Shown here in pieces: positions 1 to 64,000 of a DNA stretch of 64,000 nucleotides. Within the stretch, counting starts at the first letter, position 1, and the number at the start of each line of letters is the position of its first letter. Below the pieces are notes generated by a model, which was not told where the DNA came from, made no database searches, and saw only the letters and a list, made by a program, of their open reading frames with translations. Position numbers and translations under genes: made by a program. This DNA comes from Ranitomeya imitator (taxonomy: Eukaryota): positions 7,192,001 through 7,256,000 of the forward strand of contig NC_091291.1 of the NCBI RefSeq assembly GCF_032444005.1, in the 5' to 3' direction.

Positions 1-445
1 GCGTTTCTCTGCGACTCTACAAATAAAGTTTATTGAAGCTAAAACACTACGCACAACAACCAATCAGAGATCAGCTATCATTTGTAAACTGCTATGAAAA
101 AAAGAATGCTGCTCTATGATTGGTTGCTATGGTATGTAAGCCATGTTGCCTTCAAGAAATGTTATTTACAGTCAGTCTGTACATTCAGCAAGTCGATCTC
201 TGGTAGATATGGAGGATATCGTTCAATTTTCTGTTTTCCGCTTTTGTTTTTTACTCTCTTCCTTTTAAAGAGCCATGACTTATTATTTTCCATCCCCATA
301 GAAATATAGTTTCTTCTTTTTTTGCTTAATTAGCCTGTTAGGGTTATGGCTCGTTCACGGTTATCGTTAGGAAAGGCCCGCTGATGCCAATTTCCAGCTT
401 TATAAAAACCCAGCCTCCTCTAACATGGTGCCTAAATCCGCAGCC

Positions 446-1135
446 ATGGGTTCTTCTAGCACTCTGAAAATGGTGGAGGCCACAAAGCAGGAGAAGCTAT
501 AAGAAGAAAGCAAAGCGTTAAGTTGCCCTTTCCTCAGTTCAAAACACAATTAAGAAATGGTCGTTACCAGGAACAGTGGAGGTCAAGATAAGGTCTGGAA
601 GACCAAGCAAAATGTCAGTGAGAGCTGCTCGTAGGATGGCTCAAAACCCCCGCTTGACTGCAAAAGACCTTCAGGAAGATATATCAGACACTGAAATTGT
701 GGTACATTGTTCTACTGTTCAGAGACACCTGCACAAATATGGGCTTCATGGAAGAGTCATCAGAAGAAAACCTCTCCTGCATCCTCACCATAAAATGAAG
801 CGTCAGAAGTACGCAAAAGAACATCTTATCAAGCCTGATGCATCATGGAAACAAGTTCTGTGGACCGATGAGGATAAAATAGATCTCTGTGGCCACTATG
901 ATCACACGTATGTGTGGCGAAAAGAACATCTCATCACCCAATAAGCATGGGGGAGGATCAATCATGCTTTGCAGTTGTGTTGCAGACAATGGCACGGGGA
1001 ACATTTCACAGGTAGAGGGAAGAATGGATTCAATGAAATTTCAACAAATTCTTGATGCAAACATAAAACCATCTGTATAAAGACAACGCAAGAATCTCAC
1101 AGAACTGGAGGAATTCTCCAAGGAAAATGGACGAA
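446..1135 (+). mobile_element. Degenerate Tc1/mariner transposase remnant
   Basis: Frameshifted fragments read MGSS..., VKIRSGRPSK...HGRVIRRKPLL...VLWTDE and KHGGGSIM...GTGNI...FQQILDANIKPSV. After about 1078 the sequence jumps to NLTELEEF-like text, so the segment carrying the second D and the E of the DD34E triad is deleted. Confidence 0.88.
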
Positions 1136-1184
1136 CATTCACATCATATACATTTCACATCATATACGAGATACCAATTCACCG

Positions 1185-1381
1185 CACTATGCATGCAACG
1201 TTTTTTTGTCCATCGGTTCCGCTTTTTCCGGAACTCCGCCCCCTCCTCCCCGGACCTTACAATGGGGCAGCGGATGCGTTGTAAAACTGCATCCGCTGCC
1301 CCCGTTGTGATTTTATTTCACAGTATACGTCGGCCCGACGCACTGCGATGGGCCCGTACCGACGCTAGTGCGAAAGTAGCC
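1185..1381. mobile_element. Truncated PIF/Harbinger-type MITE, same family as 1760-2158
   Basis: Right TIR ...GCTAGTGCGAAAGTAGCC followed by TTA. Internal text (CCGGAACTCCGCCCC...GGGGGCAGCGGATGCG) is shared with 2006-2060. No left TIR found. Confidence 0.6.
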
Positions 1382-1759
1382 TTAAGCAGTTGTCTGTGGT
1401 GTATGGCTTGAGAAAGGTCCACATCCTGGACTGAAACGTCACACATGGGCCAATAAACCACATTTATTTTTACTATTGGACTGCTGCCTTCATTTTTCTG
1501 GATATCTTTACCATTGGGTATGCAGGACATACGGATGCGTTGTTTTTCCACGCCCGCTGTCCGCACAAAACGCAACTTGTTGCGTTCCCATGCGGTCGGC
1601 GGGCACGTGAAAACAACGCATCCCCACTCCACTCTTTCACCCTCCCCCACTCCACTCTTTTTCCCCTCACACGTGCACAGCAACTTCCTGTAGCATAGCG
1701 GTGTAATCCATGAGGCTCACTTCCTTTCTCTTGACGTCATGCCTCACAGGAGCAACTAA

Positions 1760-2158
1760 GGCTACTTTCACACTGGCGTTTTTGCCAGACGTCGCAATGC
1801 GTCGTTTATGGCAAAAAACGCATCCTGCAAAGTTGTTTGCAGGATGCGTTTTTGCCCCATAGATTACCATTGGCGACGCATTGCCACACGTCGCAACCGT
1901 CGTGTGACGGTTGCGCCGTGTTGTGGCGGACCGCCGGAAGCAAAAAACGTTAAATGTAACGTTTTTTGCTCCTGACAGACCGCTTTTTCCGACCGCGCAT
2001 GCGCGGCCGGAACTCCGCCCCCACCTCACAAGGGGGCAGCGGATGCGCCGGAGAAATGCATCCGCTGCACCCGTTGTGCAGTGCGTCAAACGCTAGCGTC
2101 GGAATCTCTGCCCGACGCATTGCGACGGGGAGATTCCGACGCTACTGTAAAAGTAGCC
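1760..2158. mobile_element. PIF/Harbinger-type MITE
   Basis: TIRs GGCTACTTTCACACT and ACTGTAAAAGTAGCC, TAA target duplication on both sides (1757-1759, 2159-2161), and internal palindromes. Confidence 0.85.
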
Positions 2159-4100
2159 TAACTCTATTCTAGACACAGCGGAGATAGATGTGGCCTGTGC
2201 CTGCGGCGCAGATACCCTGAAGGCGGCGGCCCTGTTGTAGCTCGCAGGGCTGGGACGTTGCAGCCGGTGATTTTGCAGGGTGACTTTCGAGGTGAACGTG
2301 TCTCCGCTCATGTGTGCCAACAATGTGGGCCATGTGGATGGGACTTTGTATGTGGAGGGAGTGTGCGGAGTGGACGTGGCTTGATACACACACACACATA
2401 CATACATACACTCCGAATATATATATATATATTTAAAATGCTTCAGGTCTCATAAAATGGCGACTTTTTAATTTTTTATACCACAAAAAAAAAAAATCAA
2501 ATTTGGCAGCTATAATTGTACCGACCCAGAGAACAGTGTCACCAGGGCATTTTTACCACAGGATGAACGTCAAATAGGAAAGAGAACAAACAGCAAAATT
2601 TATTTTTTCAATCATTTCACTGCTGTGAATTGTTTTTCCATTTTTTTTTCGCAGATTTTATGATAAAATGAACAAAAATTAAAAATGGCTGCATTGGGAA
2701 GGGGTTATAATGGGGATGGGGGCACTCCAGCATTTGGGGCTGTGGGATGCCTTTATGGGGGGCTTTTAACACAAGTGGACACTCAGCCGCCCACCAGACA
2801 AGGAAAGAGACACTTACTTCACAGCACAGGTAGAACATATGATATCTGTTGTGTTTTCACATTTCAGGGCAGATTAGAGGAATAAAGACCAATAGCTGTG
2901 ACATTTACCTCAGAAACCATTAATATCAGCACCATTCACCACAAGGAGAGAATCACCTGTGTCATCATTCACCTCAGGAGCATTTCCCGCCTAGAAATAG
3001 GACAGAATCTGAGGAAAGCCGGCAGTTTCCGCAATGATTGCTGGGAGTCGTAGTTTAAATAATCACTTCTGCATATTAGATAACAGCAGACGTGAACTAC
3101 AGTTCCCAGAAATCCATGCGACACAAATGGTTTCTGGGAACTGTAGTCCAGAGAATGCAGTAACAAACGCTAGAAGGGGACAGTTGCACTACAAATCCCA
3201 GAAATCATTGCGCGATCAATTCTAGGAGTGAAATAGAGGATGTTGATGAGAAGAGCTCTCTTACATGAGGAGTGCATACTATGAGTGACTGCTGGGGCTT
3301 GTAGTTCCCCTGTAGCCAAGGACCCATTCTCCTCAGATTATATAGATGATGTTAGTCAGTTTTCAGCATCACGAATGTATAAATGTCACATTATTAAGCA
3401 CATTCGCTGTCAAAAGCGCCATCACATTTCTCTGACGTCTTGTGTTTTTATTTCTCTTGTGATATTTCTCCATCTTTCGATAACGCCGCTGTCACTACAG
3501 AGTGGGCATGGCTCGATACATACACATGCTCAACATGTACACATATATACTGTATATGTGGTCATTTTTTTTTTTTTGTGCCTAAAATACAAAGGAAGTG
3601 TGTCATCTGTAACTTTAGGCCTTTTAGAAATCATTTCATCTTCAACTTTAACTGTTCACAATAATCGTAATTTTGACCAAGGGCGCCCAAACTTTTACAA
3701 ACCACTGTATATACTGCAATACTACAGTATATAACTCTGTTGATCTCCGATGTCTAGTCACGGGCTGCGGTTCATAGAAGCACAAAGATGGACGCAAAGG
3801 GGTCTTTGGTAGACCCCCCCAAGCTGCTATAGCAACCAACTGTTACTGGATGATTGTGTTGTCTCGGGAGGTGTGATTGGTGTTGGAATTGGCGCACTAG
3901 CTGTATCACACCGCTTACATGCTGTGGTCGCTGACTGACTGCGGCATCTACGGGGTTTAATAGCAGCGGGCGGCTGAATGACGACGCGGGCATCTGCTGT
4001 CAGATGTGTGACTCCATGGCTGTTCTGATTGCGGTTGTCATCCAGTTTTCTAGGAGTCCTGATATGACCCCGCTGTCTTTCTCTCTCTCTCCGTGTCTAG

Positions 4101-4248
4101 TGATGGCAGTAGGAACACGAGCTGGAGTACTGGAGTTTGGAGAGATGGTGCAGTACATGACAGGGCGGCCTCCTCTGAAGTCCTACATTATCTATGGCTG
4201 CTATTGTGGGCTTGGAGGGAGCGGTTGGCCGGTAGACGAGATTGACTG
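4101..4248 (+). CDS. PLA2G2E: Secreted phospholipase A2, group II (PLA2G2E-like): exon encoding the end of the signal peptide, mature N-terminus and Ca2+-binding loop
   Basis: Pyrimidine tract + AG, then (V)[48 protein letters not shown](W), then GTGAGT donor. YGCYCGxGG is the sPLA2 Ca loop. GGSxWPVD and adjacency to OTUD3 point to PLA2G2E, but exact orthology is an inference. Confidence 0.9.
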
Positions 4249-4302
4249 GTGAGTTCACTGATAGCCGCCAACAACATATCGCACCATGTACGTTCGGCAT
4301 TC

Positions 4303-4663
4303 GGTTTCTTTTACACTTGCCGTGTTTTTGCGGCCCGTTTTTGTGGCGCCAATACATTTCTATGGGGCTGCAAAAATTCATCGGAGCGCCGAACTCCGTA
4401 TGTACACGTGTGAAAAAAAATATAGAGCCTGCTCGATATTTTTCACTGCTTACGGACACGGCCACAACGGAAGCTTGTTTTTGCGGTGCACCGTGAATAC
4501 CGTTTTTGTGGAACGTTTTTTTTTTTTGTTTCAATACTTTTCCCTAGTATTCGAAACCAGAAAAAACAGCGATCCGCAAGATTTTTGCGGCCTGTTTTTG
4601 CAGGAGACCGTGAAAATTGCGGCAAAACGGCCCGCAAAAATCACGGCTAGTGTAAAAGAAGCC
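4303..4663. mobile_element. PIF/Harbinger-type MITE
   Basis: TIRs GGTTTCTTTTACACTTGCCGTG and CACGGCTAGTGTAAAAGAAGCC. Flanks are TTC and TTA (one mismatch). Confidence 0.75.
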
Positions 4664-4786
4664 TTAGTCATTAAGCATCCTATGCCGAGGAACTACACAG
4701 CAGATTGTAGTTATGTGACGTAAGACCACAACGTCGCGCTCGACTATGAAAAAATAACGTTCAAAAAAAAAATCAAAAAAAGTATA

Positions 4787-5878
4787 AGGCCATGTTCACA
4801 CAGTGCGTTTTTTACCGCGGAACCGCGGCGGTTTTGCCGCTGCGGTTCCGCAGCTGTTTTCCATGCAGGGTACAGTACACTGTACCCTATGGAAAACAGG
4901 ACACACTGTGCACATGGTCCGGAAATTGTAAAAAAAAAGCCGCGCTGAATAGCTCCCGGAAAAAAGAAGGAGCATGTCAATTCTTCTTCCTGAACCGCAG
5001 CGGTTCTGCACCCATAGACCTCCATTGTGAGGTCAAAATCGCAGTAAAACACGCAGATCAAAAATATATCTGCGGGTTTTACTGCGATTTGATGTGCAGA
5101 ACCGCTGCAGCAGGAAGTGCGGGGGAGCGGGCGGAAGTGCGTGGGCGGAGTGTGGCTGCCCCCCCGTGCTCCGATCCCGCCCCCCCGTGCTCCGATGCCC
5201 CCCCCCCCCGTGCTCCGATGCCCCCCCCCCAGTGCTCCGATGCCCCCCCCGTGCCCTAATCTCCCCCCCTTATACTTACCCGGCGTCCCGGTGTCCGTCC
5301 GGCCGTCTTCTCCCTGGGCGCCGCCATCTTGCAAAATGGCGGGCGCATGCGCAGTGCGCCCGCCGAATCTGCCGGCCGGCAGATTCGCTCCAAAGTGCAT
5401 TTTGATCACTGAGATATAACCTATCTCAGTGATCAAAATAAAAAAATAGTAAATGACCCCCCCCCACTTTGTCACCCCCATTGNNNNNNNNNNNNNNNNN
5501 NNNNNNNNNNNNNNNNNNNNNNNNNNNNNNNNNNNNNNNNNNNNNNNNNNNNNNNNNNNNNNNNNNNNNNNNNNNNNNNNNNNNNNNNNNNNNNNNNNNN
5601 NNNNNNNNNNNNNNNNNNNNNNNNNNNNNNNNNNNNNNNNNNNNNNNNNNNNNNNNNNTTAGCCCTAAAAAGCTTCCTAGGAAACACAGTCTCTGCATAG
5701 AAAACTGCATAAAAAAAGGATAAAAAAACGCATCAAAAAACGCATCAAAAAACGCATCAAAAAAGGACAAAAAAAGGACCAAAAAAAGGACCTGCGTTTT
5801 CTGCCAAGAGCTGCAGTTTTTTAAAAAAACTGTCCTGAAAAAAAAAGGATGGAAATCCTGAACGTGTGAACATACCCT
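4787..5878. mobile_element. Composite non-autonomous DNA transposon sequence (Harbinger-like ends) spanning an assembly gap
   Basis: Left TAA-GGCCATGTTCACAC, right GTGTGAACATACCC-TAA, and a GC-rich palindromic interior. It may be two different elements joined across the N gap. Confidence 0.5.
5484..5658. other. Assembly gap (175 N)
   Basis: Run of N directly visible. Confidence 0.99.
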
Positions 5879-6684
5879 AATAGAAAACAAAAGACAAAGA
5901 TCTTGTGTGTTTACTTTTCCCTGTTAAAAAAATAAAGAGAAAAGGCCGGATTACTTACCGTAATGCTCTTTTAGAGAGCCACGACAGCAGCCACGAGAGA
6001 GGGGATCCACCCATAGGAACAGGAAACCTACAGAATAAAATGAGGCGGTCCCCCTCTCCTCCTCAGTTTGGTTTTCAGAGTACGAGAGGAACCAGCTCAT
6101 ATCAGATAATGCTAATAACTTAAAAATACTTTATACACCAAGCCATTAGCGAGTGATCTTCGGAAGATGTATATGACTAGGGAGGGTAGTGAGTGGGTGC
6201 TGTCGTGGACTCTCTAAAAGAGCATTACCGGTAAGTAATCCGGCTTTTTACCTTTCGCCATGACAGCACCCACATGAGAGACCTACAGAGAACCGTCACC
6301 TGGGTGGGATTACCGTGCTAAGGACAGCTCTACCGAAAGCCAAGACAGAAGATAAGGATAGATCAAGTCTATAGTGGTTGTAGAAAGTGGAAAGCGTTGA
6401 CCAAGTTGCGGCCTTACATATTAAATCAATTGGCACGTCTGCCTTTTCAGCCCAAGAGGATGCCATAGCCCATGCAGAATGTGCTTTTATTCCTTCCAGA
6501 GGACTTTCGCCTTTTGACGAATAAGCCAGATAGATAGCTTCTCTGATCCACCAGGATAAGGTAGCTTTTGTGATCCCGCGTCCTTTTCTGTGGCCCTGAA
6601 AGGACACAAACAGAGCCCTACTCTGCCTCCAGGCCAGAGTTCTCTCTATATAGGTCAGGACGGCTCTTTTTACATCATCTAAAG

Positions 6685-7003
6685 CAGGGGTGGGGAATCT
6701 TTTTTCTGCCAAGGGCCATTTGGATATTTATACCATCCTTCGGAGGCCGTACAAACTCCGTCCACAAAGTCCATCCTGACTGTGGCACTGGTTTCAGGAC
6801 GTAATCTTTCATTGCATGCCCTTCAGTGTTCAGTAGTGAACACTGCGTGTGTGATAACAGAGAAAGAAGAAATTAAGGAGCTTGTGGCAATCAAAACACA
6901 CCTCCCTGCCCAAGAATGAGGTCCCTGAGAATCTGCTCGAGGGCCTGATAAAAGATCATCGAGGGCCGTAAATGGCCCTGGGGCCTGAGGTTCCCCACCC
7001 CTG
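6685..7003. mobile_element. hAT (Charlie-like) MITE inserted in the DIRS YR gene
   Basis: TIRs CAGGGGTGGGGAA and TTCCCCACCCCTG, with a perfect 8-bp TSD ATCTAAAG at 6677-6684 and 7004-7011. Confidence 0.93.
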
Positions 7004-7403
7004 ATCTAAAGTATGAAACTTTTCTTCTTCCGGACCCGAGGGAGTATCAAAAAAGGAAGGAAGAAATCTCTCTTGTGACCTATGATAACTAGATGCGACC
7101 TTAGGGAGGTATGATGGGTCTGGTTTGAGTATTACGCGGTCTTGGAATACTAACACGAAAGGTGGGTCTATGGAGAGGGTCTGGATGTCACTGACCCTTC
7201 TGGCTGATGTCAAAGCTACTAGTAGAGCTACCTTATACGACATGTTGTTTAAGGGGATAGATTCTAGTGGCTCAAATGGGGAACTAGTTAAGGCATCAAG
7301 GACTAGATTCAAATCCCATGGTGGCAAACGTGGAATGTGGACCGGGTTACTTCGCTCACATGCCTTAATGAATCTTGCAACCCATCTATCTCCTGCTATG
7401 TTA

Positions 7404-7668
7404 GGCTAGGTTCACACTGCATTAAAGCAGCCCGTTCAACACATGCGTTAGAGCTAGCAGATGCTCTATCTGCTCTAGCAGTGACAAACCCGGAAACACT
7501 GCAGCCTGCGTCCCAGGGTCCGTCACTCAATGACGGCACATCGTTAGCGCACATCCATTATGGGCATGCGCTAGCGATGCGCCCGAAATAGGGGAGAATG
7601 GCAGCATTAATGGACTGCGTTACACCACGTTATCTATCGGACTGCCAGAACGAAATGTGAACCCAGCC
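7404..7668. mobile_element. PIF/Harbinger-type MITE inserted in the DIRS YR gene
   Basis: TIRs GGCTAGGTTCACACT and AATGTGAACCCAGCC, TTA TSD on both sides. Removing it rejoins the YR frame. Confidence 0.88.
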
Positions 7669-8199
7669 TTACACCCATAAAGAGTCCTCAAGGCTGAAAT
7701 CTGGACCTTTAAAGTGCTCACTGATAAACCCAGCAGGAAATAGGTTATCAGACATTATTACGCCTCCTATCTGTACAATACAGGTTAGAGCAATGCTAGA
7801 GGGTCTGGCAATGTCTGACAACCTGACTACCACGTGGAGGCAGGCCCTGCCATCTGCACAGCGGTGAGGGTCTGAGCACAGAGAAACAGTGGCCTGTCCC
7901 GTCCCAGTGTTCCAAACGCTATGTGGGACGACCTGGAACCACTGCGGCAAGTTACACGGCGCCCGCCTCGTGTCCGCATCAAGTTACACATAAACATTAG
8001 TGTTGACTTTGTAAATATTTTCCGCATCGGGGCGTGGCCTGAATGTCCATGTGAGCGGACGTGTGGCAGAGCGCTCCCGCTGCTAATATTGTCATTATCC
8101 TTAAAAGCCGCAGCTGAGCGGCGATTTGCGGTGCTTACCGGCTGCAGGAGAGTCCCGGGAGTGTGGCGGTGAACAGCGGCGGCCCCGAGGTCAGCAAAT

Positions 8200-9267
8200 A
8201 TGACCAGGAGGAGGCAAAGAGACGCAGGAGCCGGCGAGGCTGGGACCGGCCAAGATGGCGCCGATGCCAGGGAGAAGGCGGAAAAGGACAACGCTGCATG
8301 CCAGAAGCGAATGGCGGCGGCGGCGGCAAAGCTCCAGCAGTTTGCTAGAGTGGAGGCCGCAGGGAGCACAGAAAAAGCAGAGGAGGACGCCAGAGCAGAC
8401 ACAGACACAGAAGGAGAGGAGGAAAGCCCAGCAGAGGAGCAGGAGGTACAGCAGGGGAGCAGGGATGGTGACATGGCGGTGGTAGTAGGGGGATCTGAAG
8501 ATAAGGAGCCAGGAGCAGAGCCCACCCTTAGAGACGTTTTTACACTGGTATCATCATGTAAACAATCCCTGACCCAGCAGTTACAGGAGGTCAAAGGGGT
8601 TACAGCCCAGATAAATACAGCCCTGCAGAAGATTGACAAACGTGTGGGGGCTGTGGAGGAAAGAGTGAGCACGGCAGAAGACCATATAGTGCAGCTGCAG
8701 AAAGCGGAGAGGAAGTATACTCAAGCAATATCGGAGCTAGCTGCAAAAAATGAGGATCTGGAAAATAGGTCCAGAAGAAATAACATTCGTATAGTGGGTG
8801 TCCCTGAAAAAGCTGAGGGGAGGAATCCCACGGAGTATGTTGAAAGCTGGCTCCTTGAGACTTTTGGTGATGCAGCACTGACAAAAGTATTTGCGGTAGA
8901 AAGAGCCCACAGGGTCCCACCGAAACCACCTGTCCCTGGAGCGAATCCCCGTACCATGCTTGCCAAAATCCTAAACTACAGAGACAGAGACATTATCCTG
9001 AGGAAAGCTAGAGACATGACGGATCTGACAATTGGAGGTCAAAGAATTGCTATCTACCCTGACTATTCCGCCCTGGTACAGAAACAACGGATGATGTTCA
9101 CGGGTATCAAGAGACGGCTGAGAGAACTGGGAGTGCAATACTCCATGATGTTTCCGGCACAACTGAGAGTGGTTGCGTTGGATAAGATTCATTTTTTCCA
9201 GACGCCGGAGGAAGCTACCCAGTGGATAGATCTTAATGCTAAAAGGCTTAAAGGGAAAGGAGATTGA
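8200..9267 (+). CDS. L1 ORF1p (coiled coil + RRM + CTD)
   Basis: 355-aa open frame with EDLENRSRRNNIRIVGVPE, ERAHRV and IAIYPDYS motifs typical of L1 ORF1p. Confidence 0.9.
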   Translation: MTRRRQRDAGAGEAGTGQDGADAREKAEKDNAACQKRMAAAAAKLQQFARVEAAGSTEKAEEDARADTDTEGEEESPAEEQEVQQGSRDGDMAVVVGGSEDKEPGAEPTLRDVFTLVSSCKQSLTQQLQEVKGVTAQINTALQKIDKRVGAVEERVSTAEDHIVQLQKAERKYTQAISELAAKNEDLENRSRRNNIRIVGVPEKAEGRNPTEYVESWLLETFGDAALTKVFAVERAHRVPPKPPVPGANPRTMLAKILNYRDRDIILRKARDMTDLTIGGQRIAIYPDYSALVQKQRMMFTGIKRRLRELGVQYSMMFPAQLRVVALDKIHFFQTPEEATQWIDLNAKRLKGKGD

Positions 9268-9641
9268 AAATATGGGGTGGGTTGGTCGGGAGGTATTTTA
9301 CTTTCTTTAAAAAGGAAAAAGAGATTGACTGAAAGTACATTGGTAATTGAGATGTGAAGGTTTGAGGGTGGAGTTGGGCATTACGCAGGGAATGCCCTGG
9401 GAGTGCTGATGCGGCGGAAAAGTACGAGGGAGGAAGGGTGTGCAGCGTACTAAAAGTTTATTTAGTTTCTTGCAGTTATAAGTTAATACATGTTGAAATA
9501 TTTTGTTCCTCTAACAATTGCGCCGAATTCTATTATAAACGGTAGCGGGAGGCGGAAGGAGAAGGTTACGTTAACAAGAGTGTTCGCAATGGGTGATGGT
9601 GCCCCACTCTTGATAAGAGGCAGAATGTATAGTATTGGGGG

Positions 9642-12600
9642 GTGTGGGGGAGGGGGGTGGGGAGGGAAGTTAGACAGCTCAGAACGGGGAGTAAAGACAT
9701 AACTAAAGATGATGAGTCACATAATAGGGGACGCTTTAAGATATTGAGTTGGAATGTGAGATGTCTGGCGGATAAGTCTAGGAGAGCTGCGAGTTTGCAG
9801 TATGCGAAGGATCAACGGGCCTCTATGATATGTTTGCTAGAGACGCACTTAATACGGGAGAAGGTGGACGTACTGAATAGACGATGGATTCAGAAGGGGT
9901 ATCATTCTACCTTTTCGACGTACTCAAGGGGTGTGTCAGTGTTGGTGCCGGTGGGAGTGCAGTATGAAGAGGTGAAGGTATGCGTGGATGCAGAGGGTCA
10001 GTATGTGGTGATACAATGTATATTGTATGGAGTGAGAGTGTGTGTGGCGGCAATGTATATTCCACCTCCATATTCAAGTAAGAAGATCAGGGAGGTGTTG
10101 GAGAAGGTGGAACGATGGGGACCACTTTTAATTATTGGGGATTTGAACAATATTTGTGACGACTTTTGGGATAAAAATAAGAACACCCAGAACAGGTCGG
10201 AGGGGCACACTACAACATTTGGTACCTATGTGCGTGAAATAGGTATGATTGATCTATGGAGAGTTAGACATGTTGGGGAGAGAGGGTACTCGTGCTACTT
10301 GCCGGCTCATGCTACGCTATCCAGAATTGATATGGCGCTGGGTAACCGCCTGTTAGACACAATGGTGGGGGAGGTGCGTTATTTGCCGAGGGCCCTTTCG
10401 GACCACAGTCCAATTGAGGTGGAGGTCAGGTTGTTGGGGACACGGACCGCAAGCGGGAGAGAATGGAAGATCCATCCTAACTGGTTACAGAGCATTGACT
10501 TGGAGGGTATAGGGAAGGAGGTGACGGAATTATTTGCCTTAAATGATGGGAGTACAGATGCTCTAACTGTTTGGGATGCAATGAAAGCGTACCTGAGAGG
10601 GTTACTATTTAGAGACATTAGTAGGTGTAAGCGGAAGACAAGGGAAGCGGAGAGAGTGGCGGTGGAGGAGCTGAAGGCTGCAGAGGACGAGATGGTAGTG
10701 TTGGGGACCTCCGAGGCAGGGAAAAGGTTGAGAAAAGCGCAAACTCATATGGAGAAGATTCTGCTGGGAAAAGCTGAAAGGAAGCGGGAGTTTCAAAGGG
10801 TGACTTATTTTCAGGAGGGAGAAACAGTGGGCCACATGCTATCGGTGGTGGCTTCTGCTCAGCGTAGTACCTCGTATGTACATTCGTTGGTTTCGGATGG
10901 GGGGAGCAGGATATCTGAAACACCTGGAATTATAAAGGTCTTTGCGGACTTTTACACGGACTTATATTCCTCCAGGGTCAATGAGTCAGCCGGAGATACG
11001 GAAACTTTCCTGGAGAGTCTGGGTCTTCCGAAATTGAGTGAGGAGGATAGGGTGAGCCTCGATGCCCCTATCACCGAGGAGGAACTGAGTCGAGCGCTGA
11101 AGTCTATGGCCAATGGGAAGGCACCTGGGGTTGATGGGTTACCAGCCGAAATCTATAAAAGTTTGGGGGAGGTGTTGATTCCCAGATTAAAGCTAGTACT
11201 GGAGGAGGCTGGATGCCGGGGGTATCTCCCAGCATCTATGAGGGAAGCCATTATAGTGGTTATTCCGAAGGAAGACAAGGATCTGGGGAAACCTGAGTCA
11301 TATCGCCCAATCTCTCTGTTAACCATCGATGTCAAGCTACATTCGGATCAGTCCGGCTTTATGCCTGACAGGTCTACAGCGGTTAATCTGCGGAGGCTGT
11401 ATATGGATCTGCAGCTGAAGTCTGACAATTGTGGCCGGAGGGGGGTTGCGTCTTTGGATGCACATAAGGCGTTCGATAGTGTGGAGTGGGGATATCTCTG
11501 GCAGGTGTTGAAGTGTATGGGTATTGGACCACAATTTGTGTCATGGATTCAATTACATAGTAACATATAGTAACATAGTTAGTAAGGCCGAAAAAAGACA
11601 TTTGTCCATCCAGTTCAGCCTATATTCCATCATAATAAATACCCAGATCTACGTCCTTCTACAGAACCTAATAATTGTATGATACAATATTGTTCTGCTC
11701 CAGGAAGACATCCAGGCCTCTCTTGAACCCCTCGACTGAGTTCGCCATCACCACCTCCTCAGGCAAGCAATTCCAGATTCTCACTGCCCTAACAGTAAAG
11801 AATCCTCTTCTATGTTGGTGGAAAAACCTTCTCTCCTCCAGACGCAAAGAATGCCCCCTTGTGCCCGTCACCTTCCTTGGTATAAACAGATCCTCAGCGA
11901 GATATTTGTATTGTCCCCTTATATACTTATACATGGTTATTAGATCGCCCCTCAGTCGTCTTTTTTCTAGACTAAATAATCCTAATTTCGCTAATCTATC
12001 TGGGTATTGTAGTTCTCCCATCCCCTTTATTAATTTTGTTGCCCTCCTTTGTACTCTCTCTAGTTCCATTATATCCTTCCTGAGCACCGGTGCCCAAAAC
12101 TGGACACAGTACTCCATGTGCGGTCTAACTAGGGATTTGTACAGAGGCAGTATAATGCTCTCATCATGTGTATCCAGACCTCTTTTAATGCACCCCATGA
12201 TCCTGTTTGCCTTGGCAGCTGCTGCCTGGCACTGGCTGCTCCAGGTAAGTTTATCATTAACTAGGATCCCCAAGTCCTTCTCCCTGTCAGATTTACCCAG
12301 TGGTTTCCCGTTCAGTGTGTAATGGTGATATTGATTCCCTCTTCCCATGTGTATAACCTTACATTTATCATTGTTAAACCTCATCTGCCACCTTTCAGCC
12401 CAAGTTTCCAACTTATCCAGATCCATCTGTAGCAGAATACTATCTTCTCTTGTATTAACTGCTTTACATAGTTTTGTATCATCTGCAAATATGCTATATT
12501 CATTACCGACAGCTAAAATCAGAGTGAATGGGGAACTTTCTCAGCCTATAAAGTTGGCCAGAGGTACGAGGCAGGGGTGCCCACTGTCGCCCCTTGTTTG

Positions 12601-14354
12601 CCTTAGCTGTGGAGCCACTGGCCGCCAAGATCCGACAGTCGGATGAGGTCCCTGGGTTCAGATATGGGAGTGTTGAGGAGAAGATTGCGCTATATGCGGA
12701 CGACATTTTACTGTTCCTGGCGGACCCGGATGACGCCTTGAAAGGGGCCATCGAGATCATTGAAAAATTTGGGGCCTTGTCGGGACTGAGGATAAATTGG
12801 GATAAATCGGTCCACTTTGATGTGGATGGGGTGGAGGAGAGTGGGAGTGAGCCATTGGGAGAGGGGCGGCTTAAGGTGGCATCCCTTTTTAAATACCTGG
12901 GAATATGGATCTCGATGCCAGTTACAGAGTTTTTGTATAGGAATTTGACTCCTCTCATGGGCGTCCTTAAGGCAAAAGTGGATGCGTGGAATAAATTACA
13001 CCTATCGGTGGTGGGTAGGGTTAATCTTATTAAAATGGTTTTGATGCCCAAAATACTCTATGTCCTCCATAACGCGCCAGTTTGGATTCCACGTGGGAAG
13101 TTCTGGCAGATTAATGCTCTTTTTAGAAGCCTGATATGGGGGAGGCAGTACCCACGTATTAGCCTGGAGACGCTTCAGCGACCCAAGGAAGATGGAGGGT
13201 TGGCTTTGCCCAACCCTGAGTTATATTTTCTTGCAGCCCAGAGCCAGCATTTGAAGGGCTGGGCGCGGGAGGCGTCCTCCGGTGCGGTACAACACTTGAT
13301 GGAGGGGGTGACAAACAGACGACCGGTGGTGCAGTGTCTGGAGGATGGCTCCTTGGGCGTATTGGGGAAATTGTATCCAACTATGTTTTTGATACAGAAA
13401 CTATGGACCAGACTGCGACAGATTCGGGGGGTTACGGGACTGACTAAATTTACACCGATATGGCTTAATAATAATTTGGTTGAGTTTGCGGCTCTGGGAG
13501 TGCTGGCGGAGTGGCAGGCCAAAGGAATCCATTTGGTTGCTCAGATAATTCAACAACGAGTGTTAAAGTCCTTTTCGCAGCTGCAAGGGGAGTTTGGATT
13601 GAGACCGACTGGTGAGTATCAATATGCCCAGATGAAGCATGCTTTTAAAGCTCGAAACAGGGGCGGTGGTATTGAGATCCAGGAGGACATAGTTCTGGAA
13701 TACGTGTGTGGGGAAGGATCCACAAGGGGAGTCATTACCACCCTTTATAAGGACCTTCTACATGCATATTTGCTAGACTTCCCCCTAAAAGCGAGAGCTA
13801 AGTGGGAAAGAGATTTAGGCCCAATGGAGGATGAAACCTGGGAGTCGGTGTTGGAGTCGGTTCCACGAGTGTCACTGAGCGAGCCGTATAGACTATCGCA
13901 GCTGTACATCTTGCACAGAGTCTATAAATCACCGGAAGTGTTGTGCAGAGCGGGGTTGCGTGCTGACTCTGAATGCCCGAGATGTAAGACTGGGAATGCA
14001 GGAATATATCACATGATGTGGACATGTCCAAGACTGGTTGCTTTCTGGTTGGTGGTATTGAGTCGTGTGGAAGGGGCGTATAAATGCAGAGTGCCGAGAG
14101 ATCCGATGGTGTGTATACTGGGATATGTAAAGGAAATTAGAGTGGATAATACCTGGAAGATAGCAATAGCTAGGCTATTATATATGGCAAGGAAGGTAAT
14201 AGCAAGGAACTGGATCAAGGAGGAACCGCCTACAAGGGGGGAATTCCTGAAATATGTTAAACATGGTCTCAATCTGGAAAAGGGGGTCTACAAAAGACGT
14301 GGGAAAACAGAAATGTTTGACAAAATGTGGTCTCCGTGGCTCGAGCTGGGATGA
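9642..14354 (+). pseudogene. L1 ORF2 (APE endonuclease, RT, CCHC), disrupted
   Basis: EN motifs ILSWNV, LETH, IGDLN, SRID, SDH. RT motifs [31 protein letters not shown]-terminal CPRC..HMMWTC. Lesions: in-frame loss between IDVKL and HSDQSG, CR1 insertion at 11555-12492, and a 1-nt frameshift near 12593. Confidence 0.92.
11555..12492 (-). mobile_element. 5'-truncated CR1 LINE inserted antisense in L1 ORF2
   Basis: RT C-terminus (FADDTKL...KCKVIHMG...RPHMEYCVQFW), 3'UTR and (GTTACTAT)n tail. Removing it restores L1 W-I-Q-L-L-Y-S. No clear TSD. Confidence 0.95.
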
Positions 14355-14692
14355 GTAGGTATGGGAAATGGGTGAATGAAGACCTGTGAAGGGGGGAGAT
14401 TGCTAGAGGAATAAGCGGACATAAGTGAGTCAAGCGGCTCAAAGAGCCATCAATACTGGTAATAAAAGTATAATTGGGAAGGAGCTGTCATGGGAGGGGG
14501 AGGGGGGGTTAGTTGGGAGGTTTGGAAAATGAAGAAACTTTGTAATATAATGGAAAATGCATAAAATGTAATGTTCATGTTTATTTTCAATAAAAATCTA
14601 TTTAAATAAAAAAAAAAATATATATATATTTTCCGCATCATGAAGTCAACACAAGGAAGTGTCTGAAGATCACGTAGGTGACATGTACCGAA

Positions 14693-16211
14693 TATCACAC
14701 AGGAGAGGATTAGATACACAGCTCAGCACACGGTATCACACAGGAGAGGATTAGATACACGGCTCAGCACACGGTATCACACAGGAGAGGATTAGATACA
14801 CGGCTCAGCACACGGTATCACACAGGAGAGGATTAGATACACGGCTCAGCAGTCAGTATCACACAGGAGAGGATTAGATACACGGCTCAGCAGTCAGTAT
14901 CACACAGGAGAGGATTAGATACACGGCTCAGCAGACAGTATCACACAGGAGAGGATTAGATACACGGCTCAGCAGACAGTATCACACAGGAGAGGATTAG
15001 ATACACGGCTCAGCAGTCAGTATCACACAGGAGAGGATTAGATACACGGCTCAGCAGACAGTATCACACAGGAGAGGATTAGATACACAGCTCAGCAGAC
15101 AGTATCACACAGGATAGGATTAGATACACGGCTCAGCAGTCAGTATCACACAGGATAGGATTAGATACACGGCTCAGCAGTCAGTATCACACAGGATAGG
15201 ATTAGATACACGGCTCAGCAGTCAGTATCACACAGGAGAGGATTAGATACACGGCTCAGCAGACAGTATCACACAGGATAGGATTAGATACACGGCTCAG
15301 CAGACAGTATCACACGATAGGATTAGATACACGGCTCAGCAGTCAGCATCACACAGGAGAGGATTAGATACACGGCCCAGCAGACAGTATCACACAGGAG
15401 AGGATTAGATACACGGCTCAGCAGTCAGTATCACACAGGATAGGATTAGATACACGGCCCAGTAGACAGTATAACACAGGAGAGGATTAGATACACGGCC
15501 CAGCAGACAGTATCACACAGGAGAGGATTAGATACACGGCCCAGCAGACAGTATCACACAGGAGAGGATTAGATACACGGCTCAGCAGACAGTATCACAC
15601 AGGATAGGATTAGATACACGGCTCAGCAGACAGTATCACACAGGAGAGGATTAGATACACGGCTCAGCAGACAGTATCACACAGGATAGGATTAGATACA
15701 CGGCTCAGCAGTCAGCATCACACAGGAGAGGATTAGATACACGGCCCAGCAGACAGTATCACACAGGAGAGGATTAGATACACGGCTCAGCAGTCAGTAT
15801 CACACAGGAGAGGATTAGATACACGGCCCAGTAGACAGTATCACACAGTAGAGGATTAGATACCAGGCTCAGCAGACAGTATCACACAGGAGAGGATTAG
15901 ATACACAGCTCAGCAGTCAGTATCACACGATAGGATTAGATACACGGCTCAGCAGACAGTATCACACAGGATAGGATTAGATACACGGCTCAGCAGACAG
16001 TATCACACAGTAGAGGATTAGATACCAGGCTCAGCAGACAGTATCACACAGGAGAGGATTAGATACACGGCTCAGCAGACAGTATCACACAGGATAGGAT
16101 TAGATACACGGCTCAGCAGACAGTATCACACGATAGGATTAGATACACGGCTCAGCAGTCAGCATCACACAGGAGAGGATTAGATACACGGCCCAGCAGA
16201 CAGTATCACAC
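14693..16211. repeat. 41-bp tandem array, about 37 copies
   Basis: Unit CACACAGGAGAGGATTAGATACACGGCTCAGCAGACAGTAT; ends about 85 bp before the PLA2 catalytic exon. Confidence 0.97.
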
Positions 16212-16295
16212 ATTAGTTAGATCCTGTAGAACAGACTATTGTGTTTGCAGCTGGTTTCCGTTCCTGTGTATCAGTGACGCTCCGTTTATTTGCAG

Positions 16296-16402
16296 GTGCT
16301 GTCAGAGACATGACTGCTGTTACGGAGCTCTGTCCCGGACCGGCTGCTTCCCGATGTATCAGCGGTACATCTTCTCCCGGGTCGCTCGGAACATCACATG
16401 CG
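16296..16402 (+). CDS. PLA2G2E: sPLA2 catalytic exon (His48/Asp49)
   Basis: 107-bp AG/GT exon in phase with the previous exon: (W)CCQRHDCCYGALSRTGCFPMYQRYIFSRVARNITC. Confidence 0.93.
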
Positions 16403-16804
16403 GTAATACTGATCTCTGCTCCCACCTGATTGTCAGAGCCCCCGTGGATCAGACGCAGGGGTGTTCATGCTCTGCCCATGTATGTTCTGTTATGCTGTAA
16501 TGTCTATTGTCTGTACAATTCCAGTCTATAATTTGTAAAGCGCTGCGGAATATGTTGGCGCTATATAAATAAAAATTATTATTATATATATATATGCAGT
16601 GTAGCATTCTGTCCGATAAACAGGAGGCTCAGGCTGAACAGAGACCCCATTATCCGTCTGTCATACAAGGACATCCCCTCCCCGTGTCCGATCATGCATG
16701 TGGCAGGCAGCATCGTACATATACACCACGTTTATGGGGAGATAATAGATTGTCAGCTCTTGGGTCGGGCCTCCGTATAGTAATCACCATTTTCTCTGGC
16801 CCAG

Positions 16805-16971
16805 ATGACCAGGATCTTCATGGATGTGCGAGACGGAGCTGTGAGTGTGACCGGGCGGCCGCCATCTGCTTCCAGACATTCGATCATCGATATTCCAGGA
16901 GCCACAGCAAGAACATGCCAAGGAAGGGATGCGAGGGGCCGCAGCCGCCATGTGAGCCGTGCGCCGTGTGA
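16805..16971 (+). CDS. PLA2G2E: sPLA2 last coding exon
   Basis: CCCAG acceptor, phase matches: (D)DQDLHGCARRSCECDRAAAICFQTFDHRYSRSHSKNMPRKGCEGPQPPCEPCAV*. Contains the CECD Asp99 motif and the group II C-terminal Cys extension. Confidence 0.92.
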
Positions 16972-17818
16972 AGCTGATGCATGGCGGGGGTTCAGCCAGC
17001 AGAGGGTCTTATTAAAGTCGTCAAGAACAGACAACCCCTTTAAGGCAAAATAGACAAGGTGACGTCGGCCATGACAGGTCGTGCGGACCACAGTTTGCCC
17101 TTCGTTGGGTCACAGTGCAGCCGGGACAAGCAAATCACAAATGCTTGGATTATTTCAGACTTGCTTGTGGCGGTTGCAGACCCCTGGGGGTCACAATATG
17201 GCCCCATTACCCTGCGTTATACGGCAATATTTGGCCACATTCACTCCCTTCCCGGATTCTAATCAGAGGGCGGTACGGCACGCATAATAACGCTCAGCAC
17301 AATCGTTACCCTCCTTCTACCTCTAACTGTAACTCCAAGCATACGTTTCCTCCTCTTTTCCTTTGCCCCCTTACTTTAAATTGAGGAAATTTAAAGGGAA
17401 CCCCGTTAGGGTGTATTTACATATGGAAATCGCAGTATTGGTCCCCCCGATAAAAACGACACTTTTTTTGTAGTGATCCGATGTGTTAGTCATGAAAAAG
17501 TCAGTGTAGAAGCCATATGCAAATCAGGCTCAAAGTGCACAGGGGGCGTGGATTGGGAGAGACAATTCACGCCCCCAGTGCACTTACAGCCTGATTTACA
17601 TATGGTTTCTACACTGGATTTCTCACGACTGACGGGTAGGTGTCGGCTTTATCGGGGCACGGGTGTGTACACGGCCATACCGCTGCTTCCAAACCTGCCT
17701 GCTGATGGGTTCCCTGTAAGTGACTGGAATCAGAACTTATAAAGTACAATCATTGTAAGACGACGTGTAATCTTACCCTTCTGTTGGCACCACGCGCATC
17801 TGTCTTCTGAAATCGAGA

Positions 17819-17828
17819 AATAAATAAA
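17819..17828 (+). terminator. Candidate poly(A) signal of the sPLA2 gene (overlapping AATAAA x2)
   Basis: First AATAAA I could find downstream of the 16971 stop. Motif only. Confidence 0.4.
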
Positions 17829-17896
17829 TGCAGAACGTAAAATGATAAAGTGCAGTTTTTATGAAAAACAAAACAATGAGAATCTGCAGAATTGTG

Positions 17897-18838
17897 GCTG
17901 CAGCTGTGGAGGTGACTGGAGCGCAGCACAGCTTGGGACAAGTCACTCTTGCTGCAGCTCTGGAGGTGACTGGAGCGCAGCACAGGTTGGGAAAAGTCAC
18001 TTGCTGCAGCTCTGGAGGTGACTGGAGCGCAGCACAGGTTGGGAAAAGTCACTTGCTGCAGCTCTGGAGGTGACTGGAGCGCAGCACAGGTTGGGAAAAG
18101 TCACTTGCTGCAGCTCTGGAGGTGACTGGAGCGCAGCACAGCTTAGGACAAGTCACTCTTGCTGCAGCTCTGGAGGTGACTGGAGCGCAGCACAGGTTGG
18201 GAAAAGTCACTTGCTGCAGCTCTGGAGGTGACTGGAGCGCAGCACAGGTTGGGAAAAGTCACTTGCTGCAGCTCTGGAGGTGACTGGAGCACAGCACAGG
18301 TTGGGAAAAGTCACTTGCTGCAGCTCTGGAGGTGACTGGAGCGCAGCACAGGTTGGGAAAAGTCACTTGCTGCAGCTCTGGAGGTGACTGGAGCGCAGCA
18401 CAGCTTAGGACAAGTCACTCTTGCTGCAGCTCTGGAGGTGACTGGAGCGCAGCACAGGTTGGGAAAAGTCACTTGCTGCAGCTCTGGAGGTGACTGGAGC
18501 ACAGCACAGGTTGGGAAAAGTCACTTGCTGCAGCTCTGGAGGTGACTGGAGCGCAGCACAGGTTGGGAAAAGTCACTTGCTGCAGCTCTGGAGGTGACTG
18601 GAGCACAGCACAGGTTGGGAAAAGTCACTTGCTGCAGCTCTGGAGGTGACTGGAGCGCAGCACAGGTTGGGAAAAGTCACTTGCTGCAGCTCTGGAGGTG
18701 ACTGGAGCGCAGCACAGCTTAGGACAAGTCACTCTTGCTGCAGCTCTGGAGGTGACTGGAGCGCAGCACAGGTTGGGAAAAGTCACTTGCTGCAGCTCTG
18801 GAGGTGACTGGAGCACAGCACAGGTTGGGACAAGTCAC
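17897..18838. repeat. 52/54-bp tandem array, about 18 copies
   Basis: Unit GCTGCAGCTCTGGAGGTGACTGGAGCGCAGCACAGGTTGGGAAAAGTCACTT with a recurring 54-bp variant. Confidence 0.97.
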
Positions 18839-19143
18839 AACATTTGTGGATTAAACAGAAGGTTCAGTTAGGAGCAATAATGTGCATCCGGCTGATAACA
18901 GAGAACAATTCATTGTTTTTTTTACTCTCCAGCAGAGACAGGACGCAGGAGTACCGTGAACGAGTGAGTTTTGCATAGATCAGTAAAGCCTGGGAGAAAT
19001 CCTTCGATTCTCATTTTCTTCTAAATTAAAAAATGTACTGAAAAAGTTCTAAAGATTATCTCCCCCTAGAGTCAGGGGATGAGTCCAGCGCCTGCTGGGA
19101 CTTGTAGTCTCACATTGTCTAACCATAGCTCTCAGTAACCGGA

Positions 19144-19149
19144 TTTATT
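19144..19149 (-). terminator. Candidate OTUD3 poly(A) signal
   Basis: AATAAA on the minus strand about 90 nt past the stop codon. Motif only. Confidence 0.45.
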
Positions 19150-19241
19150 GTGATCTCCCATCATGCACCATGAACGCTTACAATCCCGCAGGGGCGGAGC
19201 CTGGTAGCGCGGGGGTGTGGACACTGGATGAGAGGAGCGGC

Positions 19242-19415
19242 TCAGATGTTAAGGGTGGAGATCGCCTTCACCACGGTCACCCCGGAGGAGTCTTCCTCCT
19301 GCCGGTTATTGTCCGCGTTATTGCTCCGCTGCTCCTGCGCCTTCTGCCGGTGTCTCTCCTCCTGACGCTTCTTCTTCTCCTGCCGCTGCTGATCTTTCCT
19401 CTGCTTATTGCTTAC
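19242..19415 (-). CDS. OTUD3: OTUD3 exon 8 (last coding exon)
   Basis: VSNKQRKDQQRQEKKKRQEERHRQKA...VTVVKAISTLNI*, matching the OTUD3 C-terminus; TAG acceptor. Confidence 0.93.
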   Translation of the reverse strand, partial: VSNKQRKDQQRQEKKKRQEERHRQKAQEQRSNNADNNRQEEDSSGVTVVKAISTLNI

Positions 19416-19932
19416 CTACAAAATTTCATCAACATTAATTTGAAGTGGAGAAAAAAAAAAAAGAAATCCCTACCCGACAGCAGCGGACCATTACAGGTTA
19501 TTCCCATCTACAATCATCAGGAGCGCACCGCTCCCCTCTCGGATTTCTGCTCCTGATGATTGACAGTTCCCTTTAAGGGGTAAATTATATGAGGCTGGAG
19601 TGTATAAAAGCTTCCACAAGGGCAGTCACTCAGCTTTCCCAAGTCCCTGAAGGCCAAATCGGCCAGGTTATGCAGCCATTAAGGAGCTGGGCATGATCTG
19701 TTGTTCAGGAGTCTGGGAAAGCTGGGTGATGATCCCAAGAGATGCTGTAAGGAGAGCGGCAGACATGGCCGCCATTCCTGCCGTTGTTCAGCTTTTCGAA
19801 GGGATAGTAAGGAGAACTAGTCATTAGGTGACGTCCGATCTGCCGATCAGGAGTCCGGGAAAGTGAGGCGACAGCGATCAGGACCCAGAGTACAAGGACC
19901 CGATACTGGAAACATCCAGAGAAGCCGTTTAC

Positions 19933-20141
19933 CTTCTGGCTGATGTTTTTCTTGTTCTGCTCCTGTGGGTCATCCCTGGGCCTCGGCTGCCGGCCCTGCG
20001 TCCTGTGCACGGCCTGTTCTTTCTGTGGGGCCGGAGGGTGCTGGGGTCTTCTTTGGGGGTCCAGCCCTTCGCAGTCACCCGGCTCCCATGTTGCTGATGA
20101 GTATGAGCAGTCGCTTCCTTCAGCTGCACAGTCCGCATCAT
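19933..20141 (-). CDS. OTUD3: OTUD3 exon 7
   Basis: AG/GT exon of 209 bp whose phases fit its neighbours (1 in, 0 out). Poorly conserved linker ending ...QNKKNISQK. Confidence 0.8.
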
Positions 20142-20224
20142 CTTAGGAAAACGTGGACGTCACTGACACACTGTTACGACCTGTCAGCGGTCCGAGATGT
20201 CCGATTTGTAGGGGGGGCACCTAC

Positions 20225-20321
20225 CGATTTGCTTCAGCTCCTTGATCTGGAGGACGACTTGGATGGTGGACTCGATGTCGTAGCTCTCGGCCTCCAGACT
20301 CTGCAGGATGAGGCTGACGTC
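20225..20321 (-). CDS. OTUD3: OTUD3 exon 6 (UBA-like)
   Basis: DVSLILQSLEAESYDIESTIQVVLQIKELKQI; AG/GT. Confidence 0.9.
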
Positions 20322-20427
20322 CTACAAGCAAACACTGCGCGGTTACAGCAGATCTGGACGCCGTTCAGAGGACAGCGAGACATAAAATATCGCAGAACTT
20401 CCTCCCTGGATTCCGCAATCATCTTAC

Positions 20428-20544
20428 CGCGCAGCCGGTGGCGTTCCGCACTTTCTGCACCGCGTCCAATCGCAGCTCTGCCCGCTCCTCCGATAAGTTC
20501 AACTTAGTTTTCCCCTTCCGGTTGGAGACGTCTTTGGAAAGCAT
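20428..20544 (-). CDS. OTUD3: OTUD3 exon 5
   Basis: MLSKDVSNRKGK...DAVQKVRNATGCA; AG/GTAAG. Confidence 0.9.
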
Positions 20545-20905
20545 CTGAACGTGGAGGAAGAACCACAATCAAGGAGCAGAAGACGGCAGTGAGGTGGGAA
20601 GATTGCCCTTTCTTAAAGGGGTTTTCTACCTTTAAGAATCAAGGAACCCAACTGTTACATGTAAAGTAACAAGATCAGAAAGTTCTAACTCTCCCTGGGT
20701 GAAGCACCCACTGCCCGACACTGCTGCGGGCTCGGTCTATTGATCGTGACATTGCCGCTGCAGACAATCACTGACCTCAGCTGCAGTTAGACAACAATAT
20801 GATGGGCGCAGTGGTGCAGACCCGAGAGGGTGAGTACTGTCAGATTTCTTGACTACGATGTAATTAGTCGCTGTCCCTGGTGATACGACGTGTCGTCTCG
20901 GTTAC

Positions 20906-21028
20906 CTCTGTCTGCAGGTGGGCCGGCGTCTCGGTGTTGTCGTTGACGGGGCGGACGCTGTCGTAGTGCTCTCCGTAGCGGTAGGCGATGTGCAGCTCCC
21001 GGGCGTTGGCCTTGTCCGAGCCTCGGAT
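20906..21028 (-). CDS. OTUD3: OTUD3 exon 4 (catalytic His)
   Basis: [41 protein letters not shown]; AG/GT. Confidence 0.95.
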
Positions 21029-21476
21029 CTGTGTGGACAGAGCAGACTCCTCTGAGCGCTCGGGAAAGGTAAATGTTCAGCAGAATTTACAGGTCTAGCT
21101 GCCCCTCCGCCCAAAAGGCAGAAAAAGAAAGTTACATATTTCCATCCTCCATTTACCCTGCACGATGCTTGATGAATGCCGCGCACCTGGACCGGTTTTT
21201 GCCTCTTTCAGATCTCCGCAGGCTGCGCTCCGTTTCTTCCTGGCGGCCTTCAGCAGCTCATGGCATGTATTGGAACAAAGGATCATCGGTGTTTGTGGCG
21301 TCACCCGTGTGGTATGAATGGCGGGAGGTTCTTTGATTGTTTTAATACTTTTACACATAATATAAATTCGCCGCACAGTAAAGTGATCACGTCGTTCATG
21401 CTGGGCAGCAAAACGATACACAAAAGACCGTCGACACGATCTATGCAACATCGGGAGTGGAGCAGAGGTCCGTTAC

Positions 21477-21589
21477 CTGCCACAGAGGGTTATTCAGTTG
21501 GTGAATCACCACGTTCACTTGGTTGTTGCGTGCAAAAGACACAATCGCATCATTACCAGCAAAGGTTCCCGGCTGCGCCAGGTTCTGAA
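21477..21589 (-). CDS. OTUD3: OTUD3 exon 3
   Basis: (V)[37 protein letters not shown]; AG/GT. Confidence 0.95.
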
Positions 21590-21621
21590 CTACAATGAAG
21601 AGCAAGAAGAAGTGAAAAACA

Positions 21622-22078
21622 GGGGGAGGCGGAGCACCGAGGAGGAAAAAGAGGGGGAGGCGGAGCGCCGAGGAGGAAAAAGAGGGGGAGGCGGAGCGCC
21701 GAGGAGGAAAAAGAGGGGGAGGCGGAGCGCCGAGGAGGAAAAAGAGGGGGAGGCGGAGCGCCGAGGAGGAAAAAGAGGGGGAGGCGGAGCGCCGAGGGGG
21801 AACAAGAGGGGGAGGCGGAGCGCCGAGGGGGAACAAGAGGGGGAGGCGGAGCGCCGAGGGGGAACAAGAGGGGGAGGCGGAGCGCCGAGGGGGAACAAGA
21901 AGGGGAGGCGGAGCGCCGAGGAGGAACAAGAGGGGGAGGCGGAGCACCGAGGAGGAACAAGAGGGGGAGGCGGAGCACCGAGGAGGAACAAGAGGGGGAG
22001 GCGGAGCACCGAGGAGGAACAAGAGGGGGAGGCGGAGCACCGAGGAGGAACAAGAGGGGGAGGCGGAGCACCGAGAAG
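21622..22078. repeat. 31-bp purine-rich tandem array, about 15 copies, in OTUD3 intron 2
   Basis: Unit GGGGGAGGCGGAGCGCCGAGGAGGAA(A/C)AAGA. Confidence 0.95.
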
Positions 22079-22122
22079 GAGGATAAAACGAGGTGATAAG
22101 ATGCAATGATCGTGGTTCTCAC

Positions 22123-22271
22123 CGTGTCTGTCAAATGGAACGTCATCCTCCACAAAGGGCTCAAAGTCATGGCGATGCTTCACCATGTAATCGGCGGTCT
22201 CCTGTCGGTGCCGCAGGTGATTCCGGGAATGTCCCTCCAGCTGATCCCCCAGAGCGTGGAACAAGCAATTA
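22123..22271 (-). CDS. OTUD3: OTUD3 exon 2 (catalytic Cys)
   Basis: (G)[49 protein letters not shown]; AG/GT. Confidence 0.96.
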
Positions 22272-22769
22272 CTGTGAAGACACGAGGGAAATATAAAGCC
22301 AAAAGACAGGGATGGACGAGCCGAGGCTGAGGACGAGGACTTGTCAGCCATGTTCTAGGCTTCCCATGGTGGCTCACGGCAGGGTCTACACCTGCGGCTC
22401 TGGGGCCGTCTGGGAGGAGACAGAGGTCGAAGAGGAGTCTGGTTGGTCCTTAATTGGTCCTCCAGCTGGGACTCACATTAGCACTTATGGCTTTTTAATT
22501 GTTTTCACATGTGCATTTTTTGTCTAGCGTATTTATTTGTATCATAATAAATGTACTAATATTTAGAACAGAGATCCTTGCTTTGTATACGCACTTTTTT
22601 CCTTTTTTTCTGATCTGCTGGTAATTATAGCACAGACCCTGCATAGGGACATCACCACAGTGTTGCGCCGTAGAGACACTGAGAATCACAGCTGTAAAAT
22701 ATCGTGATAGAACATCAGCTGTGAGAACAACCTCCGTCTGCTGCCAGACGGCCCGAGAGCCGCAGGTGT

Positions 22770-25700
22770 GTATGGAGGTGCGGACAGTGCAGGGCTCAGG
22801 CTCTAGGTGTAGGTGTTGCAGAATAGGAGCAGTATGGAGGTGCGGACAGTGCAGGGCTCGGGCTCTAGGTGTAGATGCTGTAGTACAGGAGCAGTATGGA
22901 GGTGCGGACAGTGCAGGGCTCAGGATCTAGGTGTAGGTGCTGCAGTATAGGAGCAGTATGGAGGTGCGGACAGTGTAGGGCTCGGGCTCTAGGTGTAGGT
23001 GCTGCAGTATAGGAGCAGTATGGAGGTGCGGACAGTGTAGGGCTCGGGCTCTAGGTGTAGGTGCTGCAGTATAGGAGCAGTATGGAGGTGAGGACAGTGC
23101 AGGGCTCAGGCTCTAGGTGTAGATGCTGCAGTATAGGAGCAGTATGGAGGTGAGGACAGTGCAGGGCTCAGGCTCTAGGTGTAGGTGCTGCAGTATAGGA
23201 GCAGTATGGAGGTGCGGACAGTGCAGGGCTCAGGCTCTAGGTGTAGGTGCTGCAGTATAGGAGCAGTATGGAGGTGCAGACAGTGCAGGGCTCAGGCTCT
23301 AGGTGTAGATGCTGCAGTATAGGAGCAGTATGGAGGTGAAGACAGTGCAGGGCTCAGGCTCTAGGTGTAGGTGCTGCAGTATAGGAGCAGTATGGAGGTG
23401 CAGACAGTGCAGGGCTCAGGCTCTAGGTATAGATGCTGCAGTATAGGAGCAGTATGGAGGTGCGGACAGTGCAGGGCTCAGGCTCTAGGTGTAGATGCTG
23501 CAGTATAGGAGCAGTATGGAGGTGCGGACAGTGCAGGGCTCAGGCTCTAGGTGTAGATGCTGCAGTATAGGAGCAGTATGGAGGTGCAGACAGTGCAGGG
23601 CTCAGGCTCTAGGTGTAGATGCTGCAGTATAGGAGCAGTATGGAGGTGCGGACAGTGCAGGGCTCAGGCTCTAGGTGTAGATGCTGCAGTATAGGAGCAG
23701 TATGGAGGTGCAGACAGTGCAGGGCTCAGGCTCTAGGTGTAGGTGCTGCAGAATAGGAGCAGTATGGAGGTGCGGACAGTGCAGGGCTCAGGCTCTAGGT
23801 GTAGGTGCTGCAGTATAGGAGCAGTATGGAGGTGCGGACAGTGCAGGGCTCAGGCTCTAGGTGTAGGTGCTGCAGAATAGGAGCAGTATGGAGGTGCGGA
23901 CAGTGCAGGGCTCAGGCTCTAGGTGTAGGTGCTGCAGTATAGGAGCAGTATGGAGGTGCGGACAGTGTAGGGTTCAGGCTCTAGGTGTAGATGCTGCAGT
24001 ATAGGAGCAGTATGGAAGTGCAGACAGTGCAGGGCTCAGGCTCTAGGTGTAGGTGCTGCAGTATAGGAGCAGTATGGAGGTGAGGACAGTGTAGGGTTCA
24101 GGCTCTAGGTGTAGATGCTGCAGTATAGGAGCAGTATGGAAGTGCAGACAGTGCAGGGCTCAGGCTCTAGGTGTAGATGCTGCAGTATAGGAGCAGTATG
24201 GAGGTGAGGACAGTGCAGGGCTCAGGCTCTAGGTGTAGATGCTGCAGTATAGGAGCAGTATGGAGGTGCAGACAGTGCAGGGCTCAGGCTCTAGGTGTAG
24301 ATGCTGCAGTATAGGAGCAGTATGGAGGTGCAGACAGTGCAGGGCTCAGGCTCTAGGTGTAGATGCTGCAGTATAGGAGCAGTATGGAGGTGCAGACAGT
24401 GCAGGGCTCAGGCTCTAGGTGTAGGTGCTGCAGTATAGGAGCAGTATGGAAGTGCAGACAGTGCAGGGCTCAGGCTCTAGGTGTAGGTGCTGCAGTATAG
24501 GAGCAGTATGGAGGTGCGGACAGTGTAGGGTTCAGGCTCTAGGTGTAGGTGCTGCAGTATAGGAGCAGTATGGAGGTGCGGACAGTGTAGGGTTCAGGCT
24601 CTAGGTGTAGATGCTGCAGTATAGGAGCAGTATGGAAGTGCAGACAGTGCAGGGCTCAGGCTCTAGGTGTAGGTGCTGCAGTATAGGAGCAGTATGGAGG
24701 TGAGGACAGTGTAGGGTTCAGGCTCTAGGTGTAGATGCTGCAGTATAGGAGCAGTATGGAAGTGCAGACAGTGCAGGGCTCAGGCTCTAGGTGTAGGTGC
24801 TGCAGTATAGGAGCAGTATGGAGGTGCGGACAGTGTAGGGTTCAGGCTCTAGGTGTAGATGCTGCAGTATAGGAGCAGTATGGAAGTGCAGACAGTGCAG
24901 GGCTCAGGCTCTAGGTGTAGGTGCTGCAGTATAGGAGCAGTATGGAGGTGCGGACAGTGTAGGGTTCAGGCTCTAGGTGTAGGTGCTGCAGTATAGGAGC
25001 AGTATGGAGGTGCGGACAGTGTAGGGTTCAGGCTCTAGGTGTAGATGCTGCAGTATAGGAGCAGTATGGAGGTGCGGACAGTGTAGGGTTCAGGCTCTAG
25101 GTGTAGGTGCTGCAGTATAGGAGCAGTATGGAGGTGCGGACAGTGTAGGGTTCAGGCTCTAGGTGTAGATGCTGCAGTATAGGAGCAGTATGGAAGTGCA
25201 GACAGTGCAGGGCTCAGGCTCTAGGTGTAGGTGCTGCAGTATAGGAGCAGTATGGAGGTGCGGACAGTGTAGGGTTCAGGCTCTAGGTGTAGGTGCTGCA
25301 GTATAGGAGCAGTATGGAGGTGCGGACAGTGTAGGGTTCAGGCTCTAGGTGTAGGTGCTGCAGTATAGGAGCAGTATGGAGGTGCGGACAGTGTAGGGTT
25401 CAGGCTCTAGGTGTAGATGCTGCAGTATAGGAGCAGTATGGAAGTGCAGACAGTGCAGGGCTCAGGCTCTAGGTGTAGGTGCTGCAGTATAGGAGCAGTA
25501 TGGAGGTGCGGACAGTGCAGGGCTCAGGCTCTAGGTGTAGATGCTGCAGTATAGGAGCAGTATGGAGGTGCGGACAGTGTAGGGTTCAGGCTCTAGGTGT
25601 AGATGCTGCAGTATAGGAGCAGTATGGAGGTGCGGACAGTGTAGGGTTCAGGCTCTAGGTGTAGATGCTGCAGTATAGGAGCAGTATGGAGGTGCGGACA

Positions 25701-26029
25701 GTGTAGGGTTCAGGCTCTAGGTGTAGATGCTGCAGTATAGGAGCAGTATGGAGGTGCAGACAGTGCAGGGTTCAGGCTCTAGGTGTAGGTGCTGCAGTAT
25801 AGGAGCAGTATGGAGGTGCAGACAGTGCAGGGCTCAGGCTCTAGGTGTAGATGCTGCAGTATAGGAGCAGTATGGAAGTGCAGACAGTGCAGGGCTCAGG
25901 CTCTAGGTGTAGATGCTGCAGTATAGGAGCAGTATGGAGGTGAGGACAGTGCAGGGCTCAGGCTCTAGGTGTAGGTGCTGCAGTATAGGAGCAGTATGGA
26001 GGTGCGGACAGTGTAGGGTTCAGGCTCTA
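22770..26029. repeat. 62-bp tandem array, about 52 copies, in OTUD3 intron 1
   Basis: Unit GTATGGAGGTGCGGACAGTGCAGGGCTCAGGCTCTAGGTGTAGGTGCTGCAGTATAGGAGCA. Confidence 0.98.
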
Positions 26030-26127
26030 TGAATCCTGTGCCTATGAGAGCACCAATATGGCGGCTCCTGCTTCAGGTACTGCTGTGACTGTGGAGCACT
26101 AATATGTCGCCTCAGCTCGCTCCTCAC

Positions 26128-26330
26128 CCGTCTCCCGGAACCTCTCGCAGGCGCAGCCCCAGGACTTGCAGCTGGTTGGCGAAGCTCAGGAATTCCTCCG
26201 GGTCTCCGGACTCTCCGCTCCGGTTCCGCCGCTCTTTAGCCAGAGCTCTCCGCGCTGCTCGTTCATCCCTCTTCCGCTCCAGTTCCGCCTTGTTCCCCGG
26301 CCGGGAACGGACATTCTGCTTCCTGGACAT
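26128..26330 (-). CDS. OTUD3: OTUD3 exon 1
   Basis: [37 protein letters not shown]...[19 protein letters not shown]; GTGAG donor. The 8 exons sum to 1185 nt (394 aa + stop). Confidence 0.97.
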
Positions 26331-26396
26331 GACAACAGCGGGCAGAGCTCCGAGACCGGCGGCCGCAACAGCTGCGGAGATACTTCCGGCATTCAC

Positions 26397-26410
26397 AGAG
26401 CACGTGACCA
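26397..26410 (-). promoter_or_regulatory. E-box GTCACGTG (USF/TFE-type) in the OTUD3 proximal promoter or 5'UTR
   Basis: GGTCACGTGCTC about 70 nt upstream of the ATG in CpG-rich sequence. Motif match only. Confidence 0.45.
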
Positions 26411-26558
26411 AAAGAGAGACCATAGAGAGGCAAGCGCTAAGCCAGACACGCCCGCACTGCCGCTCTACCCGGACCAGAGTCCTCCAGCCATAGAAATACA
26501 AGTAACACTAGATGGTGGCCCGAATCTAACGCATCGGGTATTCTAGAATATGCATGTC

Positions 26559-29500
26559 CACGTAGTATATTGCCCAGCCACGTAGTATACTGCCCAGCCA
26601 CGTAGTATATTGCCCAGCCACGTAGTATACTGCCCAGCCACGTAGTATATTGCCCAGTCACGTAGTATATTGCCCAGTCACGTAGTATATTGCCCAGCCA
26701 CGTAGTATACTGCCCAGCCACGTAGTATATTGCCCAGCCACGTAGTATACTGCCCAGCCACGTAGTATATTGCCCAGTCACGTAGTATATTGCCCAGTCA
26801 CGTAGTATATTGCCCAGCCACGTAGTATATTGCCCAGCCACGTAGTATATTGCCCAGCCACGTAGTATATTGCCCAGCCACGTAGTATATTGCCCAGTCA
26901 CATAGTATATTGCCCAACCACGTAGTATACTGCCCAGCCACGTAGTATATTGCCCAGTCACATAGTATATTGCCCAACCACGTAGTATACTGCCCAGCCA
27001 CGTAGTATATTGCCCAACCACGTAGTATACTGCCCAGCCACGTAGTATATTGCCCAGTCACATAGTATATTGCCCAGCCACGTAGTATACTGCCCAGCCA
27101 CGTAGTATACTGCCCAGCCACGTAGTATACTGCCCAGCCACGTAGTATACTGCCCAGCCACGTAGTATACTGCCCAGCCACGTAGTATACTGCCCAGCCA
27201 CGTAGTATATTGCCCAGTCACGTAGTATATTGCCCAGTCACGTAGTATATTGCCCAGCCACGTAGTATATTGCCCAGCCACGTAGTATATTGCCCAGCCA
27301 CGTAGTATATTGCCCAGCCACGTAGTATATTGCCCAGTCACATAGTATATTGCCCAACCACGTAGTATACTGCCCAGCCACGTAGTATATTGCCCAGTCA
27401 CATAGTATATTGCCCAGCCACGTAGTATACTGCCCAGCCACGTAGTATACTGCCCAGCCACGTAGTATACTGCCCAGCCACGTAGTATACTGCCCAGCCA
27501 CGTAGTATATTACCCAGTCACGTAGTATATTGCCCAGCCACGTAGTATATTGCCCAGTCACGTAGTATATTGCCCAGCCACGTAGTATATTGCCCAGTCA
27601 CGTAGTATATTGCCCAGCCACGTAGTATATTGCCCAGTCACGTAGTATATTGCCCAGCCACGTAGTATATTGCCCAGTCACGTAGTATATTGCCCAGTCA
27701 CGTAGTATATTGCCCAGCCACGTACTATATTGCCCAGCCACGTAGTATATTGCCCAGTCACGTAGTATATTGCCCAGTCACGTATTATATTGCCCAGCCA
27801 CGTAGTATATTGCCCAGCCACGTAGTATATTGCCCAGCCACGTAGTATATTGCCCAGCCACGTACTATATTGCCCAGCCACGTAGTATATTGCCCAGTCA
27901 CGTAGTATATTGCCCAGTCACGTATTATATTGCCCAGCCACGTAGTATATTGCCCAGCCACGTACTATATTGCCCAGCCACGTAGTATATTGCCCAGTCA
28001 CGTAGTATATTGCCCAGTCACGTATTATATTGCCCAGCCACGTAGTATATTGCCCAGCCACGTAGTATATTGCCCAGCCACGTAGTATATTGCCCAGCCA
28101 CGTACTATATTGCCCAGCCACGTAGTATATTGCCCAGTCACGTAGTATATTGCCCAGTCACGTATTATATTGCCCAGCCACGTAGTATATTGCCCAGCCA
28201 CGTACTATATTGCCCAGCCACGTAGTATATTGCCCAGCCACGTAGTATATTGCCCAGTCACGTAGTATATTGCCCAGCCACGTAGTATATTGCCCAGCCA
28301 AGTAGTATATTGCCCAGTCACGTAGTATATTGCCCAGTCACGTATTATATTGCCCAGCCACGTAGTATATTGCCCAGCCACGTAGTATATTGCCCAGTCA
28401 CGTAGTATATTGCCCAGCCACGTACTATATTGCCCAGCCACGTAGTATATTGCCCAGTCACGTAGTATATTGCCCAGTCACGTATTATATTGCCCAGCCA
28501 CGTAGTATATTGCCCAGCCACGTAGTATATTGCCCAGCCACGTAGTATATTGCCCAGCCACGTAGTATATTGCCCAGTCACGTAGTATATTGCCCAGCCA
28601 CGTAGTATATTGCCCAGCCACGTAGTATATTGCCCAGCCACGTAGTATATTGCCCAGCCACGTAGTATATTGCCCAGCCACGTAGTATATTGCCCAGTCA
28701 CGTAGTATATTGCCCAGCCACGTAGTATATTGCCCAGCCACGTAGTATATTGCCCAGCCACGTAGTATATTGCCCAGCCACGTAGTATATTGCCCAGCCA
28801 CGTAGTATATTGCCCAGCCACGTAGTATATTGCCCAGTCACGTAGTATATTGCCCAGTCACGTATTATATTGCCCAGCCACGTAGTATATTGCCCAGCCA
28901 CGTAGTATATTGCCCAGTCACGTAGTATATTGCCCAGCCACGTACTATATTGCCCAGCCACGTAGTATATTGCCCAGCCACGTAGTATATTGCCCAGCCA
29001 CGTAGTATATTGCCCAGCCACATATTATATTGCCCAGCCACGTAGTATATTGCCCAGCCACGTAGTATATTGCCCAGCCACGTAGTATATTGCCCAGTCA
29101 CGTAGTATATTGCCCAGTCACGTATTATATTGCCCAGCCACGTAGTATATTGCCCAGCCACGTAGTATATTGCCCAGTCACGTAGTATATTGCCCAGCCA
29201 CGTACTATATTGCCCAGCCACGTAGTATATTGCCCAGCCACGTAGTATATTGCCCAGCCACGTAGTATATTGCCCAGCCACGTAGTATATTGCCCAGCCA
29301 CGTAGTATATTGCCCAGCCACGTAGTATATTGCCCAGTCACGTAGTATATTGCCCAGTCACGTATTATATTGCCCAGCCACGTAGTATATTGCCCAGCCA
29401 CGTAGTATATTGCCCAGCCACGTAGTATATTGCCCAGCCACGTAGTATATTGCCCAGCCACGTAGTATATTGCCCAGCCACGTAGTATATTGCCCAGTCA

Positions 29501-29804
29501 CGTAGTATATTGCCCAGCCACGTAGTATATTGCCCAGTCACGTAGTATATTGCCCAGTCACGTATTATATTGCCCAGCCACGTAGTATATTGCCCAGTCA
29601 CGTATTATATTGCCCAGCCACGTAGTATATTGCCCAGTCACGTAGTATATTGCCCAGCCACGTAGTATATTGCCCAGCCACGTAGTATATTGCCCAGCCA
29701 CGTAGTATATTGCCCAGTCACGTAGTATATTGCCCAGCCACGTAGTATATTGCCCAGCCACGTAGTATATTGCCCAGCCACGTAGTATATTGCCCAGTCA
29801 CGTA
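26559..29804. repeat. 20-bp tandem array, about 160 copies, inside the Helitron
   Basis: Unit CACGTAGTATATTGCCCAG(C/T), in strict 20-bp phase. Confidence 0.99.
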
Positions 29805-30012
29805 TGTCACAGGTTACAAAAAATAAAAATAAACATATACTCACCTTCCGAGGGCCACTTCTAGTTCGATCACATGACCCTGACGTCATGGCAGGTCCTT
29901 CTCCCATACCACCGGAACCTGCCGCTTGCATGGAGTGGTCACCGGAGTGAAGGTGATTATATGATGATTTTTAATTTTTTAAATTATTTTTAACATTAAA
30001 TGTTTTTAATCC

Positions 30013-31298
30013 CTCCTGTCAAACCAATCTAATCAGTTTTTATGAAGAGGTAAGCTATAGGCTGGACCACGGTGAGTCATTGGACGTGGTATATCTCGAT
30101 TTTTCCAAAGCGTTTGATACCGTGCCGCACAAAAGGTTGGTGCACAAAATGAGAATGCTTGGTCTGGGGGAACATGTGTGTAAATGGGTTAGTAACTGGC
30201 TTAGTGATAGAAAGCAGAGGGTGGTTATAAATGGTATAGTCTCTAACTGGGTCGCTGTGACCAGTGGGGTACCGCAGGGGTCAGTATTGGGACCTGTTCT
30301 CTTCAACATATTCATTAATGATCTGGTAGAAGGTTTACACAGTAAAATATCGATATTTGCAGATGATACAAAACTATGTAAAGCAGTTAATACAAGAGAA
30401 GATAGTATTCTGCTACAGATGGATCTGGATAAGTTGGAAACTTGGGCTGAAAGGTGGCAGATGAGGTTTAACAATGATAAATGTAAGGTTATACACATGG
30501 GAAGAGGGAATCAATATCACCATTACACACTGAACGGGAAACCACTGGGTAAATCTGACAGGGAGAAGGACTTGGGGATCCTAGTTAATGATAAACTTAC
30601 CTGGAGCAGCCAGTGCCAGGCAGCAGCTGCCAAGGCAAACAGGATCATGGGGTGCATTAAAAGAGGTCTGGATACACATGATGAGAGCATTATACTGCCT
30701 CTGTACAAATCCCTAGTTAGACCGCACATGGAGTACTGTGTCCAGTTCTGGGCACCGGTGCTCAGGAAGGATATAATGGAACTAGAGAGAGTACAAAGGA
30801 GGGCAACAAAATTAATAAAGGGGATGGGAGAACTACAATACCCAGATAGATTAGCGAAATTAGGATTATTTAGTCTAGAAAAAAGACGACTGAGGGGCGA
30901 TCTAATAACCATGTATAAGTATATAAGGGGACAATACAAATATCTCGCTGAGCATCTGTTTATACCAAGGAAGGTGACGGGCACAAGGGGGCATTCTTTG
31001 CGTCTGGAGGAGAGAAGGTTTTTCCACCAACATAGAAGAGGATTCTTTACTGTTAGGGCAGTGAGAATCTGGAATTGCTTGCCTGAGGAGGTGGTGATGG
31101 CGAACTCAGTCGAGGGGTTCAAGAGAGGCCTGGATGTCTTCCTGGAGCAGAACAATATTGTATCATACAATTATTAGGTTCTGTAGAAGGACGTAGATCT
31201 GGGTATTTATTATGATGGAATATAGGCTGAACTGGATGGACAAATGGCTTTTTTCGGCCTTACTAACTATGTTACTATGTTACTATGTATGTTACTAT
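30013..31298 (+). mobile_element. 5'-truncated CR1 LINE inserted in the Helitron
   Basis: Open RT C-terminal frame 30080-31177 (YLDFSKAFDTVPH, GVPQGSVLGP, FADDTKL), then 3'UTR and (GTTACTAT)n tail. Confidence 0.95.
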
Positions 31299-31745
31299 TG
31301 ACGCTGCATAGGCAGCATCAATAGAAAAATCTTGGTCACACAGGGTTAAGCATCAATAGAAAAATCTTGGTCACACAGGGTTAATAGCAGCAGTAATGGA
31401 GTGAGTTACCCGCGGCATAACGCGGTCCGTTACCGCTGACATTAACCCTGTGTGAGCGGTGACCAGAGGGGAGTATGGAGCAGGAGCTTTGTACTGACTG
31501 CAGGGCAGTAGGGAGGGACTAATCGGACTGTGGCCTTCGCTGATTGGTCGTAGCAGCCATGACAGGCAACTGGCGAGACCAATCAGCGAATGAATAACCG
31601 TGACAGAAGGACAGACAGACGGAAGTGACCCTTAGACAATTATATAGTAGATGGGAGATAAAGAGCTCAGAACTCACCACCTGCAGCCAGAACACTGGAG
31701 GAAACCGTCAGCAAGCATGGAGACAGTCACTGAGCCACACTAGTA

Positions 31746-33797
31746 GAACAGTGAGTGCAGCTATGGGGTATAATACAGGATGTAACTCAGGATTAGTAAT
31801 GTAATGTATGTACACAGTGACTGCACCAGCAGAATAGTGAGTGCAGCTCTGGAGTATAATACAGGAGGTAACTCAGGATCAGTAATGTATGTACACAGTG
31901 ACTGCACCAGCAGAATAGTGAGTGCAGCTCTGGAGTATAATACAGGATGTATCTCAGGATCAGTAATGTAATGTATGTACACAGTGACTGCACCAGCAGA
32001 ATAGTGAGTGCAGCTCTGGGGTATAATACAGGATGTAACTCAGGATCAGTAATGTAATGTATGTACACAGTGACTGCACCAGCAGAATAGTGAGTGCAGC
32101 TCTGGAGTATAATACAGGAGGTAACTCAGGATCAGTAATGTATGTACACAGTGACTGCACCAGCAGAATAGTGAGTGCAGCTCTGGAGTATAATACAGGA
32201 TGTATCTCAGGATCAGTAATGTAATGTATGTACACAGTGACTGCACCAGCAGAATAGTGAGTGCAGCTCTGGGGTATAATACAGGATGTAACTCAGGATT
32301 AGTAATGTAATGTATGTACACAGTGACTGCACCAGCAGAATAGTGAGTGCAGCTCTGGAGTATAATACAGGATGTAACTCAGGATTAGTAATGTAATGTA
32401 TGTACACAGTGACTGCACCAGCAGAATAGTGAGTGCAGCTCTGGAGTATAATACAGGAGGTAACTCAGGATCAGTAATGTATGTACACAGTGACTGCACC
32501 AGCAGAATAGTGAGTGCAGCTCTGGAGTATAATACAGGATGTATCTCAGGATCAGTAATGTAATGTATGTACACAGTGACTGCACCAGCAGAATAGTGAG
32601 TGCAGCTCTGGGGTATAATACAGGATGTAACTCAGGATCAGTAATGTAATGTATGTACACAGTGACTGCACCAGCAGAATAGTGAGTGCAGCTCTGGAGT
32701 ATAATACAGGAGGTAACTCAGGATCAGTAATGTATGTACACAGTGACTGCACCAGCAGAATAGTGAGTGCAGCTCTGGAGTATAATACAGGATGTATCTC
32801 AGGATCAGTAATGTAATGTATGTACACAGTGACTGCACCAGCAGAATAGTGAGTGCAGCTCTGGGGTATAATACAGGATGTAACTCAGCATCAGTAATGT
32901 AATGTATGTACACAGTGACTGCACCAGCAGAATAGTGAGTGCAGCTCTGGAGTATAATACAGGAGGTAACTCAGGATCAGTAATGTATGTACACAGTGAC
33001 TCCACCAGCAGAATAGTGAGTGCAGCTCTGGGGGATAATACAGGATGTAACTCAGGATCAGTAATGTATGTACACAGTGACTGCACCAGCAGAATAGTGA
33101 GTGCAGCTCTGGGGTATAATACAGGATGTAACTCAGGATCAGTAATGTAATGTATGTACACAGTGACTGCACCAGCAGAATAGTGAGTGCAGCTCTGGGG
33201 GATAATACAGGAGGTAACTCAGGATCAGTAATGTATGTACACAGTGACTGCACCAGCAGAATAGTGAGTGCAGCTCTGGGGTATAATACAGGATGTAACT
33301 CAGGATCAGTAATGTAATGTATGTACACAGTGACTGCACCAGCAGAATAGTGAGTGCAGCTCTGGAGTATAATACAGGATGTAACTCAGGATCAGTAATG
33401 TAATGTATGTACACAGTGACTGCACCAGCAGAATAGTGAGTGCAGCTCTGGGGTATAATACAGGATGTAACTCAGGATCAGTAATGTAATGTATGTACAC
33501 AGTGACTGCACCAGCAGAATAGTGAGTGCAGCTCTGGGGTATAATACAGGATGTAACTCAGGATCAGTAATGTAATGTATGTACACAGTGACTGCACCAG
33601 CAGAATAGTGAGTGCAGCTCTGGGGTATAATACAGGAGGTAACTCAGGATCAGTAATGTAATGTATGTACACAGTGACTGCACCAGCAGAATAGTGAGTG
33701 CAGCTCTGGAGAATAATACAGGAGGTAACTCAGGATCAGTAATGTAATGTATGTATACAGTGACTGCACCAGCAGAATAGTGAGCACAGCTCTGGAG
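31746..33797. repeat. 86/81-bp tandem array, about 24 copies, with a 253-bp higher-order repeat
   Basis: Unit ...ACAGTGACTGCACCAGCAGAATAGTGAGTGCAGCTCTGGAGTATAATACAGGATGTAACTCAGGATCAGTAATGTAATGTATGTAC. The ORF track repeats every 253 bp. Confidence 0.97.
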
Positions 33798-34787
33798 GGT
33801 AATAGAGTATTTTTCCGTACTCGGGATTAGATTTGTGTCTGAGTGTGTCGGTGTCGGGACAATGATTGCAGTAGGCGGCTCCCGCTGTTTCCTTGTCATT
33901 CAGAGGAGACATCAGACTTTTGTGCAGTAATGCTATTTTCTTCCTAGATGGCAGTGTTGTCCACATTGGGGAAATAAAGGAGACAGTGACCCTGCGGAGC
34001 AGCGCTCCTCTACACGCCCTGAACTCCTGACTGATACATTGTAACGCCAGGAGCTGTGAGCAGTATGAGGTTTGTGCAGGTTGTAAGCTGCGGTCATGTA
34101 CCATGAATGAGCGGTGTGACATGGACATCCCCTTTAATTAGCAGTCACACCATTAATCTGGGGTCATGTAATAAGCTATAATTGACACTCGCTGGTGTTA
34201 ACCCCTCGGGCTGCGCACCTTCTGTGACTTAGAAAATGAATTATGTTGCATCGTCTCCGCTGCTGCCGTGACTGAGGATGCGGAGGACTCGTGTCTGCGG
34301 AGCTTCCTCCTGCTGCTCCCCCTGCTGTGCTCCTCGCTGCCCCCCATCTTGGTCTTCAGGCGACATAATGTCACCACTGCCCCTAAACGTGATCCCCATA
34401 GACCCTGCCCCTGAATAATGGGGCCAATATACGATCGGGCTGGAGTCCTCGGTGGTCAGTGTGTAGTAGAGCAGAGCTGCAGGGTAAAGCAGGGAGATCC
34501 CGGATGGGGCAGATCTTACATTAGTTATGGTCTGGAGTCGCTGATCGACGCTGCGCATTAATGGAGCTGAGGATGATTAACGGCAGGTGATGGTGGTATA
34601 ATATTGGGGGCTCGGATCCTCAGCAGGGCGGTGACACGTTGGGGGTCCGGGGTGGAGCGGGCGAGGTCCTGGGCTGCACATTGCTCCTCACTATTAATAA
34701 TAAGGGACTTTGCTCCTCATTTATTGCTCTGTTTTCCTATTAATATTTTGCTTTCTCAGCAGTCAGAGTCGTGTTAATATCGGAGCT

Positions 34788-36612
34788 CACCGCCCGTCAC
34801 GTGTCACACGGGGGTCCAGCAAACATCACGTGGGGGTCTCTTACCACCACACATCACACGGGGGGCCTCCGACCACCACACATCACACGTGGGGGTCTCT
34901 TACCACCATACATCACACGGGGGGCCTCCGACCACCACACATCACACGGGGGGCCTCCGACCACCACACATCACACGGGGGGCCTCCGACCACCAAACAT
35001 CACACGGGGAGCCTCCGACCACCAAACATCACACGGGGGGCCTCCGACCACCAAACATCACACGGGGAGCCTCCGACCACCACACATCACACTGGGGGCC
35101 TCCGACCACCAAACATCACACGGGGAGCCTCCGACCACCAAACATCACACGGGGGGCCTCCGACCACCACACATCACACGGGGAGCCTCCGACCACCACA
35201 CATCACACGGGGGGCCTCCGACCACCAAACATCACACGGGGGGCCTCCGACCACCACACATCACACGGGGAGCCTCCGACCACCACACATCACACGGGGG
35301 CCTCCGACCACCAAACATCACACGGGGGGCCTCCGACCACCACACATCACACGGGGGGGCCTCCGACCACCACACATCACACGGGGAGCCTCCGACCACC
35401 ACACATCACACGGGGAGCCTCCGACCACCACACATCACACGGGGGGCCTCCGACCACCAAACATCACACGGGGAGCCTCCGACCACCAAACATCACACGG
35501 GGGGCCTCCGACCACCACACATCACACGGGGGGCCTCCGACCACCACACATCACACGGGGGGCCTCCGACCACCAAACATCACACGGGGGCCTCCGACCA
35601 CCAAACATCACACGGGGGGCCTCCGACCACCAAACATCACACGGGGGCCTCCGACCACCAAACATCACACGGGGGGCCTCCGACCACCACACATCACACG
35701 GGGGGGCCTCCGACCACCACACATCACACGGGGAGCCTCCGACCACCACACATCACACGGGGAGCCTCCGACCACCACACATCACACGGGGGGCCTCCGA
35801 CCACCAAACATCACACGGGGGGCCTCCGAATACCAAACATCACACGGGGAGCCTCCGACCACCACACATCACACGGGGGGCCTCCGACCACCACACATCA
35901 CACGGGGAGCCTCCGACCACCAAACATCACACGGGGGGCCTCCGAATACCAAACATCACACGGGGAGCCTCCGACCACCACACATCACACGGGGAGCCTC
36001 CGACCACCAAACATCACACGGGGGGCCTCCGACCACCAAACATCACACGGGGAGCCTCCGACCACCACACATCACACGGGGAGCCTCCGACCACCAAACA
36101 TCACACGGGGGGCCTCCGACCACCACACATCACACGGGGAGCCTCCGACCACCACACATCACACGGGGGGCCTCCGACCACCAAACATCACACGGGGGCC
36201 TCCGACCACCAAACATCACACGGGGAGCCTCCGACCACCAAACATCACACGGGGGGCCTCCGACCACCACACATCACACGGGGGGGCCTCCGACCACCAC
36301 ACATCACACGGGGAGCCTCCAACCACCACACATCACACGGGGGACCTCCGACCACCAAACATCACACGGGGAGCCTCCGACCACCAAACATCACACGGGG
36401 GGCCTCCGACCACCACACATCACACGGGGGACCTCCGACCACCAAACATCACATGGGGGGGGGGGCTCCGACCACCACACATCACACAGGAGGCCTCCGA
36501 CCACCACACATCACACGGGGGGCCTCCGACCACCACACATCACATGGGGGGGCCTCCGACCACCACACATCACATGGGGGGGCCTCCGACCACCGCCCGT
36601 CACGTGTCACAC
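34788..36612. repeat. About 29-bp G-run minisatellite, about 60 copies
   Basis: Unit ATCACACGGGGGGCCTCCGACCACCA(C/A)AC with variable G-run length, bounded by a 22-bp direct repeat. Confidence 0.97.
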
Positions 36613-37698
36613 AGGGTGGTTTGCTGGTTGCCCCCATCTGGCCGGTAGCCGTGCAGAGGCATGTACGCCTCTATGGTGAATCCTATAGGGGGCTCTGACA
36701 TAATGGCGGTCGGGTGGAGTAGCTGCTGCCCCCTGGGCTGTGTGACCATCTTGTACTTTGTGCGGCCGCAGTCGCTCTGCATGGAGCGCATGAACCCGTC
36801 TAATCTCAGGGCGAGACCTTCATCTTATCATGGTGTGGAGATTTAGAGGGGCGTCACCGAGGGCTCCTCCATCCAGCTGGGGTCTCCCTTAGTGTGCCCC
36901 CCCAATACTGCAGGGCTCAGCAGGGGGCGACACTGAGCCTAGGAGAACGCTGCCAGTTGTATGGCGAGGGATGGAAACAAAAGGACTAATAGTGAAGGGT
37001 CGGTAGTGGAGAATTCAGGGATGACCCCGCTCAGGCGCTGGGGATATCGGGGGGGTCTGGAGTTGCCCTATAAGTCCCATGTTGCAGGAGTTGCCGCAGC
37101 CGTGCAGCCCCCATCACCCGTCCTGTGCCCTCCTTACTGTTCAGCCATGACAGCATTGCCCAGCGCCATGTCCTCACTTTAGGTCGCAGGTAACGCAGCG
37201 TTTTTTAGCGCCATTTTCAGAAATTATAGCAAAACGCCTCAAGCTCCAGAACTGCATCATGCAACCGTGCGGATAATATCGTTGCCAGGAGATGGTGGGG
37301 GCGCGTTGAAGAGAGGAGCCCCAATTCCTGGAGCAAAAATGGGCAATTGGGGCCCCCAGCCTCTAGGACAGGAGCTCTACTAATAATCGCATGCAGACAT
37401 TGAGTGCGGGCGCCGGGGAATTGCCCAGGTGTCGGACCCCTAACGCCGGCCATGCTATTGAGCCGCTTGGCCCGCTATGATTTGTACCCGCTGTCTCGGT
37501 GCATGGCTGCCGATGTGTAGGACATGAGGGGTCTCACTGAATCCATTCCTGGCTGCCGTGGAGGGTGGCGGAGGCTTCACCATCACCCATAAAACCTATT
37601 GAGCGGCGGGTTAATGTGTAAGCGCCGGGGCTGATAAGGGCCGCTCGCTGCACCGCTGCCTGAGTTCCCCACAGGGACAGCTGAGACACGGACCCGGC

Positions 37699-38358
37699 AT
37701 GGAGGGCACAGCGGGCAGCCATAGCACCGATCCAGATGTGCCTCCCCCAGAGTGGGTGCAGGACCCGCCGGCATCACCCCGCAGCGGGGCCATCTCTTCC
37801 CTCACCGACATGGACTGCCCGGTCTGCTTCAGCAGATACGACGTCTGTCGGGTCCCCAAGGAGCTGTCCTGCAAACACCACTTCTGCGCCGCCTGCCTCA
37901 AACTGCTGGTCTGCCGTGATCTGGGCACCTGGCGGATCACCTGCCCCGTCTGTCGGGCTCCTACTCCAGTTTTTGGAGGACTTGTGTGCACTTTGCAGAA
38001 CCAGGAATCCCTTATGAGCAGGTTGGAGAACCCTAAGCCCAAAGTTGAGCCATCCGGGACCCCACCGTTGGCCGTGAGAGCGGACCGCCACTGTGATCTG
38101 AGTGATGACGACGATGAACCCCATGGGAACCTGAGGATCGCGGCGAGGAGGCTCGTCATCCTTCTGCTAATTTTGCTCATTCTTCTCATTATCATCCTGC
38201 ACTTTCTCTACAGCGGGATCATGAAGTGGGTTCTGGGGTTCATCCTCGGGGTGGTCATGATCATCACCGTCCTGCTCTGCTTCAACCCGAACTGCAAGAT
38301 GAGCCCACCCCGGGCGGACAGTCAGCAGAAGGACAATCACGTGGTGTCTGCTGTGTGA
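37699..38358 (+). CDS. RNF186: RING finger E3 ligase RNF186 (C3HC4 RING, two C-terminal TM helices)
   Basis: CPVC...PKELSCKHHFCAACLKLLVC...WRITCPVCRAPTPVFGGLVCTL and AARRL followed by two hydrophobic helices. Lies between OTUD3 and TMCO4 as in mammals. Confidence 0.93.
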   Translation: MEGTAGSHSTDPDVPPPEWVQDPPASPRSGAISSLTDMDCPVCFSRYDVCRVPKELSCKHHFCAACLKLLVCRDLGTWRITCPVCRAPTPVFGGLVCTLQNQESLMSRLENPKPKVEPSGTPPLAVRADRHCDLSDDDDEPHGNLRIAARRLVILLLILLILLIIILHFLYSGIMKWVLGFILGVVMIITVLLCFNPNCKMSPPRADSQQKDNHVVSAV

Positions 38359-40064
38359 TGCACAGACCGAAATGCGTGAGCAGATACATGGGATGATATA
38401 CATTGGGTAATGCACAGACTGAAATGCGTGAGCAGATACATGGGATAATATACATTGGGTAATGCACAGACTGAAATGCGTGAGCAGATACATGGGATAA
38501 TATACATTGGGTAATGCACAGACTGAAAGGCGTGAGCAGATACGTGGGATGATATACATTGGGTAATGCACAGACTGAAAGGCGTGAGCAGATACATGGG
38601 ATAATATACATTGGGTAATGCACAGACTGAATGCGTGAGCAGATACATGGGATGATATACATTGGGTAATGCACAGACTGAAAGGCGTGAGCAGATACAT
38701 GGGATGATATACATTGGGTAATGCACAGACTGAATGCGTGAGCAGATACGTGGGATGATATACATTGGGTAATGCACAGACTGAAAGGCGTGAGCAGATA
38801 CATGGGATGATATACATTGGGTAATGCACAGACTGAAATGCGTGAGCAGATACGTGGGATGATATACATTGGGTAATGCACAGACTGAATGCGTGAGCAG
38901 ATACGTGGGATGATATACATTGGGTAATGCACAGACTGAATGCGTGAGCAGATACATGGGATAATATACATTGGGTAATGCACAGACTGAATGCGTGAGC
39001 AGATACATGGGATGATATACATTGGGTAATGCACAGACTGAAATGCGTGAGCAGATACATGGGATGATATACATTGGGTAATGCACAGACTGAAATGCGT
39101 GAGCAGATACGTGGGATAATATACATTGGGTAATGCACAGACTGAAATGCGTGAGCAGATACATGGGATAATATACATTGGGTAATGCACAGACTGAAAT
39201 GCGTGAGCAGATACGTGGGATAATATACATTGGGTAATGCACAGACCAAAATGTATGAGCAGATACATGGGATAATATACATTGGCTAATGCACAGACCA
39301 AAATGCGTGAGCAGATACGTGGGATAATATACATTGGGTAATGCACAGACTGAAATGCGTGAGCAGATACATGGGATGATATACATTGGGTAATGCACAG
39401 ACTGAAATGCGTGAGCAGATACATGGGATGATATACATTGGCTAATGCACAGACCAAAATGAGTGAGCAGATACATGGAATAATATACATTGGGTAATGC
39501 ACAGACTGAAATGCGTGAGCAGATACATGGGATGATATACATTGGGTAATGCACAGACCGAAATGCGTGAGCAGATACATGGGATAATATACATTGGGTA
39601 ATGCACAGACTGAAATGCGTGAGCAGATACATGGGATGATATACATTGGGTAATGCACAGACTGAAATGCGTGAGAAGATACATGGGATGATATACATTG
39701 GGTAATGCACAGACCGAAATGCGTGAGAAGATACATGGGATAATATACATTGGGTAATGCACAGACTGAAATGCGTGAGAAGATACATGGGATGATATAC
39801 ATTGGGTAATGCACAGACTGAAATGCGTGAGCAGATACATGGGATAATATACATTCAGTAATGCAAAGACTGAAATGAGTGAGCAGATACATGGGATAAT
39901 ATACATTCAGTAATGCAAAGACTGAAATGCGTGAGCAGATACATGGGATGATATACATTGGGTAATGCACAGACTGAAATGCGTGAGCAGATACATGGGA
40001 TAATATACATTGGGTAATGCACAGACTGAAATGCGTGAGCAGATACATGGGATGATGATATACA
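38356..40064. repeat. 52/51-bp tandem array, about 33 copies, starting at the RNF186 stop codon
   Basis: Unit TAATGCACAGACTGAAATGCGTGAGCAGATACATGGGAT(A/G)ATATACATTGGG. Confidence 0.97.
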
Positions 40065-41204
40065 GAGGGAATCTCATAGACTGAAATTGTGTTAGATTCC
40101 TCCATCACATCTTGGCCTGCATAGCATTAGGCTGATGATCGTCCTACACAGCCTGAATCGCGTGAGCGGCCGCTGACGTGATGATGACTCATAACCCAAA
40201 ATGCCTGAGTGCAAAGTCTGCCTTATCCTAACACAGGGGGTCCATCCCCGGCGTCATCCATGATGCTGCCCCACCTGTGTGATGGGTGGGCTGCACGGCG
40301 CGTTTCGCTCAGTTACATGAGGTCTCTTGTATGCAAATTAAATATGTATTTTTTAATATACTTTACATGCTGTAACCATAGTGACAAGTGACCCTTTAAT
40401 GCTGCGGAATCAATTGTTACTTTTTTTTTGTATTTCGATGTTTTTATCCGTATCCAATAAAAATGGAAGGAATTCTGCAGCCGAGGTTTTCATTGCATTT
40501 CCTTTTGTGTATACAGCTCCTATGCAGAGTGATGTGTCTCCATGGTAACTGACCACCTGCTTCTCGTAGTCACATCTTGGCGTCTTCCACTTGTCGCCTG
40601 CGGTTTGCACATCTGCATTTGGTGGCAGCGGCTCAGGGGGCTGGAGACGGGGGGGGGGGGGGGGATATACATTTTGGACAGTGCAGTGGATCCCATAATT
40701 TATGTGGGGGTGGGGAGAGGGGAAAAGGAGGATCATCTCAGAGGAGCAGAAGCAGCTTTTCTCCCCATGAGAGGAGCGTCCATGTGTATGGTGGTCTACA
40801 ATCAGCTTTGTGCTTCCTCCGTCTGTTAACCCCGTCCTGATGTGACGTGAACAACGGGAGTATGGGGTCATGGCCGCGCCATACGTGACACCCGTGACCG
40901 CAGCAAGTAGAGCTCAGATTGCTGCTGTCAATCACAGTGTCCATCGCCTCCCCACAATGAGATCGCAGGGAGCAGATAGGTTGTAATGGCAGCCAGAGGG
41001 CAGGAAATAAATATATGTAAGAGAGAAAAAATAAATGAAGAAAAAAATAAATATAAAAGAAAAATAAATATCGTAGATAAAAGTCCAATCAAAAAAATAA
41101 CATTAATTAGTCTGTATAACAAAAAGAGAAGGAAAATGGAAACCCTGGAATTTCTGTATATCAGTCGCCCCTGAAAGCAATAAAGTGATCATCTGCACGA
41201 CGGC

Positions 41205-41558
41205 CACAAAAAACGCGTTTGCTTGCGTCTTTACATGCGTTTGATATTGCCAAGAGGGCGTGTCTCAATGGGTGTGTCTAAATCAGTTCCTGGACATGCG
41301 CAGTCCGAAGTATGCAAGCGCATCGAACGCATGCGTAGGCAAAGACATGCGTTCCCGGGAAGCAGTACGTTTTTTAACGCACTCATCCGCACGCCTGCGC
41401 ATATTTGACAGAATTTTACCGCTTCCTAAATTCTAGCGTCGCCCCATCCGTGGACGAACGCACGCACCCGCGTCTACAATGTTAATGATAGGAAATCAAG
41501 AGCGTGCGGACGTATGCGGTAAACGCTGCGGACACAACCGCAAATGTGAAACCCGCCT
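41205..41558. mobile_element. Partial Harbinger-type MITE
   Basis: Right end AATGTGAAACCCGCC-TAA and a CG/GCAT-rich interior like the other MITEs. Left TIR not found. Confidence 0.5.
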
Positions 41559-41859
41559 AATAGACAGTGTCCGTCCATTCTGATCCTAGGAAAGCTGAGT
41601 GACGACTAATATCATTGCCAGTATGGCTGCTGCCCAGCTTTCCCAGACTGCTGAATGGCAAATCCGTCCGGCTGCGCTCTCAGCTATGACTGCAGGACAG
41701 GAGGCTTCACCAGTCAGGGTCGTGTGTGGCAGGTTATTCCAGCTATAGCTGTGTCACCCAGCTTTCCCGGGATCAGATATAATGGGCTGCAGGCCCTGAT
41801 GGTGTCAGTGGTTTGTTGTGCCAACACTACAAGGAGCAGATGTCGCCTGAAAGGAGAAC

Positions 41860-42132
41860 AGATGCCCCGGAAGCAGACCGGAAGTCACCCGTCTCCATAG
41901 CAACCCTGCCCGGGGCTCAAAGTCCGCCTGCCAGCTCAGTGCGTAATGTGCGCAGGATGCATTATACAAACCAGCCCAATGTACGTACCAGCCTATTCTA
42001 CAAACTAGCGTTTCATACGCAATGAACATATCTTACGTCACAGAAGCGTGTACTTAATTTACGCCAATTGCGTTAAGTCGATATTCCCAGAGTTTTACGC
42101 TAAATCGCAGATGAGGCCTGGCTGGCTCTGAG
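41860..42132 (+). promoter_or_regulatory. TMCO4: Candidate TMCO4 promoter / non-coding first exon
   Basis: Tandem ETS motifs CCGGAAG (41867, 41878), an RFX X-box GTCTCCATAGCAAC (41891-41904), and donor GAG|GTGAGA at 42132. Inferred from motifs only. Confidence 0.5.
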
Positions 42133-42333
42133 GTGAGAGGACGCCGGGGCTGGCACTGAGGGGGCTCAGGTGAGAATGATGGGGATAGTAGTACACGTGT
42201 GTGTGTGCGGGAAGTGACGATATTTAGGATAAGGTGTATTCTTATTATAATCATGTGGAGAGGAGCCGTGTATATGTAAGCGTTATTACAGGTCGGGTCC
42301 TCCCTCATCTGGATACAGAAACTGCAGCTTAGG

Positions 42334-43429
42334 CAGAACTACAAGTCCCAGCACGCCATGACTGCCTGTAACCTATGTATAACAGAGCAGAGTAGACAGA
42401 ACTACAAGTCCCAGCACGCCATGACCTCTTGTGACCCTAGGTATAACAGTGCAGCATTGACAGAACTACAAGTCCCAGCACTCCATGACCTCCTGTGACC
42501 TATGTATAACAGAGCAGAGTAGACAGAACTACAAGTCCCAGCACGCCATGACCTCTTGTGACCCTAGGTATAACAGTGCAGCATTGACAGAACTACAAGT
42601 CCCAGCACTCCATGACCTCCTGTGACCTATGTATAACAGAGCAGAGTAGACAGAACTACAAGTCCCAGCACGCCATGACCTCCTGTGACCTATGTATACC
42701 AGTGCATTATGGACAGGACTACAAGTCCCAGCACTCCATGACCTCCTGTGACCTATGTATACTAGTGCAGCATTGACAGAACTACAAGTCCCAGCACTCC
42801 ATGACCTCCTGTGACCTATGTATACCAGTGCATTATGGACAGGACTACAAGTCCCAGCACTCCATGACCTCCTGTGACCCTAGGTATAACAGTGCAGCAT
42901 TGACAGAACTACAAGTCCCAGCACTCCATGACCTCCTGTGACCTATGTATACCAGTGCATTATGGACAGGACTACAAGTCCCAGCACTCCATGACCTCCT
43001 GTGACCCTAGGTATAACAGTGCAGCATTGACAGAACTACAAGTCCCAGCACTCCATGACCTCTTGTGACCTATGTATAACAGAGCAGAGTAGACAGAACT
43101 ACAAGTCCCAGCACTCCATGACCTCCTGTGACCTATGTATAACAGAGCAGAGTAGACAGAACTACAAGTCCCAGCACTCCATGACCTCCTGTGACCTATG
43201 TATACCAGTGCATTATGGACAGGACTACAAGTCCCAGCACTCCATGACCTCCTGTGACCTATGTATACCAGTGCATTATGGACAGGACTACAAGTCCCAG
43301 CACTCCCTGACCTCCTGTGACCTATGTATACCAGTGCATTATGGACAGAACTAAAAGTCCCAGCACTCCATGACCTCCTGTGACCTATGTATAACAGTGC
43401 AGAGCAGACAGAACTACAAGTCCCAGCAT
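42334..43429. repeat. 63-bp tandem array, about 17 copies, each with ACTACAAGTCCCAGCA
   Basis: Unit GACAGAACTACAAGTCCCAGCACTCCATGACCTCCTGTGACCTATGTATAACAGAGCAGAGTA. Confidence 0.97.
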
Positions 43430-44224
43430 CCTCTGACCGCTCACATCATGCTGGGAGTTGTAGTTTACACTCTCCTCTCTCTGCCGCCGAGTTGTCACAA
43501 ATCACTTTACTGTATTATGTGCAGCAAAAGAGTAAAAATAAAAATGCATCATTATTATTATTATTATTATTATTATTTGGTAAAAATGACCCCGGAGCTC
43601 GATTCTCAATGAGCGCGGTGATTCCAAACTTTTTAAAAACTTTTTTTTAGAGGTTAGAAATGTTTTAGAACCAAAGCCTCCATATTCTGACACCCGTAGG
43701 AATTTTATTTTTTATTTTTCCATCCATGCGATTGTGTAAATTTTTAGATATATTTTGTATTTATTTCTTTTAGTTTCCGATATTTTCCTAATGTGAAATA
43801 GCTGGACCGAATATGGGGGGTCCCAAATTTTTTGTTTCTTTTATATTTTTTAAAACTTTTTTTAAATTTTGGCTTATTTGCTTTTTAACCCCTCGATTGT
43901 TTGCTGGCTTGTGCTACATACGGCGTTACATCTGCTTCACGGTATACAGTATATGAAGCCCACGGAGGACCAAGATGGCGGCGATGAGACAGGTGCCCAA
44001 TCGGGATTGCACCACATACATGCTGCTGTCAATGATGGGCAGTGACACTTAAGGGGTTAAACAGCAGAGAGCAAAGTCACTGATCAGAGCTGGGCTGCAG
44101 TGTAAAGCATAGAAACTCCCAGTATTTCTGAATGATTCTGCTTCCTCATTGCTCTGAACCAGTTTCCATTTTGCAGATCGTCTTTCCTTTGGCGTTTTCT
44201 TCCTTTGCTGGCGGCGGTGACGTC

Positions 44225-44349
44225 ATGCAGGACGAGTCGGACGGGTGCGCGGTGCCGCTGGGGCGGGCGCTGAGTGAACCGTCGCGCTTCGCCTACGCCG
44301 GGCTGTGCGGGCTGTCGCTGGCTCAGCTGTACCCGGAGAAAGGACAGAG
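44225..44349 (+). CDS. TMCO4: TMCO4 first coding exon (probable)
   Basis: MQDESDGCAVPLGRALSEPSRFAYAGLCGLSLAQLYPEKGQ. The RFAYAxLCGxSLxQL block matches TMCO4. The start ATG is inferred because the frame is open back to the acceptor at 44176. Confidence 0.88.
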
Positions 44350-44434
44350 GTAACGGCTGCGGTATTTCCGGGGGGGTCTCCCCGTCACGGTGCGGCCCCC
44401 TCGTTCAGTGTGAGTGGTTTTCCCCTCCTTCCAG

Positions 44435-44609
44435 GGAGTTCTGCAGGAAGTTTGTGGAGGATCTGGTGCAGTGGTTGGACCTCAGCCCGTCGGTCATTCC
44501 CGCCATGGAGGCGTTCGCCAGCGGTCTGGGCGGGGAGGGGACAGACACCTTTACTTACGTCCTCCTGGAAGATTCGGTCCTGAGGACCAACCCAACCGTA
44601 ATCACTCAG
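44435..44609 (+). CDS. TMCO4: TMCO4 coding exon 2
   Basis: EFCRKFVEDLVQWLDLSPSVIPAMEAFASGLGGEGTDTF...NPTVITQ; AG/GT. Confidence 0.95.
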
Positions 44610-44660
44610 GTAACCAGCGGTGGTCTTCCCCTGGTCCGGACACACAGGCATAATACTTAA

Positions 44661-44844
44661 AGGGGGTGTCCAGGAGTATGATATCGCCGACCTATCGTGC
44701 GGACTCCGGTGGCTGGGTGTGTAGTGGCCGCTCTCGGGGGCTGCAGCTCAGCTCAATGTTTCGGCACCGGACCCTGTTTACATCCGGCTGCTGGAGCTGG
44801 TAAGGAGTGATTGGTATGGGGGTCCGGCGTTCTGGACAACCTCT
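44661..44844. mobile_element. TTAA-type (T2/Kolobok-like) MITE
   Basis: TIRs AGGGGGTGTCCAG and CTGGACAACCTCT; flanks TTAA and TTAT. Confidence 0.55.
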
Positions 44845-45009
44845 TTATTGAAAACATTCTGTGACTTTCTTTTACATTTTGTCTTTTAATTTCACACCAC
44901 TTTTATAATCTGTGCGTGCTGTCATGGAGGGTTCGTAAAGACCCCCATACACTTACATGTCAACCCAACTTACCGACATGTCAGGGGGTCTCCTGACTCT
45001 TCCCCATTG

Positions 45010-45945
45010 GAAGGGAGAGAGGAGTCTGGAGGAGGAGGACAGAGGGGTCTGGAGGAGGAGGACAGAGGGGTCTGGAGGAGGAGGACAGAGGGGTCTGGAG
45101 GAGGAGGACAGAGGGGTCTGGAGGAGGAGGACAGAGGGGTGTGGAGGATGAGGACAGGGGGGTGTGGAGGATGAGGACAGGGGGGTGTGGAGGATGAGGA
45201 CAGGGGGGTGTGGAGGATGAGGACAGGGGGGTGTGGAGGATGAGGACGGGGGTGTGGAGGAGGAGGACAGAGGGGTCTGGAGGAGGAGGACAGAGGGGTC
45301 TGGAGGAGGAGGACAGAGGGGTCTGGAGGAAGAGGACAGAGGGGTGTGGAGGATGAGGACAGGGGGTGTGGAGGATGAGGACAGGGGGGTGTGGAGGATG
45401 AGGACAGGGGGGTGTGGAGGATGAGGACAGGGGGGTGTGGAGGATGATGACAGGGGGGTCTGGAGGAGGAGGACAGGGGGTCTGGAGGAGGAGGACAGGG
45501 GTCTAGAGGAGGAGGACAGGGGTCTGGAGGAGGAGGACAAAGGATTCTGGAGCAGAACGGAGGAGTCTACATGAGGAGGAAGGTGTGGTCTGGGGGAGGA
45601 GAACGGAGGGGTCTGGAGGAGGAGGACACAGTGTCTGGAGTAGAAGGACGCAGGGGTCTGGAGGAGGAGGACAGTGGGGTCTGAAGGAGGATAGAGGATT
45701 CTGGAGCAGGACGGAGGAGTCTACATGAGAAAGACAGAGAGATCTGGAGGAGGATGGAGTAGTCTAGAGGAGGAGGGCAGAAAGATGTGGAGGAGTAGGA
45801 TGGATAGGTCCGGAGGAGGATGGATAGGTCCGGAGGAGGAGGATGGATGGGTCCGGAGGAGGAGGAGGATGGATAGGTCTGGAGGAGGAGGAGGAGGATG
45901 GATAGATCCGGAGGAGGAGGAGGATGGATAGGTCTGGAGGAGTCC
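45010..45945. repeat. GA-rich degenerate minisatellite (about 23-bp core)
   Basis: GGGGTCTGGAGGAGGAGGACAGA and variants. Confidence 0.92.
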
Positions 45946-46158
45946 ACATAAAATGAAAACCCTGACAGCTGCCATGACGGATTGGGGTCCAGGGTTGTGG
46001 CGCTCGGTGCAGATTCTCCTTACAGGTCAGGCTTTGTATCTCGCTGGGTGACGGCCTCTGGTGGTCTCCCGGTGGGATATTAGAAGGTTCCTCGTGCGAT
46101 GCGGCCCTTTCCCCGATGCTCCTCCATTGTTCTGACCCCTCGTTTCTCTTTATTTCAG

Positions 46159-46186
46159 GACCTGGTGTCTTTCTGTCTGCGGGACG
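46159..46186 (+). CDS. TMCO4: TMCO4 coding exon 3 (28 bp)
   Basis: TTTCAG|DLVSFCLRD(G)|GTGAGT; phases fit both neighbours. Confidence 0.88.
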
Positions 46187-46623
46187 GTGAGTTCTGGATG
46201 TTTCTGTCACCTTTTATTCATCTGTGTCCGTACGTTGTCAGTGTTACAGCCGAGGATGTCACCGAGCCGTAATGGTGCGGCCCCCTGAAAACAAGACACC
46301 AGTTGCCCCAGATCAGAGGGAGTTATTTACTGGGTGGTCCGGTCTCTGAAGTGGCTGCAGACTGCAAAGTCACCAGATGGCGACACAAGCCGTCACATGC
46401 CGACTAGACTCCTGCCATTCTCTTACTGGTGAGACTAGTCAGTATGTGAACCACAGACGTGCAGACCGTCTGCTGAGCCCCCGCAATGCACTGGGATAAA
46501 AAACGGAGGGTCCCATCCCAATCCTTCCTACAGTGATGCAGGGTCACCGCACATCAGAGGAAAAGTGCTGGATAAATGCCTGTCCTGTATCTCCGCTTGT
46601 GACACGTCTCTCTGTGTGTACAG

Positions 46624-46756
46624 GGTACTACGACGCCCGCAGCCGGGTCCTAATCTCACACGTGTCCTGGCTGCTGCGCATCCCCCCAGAGACGGTGGAG
46701 CTGAGCGAGGAGACCATGATGCAGAGTCTGAAGAAATACACAGAGGAACCATCAGA
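46624..46756 (+). CDS. TMCO4: TMCO4 coding exon 4
   Basis: (G)YYDARSRVLISHVSWLLRIPPETVELSEETMMQSLKKYTEEPS(E); GTAAG donor. Confidence 0.94.
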
Positions 46757-46789
46757 GTAAGCACTGCTGCATGGAGAAGAGCCGATCAC

Positions 46790-47625
46790 AGGAGGGGGAC
46801 CTAGGGGTCTGGAGGGGGACCAAGGGGTCTGGAGGGTGACCGAGGGGTCTGGAGGGTGACCGAGGGGTCTGGAGGGTGACCGAGGGGTCTGGAGGGGGAC
46901 CGAGAAGTCTGGAGGGTGGCCGAGAGGTCTGGAGGGGGACTGAGGGGTCTGGAGGGGGACCGAGGGGTCTGGAGGGTGACCGAGGGGTCTGGAGGGGGAC
47001 CGAGAGGTCTGGAAAGGGAATGAGGGGTCTGGAGGGGGACCGAGGGGTCTGGAGGGGGACCGAGAGGTCTGGAAAGGGAATGAGGGGTCTGGAGGGGGAC
47101 CGAGGGGTCTGCAGGGGGACCGAGAGGTCTGGAAAGGGAATGAGGGGTCTGGAGGGTGAACGAGGGGACTAAGAGGTCTGGAGGGGGACTGAGGGGTCTG
47201 AAGGGTGGCCGAGAGGTCTGGAAAGGGAATGAGGGGTCTGGAGGGTGGCCGAGAGGTCTGGAAAGGGAATGAGGGGTCTGGAGGGGACCAAGGTGTCTGG
47301 AGGGTGAACGAGAGGTCTGGAAAGGGAATGAGGGGTCTGGAGGGTGGCCGAGGGGTCTGGAGGGTGGCCGAGAGGTTTGGAAAGGGAATGAGGAGTCTGG
47401 AGGGGGACAGAGGGGTCTGGAAGAGCATCGAGGGGTCTGGAGGGTGGCCGAGAGGTCTGGAGGGGGATCGAGGGGTCTGGAGGGGGACTTGGGGACCTGG
47501 AAGGAGACTGAAGGGTCTGGCGAGGGACTGGGTGTCTGGAAGGGGACTGATGAGTCTAGATAGGGACCTAGGGGTCTGGAGGGAGAATGAGGGTCTGGAA
47601 AGGGAATGAGGAGTTTGGGGGGGGA
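46790..47625. repeat. 20-bp G-rich minisatellite
   Basis: GAGGGGTCTGGAGGG(G/T)GACC and GAGAGGTCTGGAAAGGGAAT variants. Confidence 0.93.
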
Positions 47626-48552
47626 GTGAGGGGTAGATCATAGGTTATCAGTCATTGTACAGGAGGGGGAGGTGAGCTGTGACATAACCTATTGTGAGTG
47701 GTAGAACATGGGTTACCAGCGGTGTATGGAGGTCTTATAAGTCATTGTAATTCTGCCTCTGATGATAATGAGGCTGCTGAAAAAAAAATCAGAATGATGG
47801 AAAGCATGAATCTAACACAGCCCAGGTGTGAAATTACTATTATAGGACTGGTGCACATGGCCGAGCGTCGCACTGCTCTGTTATGGTGGACATCCCCTTT
47901 AAACTTAGCTTATATCAAACCTAACCGGCCCTTTCACCCCTTCATTGTCCACAGAGTGCAGGTACCGTGCGTGCTGTACAGCCAGCTCCTGCCTCTATCC
48001 TCAGTGATTGGAGCCGCTCCGACCACTGCTGGTTAACTACTTACATGCCAGCCGTAATTATCTCACTCCATCTGTGACAGTCCGACCTGTGAAAACATCA
48101 AATGATTGAACCCATATGGTGGGAAACTAAATCAGTGCAAAAGCGATAATGGGATGCGTCCGTAAGGGGTTGGGCAGATTCTCGGAGATTCCCGAGGTGC
48201 AGCCTCTGCCTGTGTGTGCAGGAAAACGTCCCTGTGTCTGCCGTCAGGAGCTGGAAGTATTGATCGGAATGATTAATTATGTGACGGCCGGCGAGACAGC
48301 GAGATAAATCACAGGAATATAGTATAGACATTACTACCTGCCACCCCGATAATGAGGGCGACGTACAGAACACCGACACTGCTACATGTGATCAACACTG
48401 CTCCACTGTATGTGCAATAACCTTCTCTTTACCCACTGTGCCGCCAAACCAGGAGCCGCCACCAAGGTACGTACTGACCGCACGCCATCTGTCTCCTGTG
48501 TGTCCATGAGCAGCACAGTCAGCTGCAAAGATTCCGCTACCCTATTCACATC

Positions 48553-50117
48553 CATAGGGGGCAGTATTATAGCAGTTATATTCTTGTACATAGGGGCAGT
48601 ATTATAGTAGTTATATTCTTGTACATAGGGGCAGTATTATAGTAGTTATATTCTTGTACATAGGGGCAGTATTATAGTAGTTATATTCTTGTACATAGGA
48701 GCAGTATTATAGTAGTTATATTCTTGTACATAGGAGCAGTATTATAGTAGTTATATTCTTGTACATAGGAGCAGTATTATAGTAGTTATATTCTTGTACA
48801 TAGGGGCAGTATTATAGTAGTTATATTCTTGTACATAGGAGCAGTATTATAGTAGTTATATTCTTGTACATAGGGGCAGTATTATAGTAGTTATATTCTT
48901 GTATATAGGGGCAGTATTATAGTAGTTATATTCTTGTACATAGGGGCAGTATTATAGTAGTTATATTCTTGTATATAGGGGCAGTATTATAGTAGTTATA
49001 TTCTTGTACATAGGAGCAGTATTATAGTAGTTATATTCTTGTACATAGGAGCAGTATTATAGTAGTTATATTCTTGTACATAGGGGCAGTATTATAGTAG
49101 TTATATTCTTGTACATAGGGGGCAGTATTATAGTAGTTATATTCTTGTACATAGGGGGCAGTATTATATTATATTCTTGTACATAGGAGCAGTATTATAG
49201 TAGTTATATTCTTGTACATAGGAGCAGTATTATAGCAGTTATATTCTTGTACATAGGGGCAGTATTATAGTAGTTATATTCTTGTACATAGGAGCAGTAT
49301 TATAGTAGTTATATTCTTGTACATAGGGGCAGTATTATAGTAGTTATATTCTTGTACATAGGAGCAGTATTATAGTAGTTATATTCTTGTACATAGGGGC
49401 AGTATTATAGTAGTTATATTCTTGTATATAGGGGCAGTATTATAGTAGTTATATTCTTGTACATAGGGGCAGTATTATAGTAGTTATATTCTTGTATATA
49501 GGGGCAGTATTATAGTAGTTATATTCTTGTACATAGGAGCAGTATTATAGTAGTTATATTCTTGTACATAGAAGGCAGTATTATAGTAATTATATTCTTG
49601 TACATTGGGGCAGTATTATAGTAGTTATATTCTTGTACATAGGAGCAGTATTATAGTAGTTATATTCTTGTACATAGGGGCAGTATTATAGTAGTTATAT
49701 TCTTGTACATAGGGGGCAGTATTATAGTAGTTATATTCTTGTACATAGGGGGCAGTATTATATTAGTTATATTCTTGTACATAGGAGCAGTATTATAGTA
49801 GTTATATTCTTGTACATAGGGGCAGTATTATAGTAGTTATATTCTTGTACATAGGGGGCAGTATTATATTAGTTATATTCTTGTACATAGGGGCAGTATT
49901 ATAGTAGTTATATTCTTGTACATAGGGGGCAGTATTATAGTAGTTATATTCTTGTACATAGGGGGCAGTATTATATTAGTTATATTCTTGTACATAGGAG
50001 CAGTATTATAGTAGTTATATTCTTGTACATAGGGGCAGTATTATAGTAGTTCTTGTACATAGGGGCAGTATTATAGTAGTTATATTCTTGTACATAGGGG
50101 GCAATATTATAGTAGTT
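48553..50117. repeat. 35-bp AT-rich tandem array, about 45 copies
   Basis: Unit GTACATAGGGGCAGTATTATAGTAGTTATATTCTT. Confidence 0.98.
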
Positions 50118-50601
50118 CGCTCCCCGTTGTCTTTTCTGTAGCGTTTCTTTCCCTTATTACACGGCAGCCGGTTTTCTCTGTATAATATTGGGTTTTGTCC
50201 CCGCTCCCCCATTAATCCTTCTCTTGCCCCCGCACATTAGTGTCTCATTTCTCGCCTCCTGATGGCGTTGCTCTCGCTGATCCCCGTCCTCCTCTTGTGC
50301 TGCTCCTCGGCTCCTGGCTGCGATTCTCTATAGATTGCTGCCTGTAATTATTTTGCTTGTTTTCTCCGCTCTTCTCGCCGGCTTCGTTTGCTTGTACACC
50401 GGAGCGGAGCTGATCGTGTATGGCAGGGACGCCCCCGGCATATTAGCAGCCATTATTAGTCGCCCGCATGACTCCGAGCGCCGGTGTTTACCCTGGTCCT
50501 GTGCCAGCTTCACCTGTGGAGCTCGGCACTCCGGCAGGGCACTGGTTAATCTGCCAATATGGCCGACACTTCGGCAGATTCATATCTGTGTTATATTTCA
50601 G

Positions 50602-50699
50602 GTCGGAGCAGGCGTCTCGTAAGAAGAAGGAAAGTCGTAAGAAGATGAAGCGATATCTGCTGATCGGCCTGGCCACCGTGGGCGGGGGGACGGTGATAG
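50602..50699 (+). CDS. TMCO4: TMCO4 coding exon 5
   Basis: SEQASRKKKESRKKMKRYLLIGLATVGGGTVI(G). Confidence 0.95.
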
Positions 50700-50781
50700 G
50701 TGAGGGTCTTCGTCCTCCGTCATCACGTGGCCCGGGGACCTCCCATAACTCTCCTACCTGTGCTGCTGCTTCTTACGACAG

Positions 50782-50925
50782 GTCTGACTGGAGGACTGGC
50801 AGCTCCACTGGTGGCCGCGGGGGCCGCCACAATCATTGGCAGCGCGGGGGCTGCTGTTCTGGGGTCCACCGCTGGCATCGCCATCATGGCGTCTCTCTTC
50901 GGAGCAGCAGGGGCCGGACTGACAG
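50782..50925 (+). CDS. TMCO4: TMCO4 coding exon 6
   Basis: (G)LTGGLAAPLVAAGAATIIGSAGAAVLGSTAGIAIMASLFGAAGAGLT(G). Confidence 0.96.
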
Positions 50926-50999
50926 GTTAGTGGTCGGGATCATGGCGACCGCCAGTCACATCTCATCTGATCTCACACGACGGCGTCCTCCTTACTTAG

Positions 51000-51119
51000 G
51001 GTACAAGATGAAGAAACGTGTGGGAGCCATAGAGGAGTTCGAGTTTCTGCCTCTGACCGGTGGCTGTCAGCTCCACATATGCATCGCCATCACCGGGTGG
51101 CTGTCCACTGGAAAATACG
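51000..51119 (+). CDS. TMCO4: TMCO4 coding exon 7
   Basis: (G)YKMKKRVGAIEEFEFLPLTGGCQLHICIAITGWLSTGKY. Confidence 0.96.
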
Positions 51120-51192
51120 GTGAGTGCTGCCATTCCTTGTGCCGCTGCCGCGTGAGACGGCTCCTTGTACAATGGCTTCATCTCATCTGCAG

Positions 51193-51357
51193 GAAGCTTC
51201 GCCGCCCCGTGGCAGAGTCTGCTGCACTCCACCGAGCAGTACTGCCTGGCCTGGGAGTCCAAGTACCTGATGGAGCTGGGAAACGCGCTGGATACACTAC
51301 TGAACGGCCTGGTGAATATCGTGGCACAGGAAGCCCTGAAATACACCATCTTGTCAG
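51193..51357 (+). CDS. TMCO4: TMCO4 coding exon 8
   Basis: SFAAPWQSLLHSTEQYCLAWESKYLMELGNALDTLLNGLVNIVAQEALKYTILS(G). Confidence 0.96.
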
Positions 51358-51368
51358 GTAGGACTGCA

Positions 51369-52457
51369 ACATTACTGATCCTGAGCTACCTCCTGTATTA
51401 TACTCCAGAGCTGCACTCACTATTCTGCTGGTGCAGTCACTGAGTACATACGTTACATTACTGATCCTGAGTTACCTCCTGTATTATACTCCAGAGCTGC
51501 ACTCACTATTCTGCTGGTGCAGTCACTGTGTACATACATTACATTACTGATCCTGAGTTACCTCCTGTATTATACTCCAGAGCTGCACTCACTATTCTGC
51601 TGGTGCAGTCACTGTGTACATACATTACATTACTGATCCTGAGTTACATCCTGTATTATACCCCAGAGCTGCACTCACTATTCTGCTGGTGCAGTCACTG
51701 TGTACATACATTACATTACTGATCCTGAGTTACCTCCTGTATTATACTCCAGAGCTGCACTCACTATTCTGCTGGTGCAGTCACTGTGTACATACATTAC
51801 ATTACTGATCCTGAGTTACCTCCTGTATTATACTCCAGAGCTGCACTCACTATTCTGCTGGTGCAGTCACTGTGTACATACATTACATTACTGATCCTGA
51901 GTTACCTCCTGTATTATACTCCAGAGCTGCACTCACTATTCTGCTGGTGCAGTCACTGTGTACATACATTACATTACTGATCCTGAGTTACATCCTGTAT
52001 TATACTCCAGAGCTGCACTCACTATTCTGCTGGTGCAGTCACTGTGTACATACATTACATTACTGATCCTGAGTTACATCCTGTATTATACCCCAGAGCT
52101 GCACTCACTATTCTGCTGGTGCAGTCACTGTTTACATACATTACATTACTGATCCTGAGTTACCTCCTGTATTATACTCCAGAGCTGCACTCACTATTCT
52201 GCTGGTGCAGTCACTGTGTACATACATTACATTACTGATCCTGAGTTACATCCTGTATTATACTCCAGAGCTGCACTCACTATTCTGCTGGTGCAGTCAC
52301 TGTGTACATACATTACATTACTGATCCTGAGTTACATCCTGTATTATACCCCAGAGCTGCACTCACTATTCTGCTGGTGCAGTCACTGTGTACATACATT
52401 ACATTACTGATCCTGAGTTACCTCCTGTATTATACCCCAGAGCTGCACTCACTGTTC
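51369..52457. repeat. 86-bp tandem array, about 13 copies; reverse complement of the 31746-33797 family
   Basis: Unit ...ATTACTGATCCTGAGTTACCTCCTGTATTATACTCCAGAGCTGCACTCACTATTCTGCTGGTGCAGTCACTGT... Confidence 0.97.
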
Positions 52458-52474
52458 CCCTTTGTTGTCTTCAG

Positions 52475-52611
52475 GCATTGTGGCTGCCCTGACGTGGCCG
52501 GCCTCCCTCATCACCGTGGCCAGTGTGATTGATAACCCGTGGGGTGTGTGTCTGAGTCGCTCGGCTGAAGTGGGGAAGCATCTGGCACATATTCTGCTCA
52601 AGAGACAGCAG
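52475..52611 (+). CDS. TMCO4: TMCO4 coding exon 9
   Basis: (G)IVAALTWPASLITVASVIDNPWGVCLSRSAEVGKHLAHILLKRQQ. Confidence 0.96.
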
Positions 52612-53249
52612 GTAATGAGGGAGAGTCGTGTTTCGGGGGTGAGCGCAGTCGGGCACATGCGTTGTGATGGAGGATGAGGGGACTGCGCCGCTCTCTGTTT
52701 TCTTTCCTGCACTTGGTCTTACACATTCCGTATTAATTATCTTGCAATCTGTGTTTTCTGTCTCTTTTTGTGCTGCGCTCTCATGTGAGACACATGGAGA
52801 TGGTGAGATGTTAGAGTGCGGCAGAGAGAGAGGGAGTGAGCGCCGTCTGTAGCCGATCTCTTCCCCAGTGCCCGGCGCTCAGCTGAGGGTGACTGCTCTC
52901 AATGGGGAGAGTGTAATATTCCACTGCGGAGCAGCTCTTTCCGTCTACGGACCCCTATGGCCTCCCGACCCCTCTGGTCTCCTCTGGACCCCTCCTTTCT
53001 TCTCCCGACCCCTTTGTCTTGTTCCGGACCCCTCCGTCCTTCTTTCGGACCCCTCTAGCCTCTTCCGGACCCTTGTGTTTTCCAGGCCCACTCCTTTGTT
53101 TCCCCTCTTAACTTATCTCTCTTCTTCTGGACTCCATTGTCTTCTTCCTGACCCCTGTCTACTTTATGTCCCCTCTGTCTGTCCACCTTCGGACCCCTTT
53201 GTACATTCATTTCCTTCCCTCCACCTTTCCTCCGTCTCTTTAAGTCTGC

Positions 53250-55141
53250 TCTCTCGCTCTCTTTCTTGCCTGTCTCTTCCTTGTCTCGTATTACACCCTC
53301 TCTCTTTCCCTCGCTCTCTATCTTGCCTGTCTCTTCCTTGTCTTGTATTACACCCTCTCTCTTTCCCTCGCTCTCTATCTTGCCTGTCTCTTCCTTGTCT
53401 CGTATTACACCCTCTCTCTTTCCCTCGCTCTCTGTCTTGTCTGTCTCTTCCTTGTCTCGTATTACACCCTCTCTCTTTCCCTCGCTCTCTTTCTTGTCTG
53501 TCTCTTCCTTGTCTCGTATTACACCCTCTCTCTTTCCCTCGCTCTTTCTTGTCTGACTCTTCCTTGTCTCGTATTACACCCTCTCTCTTTCCCTCGCTCT
53601 CTATCTTGCCTTTCTCTTCCTTGTCTCGTATTACACCCTCTCTCTTTCCCTCGCTCTCTGTCTTGTCTGTCTCTTCCTTGTCTTGTATTACACCCTCTCT
53701 CTTTCCCTCGCTCTCTATCTTGTATTTCTTGCCTGTCTCTTCCTTGTCTCGTATTACACCCTCTCTCTTTCCCTCGCTCTCTGTCTTGTCTGTCTCTTCC
53801 TTGTCTCGTATTACACCCTCTCTCTTTCCCTCGCTCTCTGTCTTGTCTGTCTCTTCCTTGTCTTGTATTACACCCTCTCTCTTTCCCTCGCTCTCTATCT
53901 TGTATTTCTTGTCTGTCTTTTCCTTGTCTCGTATTACACCCTCTCTCTTTTTCCCTCGCTCTCTGTCTTGTCTGTCTCTTCCTTGTCTCGTATTACACCC
54001 TCTCTCTTTCCCTCGCTCTCTGTCTTGTCTGTCTCTTCCTTGTCTTGTATTACACCCTCTCTCTTTCCCTCGCTCTCTTTCTTGTCTGTCTCTTCCTTGT
54101 CTCGTATTACACCCTCTCTTTTTCTCTCGCTCTCTTTCTTGTCTGTCTCTTCCTTGTCTTGTATTACACCCTCTCTCTTTCCCTCGCTCTCTATCTTGTG
54201 TCTGTCTCTTCCTTGTCTCGTATTACACCCTCTCTCTTTCCCTCGCTCTCTTTCTTGTCTGTCTCTACCTTGTCTCGTATTACACCCTCTCTCTTTCCCT
54301 CGCTCTCTGTCTTGTCTGTCTCTTCCTTGTCTCGTATTACACCCTCTCTCTTTCCCTCGCTCTCTTTCTTGTCTGTCTCTTCCTTGTCTCGTATTACACC
54401 CTCTCTCTTTTTCCCTCGCTCTCTGTCTTGTCTGACTCTTTCTGTCTTTTCCTTGTATTACAGCCCTCACGCTCGCTCGCTCTCTATCTTGCCTGTCTCT
54501 TCCTTGTCTCGTATTACACCCTCTCTCTTTCCCTCGCTCTCTGTCTTGTCTGTCTCTTCCTTGTCTCGTATTACACCCTCTCTCTTTCCCTCGCTCTCTT
54601 TCTTGTCTGTCTCTTCCTTGTCTCGTATTACACCCTCTCTTTTTCTCTCGCTCTCTTTCTTGTCTGTCTCTTCCTTGTCTTGTATTACACCCTCTCTCTT
54701 TCCCTCGCTCTCTATCTTGTGTCTGTCTCTTCCTTGTCTCGTATTACACCCTCTCTCTTTCCCTCGCTCTCTGTCTTGTCTGTCTCTTCCTTGTCTCGTA
54801 TTACACCCTCTCTCTTTCCCTCGCTCTCTTTCTTGTCTGTCTCTTCCTTGTCTCGTATTACACCCTCTCTCTTTTTCCCTCGCTCTCTGTCTTGTCTGAC
54901 TCTTTCTGTCTTTTCCTTGTATTACAGCCCTCACGCTCGCTCGCTCTCTATCTTGCCTGTCTCTTCCTTGTCTCGTATTACACCCTCTCTCTTTCCCTCG
55001 CTCTCTGTCTTGCCTGTCTCTTCCTTGTCTCGTATTACACCCTCTCTTTTTCCCTCGCTCTCTTTCTTGTCTGTCTCTTGCTGTCTTTTCCTTGTATTAC
55101 ACCCCTCGCTCTCTCTCTCGCTCTCTATCTTGTGTCTGTCT
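53250..55141. repeat. 57-bp pyrimidine-rich tandem array, about 33 copies
   Basis: Unit TCTCTTCCTTGTCTCGTATTACACCCTCTCTCTTTCCCTCGCTCTCT(A/G/T)TCTTG(C/T)CTG. Confidence 0.96.
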
Positions 55142-55499
55142 ATCACTGTCTCAGTTGCTGCGGTCTCGGTGTGTGGATGTCTCGGTGTTCTTCGCCCTCC
55201 CCGGTTCTGCCGGCTCCGCGCACACTGTAGCTCTCTCTGTTACGTGTGGGACGGCATGATGAATCACTGCATGTATGAGGGGGTCTCACACCTGCGGGCG
55301 GGGGCCGCTACTCCAGCGTCGTGCACGCGTGTGATTCCATTTGTTGACAGCGCTCTCGTTAGTGACCATCTGTCCTTGGAGCGAAAATCTCATCATTGCT
55401 GCGCTGAGTGCGGATTAAGCCCGACCACTTCATTACAGGCGCAGCGGCAGCGCAGCACATCTCTGCTATTCTCTGTGAAGACACTTAGTCAGGCACAGC

Positions 55500-56855
55500 T
55501 CTGTGGGGGGCAGCGAGACCACCAGTGGGTGTGATAGGTCATGGGGGGCACCTCTGAGGTGTGGGGGCAGCGAGACCACCAGTGGGTGTGATAGGATATG
55601 GGGGGCACCTCTGAGGTATGGGGGGCAGTGGGGCCACCAGCAGGTGTGATAGGATATGGGGGGGCACCTCTGAGATGTAGGGGGCAGCGGGACCACCAGT
55701 GGGTGTGATAGGATAGGGGGGGCACCTCTTAGATGTGGGGGGCAGTGAGACCACCAGTGGGTGTGATAGGATACGGGGGGCACCTCTGAGGTATGGGGGG
55801 CAGTGGGGCCACCAGCAGGTGTGATAGGATATGGGGGGCACCTCTGAGGTGTGGGGGGCAGCGGGACCACCAGTGGGTGTGATAGGATATTGGGGGGGCA
55901 CCTCTGAGATGTAGGGGGCAGCGGGACCACCAGTGGGTGTGATAGGATAGGGGGGGCACCTCTTAGATGTGGGGGGCAGTGAGACCACCAGTGGGTGTGA
56001 TAGGATACGGGGGGGCACCTCTGAGGTGTGGGGGGCAGTGAGACCACCAGTGGGTGTGATAGGATACGGGGGGGCACCTCTGAGGTGTGGGGGGCAGCGA
56101 GGCCACCAGCAGGTGTGATAGGATACGGGGGGCATCTCTGAGGTGTGGGGGGCAGCGAGGCCACCAGCAGGTGTGATAGGATATGGGGGGCATCTCTGAG
56201 GTGTGGGGGGCATCGAGACCACCAGTGGGTGTGATAGGATATGGGGGGCACCTCTGAGGTATGGGGGGCAGTGGGGCCACCAGCAGGTGTGATAGGATAT
56301 GGGGGGGCACCTCTGAGATGTAGGGGGCAGCGGGACCACCAGTGGGTGTGATAGGATAGGGGGGGCACCTCTTAGATGTGGGGGGCAGTGAGACCACCAG
56401 TGGGTGTGATAGGATACGGGGGGCACCTCTGAGGTATGGGGGGCAGTGGGGCCACCAGCAGGTGTGATAGGATATGGGGGGCACCTCTGAGGTGTGGGGG
56501 GCAGCGGGACCACCAGTGGGTGTGATAGGATATTGGGGGGGCACCTCTGAGATGTAGGGGGCAGCGGGACCACCAGTGGGTGTGATAGAATAGGGGGGGC
56601 ACCTCTTAGATGTGGGGGGCAGTGAGACCACCAGTGGGTGTGATAGGATACGGGGGGGCACCTCTGAGGTGTGGGGGGCAGTGAGACCACCAGTGGGTGT
56701 GATAGGATACGGGGGGGCACCTCTGAGGTGTGGGGGGGCAGCGAGACCACCAGTGGGTGTGATAGGATAGGGGGGGCATCTCTGAGGTGTGGGGGGGCAG
56801 CGAGACCACCAGTGGGTGTGATAGGATAGGGGGGGCACCTCTGGGGTGTTGGGGG
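55500..56855. repeat. About 59-bp G-run tandem array, about 23 copies
   Basis: Unit GGGGGGCAGCGAGACCACCAGTGGGTGTGATAGGATATGGGGGGCACCTCTGAGGTGT with variable G runs. Confidence 0.96.
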
Positions 56856-57336
56856 CACATTAATCATTCACATTGATACTTAGTCCCCCCTTTCCACCCC
56901 CTCGCTTACGTCATGTCCCACTCTTCCCTCTGTGTCACCATTTTTCAGATCTCTGCCAGCTGTCAGTGAATAGAAATACAAACATATCCTTCCGTGATAC
57001 TTCTCGCAGCTGAGATTTGGTTACAAATGTGGCAGATCTAGAGTTTTCGGTCTTGTTTTCAGGCTGTTACATTGTAACGAGAGATTTGTGAGGTGTCTCT
57101 TGTTTTGCTCACAGACGATTGTAACAAATCTTCAGCTGTGTGAAGTAAAAATGGGTTCTTAAAGGGGTGCTTTATAGAGGCTATGGTCTGAGCTACGGTG
57201 GTCCAGCCACGGCATCTGTCAGACCCCCATTGATCTGGTATCATGACTTAGGCCTGGACAACTCCTTGGGGTCTTTGTAGATGTGAATGATGGGTGTAGT
57301 TGTCCCGCACGGTACAGGACTGTGTTCTTCTTGCAG

Positions 57337-57421
57337 GGACGGCGGCCGGTCACACTCATCGGCTTCAGCCTGGGGGCTCGTGTCATTTACTTCTGTCTGC
57401 AGGAGCTGGCGCAGGAGGCAG
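57337..57421 (+). CDS. TMCO4: TMCO4 coding exon 10 (GxSxG hydrolase motif)
   Basis: GRRPVTLIGFSLGARVIYFCLQELAQEA. GFSLG is the nucleophile-elbow motif of the DUF726 alpha/beta-hydrolase-like domain. Confidence 0.96.
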
Positions 57422-57563
57422 GTAAACGCCGCCATCATCCGGGGCCTATGGTGGCATCACCGGACTGGGAGAGCCTGGTGACAACCAGTATGACCCATGG
57501 TCACCCAGCTCTCCCAGTATATACAAGGTGATGACTTAAAGCTGGATTATGTCCTCCTGGCAG

Positions 57564-57681
57564 GAGCAGAGGGGATCATCGAGGACGTGGTGCTGCTAGG
57601 AGCCCCCGTAGAAGGCGACGTGAAGAAATGGCAGCCACTGACACGCGTCGTAGCCGGCCGCATCATCAATGGTTACTGCAG
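57564..57681 (+). CDS. TMCO4: TMCO4 coding exon 11 (remaining exons beyond the window)
   Basis: AEGIIEDVVLLGAPVEGDVKKWQPLTRVVAGRIINGYC(R). Confidence 0.95.
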
Positions 57682-57936
57682 GTGACCCCGTGATATCCCC
57701 CCTCAGCCGCAGCCTATAGATACATATATACATGTGTGGTCTGTGTTCCTCCCCATCTGAATCATTTCAGCTTTGCAGAAGAATGAATAATAATTACCCT
57801 GATAATAGAAACACAGGAATAGATGTGAGAGCAAAGAATACGAGATCGTCATAGCGTCTTGCGCTGAAAGCAATATTGACTGCTGGGAGTGATAGTCCGT
57901 TACATCTGCAATCACATATAGTGTCTATGTGGGGCT

Positions 57937-59269
57937 AGTGAGCTTCCTCTACTGGTGGCTGTATAAATCTGTATGCAGTGAGCTCCCCCTAGTGGTGGCT
58001 GTATAAATCTGTATGTAGTGATCTCCCCCTAGTGGTGGCTGTATAAATCTGTATGTAGTGAGCTCCCCCTAGTGGTGGCTGTATAAATATGTATGTAGTG
58101 AGCTCCCTCTAGTGGTGGCTGTATAAATCTGTATGTAGTGAGCTCCCCCTAGTGGTGGCTGTATAAATCTGTATGTAGTGAGCTCCCCTAGTGGTGGCTG
58201 TATAAATCTGTATGCAGTGAGCTCCCCCTAGTGGTGGCTGTATAAATATGTATGTAGTGAGCTCCCCCTAGTGGTGGCTGTATAAATCTGTATGCAGTGA
58301 GCTCCCCCTAGTGGTGGCTGTATAAATATGTATGTAGTGAGCTCCCTCTAGTGGTGGCTGTATAAATCTGTATGTAGTGAGCTCCCCCTAGTGGTGGCTG
58401 TATAAATCTGTATGTAGTGAGCTCCCCTAGTGGTGGCTGTATAAATCTGTATGCAGTGAGCTCCCCCTAGTGGTGGCTGTATAAATATGTATGTAGTGAG
58501 CTCCCCCTAGTGGTGGCTGTATAAATCTGTATGCAGTGAGCTCCCCCTAGTGGTGGCTGTATAAATCTGTATGCAGTGAGCTCCCCCTAGTGGTGGCTGT
58601 ATAAATATGTATGTAGTGAGCTCCCCCTAGTGGTGGCTGTATAAATCTGTATGCAGTGAGCTCCCCCTAGTGGTGGCTGTATAAATCTGTATGCAGTGAG
58701 CTCCCCCTAGTGGTGGCTGTATAAATCTGTATGCAGTGAGGTCCCCCTATTGGTGATTATAAATCTGTATGCAGTGAGCTCCCTCTAGTGGTGGCTGTAT
58801 AAATATGTATGCAGTGAACTCTTTTATTATAAAAATACAAAACTTACAATAAATAGCAAAATCAAAACCCCAGCAAAAGCAACTATCCTGAGTCCAACAT
58901 TACCCCCCAGTCCAAAGCAAAGTCCGAGTCCAGCATAACAGCCCCCAGTGAAAGCAACCCCGCAAAAGAAAACAAACTGCCTTCTTCTTTCTCAAAGAAG
59001 CTTCCTCCATATCTTTCCTTCTTATGTTGTTTTCTGTCCTTTACTTGTCTTTTCACTTTTTGATTCTACAGATCTCCTCCTCCCCAGATCTGTATGTAGT
59101 GAGCTCCCTTTAGTGATAGCTGTATAAATCTGTATATAGTGTGCTCCCCCTATTGGTGACTATAATTCAGCTCCCTCTAGTGGTGACTGTATAACTCTGT
59201 ATGCAGTGAGCCCCCTCCAGTGGTGACTATAAATCTGTATGTAGTGAGCTCCCCCTACTTGAGGCTGTA
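57937..59269. repeat. 40-bp tandem array, about 26 copies, interrupted at 58822-59088 and cut by the LTR element at 59270
   Basis: Unit GAGCTCCCCCTAGTGGTGGCTGTATAAATCTGTATG(C/T)AGT. Confidence 0.96.
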
Positions 59270-59999
59270 TGTTATGGCTGGCAATCAGGCAACACAGCGT
59301 GCAGTAATCAGCGCACATACAGAGATCTGGCAAAAACCCAAAACAATAGGACGAGCTCTGAGACGTGGAATCTCTGTAGACTGCAGTACCTGAACTGTCC
59401 TAACACAACTGGAAGCAGCAGTGGATTGCGCCTATCACTACCTATGCAACTCGGCACTGCCTGAGGAGCTGACTAGCCTGAAGATAGAAATACAAGCCTG
59501 ACTTACCTCAGAGAAATACCCCAAAGGAATAGGCAGCCCCCACATATAATGACTGTTAGCAAGATGAAAAGACAAACGTAGGAATGAAATAGATTCAGCA
59601 AAGTGAGGCCCGATATTCTAGACAGAGCGAGGATAGCAAAGAGAACTATGCAGTCTACAAAAAACCCTAAAACGAAAACCACGCAAAGGGGCAAAAAAGA
59701 CCCACCGTGCCGAACTAACAGCACGGCGGTGCACCCCTTTGCTTCTCAGAGCTTCCAGCAAAAGATAATAACAAGCTGGACAGAAAAAACAGAAAACAAA
59801 CTAGAAGCACTTATCTAGCAGAGCAGCAGGCCCAAGGAAAGATGCAGTAGCTCAGATCCAACACTGGAACATTGACAAGGAGCAAGGAAGACAGACTCAG
59901 GTGGAGCTAAATAGCAAGGCAGCCAACGAGCTCACCAAAACACCTGAGGGAGGACGCCCAGAGACTGCAATACCACTTGTGACCACAGAATTCACAACA
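59270..59999 (-). mobile_element. 3' LTR (730 bp) of a Ty3/Gypsy retrotransposon
   Basis: On the minus strand it follows the PPT AAGGGGGGGG-TAC, starts TGTTGTG (59999) and ends ...ATAACA (59270), where the satellite resumes. Confidence 0.88.
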
Positions 60000-62900
60000 G
60001 TACCCCCCCCTTGAGGAGGGGTCACCGAACCCTCACCAGAACCCCCAGGCCGACCAGGATGAGCCACATGAAAGGTACGAACAAGATCTGGGGCATGGAC
60101 ATCAGAGGCAAAAACCCAGGAATTATCTTCCTGAGCATAACCCTTCCATTTGACCAGATACTGGAGTTTCCGTCTAGAGACACGAGAATCCAAAATCTTC
60201 TCCACAATATACTCCAATTCCCCCTCCACCAAAACAGGGGCAGGAGGCTCCACAGATGGAACCATAGGTGCCACGTATCTCCTCAACAACGACCTATGGA
60301 ATACATTATGTATGGAAAAGGAGTCTGGGAGGGTCAGACGAAAAGACACCGGATTGAGAATCTCAGAAATCCTATACGGACCAATAAAACGAGGTTTAAA
60401 TTTAGGAGAGGAAACCTTCATAGGTATATGACGAGAAGATAACCAAACCAGATCCCCAACACGAAGTCGGGGTCCCACACGGCGTCTGCGATTAGCGAAA
60501 AGCTGAGCCTTCTCCTGGGACAAGGTCAAATTGTCCACTACCTGAGTCCAGATCTGCTGCAACCTGTCCACCACATAATCCACACCAGGACAGTCCGAAG
60601 ACTCAACCTGTCCTGAAGAGAAACGAGGATGGAACCCAGAATTGCAGAAAAATGGAGAGACCAAGGTAGCCGAGCTGGCCCGATTATTAAGGGCGAACTC
60701 AGCCAACGGCAAAAATGACACCCAATCATCCTGGTCAGCGGAAACAAAACATCTCAGATATGTTTCCAAGGTCTGATTGGTTCGTTCGGTCTGGCCATTA
60801 GTCTGAGGATGGAAGGCCGAGGAAAAAGATAGGTCAATGCCCATCCTACCACAAAAGGCTCGCCAGAACCTTGAGACAAACTGGGAACCTCTGTCAGAAA
60901 CAATATTCTCAGGAATGCCATGTAAACGAACCACATGCTGGAAGAACAAAGGCACCAAATCAGAGGAGGAAGACAATTTAACCAAGGGCACCAGATGGAC
61001 CATTTTAGAAAAGCGATCACAGACCACCCAAATGACAGACATCTTTTGAGAAACGGGAAGGTCAGAAATGAAATCCATCGAAATATGTGTCCAAGGCCTC
61101 TTCGGGACCGGCAAGGGCAAAAGCAACCCACTGGCACGTGAACAGCAGGGCTTAGCCCTAGCACAAATTCCACAGGACTGCACAAAAGCACGCACATCCC
61201 GCGACAGAGACGGCCACCAAAAGGATCTAGCAACCAACTCCCTGGTACCAAAGATTCCTGGATGACCGGCCAGCACCGAACAATGAAGTTCAGAGATAAG
61301 TTTACTAGTCCACCTATCAGGGACGAACAGTTTCTCGGCCGGACAACGATCAGGTTTATTAGCCTGAAATTTCTGCAACACTCTCCGCAAATCAGGGGAG
61401 ATGGCAGACACAATGACTCCTTCCTTGAGGATACTCGCCGGCTCAGATAACCCCGGAGAGTCGGGCACAAAACTCCTAGACAGAGCATCCGCCTTCACAT
61501 TTTTAGAGCCCGGAAGGTATGAAATCACAAAATCAAAACGAGCAAAAAATAACGACCAACGGGCCTGTCTAGGATTCAAGCGCTTGGCAGACTCAAGATA
61601 AGTAAGGTTCTTATGATCAGTCAAAACCACCACGCGATGCTTAGCACCCTCAAGCCAATGACGCCACTCCTCGAATGCCCACTTCATGGCCAGCAACTCT
61701 CGGTTGCCCACATCATAATTACGCTCAGCAGCAGAAAATTTCCTGGAAAAGAAAGCACATGGTTTGAACACTGAGCAACCAGAACCTCTCTGTGACAAAA
61801 CCGCCCCTGCACCAATCTCAGAAGCATCAACCTCGACCTGGAACGGAAGAGAAACATCAGGTTGACACAACACAGGGGCACAGCAAAAACGACGCTTCAA
61901 CTCCTGAAAAGCTTCCACGGCAGCAGAAGACCAATTAACCAAATCAGCACCCTTCTTGGTCAAATCGGTCAATGGTCTGGCAATGCTAGAAAAATTACAG
62001 ATGAAGCGACGATAAAAATTAGCAAAGCCCAGGAATTTCTGCAAACTTTTTAGAGATGTCGGCTGAGTCCAATCCTGGATGGCCTGAACCTTAACCGGAT
62101 CCATCTCGATAGTAGAAGGGGAAAAGATGAACCCCAAAAATGAAACTTTCTGCACACCGAAGAGACACTTTGATCCCTTCACAAACAAGGAATTAGCACG
62201 CAGTACCTGGAAAACCATTCTGACTTGCTTTACATGAGACTCCCAATCATCTGAGAAGATCAAAATGTCATCCAAGTAAACAATCAAGAATTTATCCAGA
62301 TACTCACGAAAAATGTCATGCATAAAAGACTGAAAAACAGATGGAGCATTGGCAAGTCCGAACGGCATCACCAGATACTCAAAATGACCCTCGGGCGTAT
62401 TAAATGCCGTTTTCCATTCATCTCCCTGCCTGATTCTCACCAGATTATACGCACCACGAAGATCAATCTTAGTAAACCAACTAGCCCCCTTAATCCGAGC
62501 AAACAAGTCAGAAATCAATGGCAAGGGATACTGAAACTTAACAGTGATCTTATTAAGAAGGCGGTAATCAATACACGGTCTTAGCGAACCATCCTTCTTG
62601 GCTACAAAAAAGAACCCTGCTCCCAATGGTGACGACGATGGGCGAATATGTCCCTTCTCCAGGGACTCCTTCACATAACTGCGCATAGCGGTGTGTTCAG
62701 GTACGGACAAATTAAATAAACGACCCTTAGGGAATTTACTACCAGGAATCAAATCGATAGCACAATCACAATTCCTATGCGGAGGAAGGGCATCAGACTT
62801 GGACTCTTCAAATACATCCTGAAAGTCCGACAAGAACTCTGGGATGTCAGAAGGAATGGATGACGAAATAGACAAAAATGGAACATCACCATGTACTCCC

Positions 62901-64000
62901 TGACAACCCCAGCTGGTTACCGACATAGAGTTCCAATCCAATACTGGATTATGGGTTTGTAGCCATGGCAACCCCAACACGACCACATCATGCAAATTAT
63001 GCAGTACCAAAAAGCGAATAACTTCCTGATGTGCAGGAGCCATGCACATGGTCAGCTGGGCCCAGTACTGAGGCTTATTCTTGGCCAGAGGTGTAGCATC
63101 AATTCCTCTCAACGGAATAGGACACCGCAAAGGCTCCAAGAAAAATCCACAACGTTTAGCATAATCCAAATCCATCAGATTCAGGGCAGCGCCTGAATCC
63201 ACAAACGCCATGACAGAATATGATGACAAAGAGCACATTAAGGTAATGGACAAAAGGAATTTGGACTGTACAGTACCAATAACGGCAGAGCTATCGAACC
63301 GCCTAGTGCGTTTAGGACAATTAGAAATAGCATGAGTAGAATCACCACAATAGAAACACAGTCTGTTCAGACGTCTGTGTTCTTGCCGTTCTACTTTAGT
63401 CATAGTCCTGTTGCACTGCATAGGCTCAGGCTTACTCTCAGACAATACCGCCAGATGGTGCACAGATTTACGCTCGCGCAAGCGACGACCGATCTGAATG
63501 GCCAAGGACATAGACTCATTCAAACCAGCAGGCATAGGAAATCCCACCATTACATCCTTAAGAGCTTCAGAGAGACCCTTTCTGAACAAAGCCGCTAGTG
63601 CAGATTCATTCCACAGAGTGAGTACTGACCATTTTCTAAATTTCTGACAATATAGTTCTACATCATCCTGACCCTGGCATAAAGCCAGCAGATTTTTCTC
63701 AGCTTGATCCACTGAATTAGGCTCATCGTAAAGCAATCCCAGCGCCTGGAAAAATGCATCAATATTACTCAATGCAGAATCTCCTGGTGCAAGAGAAAAC
63801 GCCCAGTCCTGTGGGTCGCCGCGCAAAAAAGAAATAATAATCAAAACCTGTTGAATAGGATTACCAGAAGAATGAGGTTTCAAGGCCAAAAATAGCTTAC
63901 AATTATTTCTGAAGCTCAGGAACTTAGTTCTGTCACCAAAAAACAAATCAGGAATCGGAATTCTTGGTTCTAGCATCGATTTCTGATCAATAGTATCTTG
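59897..64000 (-). CDS. Chromovirus (Ty3/Gypsy, sushi-like) gag-pol polyprotein, uninterrupted; 5' end beyond the window
   Basis: At least 1359 aa in one frame: gag, CFYCGDSTHAISNC knuckle, FVDSGA protease, RT (LRPCIDYR, YLDDIL), RNase H (EVDAS), integrase (HHCC, D-D-E) and chromodomain (YIVEKILD...YLVKWKGY...NSW). The frame stays open to the window edge. Confidence 0.97.
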   Translation of the reverse strand, partial: QDTIDQKSMLEPRIPIPDLFFGDRTKFLSFRNNCKLFLALKPHSSGNPIQQVLIIISFLRGDPQDWAFSLAPGDSALSNIDAFFQALGLLYDEPNSVDQAEKNLLALCQGQDDVELYCQKFRKWSVLTLWNESALAALFRKGLSEALKDVMVGFPMPAGLNESMSLAIQIGRRLRERKSVHHLAVLSESKPEPMQCNRTMTKVERQEHRRLNRLCFYCGDSTHAISNCPKRTRRFDSSAVIGTVQSKFLLSITLMCSLSSYSVMAFVDSGAALNLMDLDYAKRCGFFLEPLRCPIPLRGIDATPLAKNKPQYWAQLTMCMAPAHQEVIRFLVLHNLHDVVVLGLPWLQTHNPVLDWNSMSVTSWGCQGVHGDVPFLSISSSIPSDIPEFLSDFQDVFEESKSDALPPHRNCDCAIDLIPGSKFPKGRLFNLSVPEHTAMRSYVKESLEKGHIRPSSSPLGAGFFFVAKKDGSLRPCIDYRLLNKITVKFQYPLPLISDLFARIKGASWFTKIDLRGAYNLVRIRQGDEWKTAFNTPEGHFEYLVMPFGLANAPSVFQSFMHDIFREYLDKFLIVYLDDILIFSDDWESHVKQVRMVFQVLRANSLFVKGSKCLFGVQKVSFLGFIFSPSTIEMDPVKVQAIQDWTQPTSLKSLQKFLGFANFYRRFICNFSSIARPLTDLTKKGADLVNWSSAAVEAFQELKRRFCCAPVLCQPDVSLPFQVEVDASEIGAGAVLSQRGSGCSVFKPCAFFSRKFSAAERNYDVGNRELLAMKWAFEEWRHWLEGAKHRVVVLTDHKNLTYLESAKRLNPRQARWSLFFARFDFVISYLPGSKNVKADALSRSFVPDSPGLSEPASILKEGVIVSAISPDLRRVLQKFQANKPDRCPAEKLFVPDRWTSKLISELHCSVLAGHPGIFGTRELVARSFWWPSLSRDVRAFVQSCGICARAKPCCSRASGLLLPLPVPKRPWTHISMDFISDLPVSQKMSVIWVVCDRFSKMVHLVPLVKLSSSSDLVPLFFQHVVRLHGIPENIVSDRGSQFVSRFWRAFCGRMGIDLSFSSAFHPQTNGQTERTNQTLETYLRCFVSADQDDWVSFLPLAEFALNNRASSATLVSPFFCNSGFHPRFSSGQVESSDCPGVDYVVDRLQQIWTQVVDNLTLSQEKAQLFANRRRRVGPRLRVGDLVWLSSRHIPMKVSSPKFKPRFIGPYRISEILNPVSFRLTLPDSFSIHNVFHRSLLRRYVAPMVPSVEPPAPVLVEGELEYIVEKILDSRVSRRKLQYLVKWKGYAQEDNSWVFASDVHAPDLVRTFHVAHPGRPGGSGEGSVTPPQGGGTVVNSVVTSGIAVSGRPPSGVLVSSLAALLFSST

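What the first reader, a model, noticed from the sequence alone, without database searches (positions are those of the whole stretch)
26508..31651. Helitron with an expanded internal satellite sits in the OTUD3 proximal promoter
Seen: all Helitron hallmarks (A|TC start, subterminal hairpin, CTAG|T end, no TSD). The core is only about 0.6 kb once a 3.2-kb 20-mer array and a 1.3-kb CR1 are subtracted. Its 3' end is 178 bp upstream of the OTUD3 ATG, on the same strand. Established: Helitrons transpose by rolling-circle replication, and some seed satellites. Inference: any original OTUD3 upstream elements have been pushed 5.1 kb away, leaving the gene with a minimal promoter or a TE-derived one.
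Basis: partly seen in the sequence, partly recalled or inferred. Interest (0 to 1): 0.75.

Follow-up and report, generated by a model that had tools for sequence, protein, structure and literature searches.

The report
Satellite-filled Helitron beside OTUD3 promoter
A non-coding rolling-circle transposon (Helitron), swollen by a 3.2-kb 20-bp repeat and a later CR1 insertion, sits about 100 bases upstream of where a poison frog's OTUD3 gene starts transcription; the gene still starts in its own DNA, so this is an ordinary insertion of a known kind.

Summary
A 5,144-bp element lies on the minus strand. Its 5' end is at 31651 (A|TCTACTATATAA). A 5-bp GC hairpin sits 11 nt before its CTAG|T end at 26508, and there is no target duplication. 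It contains 162 in-register copies of a 20-mer (26558-29804) and a 5'-truncated CR1 (about 30003-31298). It ends 178 bp from the minus-strand OTUD3 ATG at 26330.

Public contigs settle the 3' end. In a DNA run, depth is single-copy up to 26497. About 6,500 contigs then pile onto 26505-26557. Hundreds diverge exactly before 26507 into unrelated AT-rich flanks.

The 5' end could not be tested on other copies and rests on motif resemblance only (chance about 0.1).

Spliced OTUD3 mRNA contigs from three studies begin at 26402-26411, and one runs straight into a sequencing adapter. The TSS is therefore in non-transposon DNA, 97-106 bp from the Helitron. This supports "minimal promoter" and does not support "TE-derived promoter".

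"Displaced upstream elements" is untestable here. Beyond the Helitron lie only about 86 bp of unique DNA and then another 2-kb array.

The element also carries a promoter/first-exon-like module, like bat HelibatN3.

This scan had already followed up satellite-carrying Helitrons elsewhere in this genome. This is a new member of a known kind.

The parts
26508..31651 (-). Whole putative non-autonomous Helitron, 5,144 bp, with its 5' end at 31651 and 3' end at 26508
   Evidence: Junction sequences. The 3' boundary is proven by other copies. The 5' boundary is inferred from the A|TC + TATATAA motif.
26508..26552 (-). Right terminal sequence (RTS), 45 bp shared by the family, ending CTAG
   Evidence: In DNA run X1, depth rises from 12.6 to summed millions here and 6,544 contigs are laid. 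Loose ends fall exactly before 26507 in 316 contigs with no consensus. On the inner side, copies diverge at 26551/26552/26556.
26519..26538 (-). Subterminal hairpin CCCGA-(10 nt)-TCGGG, 11 nt from the 3' end
   Evidence: Sequence and centroid fold. The spacing equals that of Helraiser.
26558..29804 (.). 20-bp tandem array, 162 units, consensus CCACGTAGTATATTGCCCAG
   Evidence: TRF. Perfect register, 11 variants, 3% from consensus, block-duplication patterns, CpG o/e 0.86.
29805..30002 (-). Inner Helitron segment holding a promoter/first-exon-like module. It has a TGACGTCA palindrome (29881-29888), an ATG at 29931, a 29-codon ORF, a GAAG|GTGAGT donor after 29845, and 31-nt inverted arms.
   Evidence: Its first 22 aa are 95% identical to the start of an annotated Ranitomeya imitator protein.
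30003..31298 (+). Nested, 5'-truncated CR1-type LINE fragment in the opposite orientation
   Evidence: RVT_1 at E 2.6e-25. A 99.3%-identical second copy lies at 11554-12500 on the minus strand.
31299..31651 (-). Helitron 5' part. It starts with the left terminus TCTACTATATAATTG and holds two inverted CCAAT boxes (31536-49 / 31577-90), a 38-nt-arm hairpin and a 35-bp x2 repeat.
26412..26507 (-). Non-TE proximal promoter of OTUD3 (96-105 bp), with an AT-rich outer 20 bp where the Helitron landed
   Evidence: Zero RNA depth here. GC 0.55 overall, but GC 0.30 over 26488-26507.
26128..26411 (-). OTUD3 exon 1, with 5' ends at 26402/26404/26411, the ATG at 26330 and the donor after 26128
   Evidence: Spliced RNA contigs from X2, X4 and X7, and adapter directly after 26402. 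PDB 4BOU match. Small CpG island, GC 0.64 and o/e 0.95.
22272..26127 (-). OTUD3 intron 1, 85% of it a 62-bp x 52.6 array (22770-26029). Exon 2 begins at 22271.
   Evidence: exon 2 matches 4BOU residues 26-74 at E 1.2e-25.
31652..31737 (.). Flank on the 5' side of the Helitron: 86 bp, grading into a 2.07-kb 86-mer array (31738-33804)
   Evidence: No other copy in the window.

Best explanation
This is a non-autonomous canonical Helitron from a very abundant poison-frog family. It inserted, in the same orientation as the gene, into an A|T dinucleotide in an AT-rich patch at the upstream edge of the small OTUD3 CpG-island promoter.

Shown:
- The 3' terminus is the exact boundary of a family with thousands of copies.
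- The insertion is present in a second DNA haplotype.
- OTUD3 is transcribed and spliced from a start at about 26402-26411, 97-106 bp downstream of the element, in non-TE DNA.

Inferred:
- The 5' end is at 31651.
- The element arrived carrying a captured promoter/first-exon-like fragment and a short proto-repeat next to its 3' terminus.
- That repeat grew in place, by slippage or unequal exchange of multi-unit blocks, to 162 units.
- A young CR1 then landed inside the element.
- OTUD3 runs on a compact core promoter (E-box at the start site, ETS and GC boxes) and is probably little affected.
For: - **3' boundary.** Single-copy depth of 12.6 runs up to 26497, then 6,544 DNA contigs pile on 26505-26557. 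Of the contigs with loose ends there, 316 break before 26507, against 40, 29 and 21 at 26506, 26505 and 26503. So most copies share the T after CTAG, and their flanks are AT-rich with no consensus.
- **Second haplotype.** X1 contig 1 spans 26030-26534 and differs by G>A at 26345 and a 3-bp deletion at 26371. The junction therefore exists in another haplotype.
- **Transcription start.** RNA contigs of 1739, 1707 and 539 nt from three studies lie on 26128-26402/26411/26404 with no differences. They are spliced to the exon 2 sequence at 22242-22271. X2 continues into AGATCGGAAGAGC right after 26402.
- **Terminal sequences.**
- **Literature match.** TC/CTAG ends, a palindrome 11 nt from the end, an AT target with AT-rich 3' flanks, and 6.9-fold and 7.3-fold preferences for CpG islands and active promoters. 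Frog Heli1Xen1 has TC, TATATAAA, a CCCG... hairpin and CTAG.
- **Array.** 162 units in register, 3% divergence, block patterns.
- **CR1.**
- **Same genome.** Other scan notes report real satellite-carrying Helitrons in this genome.
Against: - The 5' boundary was never seen in another copy. An a-priori 5' motif (A|TC within 10 nt of TATATAA) is expected about twice per window by chance. That gives roughly 0.1 for one on the right strand within 6 kb.
- No empty site was obtained.
- No second copy of either terminus is in the window.
- Generic hairpin + CTRR sites are not enriched, and the hairpin is thermodynamically weak.
- Contigs cannot exclude rare transcripts that start in the element.
- Arrays cover 39% of the window, so the array may owe nothing to the Helitron.
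Confidence: 0.72

Rival explanations
1. Composite locus. A genuine Helitron 3' terminus with its array (26508 to about 30000) is truncated or has its true 5' end elsewhere. The CR1 and the 353 bp at 31299-31651 are unrelated older DNA, and A|TC at 31651 is a coincidence.
For: The 5' end has no support from other copies. The motif has a chance of about 0.1. Most family copies diverge from this one just inside the 45-bp terminus, so the interiors are heterogeneous.
Against: TCTACTATATAA preceded by A matches the canonical left end described for frog and bat families. CCAAT boxes in 31536-31590, followed after removal of the CR1 by an ATG exon and donor about 330 bp downstream, read as one captured promoter/first-exon unit spanning both sides of the CR1. 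No alternative TC terminus is evident near 30000.
Confidence: 0.2
2. The Helitron supplies OTUD3 with a promoter or alternative first exon. Transcripts would start at the CCAAT/CRE module and splice from the donor after 29845 into OTUD3, or read through the array.
For: The module is co-oriented with OTUD3 and has an ATG and a consensus donor. The same 22-aa start is used in an annotated R. imitator gene model. HelibatN3 does exactly this in bats.
Against: RNA contigs from three studies start at 26402-26411 and none covers 26426-26497. Splicing the module exon to OTUD3 exon 2 gives an immediate TAA stop. A CR1 now interrupts the module. RNA over the module itself could not be examined.
Confidence: 0.05
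3. Not a transposon at all: an ordinary minisatellite in a minisatellite-rich region, with chance Helitron-like motifs at its edges.
For: 39% of the window is tandem arrays. Generic hallmarks are not above chance.
Against: The 45 bp ending in CTAG occur in thousands of different contexts, with a sharp boundary exactly at CTAG|T.
Confidence: 0.02

Closest known systems
Helibat1 / Helraiser and its non-autonomous HelibatN3 subfamily (vespertilionid bats; PMC4778049)
   Same: 5'-TC and CTAG-3' ends, a palindrome 11 nt before the 3' end, an A|T target with AT-rich 3' flanks and no duplication. It prefers CpG islands and promoters of expressed genes. Its cargo consists of a promoter, a few N-terminal codons and a splice donor. 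Insertions lie within 1 kb upstream of annotated start sites.
   Different: Different host and unrelated sequence. Here the cargo's parent gene is unknown, the cargo is interrupted by a CR1, and no transcript from it was seen. HelibatN3 is not described there as carrying a kilobase-scale minisatellite.
Heli1Xen1 family of Xenopus and other vertebrates (PMC12001565)
   Same: An anuran canonical Helitron with TC, a TA-rich TATATAA(A) motif at the left end, a CCCG...CGGG-type hairpin and CTAG at the right end. Its non-autonomous copies capture gene fragments.
   Different: The tandem arrays reported there have monomers of 121-1,996 nt with 2-7 copies, not a 20-mer x 162.
Cg_HINE non-autonomous Helentrons of the Pacific oyster (PMC7492417)
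   Same: Non-coding rolling-circle elements whose centre is a satellite-like tandem array, dispersing arrays through the genome.
   Different: Those belong to the Helentron superfamily, which has different termini, and the arrays are a family trait. Here most family copies diverge just inside the terminus, so the long array may be private to this copy or a subfamily.

Membership tests
Canonical Helitron (non-autonomous) | 3' end CTRR (CTAG) that is the exact shared boundary of a multi-copy family | tested here: met
   thousands of contigs share 26508-26552, and 316 break exactly before 26507.
Canonical Helitron (non-autonomous) | Subterminal GC-rich hairpin about 10-12 nt before the 3' end | tested here: met
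   CCCGA/TCGGG with a 10-nt loop, 11 nt from the end. The fold energy is no better than shuffles (z -0.31).
Canonical Helitron (non-autonomous) | Insertion between A and T without target-site duplication | tested here: met
   Flanks are ...AACA|...|TGGG on the plus strand. Most other copies also carry T after CTAG. The 7-bp CCATCTA shared by the 5' junction and the 3' end is element sequence on one side, not a duplication.
Canonical Helitron (non-autonomous) | 5' end TC, shared by other copies | tested here: inconclusive
   TC preceded by A and followed by TATATAA is present. No other copy could be retrieved, and the motif has a chance of about 0.1.
Canonical Helitron (non-autonomous) | Empty site in an allele or a related species | not testable with these tools
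   No frog genome DNA was retrievable. The only DNA contig across the site carries the insertion.
Canonical Helitron (non-autonomous) | Autonomous Rep/helicase partner with matching ends in the genome | not tested
   None is in the window, and no genome-wide search was available.
CR1-type LINE (nested insert) | Reverse-transcriptase domain, 5' truncation, short-repeat 3' tail | tested here: met
   RVT_1 at E 2.6e-25 covering profile positions 58-194 only. The tail is TTACTATG-type repeats. A second copy is 99.3% identical.
TE-derived (Helitron-supplied) promoter of a host gene | Host-gene transcription start lies inside the element | tested here: not met
   mRNA contigs from three studies start at 26402-26411, outside the element.
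Helitron-seeded satellite | The array monomer derives from family-internal sequence, and arrays recur in other copies | tested here: inconclusive
   A few contigs continue after 26556 with sequence about 70-80% like one 20-mer unit (agreement 0.6-0.7). Most copies diverge at 26551/2. The array was not found elsewhere.

The most novel reading that the evidence does not exclude
The Helitron-borne CCAAT/CRE promoter module and the 162-copy array act on OTUD3. Each array unit carries a TACGTG core. They could work as an alternative upstream promoter producing non-coding or N-terminally altered transcripts, or as a length-variable regulatory array just upstream of the core promoter. In that case array length would tune expression of a deubiquitinase gene.
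Probability: 0.05. Interest if true: 0.5.

Novelty: new member of a known kind. Interest (0 to 1): 0.2.

Why it matters
Little beyond annotation.
- It is a clean, coordinate-level example of a Helitron landing at the AT-rich edge of a CpG-island promoter, as Helraiser does experimentally.
- It is a natural deletion-style experiment. OTUD3 is still transcribed with at most about 105 bp of its own DNA upstream of the start site.
- It adds one more case to the picture, already noted by this scan, that this poison-frog genome is full of Helitrons carrying minisatellites.
- It warns annotators that a Helitron-borne first-exon module is being built into gene models, such as the R. imitator protein that starts with it.

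Tried and rejected
- **Other copies in the window.** There are none.
- **Metagenome scan with the 5' 22-mer.** Two hits, both only 23-24-nt chance matches in AT-rich microbial contigs. I did not use them.
- **Protein-word searches with ORFs read from the element, hoping for other copies.**
  - The ORF across the 5' junction found nothing.
  - An exact look-up of the exon 1 ORF is not on record.
- **Scan look-ups by sequence.** Blank for the 5' end, the 3' end, the array and the module.
- **Rfam.** No family anywhere in the window.
- **A 7-bp direct repeat TAGATGG (26509-15 and 31648-54) as a target duplication.** Rejected, because the left copy is part of the conserved family terminus.
- **The TTAACCCTGTGTGA inverted repeats as piggyBac-type ends.** They face outward and occur only here, so I left them as internal palindromes.
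- **Reads over the array and the 5' end.** The reads tool turns away stretches with a long repeat, and only one call was allowed. I spent it on 26030-26557.
- **The big representative protein search.** Not run, since the protein (OTUD3) was not in doubt.
- **Joined OTUD3 model.** Not built. Exons were searched separately by reference.
Full report
**What is there**

Read on the minus strand, the interval 26508-31651 begins ctccca|TCTACTATATAATTG. It ends ...CCCGATGCGTTAGATTCGGGCCACCATCTAG|tgttactt. The start is therefore A|TC and the end CTAG|T. The flanks (AAGTAACA and TGGGAG on the plus strand) share no duplication.

The stem CCCGA/TCGGG (26519-23 and 26534-38, 10-nt loop) ends 11 nt before the terminus.

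The interior has four pieces:
- A 20-bp array at 26558-29804, with 162.4 copies and 95% matches.
- A 198-bp segment at 29805-30002.
- A plus-strand, 5'-truncated CR1 at about 30003-31298. It has an RVT_1 domain at E 2.6e-25. A 99.3%-identical copy lies at 11554-12500.
- A 353-bp 5' part at 31299-31651.

**OTUD3**

The minus-strand ORF 26124-26501 contains [14 protein letters not shown]...REVPGDG, with its ATG at 26330.
- Exon 1 matches human OTUD3 structure 4BOU, residues 3-24.
- The next exon (22124-22270) matches residues 26-74 at E 1.2e-25 and carries the GNCLF catalytic motif.

So 26508 is 178 bp from the ATG and on the same strand as the gene.

**Is it more than chance?**

The hallmarks alone are not. 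A scan for any GC-rich hairpin 6-14 nt before CTRR|T finds 11 sites in the window, against 5-20 in shuffles. The hairpin folds no better than shuffles (z -0.31).

The decisive evidence is the one read-laying run (on 26030-26557, the only stretch beside the gene that is free of long repeats).
- In DNA run X1 the depth is a flat 12.6 up to 26497.
- About 6,500 contigs then pile on 26505-26557, with summed depth in the millions.
- Of the contigs that run on into other DNA, 316 break exactly before 26507, against 40, 29 and 21 at 26506, 26505 and 26503.
- Their continuations have no consensus (agreement 0.40-0.45) and are AT-rich.

So the family boundary is exactly CTAG. Most copies are followed by T, and the targets are AT-rich. 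On the inner side the copies part from this one at 26551/26552/26556, so the shared terminus is about 45 bp.

This is what a high-copy canonical Helitron family looks like. It matches the experimentally defined properties of Helraiser: TC/CTAG ends, a palindrome 11 nt from the end, an AT target, and AT-rich DNA especially at the 3' flank.

X1 also has a 532-nt contig spanning 26030-26534 that differs from the window by G>A at 26345 and a 3-bp deletion at 26371. The junction therefore exists in a second haplotype and is not an assembly artefact.

**The 5' end**

I could not verify it on other copies.
- There is none in the window.
- The metagenome hits are 23-24-nt chance matches.
- Protein-word searches and look-ups gave nothing usable.
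- Scan look-ups by sequence were blank.

TCTACTATATAA preceded by A agrees with the left end described for the frog family Heli1Xen1 (TC plus a TATATAAA tract). However, an a-priori pattern (A|TC, then TATATAA within 10 nt) is expected about twice per window on both strands. That gives roughly 0.1 for one on the right strand within 6 kb.

A second, softer argument comes from the two sides of the CR1, which read as one unit.
- Two inverted CCAAT boxes lie at 31536-49 and 31577-90.
- With the CR1 removed, about 330 bp downstream come a TGACGTCA palindrome, an ATG (29931), 29 codons and a GAAG|GTGAGT donor after 29845.

This resembles the promoter, few-codons and splice-donor cargo of HelibatN3. 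I put the single-element reading with its 5' end at 31651 at about 0.7. A composite locus is about 0.2.

**The array**

- All 162 units are in perfect register.
- There are only 11 variants, and the mean distance from the consensus is 3%.
- Runs of variants repeat as multi-unit blocks, and variants are confined to domains of the array.
- CpG is largely intact, with o/e 0.86 and 156 CpGs.

That is the signature of recent local growth by slippage or unequal exchange. It is not the signature of rolling-circle concatenation, which would repeat whole elements.

A few contigs from other copies continue after 26556 with sequence roughly 70-80% like one unit (low agreement). This hints that the monomer is family-internal sequence. 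Most copies do not show it.

Tandem arrays of 20-127-bp units make up 39% of this window, in at least 16 unrelated families. The genome expands minisatellites everywhere, so the Helitron need not be the cause.

**Order of events (inferred)**

1. Helitron insertion.
2. Array growth.
3. Insertion of a CR1 from a still-young family.

**OTUD3 transcription**

Contigs from three studies (X2 1739 nt, X4 1707 nt, X7 539 nt) lie on 26128-26402, 26128-26411 and 26128-26404 without a single difference. They continue before 26128 with the sequence found at 22242-22271, so they are spliced mRNA.

The X2 contig runs directly from 26402 into the Illumina adapter. This indicates a recurrent fragment end, that is, an mRNA 5' end.
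- The start site is therefore at about 26402-26411, on a GGTCACGTGC E-box. A CCGGAAGT ETS motif lies just downstream and a GGGCGTG box upstream.
- The 5' UTR is 72-81 nt.
- The Helitron ends 97-106 bp upstream of the start.
- No RNA contig covers 26426-26497.

The gene thus works with at most about 105 bp of its own upstream DNA. "Minimal promoter" is supported and "TE-derived promoter" is not.

Contigs show presence, not absence, so rare element-initiated transcripts are not excluded. A splice from the module's donor to OTUD3 exon 2 would meet an immediate TAA.

Whether anything functional was displaced is unknown. Beyond the element there are only 86 bp of unique DNA before a 2.07-kb 86-mer array. 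The landing site, an AT-rich 20 bp (GC 0.30) at the edge of a small CpG island (GC 0.64, o/e 0.95), fits the measured Helraiser preference for CpG islands and active promoters.

**Comparison and novelty**

Everything here has precedent:
- canonical vertebrate Helitrons with these termini;
- promoter/first-exon capture and insertions within 1 kb upstream of start sites;
- rolling-circle elements carrying satellite-like arrays.

This scan had already followed up satellite-filled Helitrons and a promoter-like Helitron cargo elsewhere in the same genome. I did not re-test those notes, but they agree with this case.

The host is a poison frog according to those notes. The only protein hit is from Ranitomeya imitator.

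My verdict is a real, well-delimited (at its 3' end) member of a known kind, with low interest.

**Limits**
- The 5' end and the empty site are untested.
- All runs were contigs, so there is no copy number or expression level.
- The array and the module could not be examined with reads.
Exons were searched one by one.

Noticed in passing
window 1-64000 (arrays listed): About 39% of the window (25 kb) is minisatellite arrays of at least 16 unrelated families, with units of 20-127 bp. They lie in OTUD3 introns and in the OTUD3-TMCO4 intergenic DNA. Outside the arrays the only repeated family in the window is the CR1.
   Followed up: partly
window 31738-33804 (+) and 51369-52457 (-): The same 86-bp satellite occurs twice in opposite orientation, 17.5 kb apart. 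The flank of the first array that I compared (31652-31737) has no match elsewhere in the window, and no non-array stretch near either array pairs with another in the window's self-comparison.
   Followed up: partly
window 22272-26127: OTUD3 intron 1 is 85% occupied by a 62-bp x 52.6 array. Exon 1 is therefore a 0.5-kb island between two 3.2-kb arrays, yet it is spliced correctly in three RNA data sets.
   Followed up: yes
window 29845-29931 (-) and protein P0001: The Helitron-borne 29-codon ORF begins with 22 aa that are 95% identical to the start of an annotated Ranitomeya imitator partial protein (168 aa, Aa_trans). That protein's first roughly 50 residues hold the motif twice. This is either exonised Helitron modules or an annotation artefact.
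   Followed up: partly
window 11554-12500 (-) and 30346-31289 (+): Two CR1 fragments are 99.3% identical over 947 bp, which implies a recently active CR1 family.
   Followed up: partly
window 1324-1368 (+) and 4606-4650 (+): Two further sites have a GC-rich hairpin followed by CTAG|TG. They might be 3' ends of other Helitron families, but the count of such sites is no higher than in shuffles.
   Followed up: no
window 26345 and 26371: DNA run X1 differs from the window in the OTUD3 5' UTR by G>A and a 3-bp deletion. The RNA contigs from three studies match the window.
   Followed up: no
window 34710-36698 (+): ORFs of 596-662 codons arise purely from a 29-bp array (HHTSHGGPPTTT-type repeats). 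They are likely spurious and a trap for gene callers.
   Followed up: no
window 31336-31455: Three exact copies of TTAACCCTGTGTGA are arranged as outward-facing inverted repeats around a 38-nt-arm hairpin inside the Helitron 5' part. This is more than chance (expected 0.5) and its meaning is unknown.
   Followed up: partly
window 5484-5658: A run of 175 N (assembly gap or masked). I left it untouched.
   Followed up: no
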